DNA of 55,134 nucleotides from an uncultured Gammaproteobacteria bacterium (GCA_964645605.1 CAZYCE010000003.1:1-55134); one strand, 5' to 3'; counted from the stretch's first letter, positions 1-55,134 are shown. The notes: generated by a model not told the origin, from the sequence alone. Translations and numbers: made by a program.

Positions 1-2
1 GA

Positions 3-182
3 ATAAAAATCCATCCGCTTTACAAAAAGAGATTCATCAGATCAACAAAATATCAGGTTCACGATGAAATCGGAGTAAAAATGGGAGAGGTAGTAAAATT
101 TGCGGATTGCAAACCATATTCCAAATCAAAAAAATGGAAAATTATTAAAGTGATAAACAAGAAAAAGGAGGCTAAAAACTAA
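3..182 (+). CDS. rpsQ: 30S ribosomal protein S17, 5'-truncated by window edge
   Basis: Manual translation IKIHPLYKKRFIRSTKYQVHDE...DCKPYSKSKKWKII; lies directly before rplN. Confidence 0.93.
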   Translation: MKIHPLYKKRFIRSTKYQVHDEIGVKMGEVVKFADCKPYSKSKKWKIIKVINKKKEAKN

Positions 183-185
183 AAA

Positions 186-551
186 ATGGTACAACTTAGG
201 ACAATGTTGGTTCCGGCGGACAATAGCGGTGCAAAAAGAATAATGATTATCGGTGTTCCCGGAAGGGTTGGTAAATTTGCTACTCTTGGAGACGTGGTCC
301 TTGGTGTTGTAAAGGGGGCAGATCCGGCAGGGGTTGTGATCGATCACGAAAAAGTTAAAGTTCTTATTGTCAGGACACACAAAGAGATCAGAAGGAAAGA
401 CGGAAGTTATGTTAGGTTTGATGACAATGCGGGAGTGGTAATTGATAAACAGGGTCTTCCAAGAGGGACAAGAATTTTGGGACCCATTGCAAGAGAGGTT
501 AAAGAAGCGGGTTATAACAAAATAGCATCACTTGCCCGCGAGGTGGTATAA
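186..551 (+). CDS. rplN: 50S ribosomal protein L14
   Basis: ADNSGAK and YVRFDDNAGV motifs; operon position. Confidence 0.97.
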   Translation: MVQLRTMLVPADNSGAKRIMIIGVPGRVGKFATLGDVVLGVVKGADPAGVVIDHEKVKVLIVRTHKEIRRKDGSYVRFDDNAGVVIDKQGLPRGTRILGPIAREVKEAGYNKIASLAREVV

Positions 552-587
552 ACAAAGCTTGCCACGATAGTGTGGTAAAAAACAAAA

Positions 588-902
588 ATGTTGAAATTTA
601 AAATCGGAGATACAGTCAAAATAACAGCAGGAAAAGACAAAGGTAGAGAGGGTAAGATTGAGAAAATTTTACCTGTTGATGGCAAGGTTCTTGTTCCCGG
701 TATTAATCTTTACAAAAAACATGTGAAGGGATTTGGGGACGTAAAAGCGGGAATTTATGATATTCCCAGAGGATTGGGTTTTGGAAAAATCGCATTGATT
801 TGCCCGAAGTGTAAAAAGGTGACCAGGGTAGGTTTCAAATTTGCAGGAAATGACAAAGTTAGGTTTTGCAAAAAATGTGGGAAGGAAATTGATACAAAAT
901 AA
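588..902 (+). CDS. rplX: 50S ribosomal protein L24 (with two C-terminal CxxC pairs)
   Basis: GDTVKITAGKDKGREG KOW motif; operon position. Confidence 0.96.
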   Translation: MLKFKIGDTVKITAGKDKGREGKIEKILPVDGKVLVPGINLYKKHVKGFGDVKAGIYDIPRGLGFGKIALICPKCKKVTRVGFKFAGNDKVRFCKKCGKEIDTK

Positions 903-937
903 GAAAAGAGATCCTGAAATAAATTCGGGATAATATT

Positions 938-1489
938 ATGAATAGATTACAGGAAAAATATACAAAAGAAATTAAAGGGACAATGGCTAAAGAGTTTGGC
1001 ATTAAGAATACTTTTGCCGTCCCGAAACTTGAGAAAATTGTTGTCAACATGGGAGTCGGAGGACTTTCCAAGAACCAACAGCAAATGGATGCCCTGAGCC
1101 GTGATATGGCGACTATAACCGGACAAATGCCCTCTGTCAGAAACGCGAAAGTTTCTATTGCCAGTTTTTCACTTAGGGCTGGAATGCCTGTAGGGCTTAG
1201 TGTTACTTTAAGAGGAGAAAAAATGTATTCCTTCTTGGATAGGCTTACATCAATAGTTTTACCCAGACTTCGTGATTTCAGGGGAGTTCCGGATAAGTCG
1301 TTTGATAAAATGGGAAACTATACTTTAGGATTTGAGGAACATACTGTTTTTCCCGAAATTGATTCGACGAAAAGTGCAAATGCACACGGATTTGAAATTA
1401 CAATTGTTTCGACCGCAAAAAGTGCAGAAAAAGCAAAAAGATTATTGGAGTTGATGGGAATGCCGTTTCAAAAGGAGGTAAAAGGTTAA
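938..1489 (+). CDS. rplE: 50S ribosomal protein L5
   Basis: VPKLEKIVVNMGVG and LPRLRDFRG motifs. Confidence 0.98.
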   Translation: MNRLQEKYTKEIKGTMAKEFGIKNTFAVPKLEKIVVNMGVGGLSKNQQQMDALSRDMATITGQMPSVRNAKVSIASFSLRAGMPVGLSVTLRGEKMYSFLDRLTSIVLPRLRDFRGVPDKSFDKMGNYTLGFEEHTVFPEIDSTKSANAHGFEITIVSTAKSAEKAKRLLELMGMPFQKEVKG

Positions 1490-1510
1490 AACCTTTAGCG
1501 TTTAACTAAT

Positions 1511-1696
1511 ATGAGTACAACAGCAAAAGAAGTTAGGGAAACTAAAAAATTAAAATTTAAAGTCAGATACCATAATAGGTGTAAAATCTGCGGAAGATCC
1601 CGTGGATATATGCGCAAGTATGGTCTTTGCAGACTTTGTTTTAGAGAATATGCTCTAAAGGGTGAAATCCCTGGTGTTAAAAAAGCATCGTGGTAA
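1511..1696 (+). CDS. rpsN: 30S ribosomal protein S14, zinc-binding (type Z)
   Basis: [10 protein letters not shown]...GLCRLCFRE...IPGVKKASW. Confidence 0.97.
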
Positions 1697-1706
1697 TTAC
1701 TTTCGA

Positions 1707-2102
1707 ATGATGAAAAACAATGCAACAACAAATTATGTAATAGGAGATTTTCTTATAAGAATTAAAAATGCGGCTATGGCCAAAAATAAAGAGGTCAGTG
1801 TTACCTCAAACAAAAAATTGATTGCAGTTTCCGAAGCTCTTAAAAAGATGGGATTTGTCGACAGCATTAAAGACGAAAAAGGAATTCTTACCGTTAAGTT
1901 AACCTATAAAGATAAAAGACCCAGACTTATGGACCTGAAACTTATTTCAAAGCCGGGACTTAGAGTTTACATGGGAGTTGATGAGCTTGAAAAGAAAAAG
2001 AGCCCGTCTATTTTTTTGATCTCGACGCCTAAAGGAATGGTCTCGTCTCTTAAGGCAATTAAAGACAGGGTGGGAGGAGAAGTTATTGCTGAAATTTGGT
2101 AA
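1707..2102 (+). CDS. rpsH: 30S ribosomal protein S8
   Basis: GDFLIRIKNA and ISKPGLRVY motifs; start moved to ATG 1707 downstream of rpsN. Confidence 0.95.
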   Translation: MMKNNATTNYVIGDFLIRIKNAAMAKNKEVSVTSNKKLIAVSEALKKMGFVDSIKDEKGILTVKLTYKDKRPRLMDLKLISKPGLRVYMGVDELEKKKSPSIFLISTPKGMVSSLKAIKDRVGGEVIAEIW

Positions 2103-2126
2103 TACCTTATTAGGAATAAAAATAAA

Positions 2127-2681
2127 ATGAGTAAAATAGGAAAACAACCAGTTATAATACCGACAGGAGTAACAGTAGAAGTAAGTGGTCATACGGTTAC
2201 CGTTACGGGTCCTAAAGGAACAGTCAAAAGACATTTTGCCCCCGAGGTAACCGTGGAGGTTGTCGATGATAAGGTGGTAGTCAGCACAAGAGGAACCGGG
2301 AAATATGTAATGGCTCTTTTTGGAACTACAAGAGCACTTATTAATAACGACGTGACAGGAGTTTCAACCGGCTGGAGTAAAAAGCTCGAACTTGTGGGAA
2401 CCGGTTTCAGGGCGGATGTTGCCGGTGACGAATTGTCTTTAACGGTCGGATATTCTCATCCTGTTAAAATCAAGGCTCCCGAAGGAATTACTTTTAAGGT
2501 CGAGAAAACCATTATTACGGTTGACGGATTTAATAGAGAAGTTGTAGGGCAGACCGCTGCAGTTATCAGAGCGGTCAGGCCGCCTGAACCATACAAAGGA
2601 AAGGGAATTAAATATATCGATGAGATTATAAGAAGAAAGCCGGGTAAGGCTGCTGCAACAAAAGCGGGACCTGCAGCTTAA
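2127..2681 (+). CDS. rplF: 50S ribosomal protein L6
   Basis: MSKIGKQP and RPPEPYKGKGI motifs. Confidence 0.98.
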   Translation: MSKIGKQPVIIPTGVTVEVSGHTVTVTGPKGTVKRHFAPEVTVEVVDDKVVVSTRGTGKYVMALFGTTRALINNDVTGVSTGWSKKLELVGTGFRADVAGDELSLTVGYSHPVKIKAPEGITFKVEKTIITVDGFNREVVGQTAAVIRAVRPPEPYKGKGIKYIDEIIRRKPGKAAATKAGPAA

Positions 2682-2697
2682 ACTAAACCATAAAAAT

Positions 2698-3057
2698 ATG
2701 AGTAACTTAAAATTAAAAACAAAAAGATATATTCAAAGAAAAGCTAGAGTCCGCTCAAGGATAGTTGGAACGTCGGAAAGACCGAGATTTTCGGTTTTCC
2801 GTTCCAATGCCCACATTTATGGACAGCTTATCAACGATGAAAAGAATGTTACATTGATTTCCTGTTCAGACTCGGCTATCAAAAGCAAAACGAAGCAGAC
2901 TAAAACGCAAATTGCTGAAAATGTCGGAGCAGAATTAGCTAAAAAAGCTATTGCCAAAAAAATAAAGAAAGTCGTTTTTGACAGAAATGGATTTAGGTAC
3001 CACGGTAGAATAAAAGCATTGGCCGAAGGGGCAAGAAAGGGGGGGCTAGAATTCTAA
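2698..3057 (+). CDS. rplR: 50S ribosomal protein L18
   Basis: RPRFSVFRSN and VVFDRNGFRYHGRIKALAEGAR motifs. Confidence 0.97.
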   Translation: MSNLKLKTKRYIQRKARVRSRIVGTSERPRFSVFRSNAHIYGQLINDEKNVTLISCSDSAIKSKTKQTKTQIAENVGAELAKKAIAKKIKKVVFDRNGFRYHGRIKALAEGARKGGLEF

Positions 3058-3058
3058 A

Positions 3059-3559
3059 ATGGGAAACTATAATAACAGAGGAAGAAATAACAATTATGAC
3101 AATACTCCTAAGGAGTTTGAGGAAACTGTTGTTCAAATTAACAGAATTTCCAAAAAAACCAAAGGTGGAAACCAAATCAGATTTTCGGCACTTGTTGTCG
3201 TGGGGGATAGAAAAGGAAAAGTCGGTGTAGGTCTTGCCAAGGCAACCGATGTCAGAAATGCTATCAGAAAATCAATCGAAGCGGCAAAAAGGAGAATGGT
3301 TCTGGTTCCGCTTGTCGGAACAACAATCCCCTATTCTGTAAACGAAAAATTCTCGGCTGCTAAAATTTTGCTTAAGCCGGCTCCTCCCGGAAGCGGTATT
3401 ATTGCCGGAGGACCCATGAGAGTTGTTCTTGAGGCGGCGGGGATTCGCGACGCAGTCGGAAAAATATTGGGAACAAAGAACAAAATATCAAATGTTTACG
3501 CAACTCTAAAGGCTCTTGAAACAATTTCAGGGATGGTTGATGTTAAAAGAAAGGTATAA
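3059..3559 (+). CDS. rpsE: 30S ribosomal protein S5
   Basis: INRISKKTKGG...FSALVVVGD and APPGSGIIAGG motifs. Confidence 0.97.
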   Translation: MGNYNNRGRNNNYDNTPKEFEETVVQINRISKKTKGGNQIRFSALVVVGDRKGKVGVGLAKATDVRNAIRKSIEAAKRRMVLVPLVGTTIPYSVNEKFSAAKILLKPAPPGSGIIAGGPMRVVLEAAGIRDAVGKILGTKNKISNVYATLKALETISGMVDVKRKV

Positions 3560-3561
3560 GC

Positions 3562-4017
3562 ATGACACAATTACCGAAAGTTAAACAAAAAAGTAAAAAG
3601 AGAGTTGGCCGTGGAATGGGGTCAGGAAAAGGATCCCACACATCTGGACGTGGTCAAAAGGGACAAAAAAGCAGGGGTACAATAGGCGTTCTTTTTGAAG
3701 GAATGAAGATGAGGAAGAGTTTCCTTAAAAGGCTTCCTTTGATGCGCGGAAAGGGAAAGTTTCATGCAAAGGCTCAACCTGAAAAAGTTAATTATCAAAG
3801 GCTTGAAAAGCTTGCCGAGGGAACTGAAATAACCCTTGAAGGACTTATCAAACTTGGAGTTGTAAATGCAAAATTGGCAAAAGTAAACGGAGTAAAAGTT
3901 TTAAACGTTGGCAAAAATCCGAAAAAATTTAAGTTTTCTGTTCCTACTTCAGGAAAAGTTGTTGCAGTTGCCCCGGTCGAAAAATCTTCCAAAGAAGAAG
4001 TTAAAGCTACAAAATAA
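3562..4017 (+). CDS. rplO: 50S ribosomal protein L15
   Basis: KRVGRGMGSGKG...SGRGQKGQKSR motif. Confidence 0.95.
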   Translation: MTQLPKVKQKSKKRVGRGMGSGKGSHTSGRGQKGQKSRGTIGVLFEGMKMRKSFLKRLPLMRGKGKFHAKAQPEKVNYQRLEKLAEGTEITLEGLIKLGVVNAKLAKVNGVKVLNVGKNPKKFKFSVPTSGKVVAVAPVEKSSKEEVKATK

Positions 4018-4037
4018 TTTTGTAGTAGAATAAGGCT

Positions 4038-4457
4038 ATGAAAAATGTTGGGGTTGGTAACCACCTAACAGAGTTTGAATTTGAAGGACAAAAACAAAGA
4101 ATTTCTTTTATTGAAACAATGGATGTCGCCCAAGGAGTAAAATGCGATGTCTATAAATTTGATGGTGATAAATCAAAAGATTTGGGGATTATTGAGATAG
4201 AACCAAATTGCAAAACTCCTCTACAGAAAGTATTAAAAGGAGATAAAACCATTGAGGGATATGTTTCCGGCGAGGGAAAATTAACTATTTCAACAGGTGG
4301 CAAGGATAAGACATATCCAACCAAAGAGGGTGAAAAGTTTTCTGTGAATGTGAGTATAGGCGAAACTATGCAGTGGCAGGCGGGCGAGAAGCCATTAGTT
4401 ACCTACGAGATTTGCTTTCCTCCCTACGAAGATGGCCGGTACGAGAATCTTCCCTAA
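4038..4457 (+). CDS. Hypothetical protein, possibly cupin-like
   Basis: 139-aa ORF, beta-strand-rich pattern; TAGAAT box 6 nt upstream; fold is a guess. Confidence 0.6.
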   Translation: MKNVGVGNHLTEFEFEGQKQRISFIETMDVAQGVKCDVYKFDGDKSKDLGIIEIEPNCKTPLQKVLKGDKTIEGYVSGEGKLTISTGGKDKTYPTKEGEKFSVNVSIGETMQWQAGEKPLVTYEICFPPYEDGRYENLP

Positions 4458-4630
4458 AGTTTAAACGCTCTAAATTGAATTACCCCAAATTAAGTTTTAG
4501 AACTTGCATGTAAAGTGTTTGTCTCATCTTTTATCATGGAGTAATGCATCGTAGAAGAAAAAGAGGTGTGAACTTTAAAATAGAGATTCATAGACTCGAA
4601 ATTTGAAAGGCTGGGTGATAAAATCGTACT

Positions 4631-5122
4631 ATGTTTGATGCAAAAATTCTTCAGGATAAAGATGCTGCTATCCGGGTGGGCGGCTTTCTGACAGGCCCAG
4701 ATGCATTTGAGCAAACTTGGGCTCCTAATGAAAAGCAAATAGTAGAACAAGCACCAATTGATTCTTTGACGGGAAAAAATCACAGGTATTGGTATGTTGA
4801 AGATAGTGGAGAAATAATTGGTGCTCTAGGAATTAGAGAAAATAAATACGGCAGTGGAGGGTACGAAATGGATTCGGATTACGTGGCCGTGCACAAAGAC
4901 TACAGAGGCCACGGGATAGCCTCTCAACTGCTTGATAGGGCGGAAGAGTTTGTCAAAAATAACAGTGGAAGATATATTCATGTTTTGACTTGTGACATAG
5001 ATTCATATAAACCGGCCAGAGCTTTTTATGAGAAGAATGGTTTTAGAAAAGTTGCTGAAATTCCAAATTATTATGTTCCTGGTGAAGGCCGTATAGACTA
5101 CTTCAAGGAATTTGAAGTTTGA
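4631..5122 (+). CDS. GNAT-family N-acetyltransferase
   Basis: YVAVHKDYRGHGIASQLL acetyl-CoA motif A; ARAFYEKNGF motif B. Confidence 0.9.
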   Translation: MFDAKILQDKDAAIRVGGFLTGPDAFEQTWAPNEKQIVEQAPIDSLTGKNHRYWYVEDSGEIIGALGIRENKYGSGGYEMDSDYVAVHKDYRGHGIASQLLDRAEEFVKNNSGRYIHVLTCDIDSYKPARAFYEKNGFRKVAEIPNYYVPGEGRIDYFKEFEV

Positions 5123-5162
5123 CACATTCGAAATTGCTTGACTCTTTTGTTATACTTCCCTT

Positions 5163-5624
5163 GTGATTACAATTTCGTTGGCAAGTAAAGATGAAATTCA
5201 AAACCTTCAAAATTTAAACGATGAGGTTTTTCTAAACAACCACAAATACGATTCGGATCTGAAAATGGATTGGGCTCAGTCAGAAACCGGTAAAAAGTAT
5301 TTTACAGATACCTTAAATAATCCTGACTCAATTTGTATCATTGCAAAGGATAGAAATCGTGCCGTTGGTTATATAGAGGCTACTCCAAAAGAATTTGGTT
5401 ACCGTCTTAGTAAATATATTGAGATTAATAATATGGGAGTTACACCGGATTGCCGTTCTAAAGGAGTCGGATCAATGCTCATGAAAAAACTATTTGAATT
5501 AGCTAAAGCCAAAGGTTTTCAGAAAGCCTATGTAAATACCTATTCGGATAATGTCAAAGCAGTAGCTTTTTATGAGAAAAATGGTTTTGCGAAGATTGAT
5601 GTAAGTTTAGAAAAAACTATTTAA
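5163..5624 (+). CDS. GNAT-family N-acetyltransferase (GTG start)
   Basis: GVTPDCRSKGVGSMLM and AVAFYEKNGF motifs. Confidence 0.9.
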   Translation: MITISLASKDEIQNLQNLNDEVFLNNHKYDSDLKMDWAQSETGKKYFTDTLNNPDSICIIAKDRNRAVGYIEATPKEFGYRLSKYIEINNMGVTPDCRSKGVGSMLMKKLFELAKAKGFQKAYVNTYSDNVKAVAFYEKNGFAKIDVSLEKTI

Positions 5625-5968
5625 TGCAACGCAAGAAATATTTTCATCAAAAACTCATCCGGGATAAAATTCCGGATATTATTAAAGCTGCAGGAGGTGT
5701 GGGAAAGTTTACAGTCCTTTCCCAAAAAAGATTTGAAGAAGAAATAAAGAAAAAACTTTTGGAGGAGTCAAAAGAACTTGCCAAGGCCCCGAAGGAAGAA
5801 ATACTTAATGAACTGGCGGATGTTTTGGAGCTTATCAAATCCATTGCCGATCATTACAAAATCAGGTTTTCAAAAGTTGAGGAATATCAAAAGGAAAAAA
5901 GAAGAAAAAGAGGGGGATTCAAGAAAAAGCTTTTTCTTGTCTGGTCTACAGGTAAAGCCGGAAAGTAA
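5624..5968 (+). CDS. MazG-like / phosphoribosyl-ATP pyrophosphohydrolase-like NTP pyrophosphatase
   Basis: KLIRDKIP...KLLEE...ELADVLE...KRGGF pattern; TAATG overlap with upstream gene. Confidence 0.8.
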   Translation: MQRKKYFHQKLIRDKIPDIIKAAGGVGKFTVLSQKRFEEEIKKKLLEESKELAKAPKEEILNELADVLELIKSIADHYKIRFSKVEEYQKEKRRKRGGFKKKLFLVWSTGKAGK

Positions 5969-6011
5969 TTCGTCCCATTCGAAGTTTGGAGCAAGATGCT
6001 AACATCTAAAT

Positions 6012-6377
6012 ATGTATCATGGAATTCTGGTTGATCAAGAATTTGATAATTCGAATTTTCCGGAAAAATTCAAAATCTTTTCGGTTAAGCATGATGACGG
6101 CTGGAAAATCTTCGGTGTTGAAATTTCAGATGTTGAACTAAATTCAACTGTTAAAGAAATTCAGAAAAACATGAAGTCAGAACAGCCTTGGTATTCTCAT
6201 CTGTATAACGATAAAAAACTAGTAGTCGTTTTTAAAAATAAGGTATTTAATGTTGAGCCCCACAAATCAACGTGGACTGAAGTTTTTGAATACGGAAAAT
6301 CTATTGGAATTCCTGAGATGCAATTGGATTTCTGGCCAAATAGATTTCAGGACGAAATCCATTATTTCTCCGACTAA
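6012..6377 (+). CDS. Hypothetical protein
   Basis: 121-aa ORF; extended -10 (TGcTAACAT) 6 nt upstream. Confidence 0.7.
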   Translation: MYHGILVDQEFDNSNFPEKFKIFSVKHDDGWKIFGVEISDVELNSTVKEIQKNMKSEQPWYSHLYNDKKLVVVFKNKVFNVEPHKSTWTEVFEYGKSIGIPEMQLDFWPNRFQDEIHYFSD

Positions 6378-6409
6378 TTTGACGTTCCAGAAATTTGGAT
6401 GGAAGTAGC

Positions 6410-6439
6410 TTTGAGAATTCTTCAGGTGTAAGCTAAAAT
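6410..6439 (+). repeat. 30-bp direct repeat, copy 1 (promoter module TTGAGA-N17-TAAAAT)
   Basis: TTTGAGAATTCTTCAGGTGTAAGCTAAAAT, identical to 7502-7531. Confidence 0.95.
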
Positions 6440-6445
6440 AGGGTC

Positions 6446-6772
6446 ATGTCTAAAGTAAAAATTGTTGTTTTTGTTCCGAAGACTCACACGAGCATTGTTC
6501 GTAAAGCAATGGGTGACGCCGGCGCTGGGGTAATTGGAAATTATAGTCACTGTAGTTATTCCGGTGACGGAGTCGGAAGATTTTTGCCGCTTGATGGAGC
6601 CAATCCAACAATAGGCGCTGTCGGGAAGCCGGAAGAAGTAGTTGAAGAAAGAATAGAAGTTATTTGCGACAGGGAAAAAGCGAAAGAAGTAATTGCAGCA
6701 ATGAAAAAAGTCCACCCGTATGAAGAAGTCGCTTTTGATATTTACTCCTTAATTTCCGAAGAAGAATTATAA
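6446..6772 (+). CDS. Small YqfO-like protein (stand-alone NIF3/DUF34 insertion domain)
   Basis: AMGDAGAGVIGNYSHCSY...HPYEEVAFDIY motifs. Confidence 0.85.
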   Translation: MSKVKIVVFVPKTHTSIVRKAMGDAGAGVIGNYSHCSYSGDGVGRFLPLDGANPTIGAVGKPEEVVEERIEVICDREKAKEVIAAMKKVHPYEEVAFDIYSLISEEEL

Positions 6773-6773
6773 A

Positions 6774-6802
6774 TTGAGAATTATTCGAGGGTAAGCTAAT
6801 AT
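6774..6802 (+). repeat. Diverged copy of the promoter-module repeat (TTGAGA-N17-TAATAT)
   Basis: TTGAGAATTATTCGAGGGTAAGCTAATAT, 24/29 identical to 6411-6439. Confidence 0.85.
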
Positions 6803-6808
6803 GATGAT

Positions 6809-7498
6809 ATGTTTTCTCTTTTAGAAATTTCTGAGAAGTTGAATAACGGTGAAAAATTTTGGATAGCTTTCATCGGGGATTCTAAAACGTCTTGCGAATG
6901 GGTGCATCCAAATTGGAGGGAGATTGTCGAATATGTTTTGAAGGAGGAGTTGGAAAAAAAGTATGGAGATGAGTGGAGAATTCCTTCTTGGAATATCAGA
7001 TGTTTTAATTTTGGTTATGACGGTGCCACAACTAAAGATATATTAAATAAAGTTGACGATATTATACCGGTTTCCCCGAACCTGATAATCAGTATTATGG
7101 GTAGTAATGATATGAAGATGGGCATTGATGCAGATAACCATGTTGTCAACGTTAGGGAAATAGTTAATAAGGTAAAAACAAATGTAGTTTGGTGTACTTC
7201 TATTCTTTCAATTGACGAAGAGAGAAATAAAATTTACAAAAAATATGCAGATTCTTTACTTAAACTTTCAGAAAATAAAAATCTTAAGTTAATAAACATG
7301 ATGAAGGAGTTTGAGAACTTTCCTCTAAACAAATTTTTTACCTTTAACGATAAAGGTAGACGCGATTTGACTCACCCGAATCAATTGGGAAATGCTTATG
7401 TGGCAAAAGTAATTTTGAAAAAAGTATTTAACATTGAATTTGACCCGGAGAGGTTCTGGGAGGAAACACTTGCTGGTGAGAAGTACCCCGGGTATTAG
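6809..7498 (+). CDS. SGNH/GDSL hydrolase
   Basis: Blocks GDS, G(Y)DG, GSND and DLTHPN. Confidence 0.85.
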   Translation: MFSLLEISEKLNNGEKFWIAFIGDSKTSCEWVHPNWREIVEYVLKEELEKKYGDEWRIPSWNIRCFNFGYDGATTKDILNKVDDIIPVSPNLIISIMGSNDMKMGIDADNHVVNVREIVNKVKTNVVWCTSILSIDEERNKIYKKYADSLLKLSENKNLKLINMMKEFENFPLNKFFTFNDKGRRDLTHPNQLGNAYVAKVILKKVFNIEFDPERFWEETLAGEKYPGY

Positions 7499-7501
7499 GA
7501 G

Positions 7502-7531
7502 TTTGAGAATTCTTCAGGTGTAAGCTAAAAT
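7502..7531 (+). repeat. 30-bp direct repeat, copy 2
   Basis: Identical to 6410-6439. Confidence 0.95.
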
Positions 7532-7537
7532 GCAAAT

Positions 7538-8020
7538 ATGGACAGAGAGATAAAGGCACTTCTTGGTAAAGGACTTGCCGGGGGTTATGGTGCAAGCAAT
7601 TATGGTAAAGGTGAAAGGGCCGGATTCCAACTCGATATAAATGATTATCGGGGACCGGATGGGAAGTACCATGATGAATGGGCGGCTCATCAAAATGGCG
7701 GAGGGCAGGAACTTATCGAAACCTCTGATGGCAGAAAATGGACAAGAGTATATGCCGGCGGGTCATTGGACGAAGGAACACTTTCGAAATTGGGGATTAC
7801 GGGGGAGCAAGTTTCCGAGAAAATTAAATTCTTTTTGGGAAAACTCGGAGATAAAACGAGATTTGATTTTGAAGTCACGGACACGGAAGATGATTGGGAG
7901 TATTCTTACAAAATCGATAGAGAAGAAAAAGAGATTCCCTTGGTGGTCGGCAGTGAAAGAATTGAATATAAAGGCTCTCTGGTTTTTACTCACGAAATAA
8001 TTAACTCTCCAGTTACTTGA
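7538..8020 (+). CDS. Hypothetical protein (DUF5680-like)
   Basis: 160-aa ORF; YHDEW...GGGQEL...W.R.YAGG pattern recalled as DUF5680-like, tentative. Confidence 0.6.
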   Translation: MDREIKALLGKGLAGGYGASNYGKGERAGFQLDINDYRGPDGKYHDEWAAHQNGGGQELIETSDGRKWTRVYAGGSLDEGTLSKLGITGEQVSEKIKFFLGKLGDKTRFDFEVTDTEDDWEYSYKIDREEKEIPLVVGSERIEYKGSLVFTHEIINSPVT

Positions 8021-8093
8021 GAAATCTGTGAAATAATTATAAGTACTCCACCTGTTTTTAGGCTCTGTTTTGAGATATAATTCGTAGGTACTT

Positions 8094-9374
8094 ATGTTTA
8101 AATCCGTCGGACAGTTTTTCGCAAAAGCCGTTAAAACTCGATCGATCAGAAAAAAAATACTGGTTACGGGACTGATACTTATCATCTATAGGCTTGCAGC
8201 TCACATTCCCGCTGCCGGAATCGACAGGACGACCCTTTCCGCACTTTTTGCAGGGAGCCCTCTTCTTTCACTTTTGGACGTCTTTTCGGGAGGAACTTTG
8301 GCTAACTTTTCTATTCTTGCCCTGGGACTAAATCCTTATATTAACGCATCGATCATTTTCCAACTTCTTGGCTATATAGTTCCATCCCTTGGCGAACTCC
8401 AAAAAGAGGGCGAATACGGCCAGGAAAAACTGAATCAATATACACGTCTTCTGACAGTTCCCTTAAGCGCACTTCAATCGTTCGGAATGTATGCGCTTCT
8501 TAAAGGGCAAAATGTTATTCCGAATTTGGATCCTACCGCACTTTTCTCGCTTGTCATTACGATGACAGCAGGTACTGTTTTTGCCGTATGGCTTGGGGAG
8601 CTTATTACCGAATACGGATTTAAAAACGGTGTTTCAATTCTTATCTTTGTCGGAATAGTAGCCAGGCTGCCGATTACGATCGGCCAATCCGCAAGTATTT
8701 TTCAGTCGCAGGATATTCTAAAGATAATTATCTTTTTTGCGGTTTTAATTCTGATAATAGGAGTTGTCGTTTTTGTCAGTGAGGCAACACGCAATGTCCC
8801 GATACACTATGCAAAAAGGAGGACGGAATCCGGCCTTGCCGCATCTTCCTATTTGCCAATAAGGTTGAACTCGGCGGGAGTCATTCCGATCATTTTTGCC
8901 GTGTCTTTGGTGCTCATTCCTTCCATGCTGGGACAATTTTTATCAAATGTTCCCAATGCGGGTATTGCCAATTTAGCCCGTTCGGTAAGCACCAATTTTA
9001 ATTCTCAGACGGTGCTTTATAACGTTGTCTATTTCTTTATGGTTTTCGGATTTACTTATTTTTATACCGGCGTCGTATTTAACACCGAAAAGATTTCTGA
9101 AGACCTGCAAAAGGGTGGGGGTTTTATTCCGGGTATCAGACCCGGCAAAGAAACGGAGAAATATTTGTCTCATGTTCTTTCCCGGATTACGGTAGTCGGC
9201 GGAGTATTTTTGGGATTAATTGCGGTTCTACCGTCACTTTTTCAAAATGCCATTGGGACTTCGAGCATGGCAATCGGAGGTACCAGTATTTTGATTGTTG
9301 TTTCGGTAATTTTGGAAATGGTTCGTGAAATTGAAGGCGAACTTGTGATGGAAAGGTATGAGGGATTTATTTAA
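8094..9374 (+). CDS. secY: Preprotein translocase subunit SecY
   Basis: FSILALGLNPYINASII and GGFIPGIRPG motifs; about 10 TM segments. Confidence 0.98.
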   Translation: MFKSVGQFFAKAVKTRSIRKKILVTGLILIIYRLAAHIPAAGIDRTTLSALFAGSPLLSLLDVFSGGTLANFSILALGLNPYINASIIFQLLGYIVPSLGELQKEGEYGQEKLNQYTRLLTVPLSALQSFGMYALLKGQNVIPNLDPTALFSLVITMTAGTVFAVWLGELITEYGFKNGVSILIFVGIVARLPITIGQSASIFQSQDILKIIIFFAVLILIIGVVVFVSEATRNVPIHYAKRRTESGLAASSYLPIRLNSAGVIPIIFAVSLVLIPSMLGQFLSNVPNAGIANLARSVSTNFNSQTVLYNVVYFFMVFGFTYFYTGVVFNTEKISEDLQKGGGFIPGIRPGKETEKYLSHVLSRITVVGGVFLGLIAVLPSLFQNAIGTSSMAIGGTSILIVVSVILEMVREIEGELVMERYEGFI

Positions 9375-9376
9375 AT

Positions 9377-10033
9377 ATGAACATTGTGCTTCTGGGATCT
9401 CCGGCATCGGGAAAGGGAACACAGTCTGAGATTTTATGCCGAAAATTTGAGCTTTTTCATCTCTCTACGGGGGACGTGGCCAGAAAACTTGCGGAAACCG
9501 ACCCGAGAATTAAAGAGATAATAAATTCCGGAAAACTAATACCTGCTGAAGAAATGACGATGCATGTTATCAATTTTTTGAGCAAAGAAAAAATTGAACC
9601 AAAAGGTATCCTTTTTGAGGGATTCCCCCGGTTTATTTCTCAGTATGAAGCATTGGATAATTTTTTGAAAAGCAAAGGCGATGATATAGATTTGGTGATT
9701 TCACTGGATGTACCGATGGACGTTGCAGTTAGGCGTATTTCGTCAAGATGGAATTGTCCGAAATGTGGAGAAATTTACAATACGGACTCAAAACCTCCCC
9801 AGAAGACGGGAATTTGCGATAAATGCGGCGGCACACTGGTCCAGCGGGAAGATGACAAACCCGAATCAGTCAAAACCAGATTTGAGTATTATCAGGAAAA
9901 TACAAAGGAACTTATTAATTATGTTGATAAATTGGGAAAACTGACAAGGGTAAACGGCGATAGGCCGATAGATGAAATTGCGGCGGATTTGGAACAAGTT
10001 GTTAGAAAGGCTGAGGAGAATGATCAGGATTAA
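9377..10033 (+). CDS. adk: Adenylate kinase with zinc LID
   Basis: GSPASGKGTQ P-loop, GFPR, CxxC...CxxC, QREDD. Confidence 0.96.
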   Translation: MNIVLLGSPASGKGTQSEILCRKFELFHLSTGDVARKLAETDPRIKEIINSGKLIPAEEMTMHVINFLSKEKIEPKGILFEGFPRFISQYEALDNFLKSKGDDIDLVISLDVPMDVAVRRISSRWNCPKCGEIYNTDSKPPQKTGICDKCGGTLVQREDDKPESVKTRFEYYQENTKELINYVDKLGKLTRVNGDRPIDEIAADLEQVVRKAEENDQD

Positions 10034-10769
10034 GACAAATGAGGAAATGGAAATTATGGCTGAGGGAGGAGCCAAACTCGGCAGAGTTAAAAATGCACTT
10101 GCTGCCGCCGTAAAAAAAGGCATAACAGCCTTAGACATTGAAAACCTTGCAATGAAACTTATTGAAAAGGAAGGTGCCGAGCCGTCTTTTAATAAAGTTC
10201 CCAATTATTACTGGGCTACATGCATAAATTTAAACGAAGGTATAGTGCACGGAATCCCGACAAAAGAGATGGTTTTCAAAGACGGAGATGTCGTTAAGAT
10301 TGATGTTGGAATTTACCTTAAAGGTTTCCACACAGACACGTCAATCAGTGTAGGTATAAATCCAAGCCCCGAAAACAAAAGGTTTTTATATACAGGGCAG
10401 AAGGCCTTGCAAAGAGCAATTAAAGCTGTGGCTGTCGGAAAACATATTTTTGATATTTCCAAAGCAATTGAGGACACCATTGAGGAAGCAGGCTACTCTA
10501 CAATTAAAGCTCTTGTTGGGCACGGAGTTGGACGTTCCCTTCACGAGGATCCTCAGATCCCCTGCTTTGTGCCTGGAGGTATAGAAGAAAGCCCGGAAAT
10601 AGAGGAGGGAATGACTCTGGCAATCGAGGTGATGTATGCAGCAGGTTCAGACAAAGTCGAAATATTAGAAGATGGGTGGACAATCGCGATGCGTGATGGT
10701 AAAATGTCAGGACTTTTTGAGGAGACTGTCGCGGTTACCTCCAAAGGGGTTAAAGTTTTGACCAGATGA
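10020..10769 (+). CDS. map: Methionine aminopeptidase type I
   Basis: VHGIP, IDVG, HTDT, GHGVG...HEDP, AIE; start set to ATG 10020 after GAGGAG. Confidence 0.96.
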   Translation: MIRIKTNEEMEIMAEGGAKLGRVKNALAAAVKKGITALDIENLAMKLIEKEGAEPSFNKVPNYYWATCINLNEGIVHGIPTKEMVFKDGDVVKIDVGIYLKGFHTDTSISVGINPSPENKRFLYTGQKALQRAIKAVAVGKHIFDISKAIEDTIEEAGYSTIKALVGHGVGRSLHEDPQIPCFVPGGIEESPEIEEGMTLAIEVMYAAGSDKVEILEDGWTIAMRDGKMSGLFEETVAVTSKGVKVLTR

Positions 10770-10981
10770 AAACCAAAGATGTAGTAGAAGTAAATGGGGT
10801 CATTGTTGCCGCACTTCCTAATACCATGTTCAAGGTTGAACTTGCGGATGGGAGGAGTATTTTGACAACCTTGACAGGTAAAATGCGTAGAAACTACGTT
10901 AGAGTTTTCCCGGGAGATAAAGTCAAGGTTGAAATGACGCCTTACGATGAAAATCGAGGCAGGATTATATATAAGTATTGA
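10766..10981 (+). CDS. infA: Translation initiation factor IF-1
   Basis: LPNTMFKVEL...GKMR...GDKVKVEMTPYD..RGRI. Confidence 0.97.
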   Translation: MKTKDVVEVNGVIVAALPNTMFKVELADGRSILTTLTGKMRRNYVRVFPGDKVKVEMTPYDENRGRIIYKY

Positions 10982-11075
10982 GGGTTGCTATATCAAATTC
11001 TATCAATAGAAAAACGTGAACGAGTTCGTAAGGAGATGAATTCGATATAGTCAAGTAAGGAAGGAAAATTTTGCT

Positions 11076-11189
11076 ATGAAAGTTTTAAGTTCAATAAAGG
11101 CCAGATGCAAAGATTGCAAGATTGTTAAGCGCCGTGGGGTGCTTTATGTTATTTGCAAAAATCCTAGACACAAACAACGCCAGGGATAA
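11076..11189 (+). CDS. rpmJ: 50S ribosomal protein L36 (absent from ORF track)
   Basis: Manual translation [37 protein letters not shown]. Confidence 0.97.
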
Positions 11190-11296
11190 AAAATAAACAC
11201 TAATGAACACCAATAACCCAATAAATACAAATGCCCAATTGATTGAAAATTTGGAATTGGTACTTATTGGTATTATTTGTAATTTGTAATTATTAA
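11190..11296. repeat. Imperfect ~7-bp-periodic repeat, A-rich left arm and T-rich right arm
   Basis: CCAATAACCCAATAAATACAAAT ... ATTGGTACTTATTGGTATTATTTGTAATTTGTAATT. Confidence 0.6.
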
Positions 11297-11298
11297 AC

Positions 11299-11709
11299 AT
11301 GACACGTATTGCAGGTATAGATTTACAAGAAAATTGGAAGATAGGTTATGCTCTGACTAAAATCAGAGGTTTGGGCTGGACATTATCCGATAAAGTATTA
11401 AAAGATGCCGGGATCGATGCAAAAAAGAGAGTTTCCGAGCTTGCTTCCGATGAAGTTTCGAAGATAACTGCGGAGCTTGAGAAATATCAGATTGAAGGAG
11501 ACCTTTTAAGGTCAGTTAGAGAGAATATTCAAAGATTGCAAATAATTGGTTCCTATAGGGGCTTAAGGCACACAAGAGGTCTTCCGGTAAGAGGTCAAAG
11601 GACAAGAACAAACGCTCGCACAAAGCGTGGCAAAAGAAAGACTGTTGGAGCCTTTAAGAAAGAGATTTTATCAAAGATGACAACCGCATCGAACGAGAAA
11701 GCTAAATAA
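11299..11709 (+). CDS. rpsM: 30S ribosomal protein S13
   Basis: GSYRGLRH.RGLPVRGQRTRTNART. Confidence 0.97.
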   Translation: MTRIAGIDLQENWKIGYALTKIRGLGWTLSDKVLKDAGIDAKKRVSELASDEVSKITAELEKYQIEGDLLRSVRENIQRLQIIGSYRGLRHTRGLPVRGQRTRTNARTKRGKRKTVGAFKKEILSKMTTASNEKAK

Positions 11710-11711
11710 AT

Positions 11712-12092
11712 ATGGCAACAAAGACAAAAAAAGTAAACAATCAAGTTAAACTCGCTAGAGTTTATATTTCTGCTTCTTTCAATAATACCCTTGTAACCGT
11801 AACCAATACCCAGGGAGAAACTTTGGCCTGGGGATCATCGGGTGCCTCTGGCTTTAAAGGTACCAGGCGTGCAACCCCTTTTGCAGCCACAACCGCAGTT
11901 GAAAAAGTTATTAGTAGAGTCAAAGATGAATTTGGGGTTGATGAAGTTGAGATTTACGTTAAAGGTCCCGGAGCGGGACGTGACGCCGCTCTTCGTGCAG
12001 TTAAAGCAACTGGTGTTAAAATTTCTCTTATAGCAGATATAACGCCTATCCCGCATAATGGGCCAAGGCCTAAGAAAAAGAGGAGAGTATAA
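11712..12092 (+). CDS. rpsK: 30S ribosomal protein S11
   Basis: ASFNNTLVTVT, TPFAA, DITPIPHNG. Confidence 0.97.
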   Translation: MATKTKKVNNQVKLARVYISASFNNTLVTVTNTQGETLAWGSSGASGFKGTRRATPFAATTAVEKVISRVKDEFGVDEVEIYVKGPGAGRDAALRAVKATGVKISLIADITPIPHNGPRPKKKRRV

Positions 12093-12095
12093 AAA

Positions 12096-12695
12096 ATGGC
12101 AAAATACGTAGGACCAAAAGACAGATTGAGTAGACGCGAGGCATTTGATATTTTCAGTGCCGGAGCCAAGTTGACCAGACTCAACGTCCCACCAGGAGTT
12201 CATGGACCCAAAGGAGTCGGTAAAACCTCCCAGTACGGAAAACAGCTTCGCGAAAAACAAAAAGTCAGAAGAATCTACGGAGTTTTAGAAAAACAATTCA
12301 GAAGGTATGTTACCGAGGCCTTTAAAACTAAGGGTAACACGGGAGAAGCACTTCTTGTTAGTCTTGAAAGGCGCCTGGATAACGTCATTTACAGACTGAA
12401 CTTTGCTCCTTCAAGACCATCGGCCAGGCAAATTGTTTCGCACGGGCATGTTTTGGTAAACGGCAAAAAAGTTAATATCCCCTCATTCAGTCTAAAAGTC
12501 GGAGACACTGTTGCTCTTGATTCCAAAGCAGCGGCTATTCCTGAAATTAAAAAAGCTTTAGAGCTAAAGGATATGAAAATTCCTTCTTGGTTGGAAAGAA
12601 AAGCGCTTGTAGGCAAAGTTTCAGCTCTCCCTAAACGTGAAGATATAACAGAGCCTCTCAGTGAGCAGGATATAGTTGAGTTCTACTCAAGGTAA
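12096..12695 (+). CDS. rpsD: 30S ribosomal protein S4
   Basis: YGKQLREKQK, LERRLDNVIYR, ARQIVSHGH. Confidence 0.97.
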   Translation: MAKYVGPKDRLSRREAFDIFSAGAKLTRLNVPPGVHGPKGVGKTSQYGKQLREKQKVRRIYGVLEKQFRRYVTEAFKTKGNTGEALLVSLERRLDNVIYRLNFAPSRPSARQIVSHGHVLVNGKKVNIPSFSLKVGDTVALDSKAAAIPEIKKALELKDMKIPSWLERKALVGKVSALPKREDITEPLSEQDIVEFYSR

Positions 12696-12805
12696 TCCGA
12701 GAGATGAATTTGACGAAAACAGCCGTTGAATGGCCGGGAGCGCGACTAGTGCAAAATTCACACTTTGTGAGACAACACTGCAGAATTGGTGTTGTGAAGT
12801 ACTTG

Positions 12806-12834
12806 TTGAATAGTGCCGAATGTTGGGATATAAT
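12806..12834 (+). promoter_or_regulatory. Predicted sigma70 promoter for rpoA
   Basis: TTGAAT-N17-TATAAT. Confidence 0.6.
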
Positions 12835-12854
12835 ACCTATCTAGCTTAAAAAAA

Positions 12855-13772
12855 ATGAACGAACCCATGTTTGAAATCAAAGAGGAAAAGAAAGAGACCA
12901 ATTATGGGAGATTTATCATCTCTCCGCTTGAGCAAGGATACGGTCTTACTATTGGTAATGCTTTAAGAAGAGTTCTTTTGACTTCTCTTCCGGGGGTAGC
13001 TATCACCTCAGTCAAAATTGCAGGAGTTAATCATCAATTTTCTACTCTTTCCGGCATGAAGGAAGACACAGTTGAGTTCATTTTAAACCTCAAAAAAGTT
13101 AGATTTACCGGAACTTCGGAAAAACCTGTCAAGGCCACGCTTAATGTTGATAAGGCTGGAGAATTTACCGCAAAAGACATTAAGATTGGCGGCGGCATTG
13201 AAGTCGCCAACCCTGAACTTGTTTTGGGAACAATTAACAAAGGTTCTAAGCTTTCGGCAGAAATGACAGTTGAGGCAGGACTTGGTTTTTCACCCGCTGA
13301 GGATAGGCCTTCCGACACAATCGGACTCATTCCGGTTGACGCAAGTTTTTCCCCTATTAAAAGAGTAAGTTACAGGATTGAAGAAACCCGTGTAGGTAGG
13401 GTCACAAATTATGACAAACTTGTCTTGGAAGTATGGACTGACGGAACAATTGAAACCGATGCTGCAATAAAAGAAGCAGCTAAAATTTTGATGGCTTATT
13501 TTGCTCAAATTGTTAGCCCTAAAATCGTTGAGAAGAAAGAGGAAACTCCTAAAGATGAACTTGGTTTGACTGGTAAGCTTTCGGTTGAGGAAATCGGACT
13601 TCCGACCAGAGTTGCTAATGCCCTCATTAAGGCAGGTTTTGAAACCGTTGAACAACTTGCCTATGCCAAGAAAGAGGATTTGGTAAAAGTTAGAAACCTT
13701 GGTGAAAAATCCCTCAAAATTGTAGCTGCTGCACTCGGAACAAAAGGAGTTGAGTTCCCCGCCATAAAGTAA
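12855..13772 (+). CDS. rpoA: RNA polymerase subunit alpha
   Basis: PLEQGYGLTIGNALRRVLL, PVDASFSPI, NLGEKS. Confidence 0.98.
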   Translation: MNEPMFEIKEEKKETNYGRFIISPLEQGYGLTIGNALRRVLLTSLPGVAITSVKIAGVNHQFSTLSGMKEDTVEFILNLKKVRFTGTSEKPVKATLNVDKAGEFTAKDIKIGGGIEVANPELVLGTINKGSKLSAEMTVEAGLGFSPAEDRPSDTIGLIPVDASFSPIKRVSYRIEETRVGRVTNYDKLVLEVWTDGTIETDAAIKEAAKILMAYFAQIVSPKIVEKKEETPKDELGLTGKLSVEEIGLPTRVANALIKAGFETVEQLAYAKKEDLVKVRNLGEKSLKIVAAALGTKGVEFPAIK

Positions 13773-13776
13773 AAAT

Positions 13777-14250
13777 ATGAACAAGAAAGTGTTCGGAAGA
13801 AAACTTTCCCGTAGTAGACCAGCTAGGGAAGCCCTTTTTGCCTCTTTAGCGCAAGCTTTGATTAAGAATGGGAAAATAGAAACCACCCGCGCAAAGGCAA
13901 AGGCGGTTGTCCCCAATGTGGAAAAAATGGTTACTCTAGCAAAAAAAGCAAGCATTTCGTCCAGAAGAAAGGCTTTGTCAATGCTCGATAATTCAAGAGA
14001 AGCGGTAGAACTTTTGTTTTCGGTTGTAGTGAAAGCTTTTTCGGACAAAAGCTCCGGCTTTACAAGAACAATTTCTCTTCCAAGAAGATCCGGAGATAAT
14101 GCCCAGATGGTAAGATTGGAATGGACAGAGAAAGTTGAATACAAAAAGGCTGAAAAACAGGAAAAACCCGCCAAAAAAGACGTAAAAGTTGAATCAAAGA
14201 AAATTGAGAAAAAAACCGTGAAAAAAAACGGTAAAAAAACAGTTAAATGA
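13777..14250 (+). CDS. rplQ: 50S ribosomal protein L17 with Lys-rich tail
   Basis: IETTRAKAK and RRSGDNAQM motifs. Confidence 0.95.
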   Translation: MNKKVFGRKLSRSRPAREALFASLAQALIKNGKIETTRAKAKAVVPNVEKMVTLAKKASISSRRKALSMLDNSREAVELLFSVVVKAFSDKSSGFTRTISLPRRSGDNAQMVRLEWTEKVEYKKAEKQEKPAKKDVKVESKKIEKKTVKKNGKKTVK

Positions 14251-14663
14251 AAACATATCAACCCAAGGAAAACGAAATAAAAAGAAATTGGCACCTTATT
14301 AATGCCAATGATGAGATTTTGGGACGCCTGGCAACAAAGATAGCAATTCTTTTGACGGGCAAGGATAAGTCGGTTTTTAGCCGCCATATGGATGTTGGAG
14401 ATTATGTAGTTGTTATAAATGCAGAGAAAGTTGCCGTCACAGGCAGAAAAGCTTCACAAAAAATGTATAGAACCCATTCGGGATATCCATCCGGATTTAA
14501 GCAAAAAACGTACGATATGGTAATGGATACTCACCCCGAAAGAATTATCGAACATGCAGTCTCAGGAATGATTCCGGACAACAGATTGAAAAAAGAGAGA
14601 ATGTCAAGATTAAAAGTGGTAGTTGGAGACGTAAATCCATTCGAGAAAGAATTTAAGAAATAA
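14247..14663 (+). CDS. rplM: 50S ribosomal protein L13
   Basis: LGRLATKIA, DVGDYVVVINA, YRTHSGYPSG. Confidence 0.97.
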   Translation: MKTYQPKENEIKRNWHLINANDEILGRLATKIAILLTGKDKSVFSRHMDVGDYVVVINAEKVAVTGRKASQKMYRTHSGYPSGFKQKTYDMVMDTHPERIIEHAVSGMIPDNRLKKERMSRLKVVVGDVNPFEKEFKK

Positions 14664-14664
14664 T

Positions 14665-15075
14665 ATGGCAAAAGTTAAAAAGATCGATTACATATTTGCA
14701 GTAGGCAGGAGAAAGTCAAGTACGGCCCGCGTGAGACTTTATCGTGGTAAAGCTGAAAACACCGTCAACGGAATGGTTACCGGTAGATATTTTCCTGGTG
14801 AAACTGCTTCCCGGGCAATTGCCAAGCCTTTTGGTGCGACAGAAACCTCCGATAAATATTATTTTTCTGCGAAAGTTGCGGGAGGGGGAAAAGAAGGACA
14901 GCTGAAAGCGCTTGTCTTAGGTCTTTCCAGAACTTTGGTCAAAGTTTCCCCCGAGAAAAATAAGCTTGTTTTGAAAAAATTAAATCTTCTGACCCGTGAC
15001 TCCAGAATCAGACAAAGAAGAATGGTTGGAAAAGGCGGAAAGGCGAGGCGAGCCAAGCAATCTCCAAAGCGTTAA
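14665..15075 (+). CDS. rpsI: 30S ribosomal protein S9
   Basis: GRRKSSTARV, GGGKEGQ, QSPKR C-terminus. Confidence 0.96.
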   Translation: MAKVKKIDYIFAVGRRKSSTARVRLYRGKAENTVNGMVTGRYFPGETASRAIAKPFGATETSDKYYFSAKVAGGGKEGQLKALVLGLSRTLVKVSPEKNKLVLKKLNLLTRDSRIRQRRMVGKGGKARRAKQSPKR

Positions 15076-15077
15076 AA

Positions 15078-15995
15078 TTACTGTTTAATCCATTCCGGTT
15101 GGGCAAAACTTTTCATATAGATGGGCATCTCCTCAATATCTATAAGTTTATCTTTTTGATAAGTTAAACAAACGGCTATTCCGGTTTTGGTTTCCTCACT
15201 CCACGCTTGATCAAAAATAAAATTTCCAAGCGAGTAAAAAATTGGCTTCCCATCTACGATGTCATAACCTTGTACCCAATGGGGATGATTTCCAACAATT
15301 ACGTCTGCCCCGGCCTTGATCAAAGTGTCAGCAATTTCTTTTTGTTGACTGGTTGGATCCGACATGTATTCTTTTCCCCAATGAACCATGACTACTAAAA
15401 CATCAAGTTTTGCTTTGGCGTCTTTTATTAGTTGTACGTCTAAATCTTTTGGAAAGGTGTCTACAAAATTGAAACCCAAAAATCCGAATTTTGTTCCATG
15501 GACATCTCTAATTATTAAGTTTCCATCACCTACATAATCCAAACCTTCATTTGAAAGGAAATTTTTTGTTTGGATAAAACCCAGATCACCATAGTTTTTA
15601 GTATGATTATTGGCAAGGCTGACTATATCTACCCCTGCGTATTTAAGTCCGAAAAGCATTTCCGGACTCGTGCAAAATATCATTCCGGAGACGGTTCTTG
15701 GACAATTTTTTATAATGGGGGTTTCCAAATTTCCGAAAACCAGATCCGCACTTTTCAAAACTTCGGCAACCCTTAAGAAGGGGTAGCTTGGGTCGTCTTT
15801 GGATAGACTTGTCTCCATGACACTTCTACCAAGCATAATATCTCCGGTGAGAATAATTGTTGTTTCCAGATTATCTATTTTTGTTTTGTTTTCGAAAGAA
15901 GGAAGGACAATCTCACTAATTTTATTTGGAAAGACGAAAATAATGCCTAAAGTAAAGACACAGAGCATGAGTGCAAACGAGACTCTCTTAGGCAT
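15078..15995 (-). CDS. CapA-family (PGA synthesis-like) metallophosphoesterase, membrane-anchored
   Basis: GDIMLGR, GNLE, SLANNH, HWG, GNHPHW, YSLGNFIFDQ. Confidence 0.9.
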   Translation of the reverse strand: MPKRVSFALMLCVFTLGIIFVFPNKISEIVLPSFENKTKIDNLETTIILTGDIMLGRSVMETSLSKDDPSYPFLRVAEVLKSADLVFGNLETPIIKNCPRTVSGMIFCTSPEMLFGLKYAGVDIVSLANNHTKNYGDLGFIQTKNFLSNEGLDYVGDGNLIIRDVHGTKFGFLGFNFVDTFPKDLDVQLIKDAKAKLDVLVVMVHWGKEYMSDPTSQQKEIADTLIKAGADVIVGNHPHWVQGYDIVDGKPIFYSLGNFIFDQAWSEETKTGIAVCLTYQKDKLIDIEEMPIYMKSFAQPEWIKQ

Positions 15996-16063
15996 GTTTT
16001 CCTTATTCTACAATATGTATGTTAAAATAGGCTCAGGTCGGGAAAATAAACAGGGTATAATCT

Positions 16064-16137
16064 CGGGGTGTAGTTCACCGGTAGAATAGGCGCATGGGGT
16101 GCGTCTGAACTGAGTTCAATTCTCAGCACCCCGACCA
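16064..16137 (+). tRNA. tRNA-Pro (GGG), CCA encoded
   Basis: CGGGGTG/CACCCCG acceptor stem, GGCGC-ATGGGGT-GCGTC anticodon arm, CTGAG-TTCAATT-CTCAG T arm. Confidence 0.93.
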
Positions 16138-16631
16138 GAATATAGCCGGTAAAAATCCTTAAAAGTATTCTTCATGTTTTTGAAGCCAATATTTTTTAAT
16201 TTTGGAATATCTTTTATATCTATCCATTTCAACTTTGCCACATCATCATTGGCTTTTGGAGAACCAGAGACTATTTTGACTATAAAGGTGATTCCCAGAG
16301 TGTATTTACCATTTTTTCCGTAGGTATCAGGATAACTTCCCAGGTATTTTTCGATCCTTACCTTTAATCCGGTTTCTTCGTACGTTTCTCTTATAGCCGC
16401 CTTTTCTGCACTTTCATTTCCCTTAATGAAACCACCTATTAAATCATAGGTACCTTTATAAGGTTCTACTGCCCTGACGGCTATCAATATTCGGCCGTTC
16501 TTTACGGGAATAGAAGAAGCACACGCGGCAACATCAAAATAATGCGTAAACCCGCATGAATTACAGTGAACTCTTTCAATATCTTTGGTTAATTTTGTCC
16601 TACAGTTTGGACAAAATCTAAAATTTTTCAT
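16116..16631 (-). CDS. NUDIX hydrolase with N-terminal zinc ribbon
   Basis: GGFIKGNESAEKAAIRETYEETG Nudix box; FCPNC...CNSC; start set to ATG 16631, 7 nt after TGcTAAAAT. Confidence 0.88.
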   Translation of the reverse strand: MKNFRFCPNCRTKLTKDIERVHCNSCGFTHYFDVAACASSIPVKNGRILIAVRAVEPYKGTYDLIGGFIKGNESAEKAAIRETYEETGLKVRIEKYLGSYPDTYGKNGKYTLGITFIVKIVSGSPKANDDVAKLKWIDIKDIPKLKNIGFKNMKNTFKDFYRLYSGRGAEN

Positions 16632-16714
16632 ACAGCCTATTTTAGCAGTAATAGTAAATATGTCACATTTTGTACCATTGATTTCGGGAAATGTATGTGG
16701 TACAAACTTATTCA

Positions 16715-17797
16715 ATGGCAAAGACAAAAAAACCCGAAATTGAGTCTCCCGTAAAACAAGAGGGAGGTGCTGCCAAACTTCAAGCAATCAGGCTCGCGAT
16801 GGATCAGATTGAAAAACAATACGGTAAAGGCTCAATTATGCGCCTCGGTGAGCGTACGCCTGAGCAGATGAAAATTGATGTTATTCCCACAGGTTCAATC
16901 GCTCTAGACTTGGCACTCGGTGTAGGAGGCCTTCCCAGAGGCCGTATAGTCGAGATCTACGGGCCTGAAGCCTCGGGAAAGACCACTCTAGCACTTTCGG
17001 TTATTGCAGAAGCCCAGAAGCGTGGTGGACAGTGTGCGTTTGTGGATGCAGAGCATGCTCTTGATCCTACTCGTGCAGAAATAATTGGAGTCAATTTAGA
17101 CGATCTTCTGCTTTCTCAGCCCGACACTGGTGAGCAGGCACTTGAGATTACGGAAACTTTAATACGCTCGGGAGCCCTAGACGTCGTTGTTGTTGACTCG
17201 GTTGCGGCCCTTGTGCCGCGAGCCGAGCTTGAGGGGGAAATGGGAGATGCTGTTATGGGGATGCAGGCTCGCCTTATGAGTCAGGCTCTGAGGAAGCTTA
17301 CGGGAGCAATTTCCAAAAGTAAAACAGTTCTCATCTTTACCAATCAGCTTAGGCAAAAAATTGGTGTTATGTTTGGCAACCCCGAGACCACCCCGGGAGG
17401 ACTGGCGCTTAAGTTTTATGCCTCGGTAAGGATTGACGTTCGAAGAATCGACATGATCAAAGAAGGCGAACAAGTGATCGGTGTCAGAACCAGGGCCAGG
17501 ATCGTCAAAAACAAAGTTGCGCCTCCTCTTAAGGTTGCAGAATTCGATATTATGAACGACGAGGGAATAAGCCGATCAGGAGGACTTTTGGACGTAGCGG
17601 CAGAGCTTGGAATAATCGGTAAAAGCGGATCATTTTTCAATTATGAAGGGAAACCTATTGCTCAGGGAAGAGAGGCCGCTAAAGCTTATATCAGAGAAAA
17701 TGAGAAATTTGCCGCCGAGGTTGAGAAGAAAATCAGAGATATGGCCGCTTCCGGTAAAAAACTTCCAAAAGAACTGGGAGAAGAAAAAGAAGAGTAA
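16715..17797 (+). CDS. recA: Recombinase A
   Basis: [33 protein letters not shown]; start set to ATG 16715. Confidence 0.98.
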
Positions 17798-17806
17798 ACT
17801 AGGCTT

Positions 17807-18418
17807 ATGCCAACAGTTACTTTACTTAAGCCTCAAAAAAACGGCAAAAGGGTAAATGTTTACCTTGACGGAACTTTCGGTTTCGGAATCGACCTCGATA
17901 ATCTTGTCTTAAGTAATATTAAAATAGGCACGGAATTGACCAATGAGGAAGTCGAAAAAATAGTCAGAAAGGCTGAATTTCAAAAAACTTTAGATAAACT
18001 TCTTAAATTTGCAATGCTAAGACCAAGAAGTGAAAAAGAGATAGATGATTATTTGAGGCGAAAAAAGGTTCACGAAAGCCTTTGGCAGGATCTTTTTGAT
18101 AAATTAAGGCATTTTGAACTTTTGGACGATGTAAAATTTGCAAAGTGGTGGGTGGATCAGCGCCTTGCATTCAAAAAAATTTCTACAAAAGTTCTCAAAC
18201 TTGAACTCGGAAGAAAGGGGATTAAAAGGGACATTATTGAGGATATTTTGGAAGAAAAACCTATCAATGAAGAAAAGATGGCCAAAGAACTTTTGAAAAA
18301 ACGAGCCTATAAATGGGAAAGTTTAGATCCAAAGGTTGCCAAGCAGAAAAAATTCCAATTTTTGGCCGGAAAAGGATTCGGTTGGGAGATTGTTGAAAAG
18401 GTTCTTTCGGAGGAATAG
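17807..18418 (+). CDS. recX: Regulatory protein RecX
   Basis: RPRSEKEI, LLDDVKFAKWWV, LAGKGF; follows recA. Confidence 0.9.
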   Translation: MPTVTLLKPQKNGKRVNVYLDGTFGFGIDLDNLVLSNIKIGTELTNEEVEKIVRKAEFQKTLDKLLKFAMLRPRSEKEIDDYLRRKKVHESLWQDLFDKLRHFELLDDVKFAKWWVDQRLAFKKISTKVLKLELGRKGIKRDIIEDILEEKPINEEKMAKELLKKRAYKWESLDPKVAKQKKFQFLAGKGFGWEIVEKVLSEE

Positions 18419-18424
18419 TCCGGC

Positions 18425-18453
18425 TTGTCACACTTACGCCCTCGTGATAAAAT
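18425..18453 (+). promoter_or_regulatory. Predicted sigma70 promoter for rny
   Basis: TTGTCA-N17-TAAAAT with extended TG. Confidence 0.75.
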
Positions 18454-18554
18454 AAACAGCAGAGTCAAAGAATATGGTAAAAAGAACCCAAAATAAAGCT
18501 TCTTTCACCGTTGACCTTAAGTAAAGGTTGGTCTTCTTTGGCTTAAATATAAAT

Positions 18555-19718
18555 ATGAGTACAAGTGATGAATATGTAGACAAACTTGCAAAAGTTGCCA
18601 AAATGACTCCTGATGAGGCAAAGCGCGCCCTTCTTGATGAAGTCCAGAAAGATCTGACGGGTGAAATAGCCAAAAAGATCAGAGCGGCTGAAGAAAAAAT
18701 TAAAGAAGAAGCCCATGACAAGTCGGTCGAAATTTTACTCGATGCAATGAAGCATGGTGCAACAGCCTACACTGCCGAGTATACAGTTTCTTCTGTTACG
18801 GTTCCGAATGAAGATGTAAAAGGAAGAATCATAGGGGCAGGAGGAAGAAATATCAGAACTTTTGAAAAGGAGGCAGGTGTTGAGATAGAGATTGACGAGA
18901 CAAACGAGATTAGACTTTCTTCGTTTGATTCTATTAGGCGTGAAATAGCCCGCCGTGCCCTTGAAATTTTAATTAAGGATGCCAGAATCCAACCTTCAAG
19001 AATTGAGGAAGTAATACACCAGGTAAAAACCGAGATGGAAGACGTCCTTTTGGAAGAAGGAAAGAAAATTACGCATGAATGCGGAGTTTATAACCTTCCG
19101 GTTGAGCTTATGAGAATGATCGGAAGATTCAAATTCAGAACTTCATACGGACAAAATCTGGGAATTCATACAATCGAGGAAACCAGGATGGGGGTGGCTA
19201 TCGCTCAGGAAATTGGTGCAAATGCGGATGTAGTACGCTTGGGTTGTCTTCTTCACGACATTGGAAAAGTTATCACTAATGAAGAAGGGAACCACATTGA
19301 GCTTGGAGTAAATTTGCTTAAAAAATACAATATTCCGAAAGAAGTAATTGCTACAGTTGCCGAGCATCATGAAGACAAACCATTTTCTTCAAATGAAAGC
19401 GTAATTGTTTGGATGGCAGATGCAATAAGCGGGAGTAGGCCCGGGGCACGCTACGAACCGCACGAAGACTATGTTAAAAGAATGGTTGCGATCGAGGATA
19501 TCGTGAAAGGTTTTCCGGGAGTCGAGGTTGCGTATGCATTTCAGGCTGGACGCGATGTCAGAGTAATTGTTAATCCGGACGAGGTTGATGATGATAAACT
19601 GACTGTGTTGGCACATGATATTGCCAGAAAATTAGAAAAAGAAGCTGAATATGCGGGTCAAATCAAAGTATCGGTTATTAGGGAAGTCAGGGCTACAGAA
19701 ACAACCTCAGCCAAATAA
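18555..19718 (+). CDS. rny: Ribonuclease Y, N-terminally short
   Basis: KH domain KGRIIGAGGRNIR, FRTSYGQN, HD motif LLHDIGK, SGSRPGAR, FQAGRDVRV. Confidence 0.95.
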   Translation: MSTSDEYVDKLAKVAKMTPDEAKRALLDEVQKDLTGEIAKKIRAAEEKIKEEAHDKSVEILLDAMKHGATAYTAEYTVSSVTVPNEDVKGRIIGAGGRNIRTFEKEAGVEIEIDETNEIRLSSFDSIRREIARRALEILIKDARIQPSRIEEVIHQVKTEMEDVLLEEGKKITHECGVYNLPVELMRMIGRFKFRTSYGQNLGIHTIEETRMGVAIAQEIGANADVVRLGCLLHDIGKVITNEEGNHIELGVNLLKKYNIPKEVIATVAEHHEDKPFSSNESVIVWMADAISGSRPGARYEPHEDYVKRMVAIEDIVKGFPGVEVAYAFQAGRDVRVIVNPDEVDDDKLTVLAHDIARKLEKEAEYAGQIKVSVIREVRATETTSAK

Positions 19719-19742
19719 TGTTTAATCACAGAGTGCACTTGC

Positions 19743-19771
19743 TTGACTTTTCCAAAAATTTGCCGTATTCT
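19743..19771 (+). promoter_or_regulatory. Predicted sigma70 promoter for the HU gene
   Basis: TTGACT-N17-TATTCT. Confidence 0.65.
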
Positions 19772-19780
19772 TGAGACGAT

Positions 19781-20056
19781 ATGACAAAAGCAGAACTTCT
19801 CGACCAGGTAGCCAGAAAGGCACATTTGACCAAAAAAGCTGCAGAAGAAGCAGTAGATGTCTTTCTTGATGAAGTTGGTAGAGTTTTAAGCAAGGGAGAA
19901 AAAGTAGTTCTTTCGGGTTTTGGCACTTTTAGAGTTATTTCCATGAAAGGCAAGACTGTTAAGATTCCAAAAACTGAAAAAATGGTTTCTATAAAAACAC
20001 ACAGACTTCCCAGGTTTACTCCCGGCAAAAAACTTAAAAGACAAGTTAGTCGCTAA
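19781..20056 (+). CDS. hup: HU-family DNA-binding protein
   Basis: MTKAELL, VVLSGFGTF, PRFTPGKKLK. Confidence 0.92.
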   Translation: MTKAELLDQVARKAHLTKKAAEEAVDVFLDEVGRVLSKGEKVVLSGFGTFRVISMKGKTVKIPKTEKMVSIKTHRLPRFTPGKKLKRQVSR

Positions 20057-20070
20057 CGCCCAGGTACTGG

Positions 20071-20147
20071 TTTCTAAACACTAAATTCGGGTTTTTGTGT
20101 TCCTTTTTTGAATTTGTTTAGATTTTAGTAATTAGAATTTAGAGTTT
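20071..20147. repeat. 7-bp-periodic inverted-repeat element
   Basis: TCTAAAC-act-AAATTC pairs with GAATTT-GTTTAGA; right arm continues TTTTAGTAATTAGAATTTAGAG. Confidence 0.65.
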
Positions 20148-20161
20148 GCTATACTATGGCT

Positions 20162-21139
20162 ATGGATCGTGCCATAATTGTCGACGGTTTAGTCAAAAAT
20201 TTTGAGGTCGCAGAAAAAGAACCTGGTCTGGGTGGCGCTTTCAAATCTCTTATTTCTTCAAAGAAAAAAAACGTGCATGCCCTAAAAGGAATCTCTTTTG
20301 CGATTCAACCGGGAGAGCTTGTCGGTTTTATAGGCCCGAACGGTGCCGGCAAAACTACAACATTAAAGACTTTATCAGGACTTCTTTATCCAACTGCAGG
20401 TTTTGTGGAAGTTTTAGAATTTAATCCCTGGGATAGAAATCCTGAATTTTTGAAGTGCATCTCTCTTGTAATGGGACAAAAGAACCAGCTCTGGTGGGAT
20501 CTTCCGGCAATTGAAACTTTTGAGTTAAACCGGGCGATTTATGATATTCCGACACGCGTCTATAGCGAAAATCTCACTGAACTGGTAGAACTTCTTGATA
20601 TAGGAAAACTCTTAAATACCCCTGTCCGCAAACTTTCCTTAGGTCAGCGGATGAGAATGGAACTGACCGCGGCCCTTCTTCACAAACCAAAGGTTCTTTT
20701 CTTGGATGAGCCGACAATCGGACTCGACATTATTGCTCAGGCTAAAATCCGTGATTTTATTTATGACTATAACCGCAAATATGGCGCCACGATTCTTTTG
20801 ACATCTCACAATATGGATGATCTGACCAATTTAGCAAGACGGGTTATTATTATTAATGACGGTAAAATCCTTTATGACGGTGCATTTGAGGAATTAATAT
20901 CCGAATATGCAAAGGAAAAAATCATCAAAGCCAGACTTTCCAATGAAGATAATATTGCTGATCTTGAAAAAATTGGCAGTATCAAAAAACTATCGTTTCC
21001 TGAAGTGGTTATTTCCGTCCCAAGGTCGGCCGCAGCCGTTGCTGCATCCGAGCTTTTGCAAAACTTCCCGGTTGACGATTTGACAATCGAGGAAATTCCT
21101 ATAGAAGAAGTCATCAGAAAAGCGTTTAAAAGTGAGTAG
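20162..21139 (+). CDS. ABC transporter ATP-binding protein
   Basis: GPNGAGKTT, LSLGQRMR, LDEPT, SHNM; ATG 20162 lies 6 nt after TGcTATACT. Confidence 0.95.
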   Translation: MDRAIIVDGLVKNFEVAEKEPGLGGAFKSLISSKKKNVHALKGISFAIQPGELVGFIGPNGAGKTTTLKTLSGLLYPTAGFVEVLEFNPWDRNPEFLKCISLVMGQKNQLWWDLPAIETFELNRAIYDIPTRVYSENLTELVELLDIGKLLNTPVRKLSLGQRMRMELTAALLHKPKVLFLDEPTIGLDIIAQAKIRDFIYDYNRKYGATILLTSHNMDDLTNLARRVIIINDGKILYDGAFEELISEYAKEKIIKARLSNEDNIADLEKIGSIKKLSFPEVVISVPRSAAAVAASELLQNFPVDDLTIEEIPIEEVIRKAFKSE

Positions 21140-21144
21140 AAAAA

Positions 21145-21948
21145 ATGAGAACGTATTTGCAGATCTTCAAAATTTCTTTTGAGGAAGAGTTTGCTTACAG
21201 GTTAAATTTTATTCTTTGGCGATTCCGTAATGTTTTGCAAATCTTGTTAACATATTTTCTCTGGAGTACTGTTTACTCCGATCCGACTAGACAAATTTTT
21301 GGCTACGATAGGACAAAAATTCTGACCTATGTTTTTGGAATAATGATTGTCAAGGCTCTTGTTTTCTCTGCCCGGGCGATGGATGTAGGTACCGATGTCG
21401 CAAACGGGGATCTTTCAAATTATCTGATAAAGCCGATAAATTATTTCAAATATTGGTTTACGAGAGATGTGGCAAGCAAGGTCTTAAATTTGTCTTTTGC
21501 TGCCGCAGAGTTTGCCCTTCTTTTTATAATTTTGAAACCTCCGTTTTTTATCCAAACTGATTTGGTCTCGATTTTGGCATTTCTCTTTAGTGCCCTTTTG
21601 GCGATTCTAATTTATTTTCTGATTCTTTTTCTTATAAGTTCCATTCCTTTTTGGTTTCCGGAAGTGGGTTGGAGTTCCCAATTCCTGGTTTCCGTGGTTA
21701 TTGTTGAGGCTCTTTCGGGATCCCTTTTTCCGATAAATATTTTGCCCGCCACCCTGCAGTCGATAATACTGGCAACACCCTTTCCGTACCTTATCTACTT
21801 TCCGATTGAGGTTTATTTAGGAAACGTTACGGGCTGGGCCGTTGCCGGGGGACTCATGGTGGCTGCAGCATGGACCGGGATTTTGTGGGTAACACTTAAT
21901 GTTGTCTGGCAAAGTGGTTTAAAAGTTTATCAATCGTTCGGAAGATGA
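21145..21948 (+). CDS. ABC-2 family permease (DUF990-like)
   Basis: About 6 TM segments; GDLSNYLIKP; LPF..LIYFP pattern. Confidence 0.85.
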   Translation: MRTYLQIFKISFEEEFAYRLNFILWRFRNVLQILLTYFLWSTVYSDPTRQIFGYDRTKILTYVFGIMIVKALVFSARAMDVGTDVANGDLSNYLIKPINYFKYWFTRDVASKVLNLSFAAAEFALLFIILKPPFFIQTDLVSILAFLFSALLAILIYFLILFLISSIPFWFPEVGWSSQFLVSVVIVEALSGSLFPINILPATLQSIILATPFPYLIYFPIEVYLGNVTGWAVAGGLMVAAAWTGILWVTLNVVWQSGLKVYQSFGR

Positions 21949-22736
21949 TCAAAAAATTTAAAAAATATTTTAAAATTTGGTGGATGATGAGCGCAAATTC
22001 ATTTTCTGTAGTTTTGAGACAAAAGACTGCGCTTGCTATGTTTTTGATCGGGAAAATTTTACGGTTCACTTTCTTTTTTCTCTTTTTATATTTTCTGTTA
22101 AAAGGAACCGGAAGTTTGGCCGGTTACTCTGCCGACCAAATAATCTTTTTCTTTTTAACATTTAATCTCATTGATGTTTTTACGCAATTTCTATTCAGAG
22201 AAGTTTACAACTTCAGACCCATGGTGATAAAAGGAGACTTTGACTTGGTTTTGGTAAAGCCGATTAATTCTCTTTTCCGGGTGCTAATGGGAGGCGCGGA
22301 CATAATTGACCTTGTAACAATTCCACCTCTTATAGTTTTAACTATTGTTTACGGTATCAGCCTTCACCCGTCATTTTCCGGAGTTCTGGTCTACTTAATC
22401 TTAATTTTAAACAGTTTCCTGATTGCCACGGCATTTCATATCGCAATTCTTTCCTTCGCAATTGTTACCTTGGAAATTGACCATGCAGTTATGATTTATC
22501 GCGATGTAACAAATTTAGGGAAGCTTCCTGTAGATATCTATAAAGAACCATTAAGGGGGATCTTAACATATTTCATTCCCGTTGGGGTGATGATGACCCT
22601 TCCGGGAAAAGCAATAATGAGTTTGACCACCCCTTTAGGGATAGCAATATCAATTTCTATAGGTATTCTATCAATCTTCTTTGCATTGAAGTTTTGGAAT
22701 TTTGCCTTAACAAAGTATACTAGCGCCAGTAGCTAA
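21945..22736 (+). CDS. ABC-2 family permease (DUF990-like)
   Basis: GDFDLVLVKP, LPVDIY, YTSASS C-terminus. Confidence 0.85.
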   Translation: MIKKFKKYFKIWWMMSANSFSVVLRQKTALAMFLIGKILRFTFFFLFLYFLLKGTGSLAGYSADQIIFFFLTFNLIDVFTQFLFREVYNFRPMVIKGDFDLVLVKPINSLFRVLMGGADIIDLVTIPPLIVLTIVYGISLHPSFSGVLVYLILILNSFLIATAFHIAILSFAIVTLEIDHAVMIYRDVTNLGKLPVDIYKEPLRGILTYFIPVGVMMTLPGKAIMSLTTPLGIAISISIGILSIFFALKFWNFALTKYTSASS

Positions 22737-22739
22737 AAC

Positions 22740-23708
22740 ATGACTAAATTATTAGTAATTTGCGGACCAACCGCTACCGGCAAAACTTCGCTGGCTATAT
22801 CACTTGCCAGAAAATTCAACGGCGAAATTATATCTGCCGACTCAAGGCAAGTTTTTAAAGGTTTAAACATCGGAACAGGGAAGGACTTGCCAAAAGGCGC
22901 AAAGCCCAAATTCTTGTGGATTAAAAAGTTTGGGTATTATGATGTTAAAGGTATTAAGGTTTGGGGATATGATTTAGCTGATCCCAGACATAGTTTCAGT
23001 GTTTCGCAATATATAAGATTTGCCGAAAGGATGATTGCCGATGTCACTAAAAGAGGTAAATTGCCGATAATTGTTGGAGGAACAGGTCTTTATATAAAGG
23101 GCATTATCGATGGTATTCCGACCGCAGAGATTCCCAGAAATACTCATTTAAGAAAAAGCTTGGAAGAAAAGCCGGCCTCAGAGCTTTATGAATTGCTGGC
23201 TCAAATTGATTCGTTTAAGGCGGCATCCATGAATGCTTCCGATAGGAAAAACCCCAGGCGATTAATTAGGGCAATAGAAATCGCTACTTGGCATGTTGGT
23301 CACGAAAAAGTTGGTCATAAGGTAAAAGCACCAAGGGCTGATTGGGACGTTTTGCAAATAGGCCTCATGGCAGACTCGGCATATTTAAATGACAAGATTG
23401 AGCAGAGAGTTTCGGAAAGATTTAAAAAAAGGCTTGAAGATGAAATAGCGGGGCTTCTCAAGAATCATGTTGATTGGAAAATGCAATCAATGAGCTCGAT
23501 GGGTTACGGTGAGTGGCGAGACTTTTTTGAAGGGCGAAAATCTGAAAAGGAGGTAATGGATATTTGGATGATGGAGGAAAAGAAATACGTAAAACGCCAA
23601 ATGGTTTGGTTTAAGAAAGATAAACGAATTATATGGTTTGAAATTACCAGTCCGGATTATCCCGAAAATGTGGAAAAAATGGTTGAAAAATGGCATAATA
23701 TAGACTGA
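22740..23708 (+). CDS. miaA: tRNA dimethylallyltransferase
   Basis: GPTATGKT, ISADSRQ, GGTGLY, RRLIRAIE, YVKRQMVWF. Confidence 0.96.
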   Translation: MTKLLVICGPTATGKTSLAISLARKFNGEIISADSRQVFKGLNIGTGKDLPKGAKPKFLWIKKFGYYDVKGIKVWGYDLADPRHSFSVSQYIRFAERMIADVTKRGKLPIIVGGTGLYIKGIIDGIPTAEIPRNTHLRKSLEEKPASELYELLAQIDSFKAASMNASDRKNPRRLIRAIEIATWHVGHEKVGHKVKAPRADWDVLQIGLMADSAYLNDKIEQRVSERFKKRLEDEIAGLLKNHVDWKMQSMSSMGYGEWRDFFEGRKSEKEVMDIWMMEEKKYVKRQMVWFKKDKRIIWFEITSPDYPENVEKMVEKWHNID

Positions 23709-23741
23709 TACTGACGGTAAGTGGGTATTACGAATCAAACC

Positions 23742-24707
23742 ATGCCTAGAAAAATCGACATTTCTCACAAAACAATTATTTTTACAATCCTATTCCTCTT
23801 GGGACTTTGGCTTCTGTTTTACCTCCGTGTGATAATTATTGAACTCTTTATCGCTTTTCTTTTGATGACAATACTGGATCCTTTGGTCAATGTTTTTGAA
23901 AAAATCAAAATTAAAAGAGGCTGGGCAGTTTTAATTACATATGTTTTAGTAATTGCATTATTTGGTGGCGTTATTGCTTTGATTGTTCCCCCCTTGGTAC
24001 AACAGACAACAAATTTTATTAGTGCATTCCCCGGATACTTGTCAAATATAGGTATCGACACTTCCCAAATTGGTAATGCTGCCGGAGGTTTTGCAAATCA
24101 GATAGGTGGAGTTTTAAATTTTACTTTTTCTGTTTTTTCGAATGTCGTTTCCGTTATCACGGTTCTGGTATTTTCGTTTTATTTACTCCTAGGTTATTCG
24201 GGGTTAAGGGGGCAATTGACGAACTTACTTGGTGAGGAAAGAGGATCAAAAATAAGTAAGTTGATTGAGATTATTCAAGAAAAGCTCGGAAAATGGTCCA
24301 GAGGCGAACTACTTTTAATGCTTGCTGTGGCACTTGGGAACTACATCGGTTACTTATTGCTCAATATACCCTACGCGCTTCCCTTGGCACTTTTGACGGG
24401 AATTTTTGAAATAGTTCCGACTTTGGGACCGATTATTTCAGCAATTCCGGCAGTTCTTATTGGTTTTGGAATTTCTCCCTTAACCGGAGTTGGTGCCGCG
24501 GCGGTCGCTTTTTTGGTAAATCAATTGGAAAACTACATCTTGGTTCCTAAAATTATGCAGAAATCTGCAGGAGTGTCTCCTCTCATGGTACTTATTTCTA
24601 TTGCCATTGGTGCAAAACTTGCTGGGGTAACGGGGGTAATTATAGCAGTACCTTTTGTCGTTACACTTCAGGCGGTTATAAAAGAATATTGGGGAAAGGA
24701 AGAATAA
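23742..24707 (+). CDS. AI-2E family (UPF0118) transporter
   Basis: Multi-TM; EIVPTLGP, QLENYILVPKIM; start set to ATG 23742. Confidence 0.9.
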   Translation: MPRKIDISHKTIIFTILFLLGLWLLFYLRVIIIELFIAFLLMTILDPLVNVFEKIKIKRGWAVLITYVLVIALFGGVIALIVPPLVQQTTNFISAFPGYLSNIGIDTSQIGNAAGGFANQIGGVLNFTFSVFSNVVSVITVLVFSFYLLLGYSGLRGQLTNLLGEERGSKISKLIEIIQEKLGKWSRGELLLMLAVALGNYIGYLLLNIPYALPLALLTGIFEIVPTLGPIISAIPAVLIGFGISPLTGVGAAAVAFLVNQLENYILVPKIMQKSAGVSPLMVLISIAIGAKLAGVTGVIIAVPFVVTLQAVIKEYWGKEE

Positions 24708-24709
24708 AA

Positions 24710-24731
24710 ATACCCACCTTTCGGTGGGTAT
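24710..24731. terminator. Hairpin between convergent AI-2E gene and rnpB
   Basis: ATACCCACC-TTTC-GGTGGGTAT perfect 9-bp stem. Confidence 0.75.
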
Positions 24732-24737
24732 CTTCAT

Positions 24738-25154
24738 ACTCTGGAGATTAGTAAGCCAGGTTCTGTTTCTCGATGATCATCCATCTTTCGACGAGCTTTT
24801 AAAGCTCGCCAAACCGATAGGTTTTGCCGCCAAACGACAAGCCTTGCCTATCTGGTGCCCTCGAACCTCGTCCCGCCTCTTAGATTACTCTAAGATTTTT
24901 AAAAGCTTTTTTCGCCCGTAAAGGGGCGGGACTTTCGGAGGTTGCAGCGGATAAGGGTTGCCTCTTTTCACTCGTTTTGATTACACCTTTAGGGTGGAAC
25001 CAATCGACATAGTCTCTGTGGTCCTTTCTGGCCCGAGGAGTTAAGCTTTCGCCTACTCTACGGTCTCCGGCTTGCGCCGGATATCCTGCCTTCTGCTGCC
25101 TGGACTTTCCTCCAGGTACCTTACGATACCCGGCGATCATCCTTTCTCCAGAGT
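24738..25154 (-). ncRNA. rnpB: RNase P RNA (~417 nt)
   Basis: GAGGAAAGUCC (CR-I) and AGAACCUGGCUUA (CR-V); 10-bp P1 ACUCUGGAGA/UCUCCAGAGU; TGgTATACT 6 nt upstream of 5' end. Confidence 0.95.
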
Positions 25155-25192
25155 GCTTGAAGTATACCACTTATGAAGCCAATTTTCAGAAT

Positions 25193-25912
25193 TTATGAGA
25201 CTAAAGTTCCAATCTTTTCTCCTTGAAGAATTTTTTGAAGTTGTTCCAACTTACTGATGTTAAAGACGATGATAGGCATTTTGTGTTTCTGGCAAAGCGC
25301 AAAAGCTGTTGCATCCATTACCCCTAAGTGTTTTTCTAAGGCTTCCTGATAGTCAAGTTTTTGAAAGAGCTTTGCACTTGTGTTTTTCTTTGGGTCTCTG
25401 GAATAGATACCATCCACGGGGGAGGCCTTTAATATTACATCGCAATGAAGCTCAATTGCTCTTAGGGCTGCCCCCGAATCGGTTGTGAAGTAAGGATGTC
25501 CTGTTCCGGCGGTCAGAATTACAATTCTACCTTTTTCCAAATGTCGTATTGCGCGCCTTCTGATGTACGGCTCAGCTACACAGTTGATCTCAAAAGCAGT
25601 CATCATGCGGGTGGGAGCTCCTAACCGTTCGAGTGCCTCCTGTAGAGCCATGCCGTTGATTACAGTTGCCAGCATTCCCATATAGTCGGCAGTGGCCTGA
25701 TCGACGTTTACCGCCCGCTCTCTCCCTCTGAAGATATTTCCTCCGCCAACGACGATAGAAAGGTCGACTTTCGTTTTATTCCAGACCTTAATAAGTTGTG
25801 AGGCAATATGTTCATACGCAGCAAAATTTATCCCTTTGTTGTCTTTTTCTGCAAATAATTCTCCTGAAAGTTTTAGAAGAACCCTCCTATATTTGAGTTT
25901 GCCCTTATTCAC
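25193..25912 (-). CDS. pyrH: UMP kinase
   Basis: RVLLKLSGE, GGGNIFRG, PYFTTDSGAALRA, GVMDATA; GTG 25912 lies 7 nt after TGcTAAAAT. Confidence 0.96.
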   Translation of the reverse strand: MNKGKLKYRRVLLKLSGELFAEKDNKGINFAAYEHIASQLIKVWNKTKVDLSIVVGGGNIFRGRERAVNVDQATADYMGMLATVINGMALQEALERLGAPTRMMTAFEINCVAEPYIRRRAIRHLEKGRIVILTAGTGHPYFTTDSGAALRAIELHCDVILKASPVDGIYSRDPKKNTSAKLFQKLDYQEALEKHLGVMDATAFALCQKHKMPIIVFNISKLEQLQKILQGEKIGTLVS

Positions 25913-26050
25913 TTTTTGAATTTTAGCACAAATCAAATTATTTGGTTTACGAGATTTTACTTCAGCAAGAGGTCATAATCTGTGCTACAATACAATATCT
26001 GGCTTATATTTTGGCCGTTTTGGAAAACTTCTAATTTTAAGCCCGACAAT

Positions 26051-26434
26051 ATGAATAAGAGACTTTTTGTGGCTGGCCTTCCATTTTCAACCTCTGCGGA
26101 AGAACTTAGAGATCTTTTTGCACAAGTTGGTACTGTTGTGGCCTCAAATATCATCAAGGACCGGGAAACGGATCGTTCAAAAGGTTTTGGATTTGTAGAA
26201 ATGGAAACATCTGAGGAAGCATCCGCTGCCATCGCTAAATTTAGTGACTCCGATTTTGGCGGGCGGAAATTAATCGTTGCTGAAGCAAAACCCAAAGAAG
26301 AAAAACGCGACAGGTTTCAAGACGGAGGTTTTGGCAAAAGAGATAATTTTGGCAGGCGTGAAGGTGGGAGAGGAAATTTCGGCAGAAGCGGAAAAGGTGG
26401 CCACAGACCGGGAAGAGGGAGGTTTGCCAGATGA
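26051..26434 (+). CDS. RRM (RNP-1) RNA-binding protein with RG-rich tail
   Basis: LFVAGL (RNP2), RSKGFGFVEM (RNP1), GRKLIVAEAKP. Confidence 0.93.
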   Translation: MNKRLFVAGLPFSTSAEELRDLFAQVGTVVASNIIKDRETDRSKGFGFVEMETSEEASAAIAKFSDSDFGGRKLIVAEAKPKEEKRDRFQDGGFGKRDNFGRREGGRGNFGRSGKGGHRPGRGRFAR

Positions 26435-26667
26435 GCAAGTGCCCCAGGTGCGGAAAAGAAAGAATAGTTGTTTCTACACATAAAGAAACCATTTCACTAT
26501 CGGAAGTTGTCTATACGGAAACGGTGTGCCCCAATCCTGAATGTCAGAAAAAAGTTGTGAATGACATTAGAAACGATGAAAGAAAAAGGGCAATACTTAA
26601 AGATGAACAGGAAAAACGAGCGCTTCAGAGGTTAGCTGCGAAAAAAGTCTTAGATACTTCTATCTAA
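26431..26667 (+). CDS. Small hypothetical zinc-finger protein
   Basis: CPRC...CPNPEC then charged helix; ATGA overlap with RRM gene. Confidence 0.75.
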   Translation: MSKCPRCGKERIVVSTHKETISLSEVVYTETVCPNPECQKKVVNDIRNDERKRAILKDEQEKRALQRLAAKKVLDTSI

Positions 26668-26732
26668 AATTATAAACATCTTCATCTTTTAGATACTTCG
26701 AAATTGTATCATATTGATATTAATACATTTTT

Positions 26733-27141
26733 ATGCTTGCCGAAATTTATTCGGGCGCCGTGAGTGGGCAAACGCAGTATTGGTTGATGTTGAGGTATCC
26801 TCGATTGAAACACAAAAGTTTGTTGATGATAAAAGGAAAAAGTTTATCCATATTCAAAGACGTGTTCAAAAATCCAGAAACATGCGGTTGAAAAGATTAA
26901 TCGAACGGGAATAAAATCAAATGCCGGAATGAGTACGCGGGATGTTAAGAAACACTGCGATTTAGATGAAGATTCTAGATCGATAATGATCAGTGCTGCA
27001 AAGACAACAAACCTTTCAGACAGGATCTATTTTAAAGTGATTAAAATTGCCAGAACCATGGCAGATCTTGCGGGGGAGGAAAAAATCTTAAACACACACA
27101 TTGCCGGGGCGCCTCAATACAGACCAAAAATTCAAGAATAA
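26733..27141 (+). pseudogene. comM: Remnant of ComM/YifB Mg-chelatase-like ATPase
   Basis: MLAEIYSGAV then frameshift to AVLVDVEV; C-terminal S.R...KVIKIARTMADLAG...HI....QYR; central AAA+ domain absent. Confidence 0.75.
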
Positions 27142-27159
27142 TTGATGTAAAATATCCGT

Positions 27160-27612
27160 ATGAAACTTGTAGTACAAAGGGTTGGCAAGGCCAGAGTTTA
27201 TAGAGTTTCTGATGGGGAGGTTTTGGGTGAAATCGAAAAAGGACTTTTTGTTTTGGTTGGTTTTAAAAAAGGGGATTCCGAAAAGGATACGGTCACCCTG
27301 GCCGAAAAACTTTCAAAGCTCCGTGTGGTGTCGGATAGTGACGGGAAGATGAATCTGTCTGTTACCGATACAAAATCAGAAGTCCTTGTAGTTTCCCAAT
27401 TTACTCTTTATGCGGATACAAAAGGAGGCAACAGGCCAAGTTTTATCGAAGCAGAAGAACCAGAGAAAGCAAAAAAGCTTTATGAATTATTTGTAAAAAG
27501 CTTAAAAGAAAAAGGAATTAAAGTTGAAACAGGAAGCTTTGGGGATTATATGCAAATCGAAGCAATAATGGACGGGCCTGTTACGATTTTGATTGATTCT
27601 ATTGACAAATAG
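27160..27612 (+). CDS. dtd: D-aminoacyl-tRNA deacylase
   Basis: MKLVVQRV, KMNLSV, VSQFTL, DGPVT. Confidence 0.96.
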   Translation: MKLVVQRVGKARVYRVSDGEVLGEIEKGLFVLVGFKKGDSEKDTVTLAEKLSKLRVVSDSDGKMNLSVTDTKSEVLVVSQFTLYADTKGGNRPSFIEAEEPEKAKKLYELFVKSLKEKGIKVETGSFGDYMQIEAIMDGPVTILIDSIDK

Positions 27613-27631
27613 TAGTAAGTTACGAGTAGAA

Positions 27632-28208
27632 ATGAAAAATGCGATTATTTTGCATGGAACAGGTTGTACTCCAACTTCTTATTGGCTGGGGGGAATATCA
27701 CTTTATTTAAAGAAAAAAGGTTATGATGTCTGGGCGCCACAACTTCCCGATCCAGATGCACCAGATCTAAAAAAAATGGCTTCCGTTCGTTCTTAAACAG
27801 GGGAAATTTACCAAAAACACTTTGCTTATCGGACATTCGGCTGGTGGTCCTTTGATTTTGTCAATATTGGAAAATATTAATGTCAAGATTGATAAAGCAA
27901 TATTAGTTGCCGGTTTTGGCAGACAACTGAGGGGTGATAGAAAACCACAATTAATTCTACAAAAATCATATGACTGGAAGAAAATCAAAGACCATGTTAA
28001 AGACATTATTTTTATAAATTCTAGCGATGATCCTTGGAAGATAGACCATAAGGAAGGAATGTATTTGTTTGAAAAACTGGGCGGTACATTGATTGTGAGG
28101 GAAGGAGAAGGCCATATGGGTTCAGATTCTTTCAACCAGCCATATAAAAAATTTCCTCTTTTGGAAAAACTCATTGATCTAAAATATTCAAGAGAGTCAA
28201 TTAAATAG
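27632..28208 (+). pseudogene. RBBP9/YdeN-type alpha/beta hydrolase split by a frameshift in an A8 run
   Basis: IILHG...PQLPDP then GHSAG; removing one A at 27769-27776 gives DLKKWLPFVLKQGKFTKNTLLIGHS. Confidence 0.8.
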
Positions 28209-28799
28209 TTTTTCTTCTTTTAAAAACTCTTCCAGTTTTTTCTTTGAAGTGTATTGACGCCCGATAGAAACAAAAAGTTTATTCATTTCTGACCAATACT
28301 TTTTGGGAACAATTTTTACTAATTCTTTTTCTGTTTCCTCTGGAGTTTTTGTATGAACCCAACCCAGGAGATTTGTGATCCTATGAACATGAGTATCAAC
28401 AGCGATAGCAGGCACTCCGAATGCACGATTGAGCACTAAATTTGCAGTCTTTATTCCAACACCTGGTAGAGAAGTAAGATCATTTTGTGTTTTTGGTATT
28501 TCCCCTTTGTATTTTGTGATGACAGTTTTTGCAAGTTCTTTAATGTGTTTAGCTTTTGTTTTATAAAAACCGACGGGGTAAATCAACTTTTCAATCTCTT
28601 TCTCCTTGAGACTATTTAAGGACCCAATATCGGGAGCCTTTCTAAATAAACGTTTTGCCGCAACTAGTGTGGTGTCATCGTTGGTTCTTGAGGACATTAA
28701 GGTTGAAATAAGGGTCTTGTAGGAATCATCGCCAAAAACTTCTAAGGGGATTGGGGTGTAATTTTTTTTAAATACTCTAAATACTTTCTTGAAGTTCAT
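28197..28799 (-). CDS. nth: Endonuclease III (HhH-GPD glycosylase), no FeS-cluster cysteines visible
   Basis: LISTLMSSRT, LPGVGIKTANLV, IAVDTHVHRI. Confidence 0.92.
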   Translation of the reverse strand: MNFKKVFRVFKKNYTPIPLEVFGDDSYKTLISTLMSSRTNDDTTLVAAKRLFRKAPDIGSLNSLKEKEIEKLIYPVGFYKTKAKHIKELAKTVITKYKGEIPKTQNDLTSLPGVGIKTANLVLNRAFGVPAIAVDTHVHRITNLLGWVHTKTPEETEKELVKIVPKKYWSEMNKLFVSIGRQYTSKKKLEEFLKEEKLFN

Positions 28800-28814
28800 A
28801 TTGTTTCCGAACAC

Positions 28815-28844
28815 AAAAGGGGCCGGTCGAACCGGTGCCCTCTT
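28815..28844 (-). terminator. Intrinsic terminator after the small zinc-ribbon gene
   Basis: Minus strand AAGAGGGCACCGGTTCGACCGGCCCCTTTT. Confidence 0.65.
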
Positions 28845-28869
28845 GTTTTTAGATATTCAGAACCGAAAG

Positions 28870-29007
28870 TTATTTGCCTCCGATCTTGAACATGGTTGTG
28901 CCACAAACTTCACAGATAGCCTTAGTGGCCTTTTTACCATTTTTCATGGTAACTTCCTGTGCGTTCTTTCCTTCTCTCTTGGCACGGCACTTTACACAAT
29001 ACATCAT
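28870..29007 (-). CDS. 45-aa zinc-ribbon protein (DUF5679-like), absent from ORF track
   Basis: MMYCVKCRAKREGKNAQEVTMKNGKKATKAICEVCGTTMFKIGGK; SD-like AAAGGGGGTGA upstream. Confidence 0.85.
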   Translation of the reverse strand: MMYCVKCRAKREGKNAQEVTMKNGKKATKAICEVCGTTMFKIGGK

Positions 29008-29062
29008 CGATTCATTCACCCCCTTTCCTCAGGACAGATATTTTCATCTCTGTGGATAAGGT

Positions 29063-29350
29063 TTATTTGACAATAAACTTATTCCGGGCTAAGTATACCA
29101 CTAGCTCTAAGATTAGAACGAGGCTGATAACTATCAAGCTTCGAACGAGATCCTTTTTAATGTAGGCATTAGGCTCAGCTTGTGCCAAAGAATCGGCTCT
29201 TTTGCCATGCCTGATCGAGGCTAATCTATCTGAATACTCAATTTTCGATTCCCCCTTGACAGAGGCTGATTTTGTCTGCTTTGGTTCCCAAGAAACAAGA
29301 AATCCGTAATGGGGATTTCTTTTATTTTTTCGAGATCGGGTAACTGCCAT
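29063..29350 (-). CDS. Hypothetical protein with C-terminal TM helix
   Basis: 95 aa; DLVRSLIVISLVLILELVVY; TACAAT 6 nt upstream. Confidence 0.7.
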   Translation of the reverse strand: MAVTRSRKNKRNPHYGFLVSWEPKQTKSASVKGESKIEYSDRLASIRHGKRADSLAQAEPNAYIKKDLVRSLIVISLVLILELVVYLARNKFIVK

Positions 29351-29355
29351 GCTCC

Positions 29356-29390
29356 AATTGTAAATTGTAAATCATAAATTGTAAATTTTT
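29356..29390. repeat. Five tandem heptamers (AATTGTA consensus)
   Basis: AATTGTA AATTGTA AATCATA AATTGTA AATTTTT. Confidence 0.85.
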
Positions 29391-29450
29391 TCGTTCTCCT
29401 TGACACCCCCTTTTCCAGATGTAAAAATGCTAAAAGTCGGAGCTCTGGTT

Positions 29451-29909
29451 ATGGAAAATTTAAGTTTATACATATTCGTAATAATGGGAATTTGGCTTTT
29501 AACCCTGAGCTTTTTCTTGTATCGTTTTTTTGCTCTATATAAAAAATTAACCCAGGGTATTGGCTTGGGAGATCTTAAAAAAATATTGGAAAAAATTCTT
29601 GCAAGGGGGGACATGAATACAGTAGATATTAAAAAGATTACTGCAAGACTTGATGCTATCGAGGAAAAAGATAAGCGTCATATTCAAAAAGTCGGACTGA
29701 TTCGGTTTAATCCTTTTAGTGAACTCGGGGGGGACCATAGTTTTTGTTTGGCAATTTTGGATGACAGAGATACGGGAGTTGTAATTACCGGTCTGCACGC
29801 AAGGGAAAGAACCAGGATTTATATGAAAGATATTAAAAATGGCAAAAGTAGCCTTGAGCTTTCTACTGAGGAGAAGAAGGCTGTAGTCGGTGCCCAAAAG
29901 AGTAAATAG
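29451..29909 (+). CDS. DUF4446-family protein
   Basis: N-terminal TM; IQKVGLIRFNPFSELGGDHSFCLAILD...G...LS.EEK. Confidence 0.85.
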   Translation: MENLSLYIFVIMGIWLLTLSFFLYRFFALYKKLTQGIGLGDLKKILEKILARGDMNTVDIKKITARLDAIEEKDKRHIQKVGLIRFNPFSELGGDHSFCLAILDDRDTGVVITGLHARERTRIYMKDIKNGKSSLELSTEEKKAVVGAQKSK

Positions 29910-29945
29910 ATGATACAATAAAAAATAAGTTCTCTTTTATATTTT

Positions 29946-31187
29946 ATGGAAAAGACAGGTTTTAAAAAATTATTTAGTTCCAGGAAGTCCGTCATAATTG
30001 CCAGTTTTATCGGACTTTTTTTAATCTCGACCGGAATATCACTTGCCGTCTTTAATTATGTTTTACCCCAAGATGCCTCATCTTTTTTTTCACGGATAAA
30101 CAAAAAAACAAAAATTAACGCAAACCTTCCTAGAACAGAGGAGTGTCCTATAAACGGAGCCATGTATACCAAAGCGGAGAGTGATGTTTGGAATTCCAGG
30201 CGTCCCATAACTGCCATGATTGAAAATCATGTTGATGCCAGGCCTGGGTCGGGATTGTCCCGTGCGGATGTTGTTTACGAAGCAGTTGCCGAGGGCGGAA
30301 TTACAAGATTTATGTCTGTATTTTATTGTGGAGCCTCGGCTGAGGACGTCTTAGCAGCTCCAATCAGAAGTGCCAGAGTTTACTTTATAAATTTAGCGGC
30401 CGGATATGGCAAAGACCCCATTTTCCTTCATCAAGGCGGGGCCAATAATATTTGCAGCACTTGTCCAGGCGGAGTTAAACCCAAATCTCAAATTGATCCG
30501 ACCGTTAATACAATAACTTTACTTGAAAAATTAGGTTGGGGAGGCGGACCTGACGGAAATAACTTTGACGGTGGATACAACATCGGCTATCCAATAGTTG
30601 TCAGAAATCAATACAGATTGGATTCGAACAACCCCTCGGCTTGGGAACACGCAGTTGTTGCCGATCTCAATGAAGTTTGGAAAGAGGCAGAAAAACGCGG
30701 CTATAACTACAAAGACGATAGCGGTACTCCTTGGACGGAAGGGTTTAAAAAATGGTTATTCCAAGACGGAAAAGCATCCACCACCCCAACCGCAGCTGAT
30801 ATCAAATTCAATTTCTGGGACAGCATGCCGGGATACAATGTCGAGTGGAAATATGATAGCAGCACAAACACATACAAAAGATTCAATGGCGGCACTGCCC
30901 ATATCGACTGGGAGTTTGACAAGCCTCAACTTTCTGCAACAAATGTAGCTATAATGTTTGTTGATGAAAAAGGACCCGTAGATAGCGAACTTCATATGTT
31001 TTATAAAGATACGGGGTCGGGGGACGCTCTGATTTTCCAAAATGGTGAAGTAATTCAGGGAACTTGGGAAAAGGCTGTGGCGCTTGACAGGGAAGTTTTT
31101 TATGATACAAATGGAGATGAGGTGAAAATGGTTAGGGGCGTTACTTGGATTGAGCTTGTTCCCTCTACCAACAAGGTTTCGTACTAA
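29946..31187 (+). CDS. DUF3048-family membrane-anchored exported protein
   Basis: RPITAMIENHVDARP.SGLS.ADVVYEAVAEGGITRF, PIRSAR. Confidence 0.88.
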   Translation: MEKTGFKKLFSSRKSVIIASFIGLFLISTGISLAVFNYVLPQDASSFFSRINKKTKINANLPRTEECPINGAMYTKAESDVWNSRRPITAMIENHVDARPGSGLSRADVVYEAVAEGGITRFMSVFYCGASAEDVLAAPIRSARVYFINLAAGYGKDPIFLHQGGANNICSTCPGGVKPKSQIDPTVNTITLLEKLGWGGGPDGNNFDGGYNIGYPIVVRNQYRLDSNNPSAWEHAVVADLNEVWKEAEKRGYNYKDDSGTPWTEGFKKWLFQDGKASTTPTAADIKFNFWDSMPGYNVEWKYDSSTNTYKRFNGGTAHIDWEFDKPQLSATNVAIMFVDEKGPVDSELHMFYKDTGSGDALIFQNGEVIQGTWEKAVALDREVFYDTNGDEVKMVRGVTWIELVPSTNKVSY

Positions 31188-31207
31188 ATTCCTGCTCCAA
31201 AAAATAG

Positions 31208-31792
31208 ATGGCAAGTCTAGCTGACATAATTACTTCAAAAGTAAGAATAAAAATTTTGGAATTATTTTTCTCCAATCTTAAGGAGGTTTATCATGTCCGA
31301 GGCATTGTCAGAGAAACCGATGAAGAAATAAATGCAGTAAGACGTGAACTTGCAAAATTGGAAAAAAACGGCGTTTTAAAAAAGGAACCGAGAGGGAACA
31401 GAATTTATTATTCAATAAGGCCGGAATACCCGTTTTTTGGGGATCTTGTTTCATTAGTTTCAAAAACAACAGGTTTGGGTAAAGTGTTGATTGAAAACAA
31501 AAGTAAGATCGGCAGAGTATCTTTTGTTATGTTCTCCGGAAAATTTGTCAGACACAAGGAGCATAAAAGAGATGATGATGTAGATATTTTGGTGGTTGGG
31601 GAAGTGGTCCTCCCGGAGTTGGCATCAATCATAAGGACCGAGGAGGCAACTCGGGGGGAGGAAATCAATTACACGGCCATGACTCGGGAGGAATTTGATT
31701 TTAGGAAAAAGAGGCGTGACCCGTTTCTTCTTGGAATTCTGTCCGGTAGTCGGGTGATGATAATAGGTGATGAGGAAGACCTCGTAGGGTGA
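31208..31792 (+). CDS. Winged-helix plus nucleotidyltransferase-like protein
   Basis: SKVRIKILELF...VRRELAKLE.GVL N-terminus; DVDILVVG, EINYT C-terminus. Confidence 0.75.
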   Translation: MASLADIITSKVRIKILELFFSNLKEVYHVRGIVRETDEEINAVRRELAKLEKNGVLKKEPRGNRIYYSIRPEYPFFGDLVSLVSKTTGLGKVLIENKSKIGRVSFVMFSGKFVRHKEHKRDDDVDILVVGEVVLPELASIIRTEEATRGEEINYTAMTREEFDFRKKRRDPFLLGILSGSRVMIIGDEEDLVG

Positions 31793-31810
31793 GGATAACC
31801 TCTTAGGATA

Positions 31811-33142
31811 ATGACTCCCGTTAAAAAATTTACACTAATAGTAGTTCTGACTTTGGTTGCAACTTATATAAGCTTACCCCAGAGATTTAGTTTGTTTGGT
31901 AAAGAGATTACCCGACCGGATCTGAATATCAATATCGGTAAAATTTCTATTCAGAGAGACTTCAAAATACATCTTGGTTTGGATTTGGCCGGAGGCAGTC
32001 AGCTTACGTTTGAGGCGGACATGGATAAAATTCAAAGTGAACAAAAGGCCGACGCACTAACCGGGGTAAGGAATATCATTGAAAATAGGGTGAATCTGTT
32101 TGGCCTTTCGGAGTCGAGCGTCCAAACCTCCAAATTTGAAGGAAAAGACCGAATAATTGTGGAGCTTCCGGGAATAAGCGATACTCAAGCTGCGATTGAT
32201 TTGATCGGAAAAACCGCTCAGTTAATTTTTGCGGAGGTTGATGTGGCAACTCCCTCCGGAGTCGCCACTCCTTCAGCAACGCTTGTGCCGACGGATTTAA
32301 CCGGGGCAGACCTCAAAAGTGCCCAGGTTGTTTTTGATAAAAATACAGGAAAGCCTGCAATTTCTCTTCAATTTACGGAGGAAGGAGGTAAAAAGTTTGC
32401 CGAAATTACGGGAAGAAACATCGGGAATCAAATCCCAATCATTCTTGATAATCAATGGATTTCCGCTCCTACTGTTAATGAACAAATAATCGGCGGAAAT
32501 GCTGAAATATCCGGGAGTTTTACAGTCGAAGAAGCAAAGCAGCTCGCAATTCAACTTAACGCCGGAGCACTCCCCGTTCCTATACATCTGATCGAGCAAA
32601 AAACAATTGAGGCGACACTCGGGGCCGAGTCGGTACGGCAAAGTATACTGGCAGGGGCAGTGGGACTTTTGATGGTAGGCCTTTTTATGGTTTTGTCATA
32701 CGGAAAATTCGGGTTAATTGCAGACGCCGGACTCTTAGTCTTTTCAATGGTTTCATTAGCTCTTTATAAAATAATCCCGATTACTCTAACCTTGCCGGGA
32801 ATTGCTGGATTTATGCTTACAATTGGTATGGCGGTTGATAGTAATATTTTGATATTTGAAAGGTTCAAAGAGGAAAAACTTAAAAGAAACATACCGGATG
32901 CTTTGGAGGTTTCTTTCGGAAGGGCTTGGGATTCTATAAGAGACGCCAATGTTGCGACAATAATTACATCGCTAATTCTTATGAACCCGCTTGATTGGTC
33001 ATTTCTTCCTTCGTCCGGTCCTGTCAGAGGATTTGCCATCACTCTTTTGATGGGGGTAATTTTAAGCCTATTTACCGGAATTTATGTTAGCCGGAATTTA
33101 CTAAGAATTTTTATAAAAGAAAAAAAGGAGGTTAAAAAATGA
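31811..33142 (+). CDS. secD: Protein translocase subunit SecD
   Basis: LGLDLAGG, LNAGALP, GMAVDSNILIFER. Confidence 0.97.
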   Translation: MTPVKKFTLIVVLTLVATYISLPQRFSLFGKEITRPDLNINIGKISIQRDFKIHLGLDLAGGSQLTFEADMDKIQSEQKADALTGVRNIIENRVNLFGLSESSVQTSKFEGKDRIIVELPGISDTQAAIDLIGKTAQLIFAEVDVATPSGVATPSATLVPTDLTGADLKSAQVVFDKNTGKPAISLQFTEEGGKKFAEITGRNIGNQIPIILDNQWISAPTVNEQIIGGNAEISGSFTVEEAKQLAIQLNAGALPVPIHLIEQKTIEATLGAESVRQSILAGAVGLLMVGLFMVLSYGKFGLIADAGLLVFSMVSLALYKIIPITLTLPGIAGFMLTIGMAVDSNILIFERFKEEKLKRNIPDALEVSFGRAWDSIRDANVATIITSLILMNPLDWSFLPSSGPVRGFAITLLMGVILSLFTGIYVSRNLLRIFIKEKKEVKK

Positions 33143-33936
33143 ACTGGATGAAATACCGCTGGCTATATTTACTGATTTCGGGAATATTGATCATTTCTGG
33201 AATCTTTTCTATGATTAGGTGGGGATTTCAAATCGGAATAGATTTTACCGGCGGAAGTCTTTTGGAATACAGACTTCCCGACGGGAGTGTAAAAACTTTT
33301 AAAGAAAAATCCATTGATCAAACTAAAAAAGGAGAAATCAAGGCAAATCTTGAAAAAGAAGTAGGGGGAACCGTTACTGAGATAAGATTTGAGGATGTGG
33401 GTCCGACGGTCGGGCCGGAGACTTTAAAAAGGACAATCTACGCACTACTTATCTCTACATGCGCAATACTTTTATGGATTGCCTACCAATTTAAAAATTA
33501 TAAATTTGGTATTTCTGCCACTTTGGCAACATTACATGACAGTCTGATTTTGATCGGGAGTTTTTCAATCCTGGGTCACTTTTTTGGTGCAGAAGTTGAT
33601 TTCCTTTTCGTGACTGCACTTCTTACCATTCTTTCATTCTCGGTTCACGATACAATAGTTGTGTTTGACAGAATCAGGGAAATGCGCAAAAAAGATAGCC
33701 GCAGGATTTCGGAATTGGCGGACGCTGCAATCAGCGAGACCATGGTAAGATCAGTTAACAATTCATTCACAATAATTTTCATGCTTCTGGCTCTCATTCT
33801 TTTGGGAGGAGACACAATCAGGTGGTTTGCTGTGGCGCTTCTTATCGGTACGGTTTCGGGGACCTATTCATCACCGTTTGTTGCGGTATCAATTTTGGTC
33901 ACCTGGGATGAAATTGAAAAACGTCTTAAGAAATAA
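33139..33936 (+). CDS. secF: Protein translocase subunit SecF
   Basis: GIDFTGG, VGPTVG, FSVHDTIVVFDRIRE, GTYSS. Confidence 0.97.
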   Translation: MNWMKYRWLYLLISGILIISGIFSMIRWGFQIGIDFTGGSLLEYRLPDGSVKTFKEKSIDQTKKGEIKANLEKEVGGTVTEIRFEDVGPTVGPETLKRTIYALLISTCAILLWIAYQFKNYKFGISATLATLHDSLILIGSFSILGHFFGAEVDFLFVTALLTILSFSVHDTIVVFDRIREMRKKDSRRISELADAAISETMVRSVNNSFTIIFMLLALILLGGDTIRWFAVALLIGTVSGTYSSPFVAVSILVTWDEIEKRLKK

Positions 33937-34435
33937 TAAATCTTTTTTCAAGATCTTTTTGACTCTTCTGGTTGTTGCTTTTATTTTGACTTTATATCAA
34001 AAATTTTCAGGTGTTGTTGTCAAAATTCCGGCATCTCCTGCACCGACACCGCAAGCCATCACGGGAATTGTAGCCAAAGTTATAGATGGCGATTCGGTAA
34101 TTCTCTCAACCGATGAACAAGTCCGATATATTGGTGTGGATACTCCCGAAATTCAAACAGGTGAATGTTACGCAGCCGAGGCGGCAAAAGCAAATTCGGA
34201 TTTGGTTTTGGGTAAGACAGCAAGCCTTGTCAGAGATATCTCCGAAACCGACAAATACGGCAGATCTCTTTATTATGTGTATATTGGGGACATTTTTGTT
34301 AATGATTATTTGCTCAAGAATGGATTCGCAAAAGTTATGACGGTTCCTCCTGATACTAAATTTGAAGATGGATTTGTGAGTTCAGAGGCATATGCCAAAG
34401 AGGATTCACTGGGTCTTTGGGGTAAATGTTACTAG
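33908..34435 (+). CDS. Thermonuclease (SNase) family protein, membrane-anchored
   Basis: VIDGDS, VRYIGVDTPE, DKYGR, GLWG; start set to ATG 33908. Confidence 0.9.
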   Translation: MKLKNVLRNNKSFFKIFLTLLVVAFILTLYQKFSGVVVKIPASPAPTPQAITGIVAKVIDGDSVILSTDEQVRYIGVDTPEIQTGECYAAEAAKANSDLVLGKTASLVRDISETDKYGRSLYYVYIGDIFVNDYLLKNGFAKVMTVPPDTKFEDGFVSSEAYAKEDSLGLWGKCY

Positions 34436-34444
34436 AATATAAAT

Positions 34445-35050
34445 ATGTTTACTTTTTTCAAAAAAACAAATATCGGCTGGATGGGGAATGAACCAACAAA
34501 ATTTGTAACAGAATGTTTTGAAAAAGGATATCTGAAACCAGGTATAAAAATTCTTGATGTCGGCTCCGGGTTTGGCAGAAATGCAAATTGGCTTGCGGCA
34601 AAGGGTCTGTCGGTTAGCGCGGTGAATATAAATAAGTCCGAGATAAAAGAAGCTAAAAAATCCGCCGGTAAACTGGGCGTCTCTGTTAAATATATTAAAG
34701 CTGATGCCGTAAAGCTTCCTTTTCCGGACGAGGAATATGATGCCGTATTGGATTTAGGTTGCTCACATATGCTTTCAAAAGAGCGCCAAGTTCTGGCTGA
34801 AAAAGAAATCGCGAGGGTTCTAAAACCAGGAGGATATTTAATATATTTTGGATTTTCCAAAAAACACCCCGTTTATAAGTTTAAACCGGAAAGTCCCCAA
34901 TTCAGGGACCTCAGTAATGTCAAAACAACTTACGGTAATGATTTTGAAATTATTACGTCGGAAGAAATTTCTTGGGAACCGAATCCATCAGAAAAAGCTA
35001 ATTTTTCAAGGCATGTGGGGCTAAATATTGTTATGAGGAAGATAGGGTAG
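34445..35050 (+). CDS. Class I SAM-dependent methyltransferase
   Basis: ILDVGSGFGRN, DAVKLPF, LKPGG. Confidence 0.9.
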   Translation: MFTFFKKTNIGWMGNEPTKFVTECFEKGYLKPGIKILDVGSGFGRNANWLAAKGLSVSAVNINKSEIKEAKKSAGKLGVSVKYIKADAVKLPFPDEEYDAVLDLGCSHMLSKERQVLAEKEIARVLKPGGYLIYFGFSKKHPVYKFKPESPQFRDLSNVKTTYGNDFEIITSEEISWEPNPSEKANFSRHVGLNIVMRKIG

Positions 35051-35426
35051 GTTTTTTAATTTCACAAATAATTTTTTGTTGTACTTCTTTTGAAACTCCC
35101 AATGATCTTTCACGCCCTCTTGCATAATGTTTGCCGAATTCCGGATTTGTAGATGTTAACCCGGCGAATTTCACAGGATGCTCGTATCTGGGTCCGAAAT
35201 GCCAATGAATATGCGGACTTGGGGGATCGTTTTGATAAGTCAAGTTTATCAAACATGTCCAATCACTCTTCATTTTTAAGTTCGGCCAGATCCTTGCAAT
35301 GCTTTTTCAAAGTGACGTAGGACCTGTCAAAGATAAGCTTGATCATTTGCCAAATTTACTATCCAATTCCTGTTTTAAAATGGAATTGTCACCCTCTTTT
35401 GTGAATTTACAGATAGCGCATTCCAT
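35031..35426 (-). pseudogene. Decayed HIT-family protein gene
   Basis: Segments MECAICK, NWIVNLANDQAYL, RSYVTLKKHCKDL.EL..EE*LD, PHIHWHF.PRY in different frames. Confidence 0.7.
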
Positions 35427-35427
35427 A

Positions 35428-36768
35428 TTATTGAATGTTTTTCAATTCCTTGAAAAGGGCTTCTTTTTCGTTTTCTATTTCTTTATTCTCCACTTTTTCA
35501 AATAAATCATTCAAAATTTTTCCGACTTCGGGGCCCGGCTTGATACCAAGTTCTTTCATGACATCATAGCCACTGATTTTCAGATCTGCTACTGTGAAGG
35601 GCTGTTTTTGCGCTTCAATTAAGCGTTTCTTAAACTCCTCCAGCCTCCAGGAAGTTTCGCGGGCACCCCCCCCAAGTCTGTCACCGACTCGAAGGCTCAA
35701 CATATCTTCAACATTTTCCAGGCCTACATTTTTCAGAAATCTTCTAATTGCAGAATCAGTCTGGTTTTCATCAACACTAAACTGGTGCCATCTTACAAGT
35801 CTTACAAATTTATCCCTTTCTTTGTTGGAAAACTTCAATCTGTCGGCAATACCCTCCGCAATTTTTGTGGAGACCATTTCATGATTGTAAAAAGTTATCA
35901 CTCCCGTAGGCAATTTTTTATATGTTTGAGGTTTGCCTATGTCGTGAATTAAAGTTGCGAATCGTGTGACAGGGTCAACAGACTTACAATTTTTTAGAGA
36001 CATTAAAAGATGTGTGCCAACGTCGTAAATATGATGTCGTCCCGGAGATTTTTGCTCGACGCCGAAACACTTCGTGAGCTCCGGCAAAATCTCCTGCATA
36101 AGCCCGGAATCTTTAAAATTGACAATCCCTTCGTAAGGGTTGGGAGAAGAAAGGAGCTTAAACAGCTCGTCTTTAACTCTTTCCTTGGCAATTTTGTTTA
36201 TAAGCTGAGCGTTTTTTTTGATTGCCTCAAAAGTTTTTTCCTCGATGCTAAAACCAAGTTCGGCCGCAATCCTGACTGCTCTCATCATTCTTAGAGCATC
36301 CTCGGAAAATCTTATATCGGGATCTCCGACTGCCCTGATTAATTTATTTTTAATGTCTTCCTGTCCGCGGTACAAATCAATTACATCGAGATTTTTATCG
36401 AAGGCCAGAGAGTTTATTGTAAAATCGCGCCGTGCCAAATCTTCATCCAGGGTTTTGCCCCAGGAAATTTTATCCGGGTGGCGTGAATCGGAATAGCCTT
36501 CCTCGGTTCTAAAAGTTGTAATTTCGTGGGGACGTTCCGGATCGTCAGGATTATCGGTAAAGACGGTTCCGAAAAGGTTATTATAGAGTCCTCCGGGGAT
36601 TACTTCTAGAATCTCCTCTGGTGCGGCATTGGTTGTGAAGTCCCAATCATGAGTAATTCTGCCCATCAGGGTGTCACGTACGGCCCCACCGACGATGTAG
36701 ATTTCGTATCCGGCTTTGTCGAACTTTTCCAAGATCTCTTTGACCGATTCAGGCAGCTGGACATTCAT
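35428..36768 (-). CDS. cca: CCA tRNA nucleotidyltransferase with HD domain
   Basis: YIVGGAVRD, DWDF, DLARRDFTINS, FSEDALRMMRAVR, HDIGKP. Confidence 0.93.
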   Translation of the reverse strand: MNVQLPESVKEILEKFDKAGYEIYIVGGAVRDTLMGRITHDWDFTTNAAPEEILEVIPGGLYNNLFGTVFTDNPDDPERPHEITTFRTEEGYSDSRHPDKISWGKTLDEDLARRDFTINSLAFDKNLDVIDLYRGQEDIKNKLIRAVGDPDIRFSEDALRMMRAVRIAAELGFSIEEKTFEAIKKNAQLINKIAKERVKDELFKLLSSPNPYEGIVNFKDSGLMQEILPELTKCFGVEQKSPGRHHIYDVGTHLLMSLKNCKSVDPVTRFATLIHDIGKPQTYKKLPTGVITFYNHEMVSTKIAEGIADRLKFSNKERDKFVRLVRWHQFSVDENQTDSAIRRFLKNVGLENVEDMLSLRVGDRLGGGARETSWRLEEFKKRLIEAQKQPFTVADLKISGYDVMKELGIKPGPEVGKILNDLFEKVENKEIENEKEALFKELKNIQ

Positions 36769-36794
36769 TACATATCAATTATACTTTAGTTCAA

Positions 36795-38462
36795 ATGACT
36801 AACCAAGCAAGGAAATGGGAAATAATAGATGAAGGAAAAATAAAAAGTAGTGCAGAAATAATAAATTCACTTCTGAAAAATAGGGGAATCAGATCGAAAA
36901 AGGCAAAGAAAGATTTTTTCGAACCCGCCGATCCTATGGAAATAACTCTTAAGTCGTTGAGAATTAAGGAGGCGGAAGTTAAAAAAGCGGTTGAAAGAAT
37001 CAAAAAGGCCAAGAAAAACGGCGAGCACATAATAATTTACGGAGATTACGACGCGGATGGAATTACGGGTACTGCAACCCTATGGGAAACGCTTCACGAT
37101 GCAGGACTTTTTGTTTTGCCTCATATTCCCGAAAGGTTTACCGAGGGCTATGGATTAAATATTGAAAGCGTTAAAAAACTTAAAAAAGAAGATCCGGAGC
37201 TTTCGCTAATTATCACTGTTGATCACGGTATTACCGCCGGAGAAAAAGTTGACGAGCTTGCAAAAATAGGAATTGACATGATCATTACCGATCATCACCA
37301 GGCCGGTGAGTTTATCCCCAAACCCCTGGCACTTATCTATACGACCGAAGTCAGCGGTTCGGCCCTTTCCTGGTTTTTCTCCAGAGAGATCCTTAAGGAA
37401 TTACGAATTGCAAATTATAAATTACAAATTAAGGAAAGACTTCAGCTTGCTGCAATCGGAACCATCGCAGATCAGCTGCCACTGACCGGTCCCAACCGCG
37501 TGATTGCCAAATATGGACTTGAGGCGCTGGGTAAAACCAGGCGGCCGGGTCTTGTCAGTCTCTATAAGGAAGCGGGCATATCGGAAATCGGTCCTTATGA
37601 AGTAGGCTTTGTTATAGCCCCGAGAATTAATTCAATGGGACGTCTTCGGTATGGACTTGAATCCTTGAGACTTCTTTGTACTAGAGACATGCTCCGCGGT
37701 GCACGCCTCGCCGGCGACATTGGTAGGGTAAATTCCGAAAGGCAGGAAATAGTTGATAAAGTTGTCGAACATGCATTGAGTAGGGCCCAAGGCAACATTC
37801 CGGATGTAATAGTTTTGGCGGATAAAAAATACCATGAAGGAGTAATTGGTTTAGCCGCCGCCAAATTAGTAGAAAAATTTTATCGGCCCGCAATTGTTAT
37901 TTCTGAAAATGGCGATGTATCAAAAGCTTCGGCCAGATCTATCGCAGGATTTAATATTATCGAGGCGATCAGAAAGTTGGATAAATATTATATCGAAGGC
38001 GGTGGGCATCCTATGGCGGCCGGGTTTTCCATAAAAACAAAAAATATTGAAATATTCACCAAAAAAATTAACCAAATTGCCAGTAAGTTTTTGACCGACG
38101 AGGTTCTTCAAAGAAGGCTGAAAATTGATTGTGAAATAAATTTTGATTTGATCAATTTTGATTTAGTAAAAGAAATCTCGCTTTTCGGACCAACCGGAAT
38201 CGGTAATCCCGAACCGGTTTTCGTAAGCCGAGGAATAGAGGTTTTGGACGCAAAGACGGTAGGGAGGGATGCGAAGCATCTTAAGCTCAAAGTGAGGCAA
38301 GATGGACATATTTTTGATTCAATATTTTTTGGTGGGGGAGAAATGTGCTCAAAATTAGCCCCGGGATCACGAGTAGATATGGTTTATTCACTAGAAAAGA
38401 ATGTTTGGATCGGAAATGAGTCACTGCAACTTAAAACAAAGGATTTAAAAATAGTTTCCTGA
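36795..38462 (+). CDS. recJ: ssDNA exonuclease RecJ
   Basis: YGDYDADG, RFTEGYG, TVDHG, TDHH, PRINSMGR, GGHPMAAG. Confidence 0.96.
   Translation: MTNQARKWEIIDEGKIKSSAEIINSLLKNRGIRSKKAKKDFFEPADPMEITLKSLRIKEAEVKKAVERIKKAKKNGEHIIIYGDYDADGITGTATLWETLHDAGLFVLPHIPERFTEGYGLNIESVKKLKKEDPELSLIITVDHGITAGEKVDELAKIGIDMIITDHHQAGEFIPKPLALIYTTEVSGSALSWFFSREILKELRIANYKLQIKERLQLAAIGTIADQLPLTGPNRVIAKYGLEALGKTRRPGLVSLYKEAGISEIGPYEVGFVIAPRINSMGRLRYGLESLRLLCTRDMLRGARLAGDIGRVNSERQEIVDKVVEHALSRAQGNIPDVIVLADKKYHEGVIGLAAAKLVEKFYRPAIVISENGDVSKASARSIAGFNIIEAIRKLDKYYIEGGGHPMAAGFSIKTKNIEIFTKKINQIASKFLTDEVLQRRLKIDCEINFDLINFDLVKEISLFGPTGIGNPEPVFVSRGIEVLDAKTVGRDAKHLKLKVRQDGHIFDSIFFGGGEMCSKLAPGSRVDMVYSLEKNVWIGNESLQLKTKDLKIVS
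37399..37433. repeat. Five tandem heptamers inside recJ
   Basis: AATTACG AATTGCA AATTATA AATTACA AATTAAG. Confidence 0.75.
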
Positions 38463-38467
38463 CGATT

Positions 38468-38782
38468 TTACTTGTCCCCACTTCCAACAAGCCTGTGTCC
38501 AAGCCGACTATTTCTGCTCGGCAATATTGGATACGCTCCTTTAATTTCATCGTCGGAGATTGGTAGTTTATGAGTAAGCGTGTCTTCGACATGAAATACC
38601 CTATTTATCATCCCTTTTTCCTTGTCTTGTTCACTGTCATACATATGCCTTGGGCATTGTTCTTTCTTTTTTCCGCAATCACCATTTTCTGGCAAAGGCT
38701 GCATTTGCCAGTCCGGACGCGCCTTCCTCCAAAAAACATAACCGCATTTCCCATAACTTGTACACTCATTTTCTGTAGCCAT
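38468..38782 (-). CDS. Hypothetical Cys-containing protein
   Basis: 104-aa ORF with ATG; no recognised motif. Confidence 0.55.
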   Translation of the reverse strand: MATENECTSYGKCGYVFWRKARPDWQMQPLPENGDCGKKKEQCPRHMYDSEQDKEKGMINRVFHVEDTLTHKLPISDDEIKGAYPILPSRNSRLGHRLVGSGDK

Positions 38783-38885
38783 AAATAATATACTTCTGTA
38801 AAGCCAGAGGCGATATTTTACCTCATTTATTGTTTAGGATCAAGACATTCTAGATTTAGCAGGGCAAGTGCATTAGAATATACTC

Positions 38886-40199
38886 ATGGAAAGAATTCTT
38901 GTCGCAAATACCATAGACAAAATCGGCGAAAAGGTCCGTCTTGAAGGGTGGATAAATACGGTCCGCGACCACGGAAAAATAACTTTCATTGACCTGCGGG
39001 ACAGAAGCGGAATTATTCAGTGTGTAGGAACTAATCTCGAACATACATCTCCGGAGTCTGTAATTGAAATTATCGGCACGGTTGCCAAACGGCCCGAGAA
39101 ATTGGTGAATCCTAAACTACCTACTGGTTCGGTCGAGGTACAGATAGAATCTCTGAAGGTTATTTCACTTGCTGCCGAGCTGCCTTTTGATATGGGTGGG
39201 GAGGATCTGAATATGGATTTACCGACTCTTCTGGATTATCGAGCGTTGACACTCAGGCATAAAAAACAGCAGGCGATTTTTAAAGTCCAGGCAGTAATAA
39301 TTAATGCATTTAGAACCGCACTTTTGAAAAAAGATTTTGTTGAATTTCAGGCTCCTTCAATCATCTCATCTGTTCCCGAGGGAGGGGCTGAAGTTTTCAA
39401 GGTAAAATATTATGAAAATGAGGCATTTTTGTCCCAAAGTCCGCAGCTTTATAAATCGCTTTTGGTCGGAATTTTTGAAAGGGTTTTTAGTGTCAACCAA
39501 ATTTTCAGAGCGGAGCCGTCGGTTACGACCAGGCATTTGTCTGAAGTAACAAGTCTTGATGCGGAATTTGGTTTTATTGACTCATGGAAAGATATTATGG
39601 AAATGGAAGAATATGTAGTCAGATTTATCTTTTCGGAAGTCGAAAGTAAGTGTTCTGAAGAGCTGGCTTTGTTTGGCGCCACCGTACCGAAACTTTCGGA
39701 GAAAATTCCGGTCTTGAAACTTAGAGAAGCTCAGGAAATCATTTTTCAGCGTATTGGTCGCGATGTTAGAACCGAAAAAGATTTAACACCCGAGGATGAA
39801 CGCGAGATTTGTAAATGGTCTTTGGAGGAAAAAGGAAGCGACCTTGTTTTTATTTCCCATTTCCCGACTAAGAAAAAGCCGTTTTATGTTTACCCCGACC
39901 CTGAAGATCCGACTTATGGATTTTCTGTAGACCTTTTGGGACGTGGAACAGAGTGGTCGAGCGGCGGACAAAGGCTTAATAATTACAAAGAAATACTTGA
40001 ACATATTCACGAATGGGGTTTGAAAGAAAAAGATGTGGAACTTTATCTGCAGTCATTCAAGTTTGGAGTCCCCCCGCTTGGTGGATTTGCTTTGGGAGCG
40101 GAGAGGGTGACGATGCATATCCTGGGACTTAAAAATGTCAGAGAGGCATCACTTTTCCCCAGGGACATGGAAAGGATTGACCTTCGAATTTCCCGATGA
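38886..40199 (+). CDS. aspS: Aspartyl-tRNA synthetase, short archaeal/eukaryote-type
   Basis: FIDLRDRSG, LSQSPQLYK, FRAEPS.T.RHL, SSGGQR, GAER..., LFPRD; no GAD insert at 437 aa. Confidence 0.92.
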   Translation: MERILVANTIDKIGEKVRLEGWINTVRDHGKITFIDLRDRSGIIQCVGTNLEHTSPESVIEIIGTVAKRPEKLVNPKLPTGSVEVQIESLKVISLAAELPFDMGGEDLNMDLPTLLDYRALTLRHKKQQAIFKVQAVIINAFRTALLKKDFVEFQAPSIISSVPEGGAEVFKVKYYENEAFLSQSPQLYKSLLVGIFERVFSVNQIFRAEPSVTTRHLSEVTSLDAEFGFIDSWKDIMEMEEYVVRFIFSEVESKCSEELALFGATVPKLSEKIPVLKLREAQEIIFQRIGRDVRTEKDLTPEDEREICKWSLEEKGSDLVFISHFPTKKKPFYVYPDPEDPTYGFSVDLLGRGTEWSSGGQRLNNYKEILEHIHEWGLKEKDVELYLQSFKFGVPPLGGFALGAERVTMHILGLKNVREASLFPRDMERIDLRISR

Positions 40200-41143
40200 A
40201 ATTTAAGCTCAACAAAAATTACTTTTTATATTTTGTAATGATAGTCTTTGTTTTCGTTTCCACAACTGCCATGTCTTTGGCAAAAAACTTAACAGAATTT
40301 ACGGAAAAGACCCCTGAGACCGTCTTAAACTACAAAAATCTACCGAAAAATCCGGTTTTAAAAGAAAGTAGCCTAACTTTCCCCGTAATTTCGGCCCAGG
40401 GTGCCATTGCTTTCGACTTGGGGTCGGGTGTAACTCTTTATGAGAAAAATCCGACAGCCAAACTTCTTCCTGCCTCCACCGCCAAAATTGTGACTGCTCT
40501 AGTTGCAATGGATACATATCAATCCGATCAAGTCTTGACCGTTCAAAAAGGTTCAAATGTTGATGGGCAAAAAATGGGACTTTTTGTTGGAGAACAAATG
40601 ACTTTTAAAAACCTTCTTAGCGCCCTATTGGTTTATTCCGCAAATGATGCCGCAATGACATTGGCAATGAATTACCCCGGCGGCTACGATGGTTTTATTT
40701 CTGCAATGAATGAAAAAGCAAAGGCTCTATCCATGACAGATTCTCATTTTGAGAACCCAATTGGTCTTGACGGCACGACTCAAACAACAACCGCAAAGGA
40801 CCTTCTTAGAGTATCGGAGGTTGCTATGCGAAATCCCGTATTCGCGGAGATTGTCGGATTAAAATCAGTAACTGTTACTGATGTTGGGGGAAAAAATATA
40901 TATCACCTTTCAAATGTAAACGAACTTTTGGGTGAGGTCCCTGGTGTTTTGGGAATCAAGACAGGCTGGACGGAGAATGCACGCGAAAATTTGGTTACGT
41001 ATATTGAACGCGATGGACATAAAATAATAATCGTTGTTCTTGGGAGTCAGGATAGATTCGGAGAAACAAAAGAGCTCGTGGATTGGATTTTTGCCAATTA
41101 TGATTGGCAGGATGTTGCCGTTCCCCAAGCCCCAAACTCTTAA
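40196..41143 (+). CDS. D-alanyl-D-alanine carboxypeptidase (peptidase S11)
   Basis: PASTAK (SxxK), YSAND (SxN), KTG. Confidence 0.93.
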   Translation: MKFKLNKNYFLYFVMIVFVFVSTTAMSLAKNLTEFTEKTPETVLNYKNLPKNPVLKESSLTFPVISAQGAIAFDLGSGVTLYEKNPTAKLLPASTAKIVTALVAMDTYQSDQVLTVQKGSNVDGQKMGLFVGEQMTFKNLLSALLVYSANDAAMTLAMNYPGGYDGFISAMNEKAKALSMTDSHFENPIGLDGTTQTTTAKDLLRVSEVAMRNPVFAEIVGLKSVTVTDVGGKNIYHLSNVNELLGEVPGVLGIKTGWTENARENLVTYIERDGHKIIIVVLGSQDRFGETKELVDWIFANYDWQDVAVPQAPNS

Positions 41144-41145
41144 GA

Positions 41146-42198
41146 TTAGTTGCCGTAATATTCGGCAGTGACTGCGGGTAGATAGGCAATGAACCCATTG
41201 TCTCCTTCAAAAACATAGATTGGTTGATAGTATTCAGTGATCACATCAGGGTCGAAATAGGCCAAATAGATACGTCTTATTTTGAGACTGCCGCCATCTT
41301 TATTTAGTCCCAAACTGGCAATAAAAGCTTGCCCGTTTTGCAATTCAGTGAAAGCTTCGGATGCGGTTTTAATGGGATATGTGGAATATTGGGTTTCATC
41401 AACAGAGTGATAATGATATTCGGAAGCAATTATCTTTTTGTTGATGTTTCCGGCACCACTTATAATTGCCCAAACATTGGCTTGGTTTGGATTTCCTGTC
41501 ATGGCCGGAAGGTCATCATAATTTTTCCTGAATAAATTTATCTTTACAAAATTGGCTTCGGAAAGAGACATTGCGCTCACTAACTGTCCGTTTGAAATTT
41601 TCAGAAAATCATGTGTGACCGGCCCTGTCATATCGGCGGGCAGCATATTTGCTCCTGAAAGAAAGGATCTAAACTCGGATGCAGCCACTTCGGCAACAGG
41701 AGGCCTAAAGTCAATAGGGGTTTTGTCTGCAGCCAAATCATAACTGATTGAGAAAGTTTCCGTAATGATATTCATTTGCAGTGTTGATGGAAAGCTGAGA
41801 TTTTTAAATCTGTAAATGGTATCCGAAACCTGCTGGGCATTTGCGCCAAATCCTAAAGCGGCGGCTTTGCTCTTGGCTGCATCAAGAGAAAGTAAACTCG
41901 CACTGGTTTTGGGCATAAAATAAACTTTTGCCTGAGAGGGCATATTTGTAGGCAGTCCTCCGTCGGGAGTCTCCAGAGTATATGTCAGTTTTGCCGTGAT
42001 CCCGTTTTTGGGAAAAGGAATCGTAGTCAGTCTGCCGTATTTGACTGTCGGAGCAGGGGGAGGGGCCGGAAAAAGCTTTTTATAAATACCGATTCCGGCA
42101 TTTAAGAGAATCCTTCCTACAATAAGAAAAACAATAAAGTAAATTCCATAGCGAATTATTTTTCTTGAGGTAATGGAAATACTGGTAAGAGTGGTCAT
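41146..42198 (-). CDS. Hypothetical membrane-anchored protein
   Basis: N-terminal TM; C-terminal IYLAYF...YQPIYVF; start set to ATG 42198. Confidence 0.75.
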   Translation of the reverse strand: MTTLTSISITSRKIIRYGIYFIVFLIVGRILLNAGIGIYKKLFPAPPPAPTVKYGRLTTIPFPKNGITAKLTYTLETPDGGLPTNMPSQAKVYFMPKTSASLLSLDAAKSKAAALGFGANAQQVSDTIYRFKNLSFPSTLQMNIITETFSISYDLAADKTPIDFRPPVAEVAASEFRSFLSGANMLPADMTGPVTHDFLKISNGQLVSAMSLSEANFVKINLFRKNYDDLPAMTGNPNQANVWAIISGAGNINKKIIASEYHYHSVDETQYSTYPIKTASEAFTELQNGQAFIASLGLNKDGGSLKIRRIYLAYFDPDVITEYYQPIYVFEGDNGFIAYLPAVTAEYYGN

Positions 42199-42324
42199 GC
42201 TTAATACATTATAAATGATAAATGCCAAATGGAGAATTGGGTGATAAATTTACTCCTGCTTTGCAAAAGATATTGTCATTTTGTAGCGTGGTAAGTTTGC
42301 TACACAAATGGTAAAATTGAAGCT

Positions 42325-43668
42325 ATGATAAAAGTAAGAACACGTTTTGCCCCAAGTCCTACGGGGTTTTTGCATATAGGAAGCCTTCGTACGGCGCTCT
42401 ATGCATTTGCTATGGCCAAGCACAATGGAGGAGATTTTATTTTAAGAATTGAAGACACCGATCAAAAGCGCCGGATTAAAGGTGCCACAGAAGCTCTCCA
42501 GACGACTTTAAAAAAATTTGATTTAAAATGGGATGAATTTTATGTACAGAGTGAGAGGGCTAAAACAGGGATTTATAAGATGGCCGCCGAAAAATTAATT
42601 GCCGGAGGCCACGCTTTCTATTGCCGGTGTAAAGCAAAAAATGCGAAAGAAGAAGGATTCTCAAATACCCTGAGGGATCCATGCAGGGAAAAGAATTTGC
42701 AAAACGGGGCTATCAAATTAAAAGTACCGGACGGAAAAGTTGTCAGCTACTATGATTTTGTTCATAAAAAAGAAATTTCTTGGAATACGGACGATGTATA
42801 TGATGCTACGCTCTTAAAAAGTGATGGGTTTCCGACATATCACCTTGCGGCGATGGTTGACGATCTTGATATGGGAATTACCCATATTCTGAGAGGTCAT
42901 GATTGGCTTCCTTCAACACCGATTCACCTTCTGGTATTTGAGTACCTTGGTGAAAAAAGACCTGAAATAGGTCATCTGACTGATATTCTTTCGGCAACTA
43001 CCGGTAAAAAATTAAGTAAACGCCGGGATTCTGTATTTGTTGAGCAGTTTTTGAATGAAGGATATCTTCCTGAGGCACTTTTGAATTTTGTGATGCTTCT
43101 TGGATGGGCGCCAAAGGATAACCGTGAAATTTTCTCCCTTTCTCAATTTGTTGAACATTTTGATGTGGCGGGATTCCAGGAGGCAAATCCAAGATTTTTG
43201 GTAGACAAACTCAATTGGTTTAACGGAGAATATATTAGAAAACTTTCCGACGAGAGTTTAAATTCCAAATTCCAAATTACAAATTCCAAATTTGCAGAAA
43301 TAGACTCAGTTAAACAGCTTCAAATAACAAAATTAATTAAGGATAGAATCGCTAAAATTTCCGATTTGGAAAGCATTGCAGGATTTTTTTGGGAGGAAAA
43401 ACCTGTCGATAAGGGTCTTTTAGGCAAAAATTATAAAAACCACATAGAAGATGCGGTTGCCGTAATAGAAAATCTTCCCGAATGGAATTTGGAAAAATTA
43501 AACGATGCTCTTATGACTAATATCAAGAAAAAAGGCTACAAGACAGGGGACTTTTTTATGGATCTTAGAATTGCCGTTACGGGAAGCAAATTCACCCCGC
43601 CAATAAACGATTCGATAATAATTTTAGGTAAAGAGGAAGCAATAAAAAGACTGAAAACCATTATCTAG
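42325..43668 (+). CDS. gltX: Glutamyl-tRNA synthetase
   Basis: RFAPSPTG.LHIG (HIGS), LRIEDTD, KKLSKR. Confidence 0.97.
   Translation: MIKVRTRFAPSPTGFLHIGSLRTALYAFAMAKHNGGDFILRIEDTDQKRRIKGATEALQTTLKKFDLKWDEFYVQSERAKTGIYKMAAEKLIAGGHAFYCRCKAKNAKEEGFSNTLRDPCREKNLQNGAIKLKVPDGKVVSYYDFVHKKEISWNTDDVYDATLLKSDGFPTYHLAAMVDDLDMGITHILRGHDWLPSTPIHLLVFEYLGEKRPEIGHLTDILSATTGKKLSKRRDSVFVEQFLNEGYLPEALLNFVMLLGWAPKDNREIFSLSQFVEHFDVAGFQEANPRFLVDKLNWFNGEYIRKLSDESLNSKFQITNSKFAEIDSVKQLQITKLIKDRIAKISDLESIAGFFWEEKPVDKGLLGKNYKNHIEDAVAVIENLPEWNLEKLNDALMTNIKKKGYKTGDFFMDLRIAVTGSKFTPPINDSIIILGKEEAIKRLKTII
43260..43294. repeat. Five tandem heptamers inside gltX
   Basis: AAATTCC AAATTCC AAATTAC AAATTCC AAATTTG. Confidence 0.85.
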
Positions 43669-43672
43669 TGTT

Positions 43673-44527
43673 ATGTATTTTGCCAATAATTTTGAAACTT
43701 TACGCAATAGACTAAAACTCCGGAATATAAAGACCAGAAACGCTTTGTGTCAGAAGTATCCGGAAGTCGGAAAATTTTTTGCGACGGGAGCTGTCGCGGG
43801 TGCTCTTGTTTTTGCTCCGTCTGGCGTGTCTACGGGTTTGCCAAACCCCACAGAAATTGTCAAAAGTTTTACCGATGTTGGGGAAGTTTCTGACAATGCC
43901 GCATCTTCCCCAAAGGCTGCACTTGTTGCATCCCTTCGCTCATTAATTCCTGAAAAAGCCCAGCCTCTCAATCGATCTCAGGAAAAATATTTAGAGGTGC
44001 TTTTCAAAAACGTTATCGGAATAAATGCCAAAGCAACACTTGAGGGTGAACATCTTAATACCACCTATGGACTGATAGGTTTGGAGCAAAATCTTGCGAG
44101 ATATCCGGGCGATAGGGTTACATACATGGCCCCGGGTAGGGGTGCTTGGGGATATTTTGCTCCCTCAAAATCGGAGCTCACCAGTGTGGATATTGAGCGT
44201 GAAAAATGGTATGTGGTGGTTCAGACATTGTATTTGCCAGATTGGAATACAAGGTTTAAATATCTGCGGGACTGGTATAAGTATAGAAAAGTGTTGATAG
44301 TAAATACGGTAAACGGAAATGCGGTTGTTGGCGATATTGCAGATTCCGGTCCTGCCGCTTGGACAGGGAAGCAGTTCGGAGGAAGTCCCGAGGTAATGCA
44401 GGCATTGGGAGGAGCCAAATATACAAAAGGAAAAGTAATTATGTTTTTTGTTGACGATCCTGAAAATAAAGTTCCGCTCGGACCTATTGACTACGAAAGC
44501 ATAAGCAGGATATCTTTAAAATCGTAA
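43673..44527 (+). CDS. Hypothetical protein with possible C-terminal DPBB (RlpA-like) domain
   Basis: VLIVNTVNGNAVVGDIADSGP segment; domain call tentative. Confidence 0.7.
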   Translation: MYFANNFETLRNRLKLRNIKTRNALCQKYPEVGKFFATGAVAGALVFAPSGVSTGLPNPTEIVKSFTDVGEVSDNAASSPKAALVASLRSLIPEKAQPLNRSQEKYLEVLFKNVIGINAKATLEGEHLNTTYGLIGLEQNLARYPGDRVTYMAPGRGAWGYFAPSKSELTSVDIEREKWYVVVQTLYLPDWNTRFKYLRDWYKYRKVLIVNTVNGNAVVGDIADSGPAAWTGKQFGGSPEVMQALGGAKYTKGKVIMFFVDDPENKVPLGPIDYESISRISLKS

Positions 44528-44541
44528 TATAATTAATAAAT

Positions 44542-44928
44542 ATGATAATTCCCGATGAAATAATCTCAAAAAATCCGGTACTTGAGGCGAATATTAAAAA
44601 AGTTGAAGAGGGTATTTCAAAATTTTCCGGGACCTCCGAGGAAAAAAATGAGCTATCAAATATTATTGACGAGGCTGTCACTCTCTCCTCTGAAGATTAT
44701 TTGTTTGGTTCGCTATCGAAGGATTCCCGTGTAAAATTTGAGAAAACTTTTACTTCCCCCGTAACATTTGAGGAAACAATTGCCTTTGTGCATAAGGAAA
44801 CAGGTAAAAGTGAGGAGGAAATTAGAAGAGGCCTTGGTGAGGCGCTTAACAAAACGTTTTCGGAAACCCTTACGGAGTTAAAAAATCCAGACGAAATAAA
44901 CATGGAAACAAAGCTGTCAATTAAATAG
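44542..44928 (+). CDS. Hypothetical acidic helical protein
   Basis: 128-aa ORF. Confidence 0.6.
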   Translation: MIIPDEIISKNPVLEANIKKVEEGISKFSGTSEEKNELSNIIDEAVTLSSEDYLFGSLSKDSRVKFEKTFTSPVTFEETIAFVHKETGKSEEEIRRGLGEALNKTFSETLTELKNPDEINMETKLSIK

Positions 44929-44929
44929 A

Positions 44930-45232
44930 ATGGATAATCACTTCGGCGGGGTTATCTGGACGAACCATGTACTTGACAGGCTGCGTGAACGCGGCATAAA
45001 ACAGGGCGATGCTTGGGCAACTTGGAGAAATCCGGATCATTCCAAAAAGGGTTCCGCCCGGGATTCCTGGGTTTACTACAGAACTTTCAATTCCACAACA
45101 ATAGAGGTTGTTGCTAAACAAAATGAAAAGAAAGAATGGTTGATTCTGTCTGTTTGGTCAAAACCCGCACATCCGGATAAGAAAAGCCGCAAGGAATCTT
45201 TTTGGCAATTTATCCTCAGGAAAATTTTTTAA
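44930..45232 (+). CDS. DUF4258-like small protein
   Basis: WTNHVLDRLRERGI...NPD...IEVV...LILSVW. Confidence 0.7.
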   Translation: MDNHFGGVIWTNHVLDRLRERGIKQGDAWATWRNPDHSKKGSARDSWVYYRTFNSTTIEVVAKQNEKKEWLILSVWSKPAHPDKKSRKESFWQFILRKIF

Positions 45233-45240
45233 TAATTATT

Positions 45241-45726
45241 ATGATCAAGTGTAAATACGAAAATGGAGATGAAGTCAGTTTAAGGCATGTTGTAACCGGC
45301 GCTCTTATTGTGAGAGACGGCAAAATTCTTCTTGAAAAACGCGGCACTTTTAACGGCAAGCCAATGGCAGAATCCGGTAAATGGGCGATAATCGGGGGCT
45401 ATCTGGATAGGGATGAAAATTTAGAAGAAGGGTTAAGACGGGAAATTTATGAAGAAACAGGTTGGGAGGTTGGGGGTCTCACGCTTTTGCATATAAACGA
45501 CGCACCCGACAGACGCAATAATGAAGACAGGCAAAATGTAGCGGTTATTTATTTTGCCGAGCCTTTGAAAGAGAATTCGGTTACTTCGGAAGAAGTGGCA
45601 GATCTTGAGTGGTTTGATTTAGACAGTCTCCCATCGGAGAAAGAATTTGCTTTTGATCATTACGACGAACTTTCACTTTACAAAAAATACCTTCAGGAAG
45701 ATTTTCCTCTCCCGGTAATAGGTTAG
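45241..45726 (+). CDS. NUDIX hydrolase
   Basis: GGYLDRDENLEEGLRREIYEETG; AFDH. Confidence 0.92.
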   Translation: MIKCKYENGDEVSLRHVVTGALIVRDGKILLEKRGTFNGKPMAESGKWAIIGGYLDRDENLEEGLRREIYEETGWEVGGLTLLHINDAPDRRNNEDRQNVAVIYFAEPLKENSVTSEEVADLEWFDLDSLPSEKEFAFDHYDELSLYKKYLQEDFPLPVIG

Positions 45727-45773
45727 CCGTCCTTCTTCGATCCATTGATGGATTGGAGTGGTGGAGGACAATA

Positions 45774-46020
45774 TCACCCGAGTTTAAATCCCTGAGAGAT
45801 CCCGTAATTTACAAATCTGTTAATATCCAAAGTTGTGTCCGCGATTTTGGAATCCTTAAAATCAACCCCTTCGATTTACACTCCTCCAAAAAAGGAGGTA
45901 TTCGCAAAGTTCAGTGAGCTTATCTTACTACTCGGAAACTTACACTCTGAGAAGCTGACAAAGTCGAGAAAGCTTTTTAAAAAATCACAGGACTTGAATG
46001 TAAATTTGGGAAATCGATAA
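45774..46020 (-). pseudogene. Pentapeptide-repeat protein remnant
   Basis: FKSCDFLKSFLDFVSFSECKF...LNFANTSF..GV*IEGVDFKDSKI; in-frame TAA at 45876-45878, no start. Confidence 0.6.
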
Positions 46021-46415
46021 GCTTTAAAGTGATCCTTGTAAACTTGCGGGATTCAAAAATGTACACATTTTCGTGTTGTAGGCTTCATTGATTTGATCCA
46101 TGACTGAATGTCCACCACCAGTTGCACCTTGTGGTGTGTAAGAGGCTTTTATTTGTTCTGCTGTTTGGAAATTTTGTCCGCCCTGCGGTAGATACTCTTG
46201 AGGTTGAAAATTGACCAAAGTTAAGCCTCCCTGCCAATTGGTGGGAGTGCTGGAACCCTGAACATGCTCGGTATATCCAATATCAGGGGTAGGAATCACA
46301 CCAAACAGTTTTATACTACCTCAGTGGATGGGTGCATCTCCCTGTAAGGTTTTACCTTGGAGTAAATTTGAGATAAATATCCCATATGTTTGATTTATAG
46401 TATTACAATTAAGTT

Positions 46416-46895
46416 GTGAAAAGAGTCTATGTAATGGTCTTGGTCGGTTTAGCCCTGATAATCGGGACTTATTTTCTGTGGTTCCCTCCTATAAAAGGAA
46501 ATTCCACTATTCCGGTACCAACTCCAATACAAAACCTCGATTCTGATAAACTTTTTCAGCTCGTCAACGAGTGGCGAACTCAAAATGGTTATCAGCCTTA
46601 TATAATTGATGAAAGACTTTGTAAAATAGCTTCGGATAGAGCAGATGACGGTAATGATAATCACAAAGGTTTCTGGATGAAATACTCGAACTATCCTTAT
46701 GTGATCTCGGAAAACGATGTTTATGGAAATACTCCTTATGTAAATGAAAACAACGCCATGTTGTCTTGGTTAGATTCACCAAAACATTTAGAAAATCTGG
46801 AAAAACCTTATACATATTCCTGTATCCGTTGTTACAAGAATGATTGTTCTCAAATCTTCTCGTCTTTCAAGACCGATCCTGCAAATCCTTATTAA
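46416..46895 (+). CDS. CAP (SCP/Tpx-1/Ag5/PR-1) domain protein with N-terminal TM
   Basis: LVNEWR..NG, LC..A..RA, H.GF, SEN, WL.SP.H..NL. Confidence 0.88.
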   Translation: MKRVYVMVLVGLALIIGTYFLWFPPIKGNSTIPVPTPIQNLDSDKLFQLVNEWRTQNGYQPYIIDERLCKIASDRADDGNDNHKGFWMKYSNYPYVISENDVYGNTPYVNENNAMLSWLDSPKHLENLEKPYTYSCIRCYKNDCSQIFSSFKTDPANPY

Positions 46896-46922
46896 AGAGC
46901 CACTAATTTTAGACAACAAAAA

Positions 46923-46942
46923 AACCGCCGACGTTGGCGGTT
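46923..46942. terminator. Hairpin terminator, A-tract on left
   Basis: AACCGCC-GACGTT-GGCGGTT preceded by A7. Confidence 0.7.
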
Positions 46943-47373
46943 GAAATTAGTTTTCTAACCTGAGCTGTGTTTTGTCACACGAAACAAAATTCCGTCAACT
47001 ATTAATAATCACCTTTACCTTTTTCTTAACAGATTATTTCCCCATCAACCACAGATGAAGATTCAAACATTCCTCCGCCACTTGGAGCAAGAAAAGCGGC
47101 ACTTCTGTTCTGAAGGTCGCTTAACATCTGTTTAATTCTTGTTCCTGCGGCTTGGACATCTAATCCTACCTGTTGTTTTCTGGTACCCAATTCCTGTACA
47201 CGGTTGCCTCTCTCGGCTTCGGTTGCGGCTCTGGCCGCTTCTGCCTCACTTTGGAGTTGGGATCTTCCTGCGGCGGCTGTTGATTGAGCACCCGATTCAA
47301 TCTGATTAAATGTACCCGTAAAAACCATGTCCGTTCGTGTCCTCCTCGCCGAATACCTTATTTCTTGCAATCA

Positions 47374-47835
47374 TTAACCAGTGGTAGCATCAAAAGATTT
47401 TAGGTCCGAGATTATTTCCGAAGAGTGTTTTAGGGGATTTACTTTTTCGTAAAATTTTTTTATTTCTCCCTTCGGATCTATCAAATATGTATTCCTGAGT
47501 GTTCCCTCAAATTCTCTACCCATAAATTTCTTTACACCCCAGGATTTGTAAGCCTTTATAACTTTCTTTGTCTCGTCACTCAAAATTGGAAAATTCAGAT
47601 TGTATTTTTCAGCAAACTTTTTATGCGAGGCAACGGAGTCCTTAGAGACACCAATTATCCGGACTCCCATTTTCTGTAGGAGATGATATGAATCCCTGAA
47701 GTTGCAGGCTTCAGTGGTGCAGCCGGGAGTATCGTCTTTAGGATAAAAATACAAAACTACCCAATTACCCTTATAATCCGAAAGGGAGTGCCTTTCTCCG
47801 TTTTGATCGGGAAGCGTAAAGTCTTTTGCTTTCAT
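47374..47835 (-). CDS. bcp: Peroxiredoxin (BCP/PrxQ)
   Basis: YFYPKDDTPGCTTEAC. Confidence 0.95.
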   Translation of the reverse strand: MKAKDFTLPDQNGERHSLSDYKGNWVVLYFYPKDDTPGCTTEACNFRDSYHLLQKMGVRIIGVSKDSVASHKKFAEKYNLNFPILSDETKKVIKAYKSWGVKKFMGREFEGTLRNTYLIDPKGEIKKFYEKVNPLKHSSEIISDLKSFDATTG

Positions 47836-47869
47836 AACTATATAGTACGCAGGTTTTCTTAAAGGAAGC

Positions 47870-48547
47870 TTAAGGCAGTCTTTGGAAGCTTTCTTTTTGA
47901 AGCATCCCGATCTTTTTCTCCAGAAGTAACGAAAGACTCTTGACCCTGCCTTGATCGTTCACATTTCCCCTGAAACGGATCGGTTTTCCTATTGTCAGGG
48001 CATAAGGTCCTTTTAGGTACCATTTTCCCATTTCTTGGACACCCTTTATTATCGATTTTATAAATCTGACATTCTTTTTCCTGATCCCTATGCCGATAGG
48101 AATGATCGGTTTTCCGGAAGCAAGAGCTAGTCTTATTGCACCGGTTTTGGGCTTATCTACTTTCTGAACAAACTTGCTTAAACCTCCTTCAATAAAAACA
48201 ATTACAGTTATACCTTCATTAAGCTTTTTTAGGGCGCTCTCAAAAGCCTCGATTCCTCTGCCGTCCCGGACTGGAATATGCCCTGCCCAGTGCAGGTATT
48301 TTCCGAAAACCGGTACGTCAAAAAGTGTGTCTTTAATAAGTACGGCTGCCTGCCCGTTGGAAATGGAAGTTAAAAGAAAGGGGTCGGAGGTTGTGGGATG
48401 GTTGGCAACAATTATCTTTGCTCCTCCCGGGATCCGTGAGTACGAATTTACACTCATTCTGAGCATGAATTTAGAATAAGCTTTCACCAACTTTCCGCCT
48501 GCCTGGTAGAGGATATTATTGAGTATCAAGTAAGAACCAGTATACAT
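47870..48547 (-). CDS. Lysophospholipid acyltransferase (PlsC-like)
   Basis: ANHPTTSD, GHIPV, FIEG, IIPIG. Confidence 0.88.
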   Translation of the reverse strand: MYTGSYLILNNILYQAGGKLVKAYSKFMLRMSVNSYSRIPGGAKIIVANHPTTSDPFLLTSISNGQAAVLIKDTLFDVPVFGKYLHWAGHIPVRDGRGIEAFESALKKLNEGITVIVFIEGGLSKFVQKVDKPKTGAIRLALASGKPIIPIGIGIRKKNVRFIKSIIKGVQEMGKWYLKGPYALTIGKPIRFRGNVNDQGRVKSLSLLLEKKIGMLQKESFQRLP

Positions 48548-48624
48548 TATTTGTTCTCCTCAGTTTGATTTCAGCAAAGATCAGTATACTGTCGAGCAAT
48601 AAGAGAGAAGGTGAAGAAACAAAA

Positions 48625-48900
48625 ATGATGAACTATTACGGTGGTTGGGGAATGATGAGACATCCCGCAGTCGGCTTGGGTTGGGTTATCGGTCTCCTGT
48701 TTTGGATCGCAGTGGGGATGCTTTTTATGCTTATTATTAAAAGTTTATTTTTTCGCGATTCCGGAAAGTGGCATGGGGATGTTGATGAAAATGCAGGCAA
48801 GGAAAAAACTGAGACGGCAGTAGATATCCTAAAAAAAAGATACGCAAAGGGAGAAATAACCCTGAAGGAATACGAGAAGATGAAGAAAGATATACAATAG
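48625..48900 (+). CDS. SHOCT-domain membrane protein
   Basis: YGGWGMM, TM helix, ILKKRYAKGEI..EYEKMK. Confidence 0.88.
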   Translation: MMNYYGGWGMMRHPAVGLGWVIGLLFWIAVGMLFMLIIKSLFFRDSGKWHGDVDENAGKEKTETAVDILKKRYAKGEITLKEYEKMKKDIQ

Positions 48901-48903
48901 AGA

Positions 48904-49758
48904 ATGAAAGGGGTGGAACTTATGGAACGGATGGAACAAAAAGTCAATGAGGTTAAAGGCCTCTACCTTAGGCTTGATTTGCAGGGCGTGGCCCAAAAAT
49001 TGGGAAGGCCTCTTGTGATTTCCAACTATGTTTGTGATTTGAATGACGTGATTGCAAAGAGGGACAAGGGTGGTGAGTTTCAAGTGGCACGCGAGCTTAA
49101 AAACGACTCAGACTGGAGGCTTTTTCAGGAGCTTACGGCCCAGTCGGACGTAATTATTACCGGGGCCGGGTATCTGAAAAGGTATGCCGCAATGGGTGAA
49201 AAAGCGGAAAATGTGATAGACCAATTTTCAAAAGGTGGTGAATTTGCCTCGCTGGGTGAGTGGAGGGAGAGTCGTGGTTTGAAAAGAAATCCCGATATAG
49301 TTGTTGTCAGCCGTGGTCTGGATTTTGAAATACCGGCGGCCGCTTTCAGGGACAACCGGAAAGTTATTGTGTTTACCACTACCGATGCCGCAGCTTCTCA
49401 AAGGGCAAAAGATTATCAAAAAATGGGGGTGGAGCTAATAGGAGCAGGCAAGGTGGGGGTTGACGGAAAAATAATGATAGATCACTTGAGACGCCGTAAT
49501 TATAAAGTTATAAAAATGACTACAGGACCCAGGGTTTTGGACATTCTTTTAAAAGCGGATATGATGGACGAAATTTTTATTACAAGAGTCCAAAGGGAGA
49601 TAAAGGCAGATCCAGCCGATGTCCAAACAGTCTTAGGTGAAAAGAAATTGGAGAATCTGCGGGGGTTTAAGTATAAACGTCTTTTTTATCAGGATGAAGT
49701 CACGGCTTCCGACGGACAAATGATTTCCCAGGACTTCGGAGTTTACCAAAAAACTTAA
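48904..49758 (+). CDS. RibD C-terminal / dihydrofolate reductase-fold protein
   Basis: DVIITGAGY, P.IVVVSR, MDEIFIT; tentative. Confidence 0.7.
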   Translation: MKGVELMERMEQKVNEVKGLYLRLDLQGVAQKLGRPLVISNYVCDLNDVIAKRDKGGEFQVARELKNDSDWRLFQELTAQSDVIITGAGYLKRYAAMGEKAENVIDQFSKGGEFASLGEWRESRGLKRNPDIVVVSRGLDFEIPAAAFRDNRKVIVFTTTDAAASQRAKDYQKMGVELIGAGKVGVDGKIMIDHLRRRNYKVIKMTTGPRVLDILLKADMMDEIFITRVQREIKADPADVQTVLGEKKLENLRGFKYKRLFYQDEVTASDGQMISQDFGVYQKT

Positions 49759-49771
49759 CGGGAATAGGATT

Positions 49772-50905
49772 TTAGACTTTTGGATTCAAACTTGGCCTAG
49801 TAAACGTCCGGAGAGCCAATGCTCCAAGTCCCACCCAAAGAACGGCAAGTGAAGTAAGTGTTCCGATCACGGGGATCGCCTTCAAAATATAAATTATCAA
49901 AAGCCCAAAAGCCATTATCCAAAAGACAGAAAGTTTATTCCATTTAAGTTTGGCCAAAATCCAATTTCCTAAAGCAAACCCGACAACGATCTTTGCAAGG
50001 TAGATTCCAATCATCAGCAGCAGGAGGGCAACCCCGGCAAGAGGAAGTCCGATTATTGTGATGGCCACGACAGTGAAAGCAGGAAGTGCGGCAACGGTTA
50101 TCAAAAACCCCGTACCGAAACTTTTCCAGAATAACCTTGAAATCGTTTCAGCAGACATTGTTAAGTGAATCCTAAATAATTTAAGATACAGATAACCTAT
50201 GACAAGGGCCCCCAGGAATGAAATAAGCTTTATTCCTGGATCGACGACTGTAAATGCGGAAGCAACCTGACTTTTTGATACTTGGGGGACCGGGGTAAGC
50301 CGTGGCGTTGACTTATAAATTCCTCCCGTAATTTTGGTCTCGGGGGAAATTTGTATATCGTTAAAGTTTCCGCTTCCGCCCACCTGATGGTAGAGATTTT
50401 TGCCAATGATCGCATTGGCGCCTATCGTTGCCGCTCTTGCCCTGATGTAAACATTTCTTTTGACTTGCGAATCAATTGAAATATTTCCGGATCCGGCCAA
50501 AATTGAACCTGAAACGACAGAGTCCTTGTCAAGGCTTATATTTCCGGCTCCCACAATAAGAGAGCCACCGAGAATTGCGGAGTTCAGACTGATGTTTGCG
50601 GCGCCGACATAACTGTTGCCTTTTACGCTACCTCCCAGGATAGCCGAGTTGGCTCCTATATGAAGATTACCGTTTATAATCCCGTTGACGATTACGGTTT
50701 GCCCAGCCGCAAAAACATCCCCATTTACGGTTCCGTCGATAGTAACGGACTGTCCTCCCGCAAAAAGATCATCATTAATTACTTCGTTTTCAGCTACAGC
50801 AACGCTGCCGTTTTCGCTGGTTCTTGTTTCGGCGGAAACTTTAGTTGTGGCGAAGCAGAAGAACAACACCAGGAATATTAAACTTGATTTAAGGATTTTA
50901 TTCAT
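49772..50905 (-). CDS. Bactofilin-like beta-helix protein with C-terminal TM segments
   Basis: Signal peptide, repeated I.G.V.GD/G.I.GN units, hydrophobic C-terminus. Confidence 0.8.
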   Translation of the reverse strand: MNKILKSSLIFLVLFFCFATTKVSAETRTSENGSVAVAENEVINDDLFAGGQSVTIDGTVNGDVFAAGQTVIVNGIINGNLHIGANSAILGGSVKGNSYVGAANISLNSAILGGSLIVGAGNISLDKDSVVSGSILAGSGNISIDSQVKRNVYIRARAATIGANAIIGKNLYHQVGGSGNFNDIQISPETKITGGIYKSTPRLTPVPQVSKSQVASAFTVVDPGIKLISFLGALVIGYLYLKLFRIHLTMSAETISRLFWKSFGTGFLITVAALPAFTVVAITIIGLPLAGVALLLLMIGIYLAKIVVGFALGNWILAKLKWNKLSVFWIMAFGLLIIYILKAIPVIGTLTSLAVLWVGLGALALRTFTRPSLNPKV

Positions 50906-50983
50906 AACTTATAATTAATTATATACTTAATTGCGGACTATTTCTCAAGCAGCGAAACACTATACAGGTTATAATTTCCATAT

Positions 50984-51427
50984 ATGACCAAAACGGAAAG
51001 GGCTGAACCATTTAGAGAAAACCCCCTGATGCAAAGACTTCTTTCCCTGAATCTTCCCGCCAAGGACTATGCTGTGTTTGGCAGTGCTCCGATGGCTCTT
51101 CACGGATTGAAAACTCTAAAAAACGACATTGATGTAATTGCCAGGGGAGAAGCCTGGGAGAAAGCAAAGGAACATTGTTTTCCGGAAGAGTCTCCAATGA
51201 GGTCCGGTAATTTTCTTAAGCTTTTTGACGGAAAAATTGAAATTTATCACTGTTGGTTTCCCAAAGACGCGTGGAATGTTGATGAGCTTATTGATAATGC
51301 CGAAGTGGTGGACGGTGTGAGATATGTAAGACTTGAGGATGTTCTGAAATATAAAAAATCCCGCAATGCCCCTAAAGATAAAGCAGACATCGAGGCTCTT
51401 GAAAGATATTTGACCCAAACACATTAA
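50984..51427 (+). CDS. Hypothetical nucleotidyltransferase-fold protein
   Basis: YAVFGS...NDIDV...KD..DI pattern. Confidence 0.65.
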   Translation: MTKTERAEPFRENPLMQRLLSLNLPAKDYAVFGSAPMALHGLKTLKNDIDVIARGEAWEKAKEHCFPEESPMRSGNFLKLFDGKIEIYHCWFPKDAWNVDELIDNAEVVDGVRYVRLEDVLKYKKSRNAPKDKADIEALERYLTQTH

Positions 51428-51429
51428 AC

Positions 51430-52443
51430 ATGACAATTGTCCAAAAAATAATATCCGGTTATATGGCATTTATTACCGTTATTACGGGTCTTTTTAGACC
51501 CGATATCAGCCCTTCCATGCAGAATGCCGCAACCGCTCCTCAAAATCCCTTAACCGTCGGGTGCATGAGGCAAAAAAATTATCCGGGAAGCGATATCACC
51601 ATCGAAGAAACTTTGACTCCGGAAAGTACCTACAACCGCTACATTGCCTCGTATATGTCTGACGGGCTCAAAATTTATGCCCTGCTTCTGGTGCCGAGCG
51701 GCGCTACACCATCCGGCGGTTGGCCGGTTATTATTCTGAACCATGGTTATATTGTTCCCGAGCGCTACACCCCTGACGGGAATTACATTGCCTATGCGGA
51801 TGCTTTTGCCCGTGCCGGCTACATTGTTTTCAAACCGAACTACCGCGGTAACGGAAAAAGTGAAGGGGAACCTACAGGTGCTTATTTTTCACCCGATTAT
51901 ATAACCGATGATCTGAATGCTATTGCTTCCGTCAAAAAATATCCATCTGCAAATCCGGACAAAATCGGTGTTTGGGGCCACTCAATGGGAGGCTTTATCA
52001 CCCTTAAGGATATTGTGATTAATACCCGAGACATCAAAGCGGCCGTAATTTGGGGAGGAGTGGTGGGGACTTACAACGACATACTCTATGACTGGCAAAA
52101 CAGAGTTTCTTATAAACCCAATGCGGAGGATTTGAGGCTTAGAGGTCAAAATCGGGATATGCTTCTCAAAACTTACGGTACCCCGGCTGAAAATCCCACG
52201 TTTTGGAATTCTATAGATCCAAACTCTTTTTTAAATGATATTACAACCCCTGTCCAAATTAATGTGGGTCTTGCGGATACTCAGGTTCCGCCCGATTTTT
52301 CAACAGGGCTTTATGAAAGGCTAAAGTCAGCCGGAAAGACAGTTGAATATTTTGAATATCAGGGAGCCAATCACGATATAAATCAAAGTTTTAACACGGC
52401 AATGAAAAGGACAATTGACTTCTTTAACCTGTATTTGAAGTAA
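51430..52443 (+). CDS. Alpha/beta hydrolase (prolyl oligopeptidase/S9-like)
   Basis: NHG, PNYRGNG.SEG, GHSMGG, D..V, H. Confidence 0.92.
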   Translation: MTIVQKIISGYMAFITVITGLFRPDISPSMQNAATAPQNPLTVGCMRQKNYPGSDITIEETLTPESTYNRYIASYMSDGLKIYALLLVPSGATPSGGWPVIILNHGYIVPERYTPDGNYIAYADAFARAGYIVFKPNYRGNGKSEGEPTGAYFSPDYITDDLNAIASVKKYPSANPDKIGVWGHSMGGFITLKDIVINTRDIKAAVIWGGVVGTYNDILYDWQNRVSYKPNAEDLRLRGQNRDMLLKTYGTPAENPTFWNSIDPNSFLNDITTPVQINVGLADTQVPPDFSTGLYERLKSAGKTVEYFEYQGANHDINQSFNTAMKRTIDFFNLYLK

Positions 52444-52451
52444 TTTCCCTT

Positions 52452-53483
52452 ATGAAAGAACGTACTAAATCGATCGACTCCTTAAGGACTATAGCAATTC
52501 TGGGGGTGCTTTTAATCCACACAACTACACGTACTCTTGAAGCCTCAGGATTTAATATCTACGCATTTTCATGGACGCTTTTCCTAAACCAAATAGTCCG
52601 CTTTGCGGTTCCTCTTTTCTTGATAATTTCCGGTTTCGTACTGGAACTGAGCAACAGGCCTGAAACTTATTGGTCTTTTATCAAAAGAAGATTCTCAAAA
52701 ATTTTTATTCCCTATACGGTCTGGAGCGTTTTTTATTATTTTATTATTTATAATCAAAATCACGACAGTTTTCTCAAAGTAATTTTAATCGGGAACGCCT
52801 CATATCAACTTTATTTTATTCCCACACTTTGTATTTTTTATCTTTTATTTCCGCTCATTCACAAAATTAATAAATACATTTCAAATAAATTTATTTTGTC
52901 TCTAATACTTCTGTCTCAAGTGTTTTTCCTTTATAAGGATTACTTTATAAGAGAGCTCGATCTTCCTGATCCGGTACATATTGCAATTCTTTCCTATTTC
53001 TTTTTTGTGATCGGTATTGTTGCCGCCGGAAACATGAATAGGATAAATCTCATCGTAAACAAATGGAAATATATGCTTTTCGGGACAACCATGCTTTTGG
53101 GACCGTACGTTTTTTGGGAGGGGAGAAGCAGGTATCTCGCTACGGGTAATTACCTTGCCTACTATTCACAGTGGCGCCCGAGTATCCTTCTTTATACTAT
53201 TCTAATAGCTTTAACTTTTTATTATCTTTTTGAACACACAAAGTTTAAAGATTTCGTCATTGCCGAGCTTTCGAAACACTCGTTTTTTGTCTTTTTTGTC
53301 CATGTTGCTGTGTTGGAAATGTTTTGGAGTTTAGTAGGAAAAAATTTGTTTAGCTTATTTGGTACTAACCCGGTAGGTAAAATCCTTTTTGACCCCATAT
53401 TTTACCTGATTGTGACGGTTCTATCTTTTGGCCTGGCCTATATTGTCCACAAAATTCCAAAAGTCGGAAGATACCTGGGTTAA
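52452..53483 (+). CDS. Acyltransferase_3 family (OafA-like) membrane acyltransferase
   Basis: IDSLRTIAILGVLLIH, RFAVPLF.IISG, YQLYFI. Confidence 0.9.
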   Translation: MKERTKSIDSLRTIAILGVLLIHTTTRTLEASGFNIYAFSWTLFLNQIVRFAVPLFLIISGFVLELSNRPETYWSFIKRRFSKIFIPYTVWSVFYYFIIYNQNHDSFLKVILIGNASYQLYFIPTLCIFYLLFPLIHKINKYISNKFILSLILLSQVFFLYKDYFIRELDLPDPVHIAILSYFFFVIGIVAAGNMNRINLIVNKWKYMLFGTTMLLGPYVFWEGRSRYLATGNYLAYYSQWRPSILLYTILIALTFYYLFEHTKFKDFVIAELSKHSFFVFFVHVAVLEMFWSLVGKNLFSLFGTNPVGKILFDPIFYLIVTVLSFGLAYIVHKIPKVGRYLG

Positions 53484-53547
53484 TGGGGCGGGAGTTGCTC
53501 TCCTTATTAATAAGTATTATGATTCTAGCTTGTTCATTTTAAAGTAA

Positions 53548-55134
53548 ATGTTAAAACTGTTAAAATTTTTTAGGCACTACCTCTGGCAAATAATTCTTGC
53601 GGTCGTATTCACATATCTCCAAGTAATGACCAATCTGAGACTTCCCGACTACATGGCCAAGATTGTAAATGAAGGAATATTACTACAGAATAATTCAATA
53701 ATTTTCCACTACGGGTTGATAATGATTCTTGTTACGTTGGCCGGTGTTATATGTGCCGTCGTCTCGGGATTTCTGGCGGCAAAAATTTCCACCGGTTTTG
53801 CCAGGGATGTCAGAGTGAAAGTTTTTGAAAAGATTGAAAGTTTTTCAATAAACGAGTTTAACAATTTTTCTACGGCATCTCTTATTACCAGGTCTACGAA
53901 TGATGTCCAGCAGATGCAAACATTAGTTTTTATGTCGTTTAGATTAATGCTTATTGCCCCCCTGACTGCAATCGGAGCTTTACAAAACGCACTTGCTAAT
54001 GCGCCGTCAATGAGCTGGATAATAGGAGTAAGTGTCCTTGCTCTTTTTGCTATTACAGCAACCTTATTTATATTTGGTGTACCAAAATTTACGCTTGTTC
54101 AGAAACTTCTGGACAAACTGAATCTTGTAACAAGAGAGAATCTAACGGGTCTTCGTGTTGTAAGGGCCTTCAATAATGAAGAAAAAGAGGAAGAAAAATT
54201 TCAAAATGTTAATCGCGATTTAACCGATATCAGTTTGTTTGTGAACAGACTCATATCAATTTTGCAGCCGTCGATGGGGTTAATACTAAATTTTTCCGTA
54301 ATAGCAATTATCTGGTTTGCCGCCAACCCTATCAGTGAAGGCAATCTTCAAATAGGAAACATGATTGCCTTCATACAATATTCAACGCAAGTAATTACCT
54401 CGTTTTTAATGATCTCAATAATTTTTATTATGATACCAAGGGCCTCCGTTTCGGGTACAAGAATAGCCGAGGTGTTATCAACAGAACCTACCATTAAAGA
54501 TCCCAAAAAAGCCGTTCGTCCCAACAAAAACGGTAGGGGAAAAATTGAGTTTAAAGACGTCACTTTTGCATACCCAAAGGCCGACTTACCGGTACTTACG
54601 GATATAAATTTTACGGCGGAGCCGGGTAAAATTACTGCCTTTATCGGAAGTACCGGAAGTGGGAAAACAACGCTTATTAACCTCATTCCGCGCTTTTATG
54701 ACGTTACCGCAGGGCAAATTCTTTTGGACGATGTAGATATTCGGGATTTAAAATTGAAAGATCTATACAGCCAAATCGGTTATGTTCCGCAAAAGGGAGT
54801 GCTTTTTTCGGGAACAGTCAAAGACAACATAAGCTATGGCAATAAAGGACTTGGCCTCGCAGAAATTAAAAAATTTGCCTCTATTGCCCAAGCGGATGAA
54901 TTTGTAAATAAACTTCCTAAGAAATTTGAAAATTATATCTCTCAGGGCGGCGCAAACGTTTCAGGTGGTCAAAAACAAAGGCTCTCAATTGCCAGGGCTT
55001 TGGCGGTCAAACCAAAAATTTATATTTTTGACGATTCTTTTTCGGCGCTTGATTTCAAAACCGACAAGGAACTCCGAAAAGCGCTATTTGCGGAAACCAG
55101 AAACAGTACTGTTTTAATAGTCGGCCAAAGAATC
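53548..55134 (+). CDS. ABC exporter, fused permease plus ATPase, 3'-truncated by window edge (absent from ORF track)
   Basis: MLKLLKFF...LPDYMAKIVNEG; GSTGSGKTT; VSGGQKQRL; FDDSFSALD (degenerate Walker B, heterodimer-type). Confidence 0.93.
   Translation, partial: MLKLLKFFRHYLWQIILAVVFTYLQVMTNLRLPDYMAKIVNEGILLQNNSIIFHYGLIMILVTLAGVICAVVSGFLAAKISTGFARDVRVKVFEKIESFSINEFNNFSTASLITRSTNDVQQMQTLVFMSFRLMLIAPLTAIGALQNALANAPSMSWIIGVSVLALFAITATLFIFGVPKFTLVQKLLDKLNLVTRENLTGLRVVRAFNNEEKEEEKFQNVNRDLTDISLFVNRLISILQPSMGLILNFSVIAIIWFAANPISEGNLQIGNMIAFIQYSTQVITSFLMISIIFIMIPRASVSGTRIAEVLSTEPTIKDPKKAVRPNKNGRGKIEFKDVTFAYPKADLPVLTDINFTAEPGKITAFIGSTGSGKTTLINLIPRFYDVTAGQILLDDVDIRDLKLKDLYSQIGYVPQKGVLFSGTVKDNISYGNKGLGLAEIKKFASIAQADEFVNKLPKKFENYISQGGANVSGGQKQRLSIARALAVKPKIYIFDDSFSALDFKTDKELRKALFAETRNSTVLIVGQRI

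Follow-up and report, generated by a model that had tools for sequence, protein, structure and literature searches.

Three consecutive genes in the DNA analysed here (55,134 nucleotides in full, referred to as the window) are each headed by a copy of a short promoter-like module. Our preferred explanation, to which we give a probability of about 0.55, is that these modules belong to a promoter family that provides homology for recombination within an island flanked by core genes, the layout being integron-like although the island is not an integron. The repeats would be paralogous copies of one sigma-70-type promoter (the A module), each predicted to give a leaderless mRNA with its first codon about 7 nt past the -10 box. 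The family appears clade-specific and confined to a hypervariable island in the rplO-secY gap of some Woesebacteria, and this island can be described as a probable mosaic of "promoter + gene" units. Because the genes abut, promoters are almost the only sequence common to the units and so could act as homology for unit deletion, insertion and exchange. Such exchange could be run by the general recombination functions of the cell, of which recA, recX and recJ are encoded within the window, and would need no dedicated recombinase. As an intact promoter is kept before each gene, recombination products would remain expressed. Both roles of the module, in transcription and in recombination, we infer from sequence.

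The homologs retrieved by a SecY search place the window in the Woesebacteria/Microgenomates (CPR), the closest relative having a SecY 96% identical to that of the window at the amino acid level. Related loci, designated below by L-numbers, were fetched through SecY, and the fetched loci numbered 112 in total. A TAnn[AT]T hexamer ends 5-9 nt 5' of the start codon in 21 of the 65 genes of the window, with a mode at 6 nt, against a background of 4.8% at the same distance from internal ATGs. Shine-Dalgarno-like motifs precede 6 of the 65 genes and are rarer than background. A -10 box about 6 nt from the start is therefore a genome-wide habit, and the leaderless layout, initially regarded as a property of the cassettes, is not special to the three repeat-headed genes. 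The strong TTGAGA of the repeats is unusual, since most other leaderless promoters of the window have no recognisable -35. In Actinobacteria and Deinococcus, leaderless promoters have a -10 hexamer about 6-7 nt from the start codon and no Shine-Dalgarno sequence; the present case differs in that it concerns a CPR bacterium and in that the A modules add a strong extended -35 which other promoters of the genome lack. A literature search on leaderless expression in CPR bacteria found nothing relevant.

Across the whole window, the 30-mer TTTGAGAATTCTTCAGGTGTAAGCTAAAAT is found exactly at 6410-6439 (copy 1) and 7502-7531 (copy 3), on the plus strand and with a spacing of 1092 nt; an exact 30-mer pair appeared in none of 100 shuffles. 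Copy 2, at 6773-6802 on the same strand, matches copies 1 and 3 at 24 of 30 positions, or 24 of 29 when counted from 6774. These observations agree with the initial annotation, as does the promoter geometry, which holds in all three copies: they read TTGAGA-N17-TAAAAT or TAATAT (10, 9 and 10 of 12 consensus positions for copies 1, 2 and 3), and exactly 6 nt separate the -10 hexamer from the ATG of the only long open reading frame, at 6446-6772, 6809-7498 and 7538-8020 respectively. Two copies had been described as beginning within 4 nt of the previous stop codon; the distances are 0 nt for copy 2, which directly follows the TAA at 6770-6772, and 3 nt for copy 3, which follows the TAG at 7496-7498. 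The pattern TTGAGA-N16-18-TAWWAT has exactly three sites in 55 kb, namely the three copies, where 0.31 are expected, and the core TTGAGAATTNTT has 3 matches in the window for 0.25 expected. A 70% match at 36956-36985 that could pass for a fourth copy lies inside recJ and is a chance match. A TTGAGAA echo noted earlier at 8017-8023 is real and belongs to a decayed terminal A module at 8016-8045 (plus strand, CTTGAGAAATCTG...); this module supplies, with its TGA, the stop codon of the gene before it. It aligns with an orphan copy at L103 3178-3207, its ortholog, which is better preserved (TTTGAGAATTCTTCAG...), and with the promoter of a HAD gene at the same position in L014. Modules of a second type, B, are also present on the plus strand. 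A B-type core, TTTGACACATTCGAAATTG, lies at 5118-5136 and overlaps the stop codon of the GNAT1 gene, where a stretch of homology with L103 (window 4685-5134) ends; this core is exactly duplicated in L013. A decayed B-type module, B' (TTTGACGTTCCAGAAATTTGGATGGAAGTAGC, 6378-6409), abuts copy 1, and a B'+A composite also precedes the SGNH gene in L103.

We also looked for secondary structure at the repeats. Folding the three junctions as single-stranded DNA gave -3.0, -1.9 and -0.5 kcal/mol (z scores of -0.65, -1.15 and +1.48 versus shuffles), and thus no hairpin potential, while an Rfam search of positions 3500-9000 at E<=1 gave no matches. The idea of a palindrome, AGAATTCT in the core, was dropped because other copies have GAATTATT, GAATTGTT or GAATTTTT instead and because GAATTC and TTCGAA occur at their expected frequency (16 and 15 times in the window, for 17.6 expected).

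The modules lie in an accessory island of eight genes (4038-8020), all on the plus strand like the core genes at either side, within an rplO-secY gap of 4076 nt. The left flank is rplO (L15, 3562-4017), with a weak PF00828 match and 87% nucleotide identity to the L15 gene of L013; homology with relatives stops exactly at the rplO stop codon. The island begins with a gene for a 139-aa protein to which no function is assigned (4038-4457, no Pfam or NCBIfam match), with orthologs at the same position in L103 (86% nucleotide identity) and L036, and fragmented in L104. There follow two GNAT acetyltransferase genes, GNAT1 (4631-5122; PF00583, E 1e-17), whose L103 ortholog is 75% identical in nucleotides, and GNAT2 (5163-5624; PF00583, E 4e-21), absent from L103. 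Next come a MazG-like NTP pyrophosphohydrolase (5624-5968; PF12643, E 2e-5, under the curated cut-off), which has orthologs in the L013 and L036 islands, and a 121-aa protein without assigned function (6012-6377), for which neither a family match nor a homolog in any other island compared was found. The three genes headed by the A module had been described as unrelated, and their products are indeed a 108-aa YqfO/NIF3 cap-domain protein (6446-6772; PDB 2gx8 residues 162-263, E 6e-33), an SGNH/GDSL hydrolase (6809-7498; PF13472, E 4e-12) and a 160-aa protein with a weak match to DUF5680 (7538-8020; PF18931, E 6e-4, under the curated cut-off). The closest homologs of the YqfO-cap protein (91% and 89% amino acid identity) are also found in rplO-secY islands, next to other neighbours, in L104/L105 and L106. 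The SGNH gene has an ortholog in the L103 island, and other orthologs (72% and 69% amino acid identity) at unrelated loci without the module. Orthologs of the DUF5680-like gene are found in L103, in L014 and, on the minus strand, in L022. Beyond the island, a region with its own promoter-like TATAAT (8046-8093) precedes secY (8094-9374; PF00344, E 4e-105), and homology with L013 resumes at position 8030. The GC content of the island (35-38.5%) differs little from that of the rest of the window (about 40%). A PADLOC search on the eight island proteins returned a weak GNAT match only, so that the island of the window is not recognisable as a defence system.

Among the 56 distinct loci of relatives showing both rplO and secY, the gap between the two genes is -8 to +70 nt in 35 and 0.5-10.1 kb (maximum 10108 nt) in 21. 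SecY identity is 76% or more at 21 loci, and 16 of the 21 island-bearing loci are among them. The genomes share almost none of their cargo: the secY of L013 is 88% identical to that of the window in nucleotides (96% in amino acids), yet the MazG-like gene is the only one that the two islands have in common. The most frequent families of the 91 island proteins, from 20 genomes, are NUDIX, alpha/beta hydrolases, TPR, GNAT, SNase, S51 peptidase, CYTH and HAD; an OLD/GajA-like nuclease is encoded in one island. Islands of more distant relatives lack a shared module, and their genes are found on both strands. The region upstream of secY is kept in nearly all Woesebacteria loci, island or not; the rplO-secY gap is probably permissive for insertions because secY keeps its own promoter-like region in either case. 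A literature search for an rplO-secY hotspot found nothing relevant.

The initial annotation had proposed checking whether the element heads different genes in relatives, and it does so in six families and six lineages. The families are YqfO-cap, SGNH, DUF5680-like, HAD, a 101-aa protein and a 172/180-aa protein, and the core-bearing lineages are the window, L013/L019, L014-L017, L103, L104/L105 and L106-L108. Among the 112 fetched loci, the core TTGAGAATTNTT lies inside rplO-secY islands only, always on the operon strand, the exceptions being four viral contigs that had been fetched by that very pattern. Orphan or terminal core copies without a gene are found in L103 (3178), L104 (7273) and the window (8016-8045). 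When 11 distinct copies were aligned, positions 2-10 and 12-13 proved invariant and position 11 and the spacer free, so that the A module consists of the invariant TTGAGAATTnTT, a variable spacer and TAnnnT. Other promoter families also recur in the islands, namely B (TTTGACACATTCGAAAT), C (TAGTTTGCTTC) and, in other lineages, TTTTTGATATACTTCnGTT. A scan of GTDB representative genome contigs for TTGAGAA-N10-GTAAGCTAANAT gave 9 matches in unrelated phyla, close to the number expected by chance; the source genome and its relatives were not among these matches. The 4 matches of a degenerate-module scan of viral contigs have no ATG in register and no further similarity, and were attributed to chance. 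A position weight matrix scan with the full 30-mer found nothing past the training copies and missed the core-only orphan at L104 7273, which shows that it is insensitive to partial copies. Cores in L013 and L104 that seemed misplaced, at 27-28 nt from the -10, turned out to have a -10-like TAAATT or TAATTT at 17 nt, followed by a second promoter.

Comparison of the islands revealed that nucleotide homology between them begins or ends on a module. Thus window 7502-8023 corresponds to L014 7842-8363, the homology with L014 beginning exactly at the first nucleotide of copy 3; window 6774-8093 corresponds to L103 1936-3267, window 6451-6786 to L106 1913-2248, and L014 8357-9538 to L106 2236-3417. 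The same gene is found behind different neighbours: upstream of the HAD gene lies the DUF5680-like gene in L014 and the YqfO-cap gene in L106, and upstream of the SGNH gene lies the YqfO-cap gene in the window and GNAT1 in L103. The junction formed by the YqfO stop codon TAA and ATTGAGAATT is common to the window and L106, where it heads the HAD hydrolase gene. In L103 the order is L15-139aa-GNAT1-[B'+A]-SGNH-[A]-DUF5680-[A remnant]-secY. Two blocks of the window are missing from this order: GNAT2-MazG-121aa, with the B cores at 5118 and 6378 on either side, and YqfO-cap, with A copies 1 and 2 on either side. The left side of the single B copy of L103 matches the left B of the window and its right side matches the right B. 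This copy looks like a hybrid of the window pair, such as a crossover within the module would leave. As the genes abut and the spacers are essentially just promoter, a gene-sized insertion or deletion must end near a promoter whatever the mechanism, and only rearrangement products keeping a promoter would survive selection.

The identity of copies 1 and 3 (30/30) stands apart from every other pair among the 11 copies, which match at 17-26 of 30 positions. By position, one L103 copy (L103a, 1935-1964; 26/30) is the ortholog of copy 1 with its B' remnant, and the other (L103b, 24/30), like L014a (21/30), is that of copy 3; L103a and L103b themselves match at 23/30. The order in L103 is the same, with SGNH-A-DUF5680 as well as B'+A-SGNH, and the positions of both copies are therefore older than the event that made copies 1 and 3 identical. 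The initial annotation had taken the spacer to be conserved; orthologous copies agree at only 21-26 of 30 positions, and a 30/30 match therefore points to recent exchange of DNA between the copies and not to promoter constraint. As both positions are old and the spacer is unconstrained, we infer that the identity was most probably left by a recent gene conversion, of the non-allelic kind, between promoters 1.1 kb apart, both already in place; the identical tract extends exactly as far as the homologous stretch between -35 and -10. The presence of diverged copies at both positions in L103 likewise suggests that copies 1 and 3 were homogenised in place and not made by insertion of the YqfO-SGNH segment. 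In L013, a B promoter is present as an exact 30-nt duplicate (TTGACACATTCGAAATTTGGAGTAGGATAA, -35 through -10), 477 nt apart and flanking one gene, an independent replicate of the same pattern. Counting against conversion is the minimal homology required by RecA, gene conversion between 30-nt tracts about 80% identical being inefficient. Once identical, the two copies could in principle recombine, yielding deletion or a circle of the 1092-bp YqfO-SGNH segment. The AATTnTT invariance 3' of the -35 exceeds the known contact needs of RNA polymerase, and a protein bound at the core may explain it.

Several other explanations can be set against promoter-borne homology. An assembly artefact, with a short repeat causing either a chimeric join or a collapse, comes to mind because a 30-nt exact repeat is near common k-mer sizes and because the Logan contigs of the source run break within GNAT1, at 4748-4775. 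However, contigs L002 and L001 (SRR13007709), which may derive from the reads that also gave the window, equal window 8-10378 at 100% identity, and the independent k=31 assembly L001 spans all three copies. Contig L003 (SRR13007702) equals window 3755-5784 and ends short of the repeats; the strain is identical where it was seen in two sequencing runs, over 3755-4775 only, the module-bearing 6378-8045 coming from one run. Given the 100% agreement over 8-10378, and as the neighbour pairs SGNH-A-DUF5680-secY and YqfO-A are corroborated in L103 and L106 respectively, we consider an artefact very improbable. It is also hard to credit, if less so, that a 1062-bp YqfO-A2-SGNH segment entered the promoter of the DUF5680-like gene by a Campbell-type crossover of a circle or a staggered-cut integration, with duplication of a 30-bp target. 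Such an insertion would account for exact repeats with sharp ends around a two-gene segment; L013 has the same pattern around one gene, and in L106 the YqfO gene travels with its downstream A module. Against it, a crossover yields identical flanks only if the partners were identical beforehand, and no integrase or casposase-like gene was seen. A purely regulatory role deserves more credit than insertion, but we still think it unlikely: the core would be the site of a regulator or alternative sigma factor co-controlling the island genes, and similarity would reflect selection and common descent with no role in recombination. The invariance does reach past the -35 hexamer (positions 8-10, 12 and 13), most other leaderless promoters of the window have no recognisable -35, and a -10-like hexamer is retained 17-18 nt from the core in L013, L104 and L103c, even with a second promoter beside the ATG. 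Selection cannot, however, equalise every free spacer position of a single pair when orthologous copies have 4-9 differences in 30; the synteny breaks and bracketing duplicates on modules are left unexplained, and no regulator gene is linked in the window.

The initial annotation had gone further than promoter-borne homology and proposed that the module doubles as a recombination site in an integron-like array. A role as homology, with breakpoints at the junctions of a variable array, agrees with our comparisons; an integron-like mechanism with excision circles finds no support in them. In its strict form the proposal is a dedicated cassette system analogous to integrons, in which an unlinked site-specific recombinase acting at the core TTGAGAATTnTT would excise and integrate circles of promoter and gene at rplO-secY. 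In its favour are the 11-nt core, invariant in every copy while the remaining module drifts, the single orientation and single locus of all copies, the orphan or terminal copies without a gene (L103 3178, L104 7273, window 8016), the occurrence of the same gene beside different neighbours across genomes and the exact promoter-length duplicates in two sister genomes. No integrase, resolvase or transposase domain was found, however, in any scanned ORF of the window, which represents 55 kb of the genome, and in particular no tyrosine or serine recombinase in its Pfam-scanned large ORFs. Nor was a recombinase seen among the 91 island proteins, for which the inspected results were those of the 25 commonest out of 73 families and of ten large or unknown proteins. 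There is no inverted repeat or hairpin. When the SGNH, SecY and DUF5680-like proteins were looked up by exact sequence, the same-sample Logan contig was all that came back, with no excision product and no alternative or empty-site junction on record. Arrays are stable at about 99% identity: L014, L015, L016 and L017 have the same island content at that nucleotide identity, so that no array polymorphism was seen within a population, which also counts against our preferred explanation. The positional counterparts of copies 1 and 3 in L103 have diverged, which suggests conversion rather than insertion, and the islands of distant relatives have genes on both strands without a shared site. We therefore regard such a system as improbable. 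The same low probability attaches to its broader form, according to which the 11-nt core within a leaderless promoter would be a recombination site in some Woesebacteria, and self-expressing cassettes of one gene each would be shuffled in and out of a fixed site in the ribosomal cluster by an unrecognised protein or by a recombinase whose gene lies elsewhere, with no attC and no common promoter.

The resemblance to integrons is one of layout: units of mostly one gene each are arrayed in a single orientation at a constant position in the chromosome, every junction carries a short repeated site, the array ends in a decayed copy, and the content differs between relatives. Three defining features of integrons, IntI, attC and a common Pc, were tested and not found here. 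Whereas IntI lies beside the integron array, there is no intI nearby and no Phage_integrase in the scanned ORFs of the window; attC is an imperfect palindrome folding to a hairpin, and none is present here; and integron cassettes are promoterless and under a common Pc, whereas here each unit has its own -35/-10 promoter-like module, which is itself the repeated site. Integrons also give free circles and a cassette content that varies between close relatives; the content here differs at 88% nucleotide identity (L013) and is the same at about 99% (L014 and L015), and no circle or strain-level variation was seen among the assembled contigs. By analogy, the closest known frames are horizontal gene transfer hotspots without mobile-element genes and the homology boxes of Borrelia. 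In hotspots between core genes, accessory genes turn over without mobile-element genes (Oliveira et al. 2017, PMC5635113); the likeness lies in rapid turnover between the same two core genes, in the lack of recognisable mobile-element genes and in a turnover plausibly driven by homologous recombination (PMC5635113). The present site differs in lying inside the ribosomal spc cluster of a genome of about 0.8 Mb, in its single promoter + gene units and in the island-specific promoter family at its breakpoints. In Borrelia hermsii, short promoter-proximal homology boxes of the vmp genes, UHS and DHS, are crossover points (PMC6011951), and silent plasmid-borne genes are moved to one expression site for antigenic variation (PMC6011951). 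In contrast, each gene of the present island is predicted to be expressed in place, small hydrolases and transferases make up the cargo, and the changes take place on an evolutionary time scale.

CPR genomes are very small and streamlined, and little is understood of the way in which accessory functions enter and leave them. The rplO-secY gap is a hotspot of gene turnover amid the most conserved gene cluster used for CPR phylogeny, and where ribosomal-protein markers are concatenated from such contigs, kilobases of foreign genes can lie between them. These islands are also a good place in which to seek strain-specific functions, including NUDIX, HAD, SGNH and GNAT proteins, nucleases and an OLD-family defence nuclease. 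Their shared promoter bears signs of concerted evolution and coincides with rearrangement breakpoints. If promoters at start codons do supply the homology for shuffling, leaderless expression would be linked to genome plasticity and would offer a simple way to keep newly arrived genes expressed.

The island of L013, the closest relative of the window, contains an exact 30-nt promoter duplicate (TTGACACATTCGAAATTTGGAGTAGGATAA, at 6374-6403 and 6851-6880) belonging to a family other than that of the window's repeated promoter. The two copies lie 477 nt apart, with a MazG-like gene between them. In L014, one of two related loci about 99% identical (L014/L015), a perfect palindrome of 22-26 bp (ACATATACATCGATGTATATGT) was located at 7815-7837 and 9574-9599, immediately 5' of two A modules, the promoter-like repeats of the islands; at the second site it folds better than shuffled sequences (z -2.6). 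The 10-kb island of another relative, L104, carries three copies of a 41-nt repeat containing ATGCATCAATGCAT (1394-1434, 1849-1889 and 7301-7341), one of which adjoins an orphan A core.

Near their 3' ends, the two adjacent GNAT genes of the window have in common a 41-nt stretch at 80% identity (5020-5060 and 5564-5604), indicating that they are diverged paralogs. Logan contigs of run SRR13007709 break within the first of these genes, with a 28-nt overlap at 4748-4775, a segment crossed unbroken by a contig of SRR13007702. The break may correspond to a graph branch caused by the GNAT paralog or by a co-occurring variant.

The nearest orthologs of the island SGNH hydrolase gene outside islands were found at unrelated loci, L099/L100 (GCA_021790215.1, 6689-7378) and L101 (5190-5879). 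When compared with the promoter of the SGNH gene of L103, a further related locus, they have only the -10 box and the discriminator (TTAGAATTGG) in common with it. The L099 neighbourhood (DUF4258, alpha/beta hydrolase, Acyl_transf_3) is similar to that of the window at 44.9-53.5 kb, a likeness which suggests a second variable region.

Throughout the window, a -10 box lies 5-9 nt (mode 6) 5' of the start codon in 21 of 65 genes, and SD-like motifs are below background frequency. From the position of the -10 box, leaderless-type starts are predicted to be the rule, examples being those at 4038, 4631, 27160, 34445, 38886, 46416 and 47374-; a literature search found no description of such starts in CPR bacteria.

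On the rplO side, L15 is just 91-95 aa long in two lineages (L014/L015, 7398-7673; L104/L105, 649-936), consisting of the conserved N-terminal 70 residues and a Lys-rich tail, without the C-terminal domain found in the window L15 (151 aa). On the other side, a stretch of about 50 nt 5' of secY (ctctgtttttaggatcagttttgRgatataat...; window 8046-8093) recurs at the corresponding position of most SecY loci. As it is kept across Woesebacteria whether the island is present or absent, secY appears to have its own promoter, dividing the spc cluster.

In relatives, the cargo includes an OLD/GajA-like nuclease in the L104 island (3189-5114; E 3e-47 to the PADLOC model Old) and, in that of L013 (6897-7652), a protein with weak similarity to TIR/nucleoside-deoxyribosyltransferase. 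Defence-type genes are thus among those found at the rplO-secY hotspot in some genomes.
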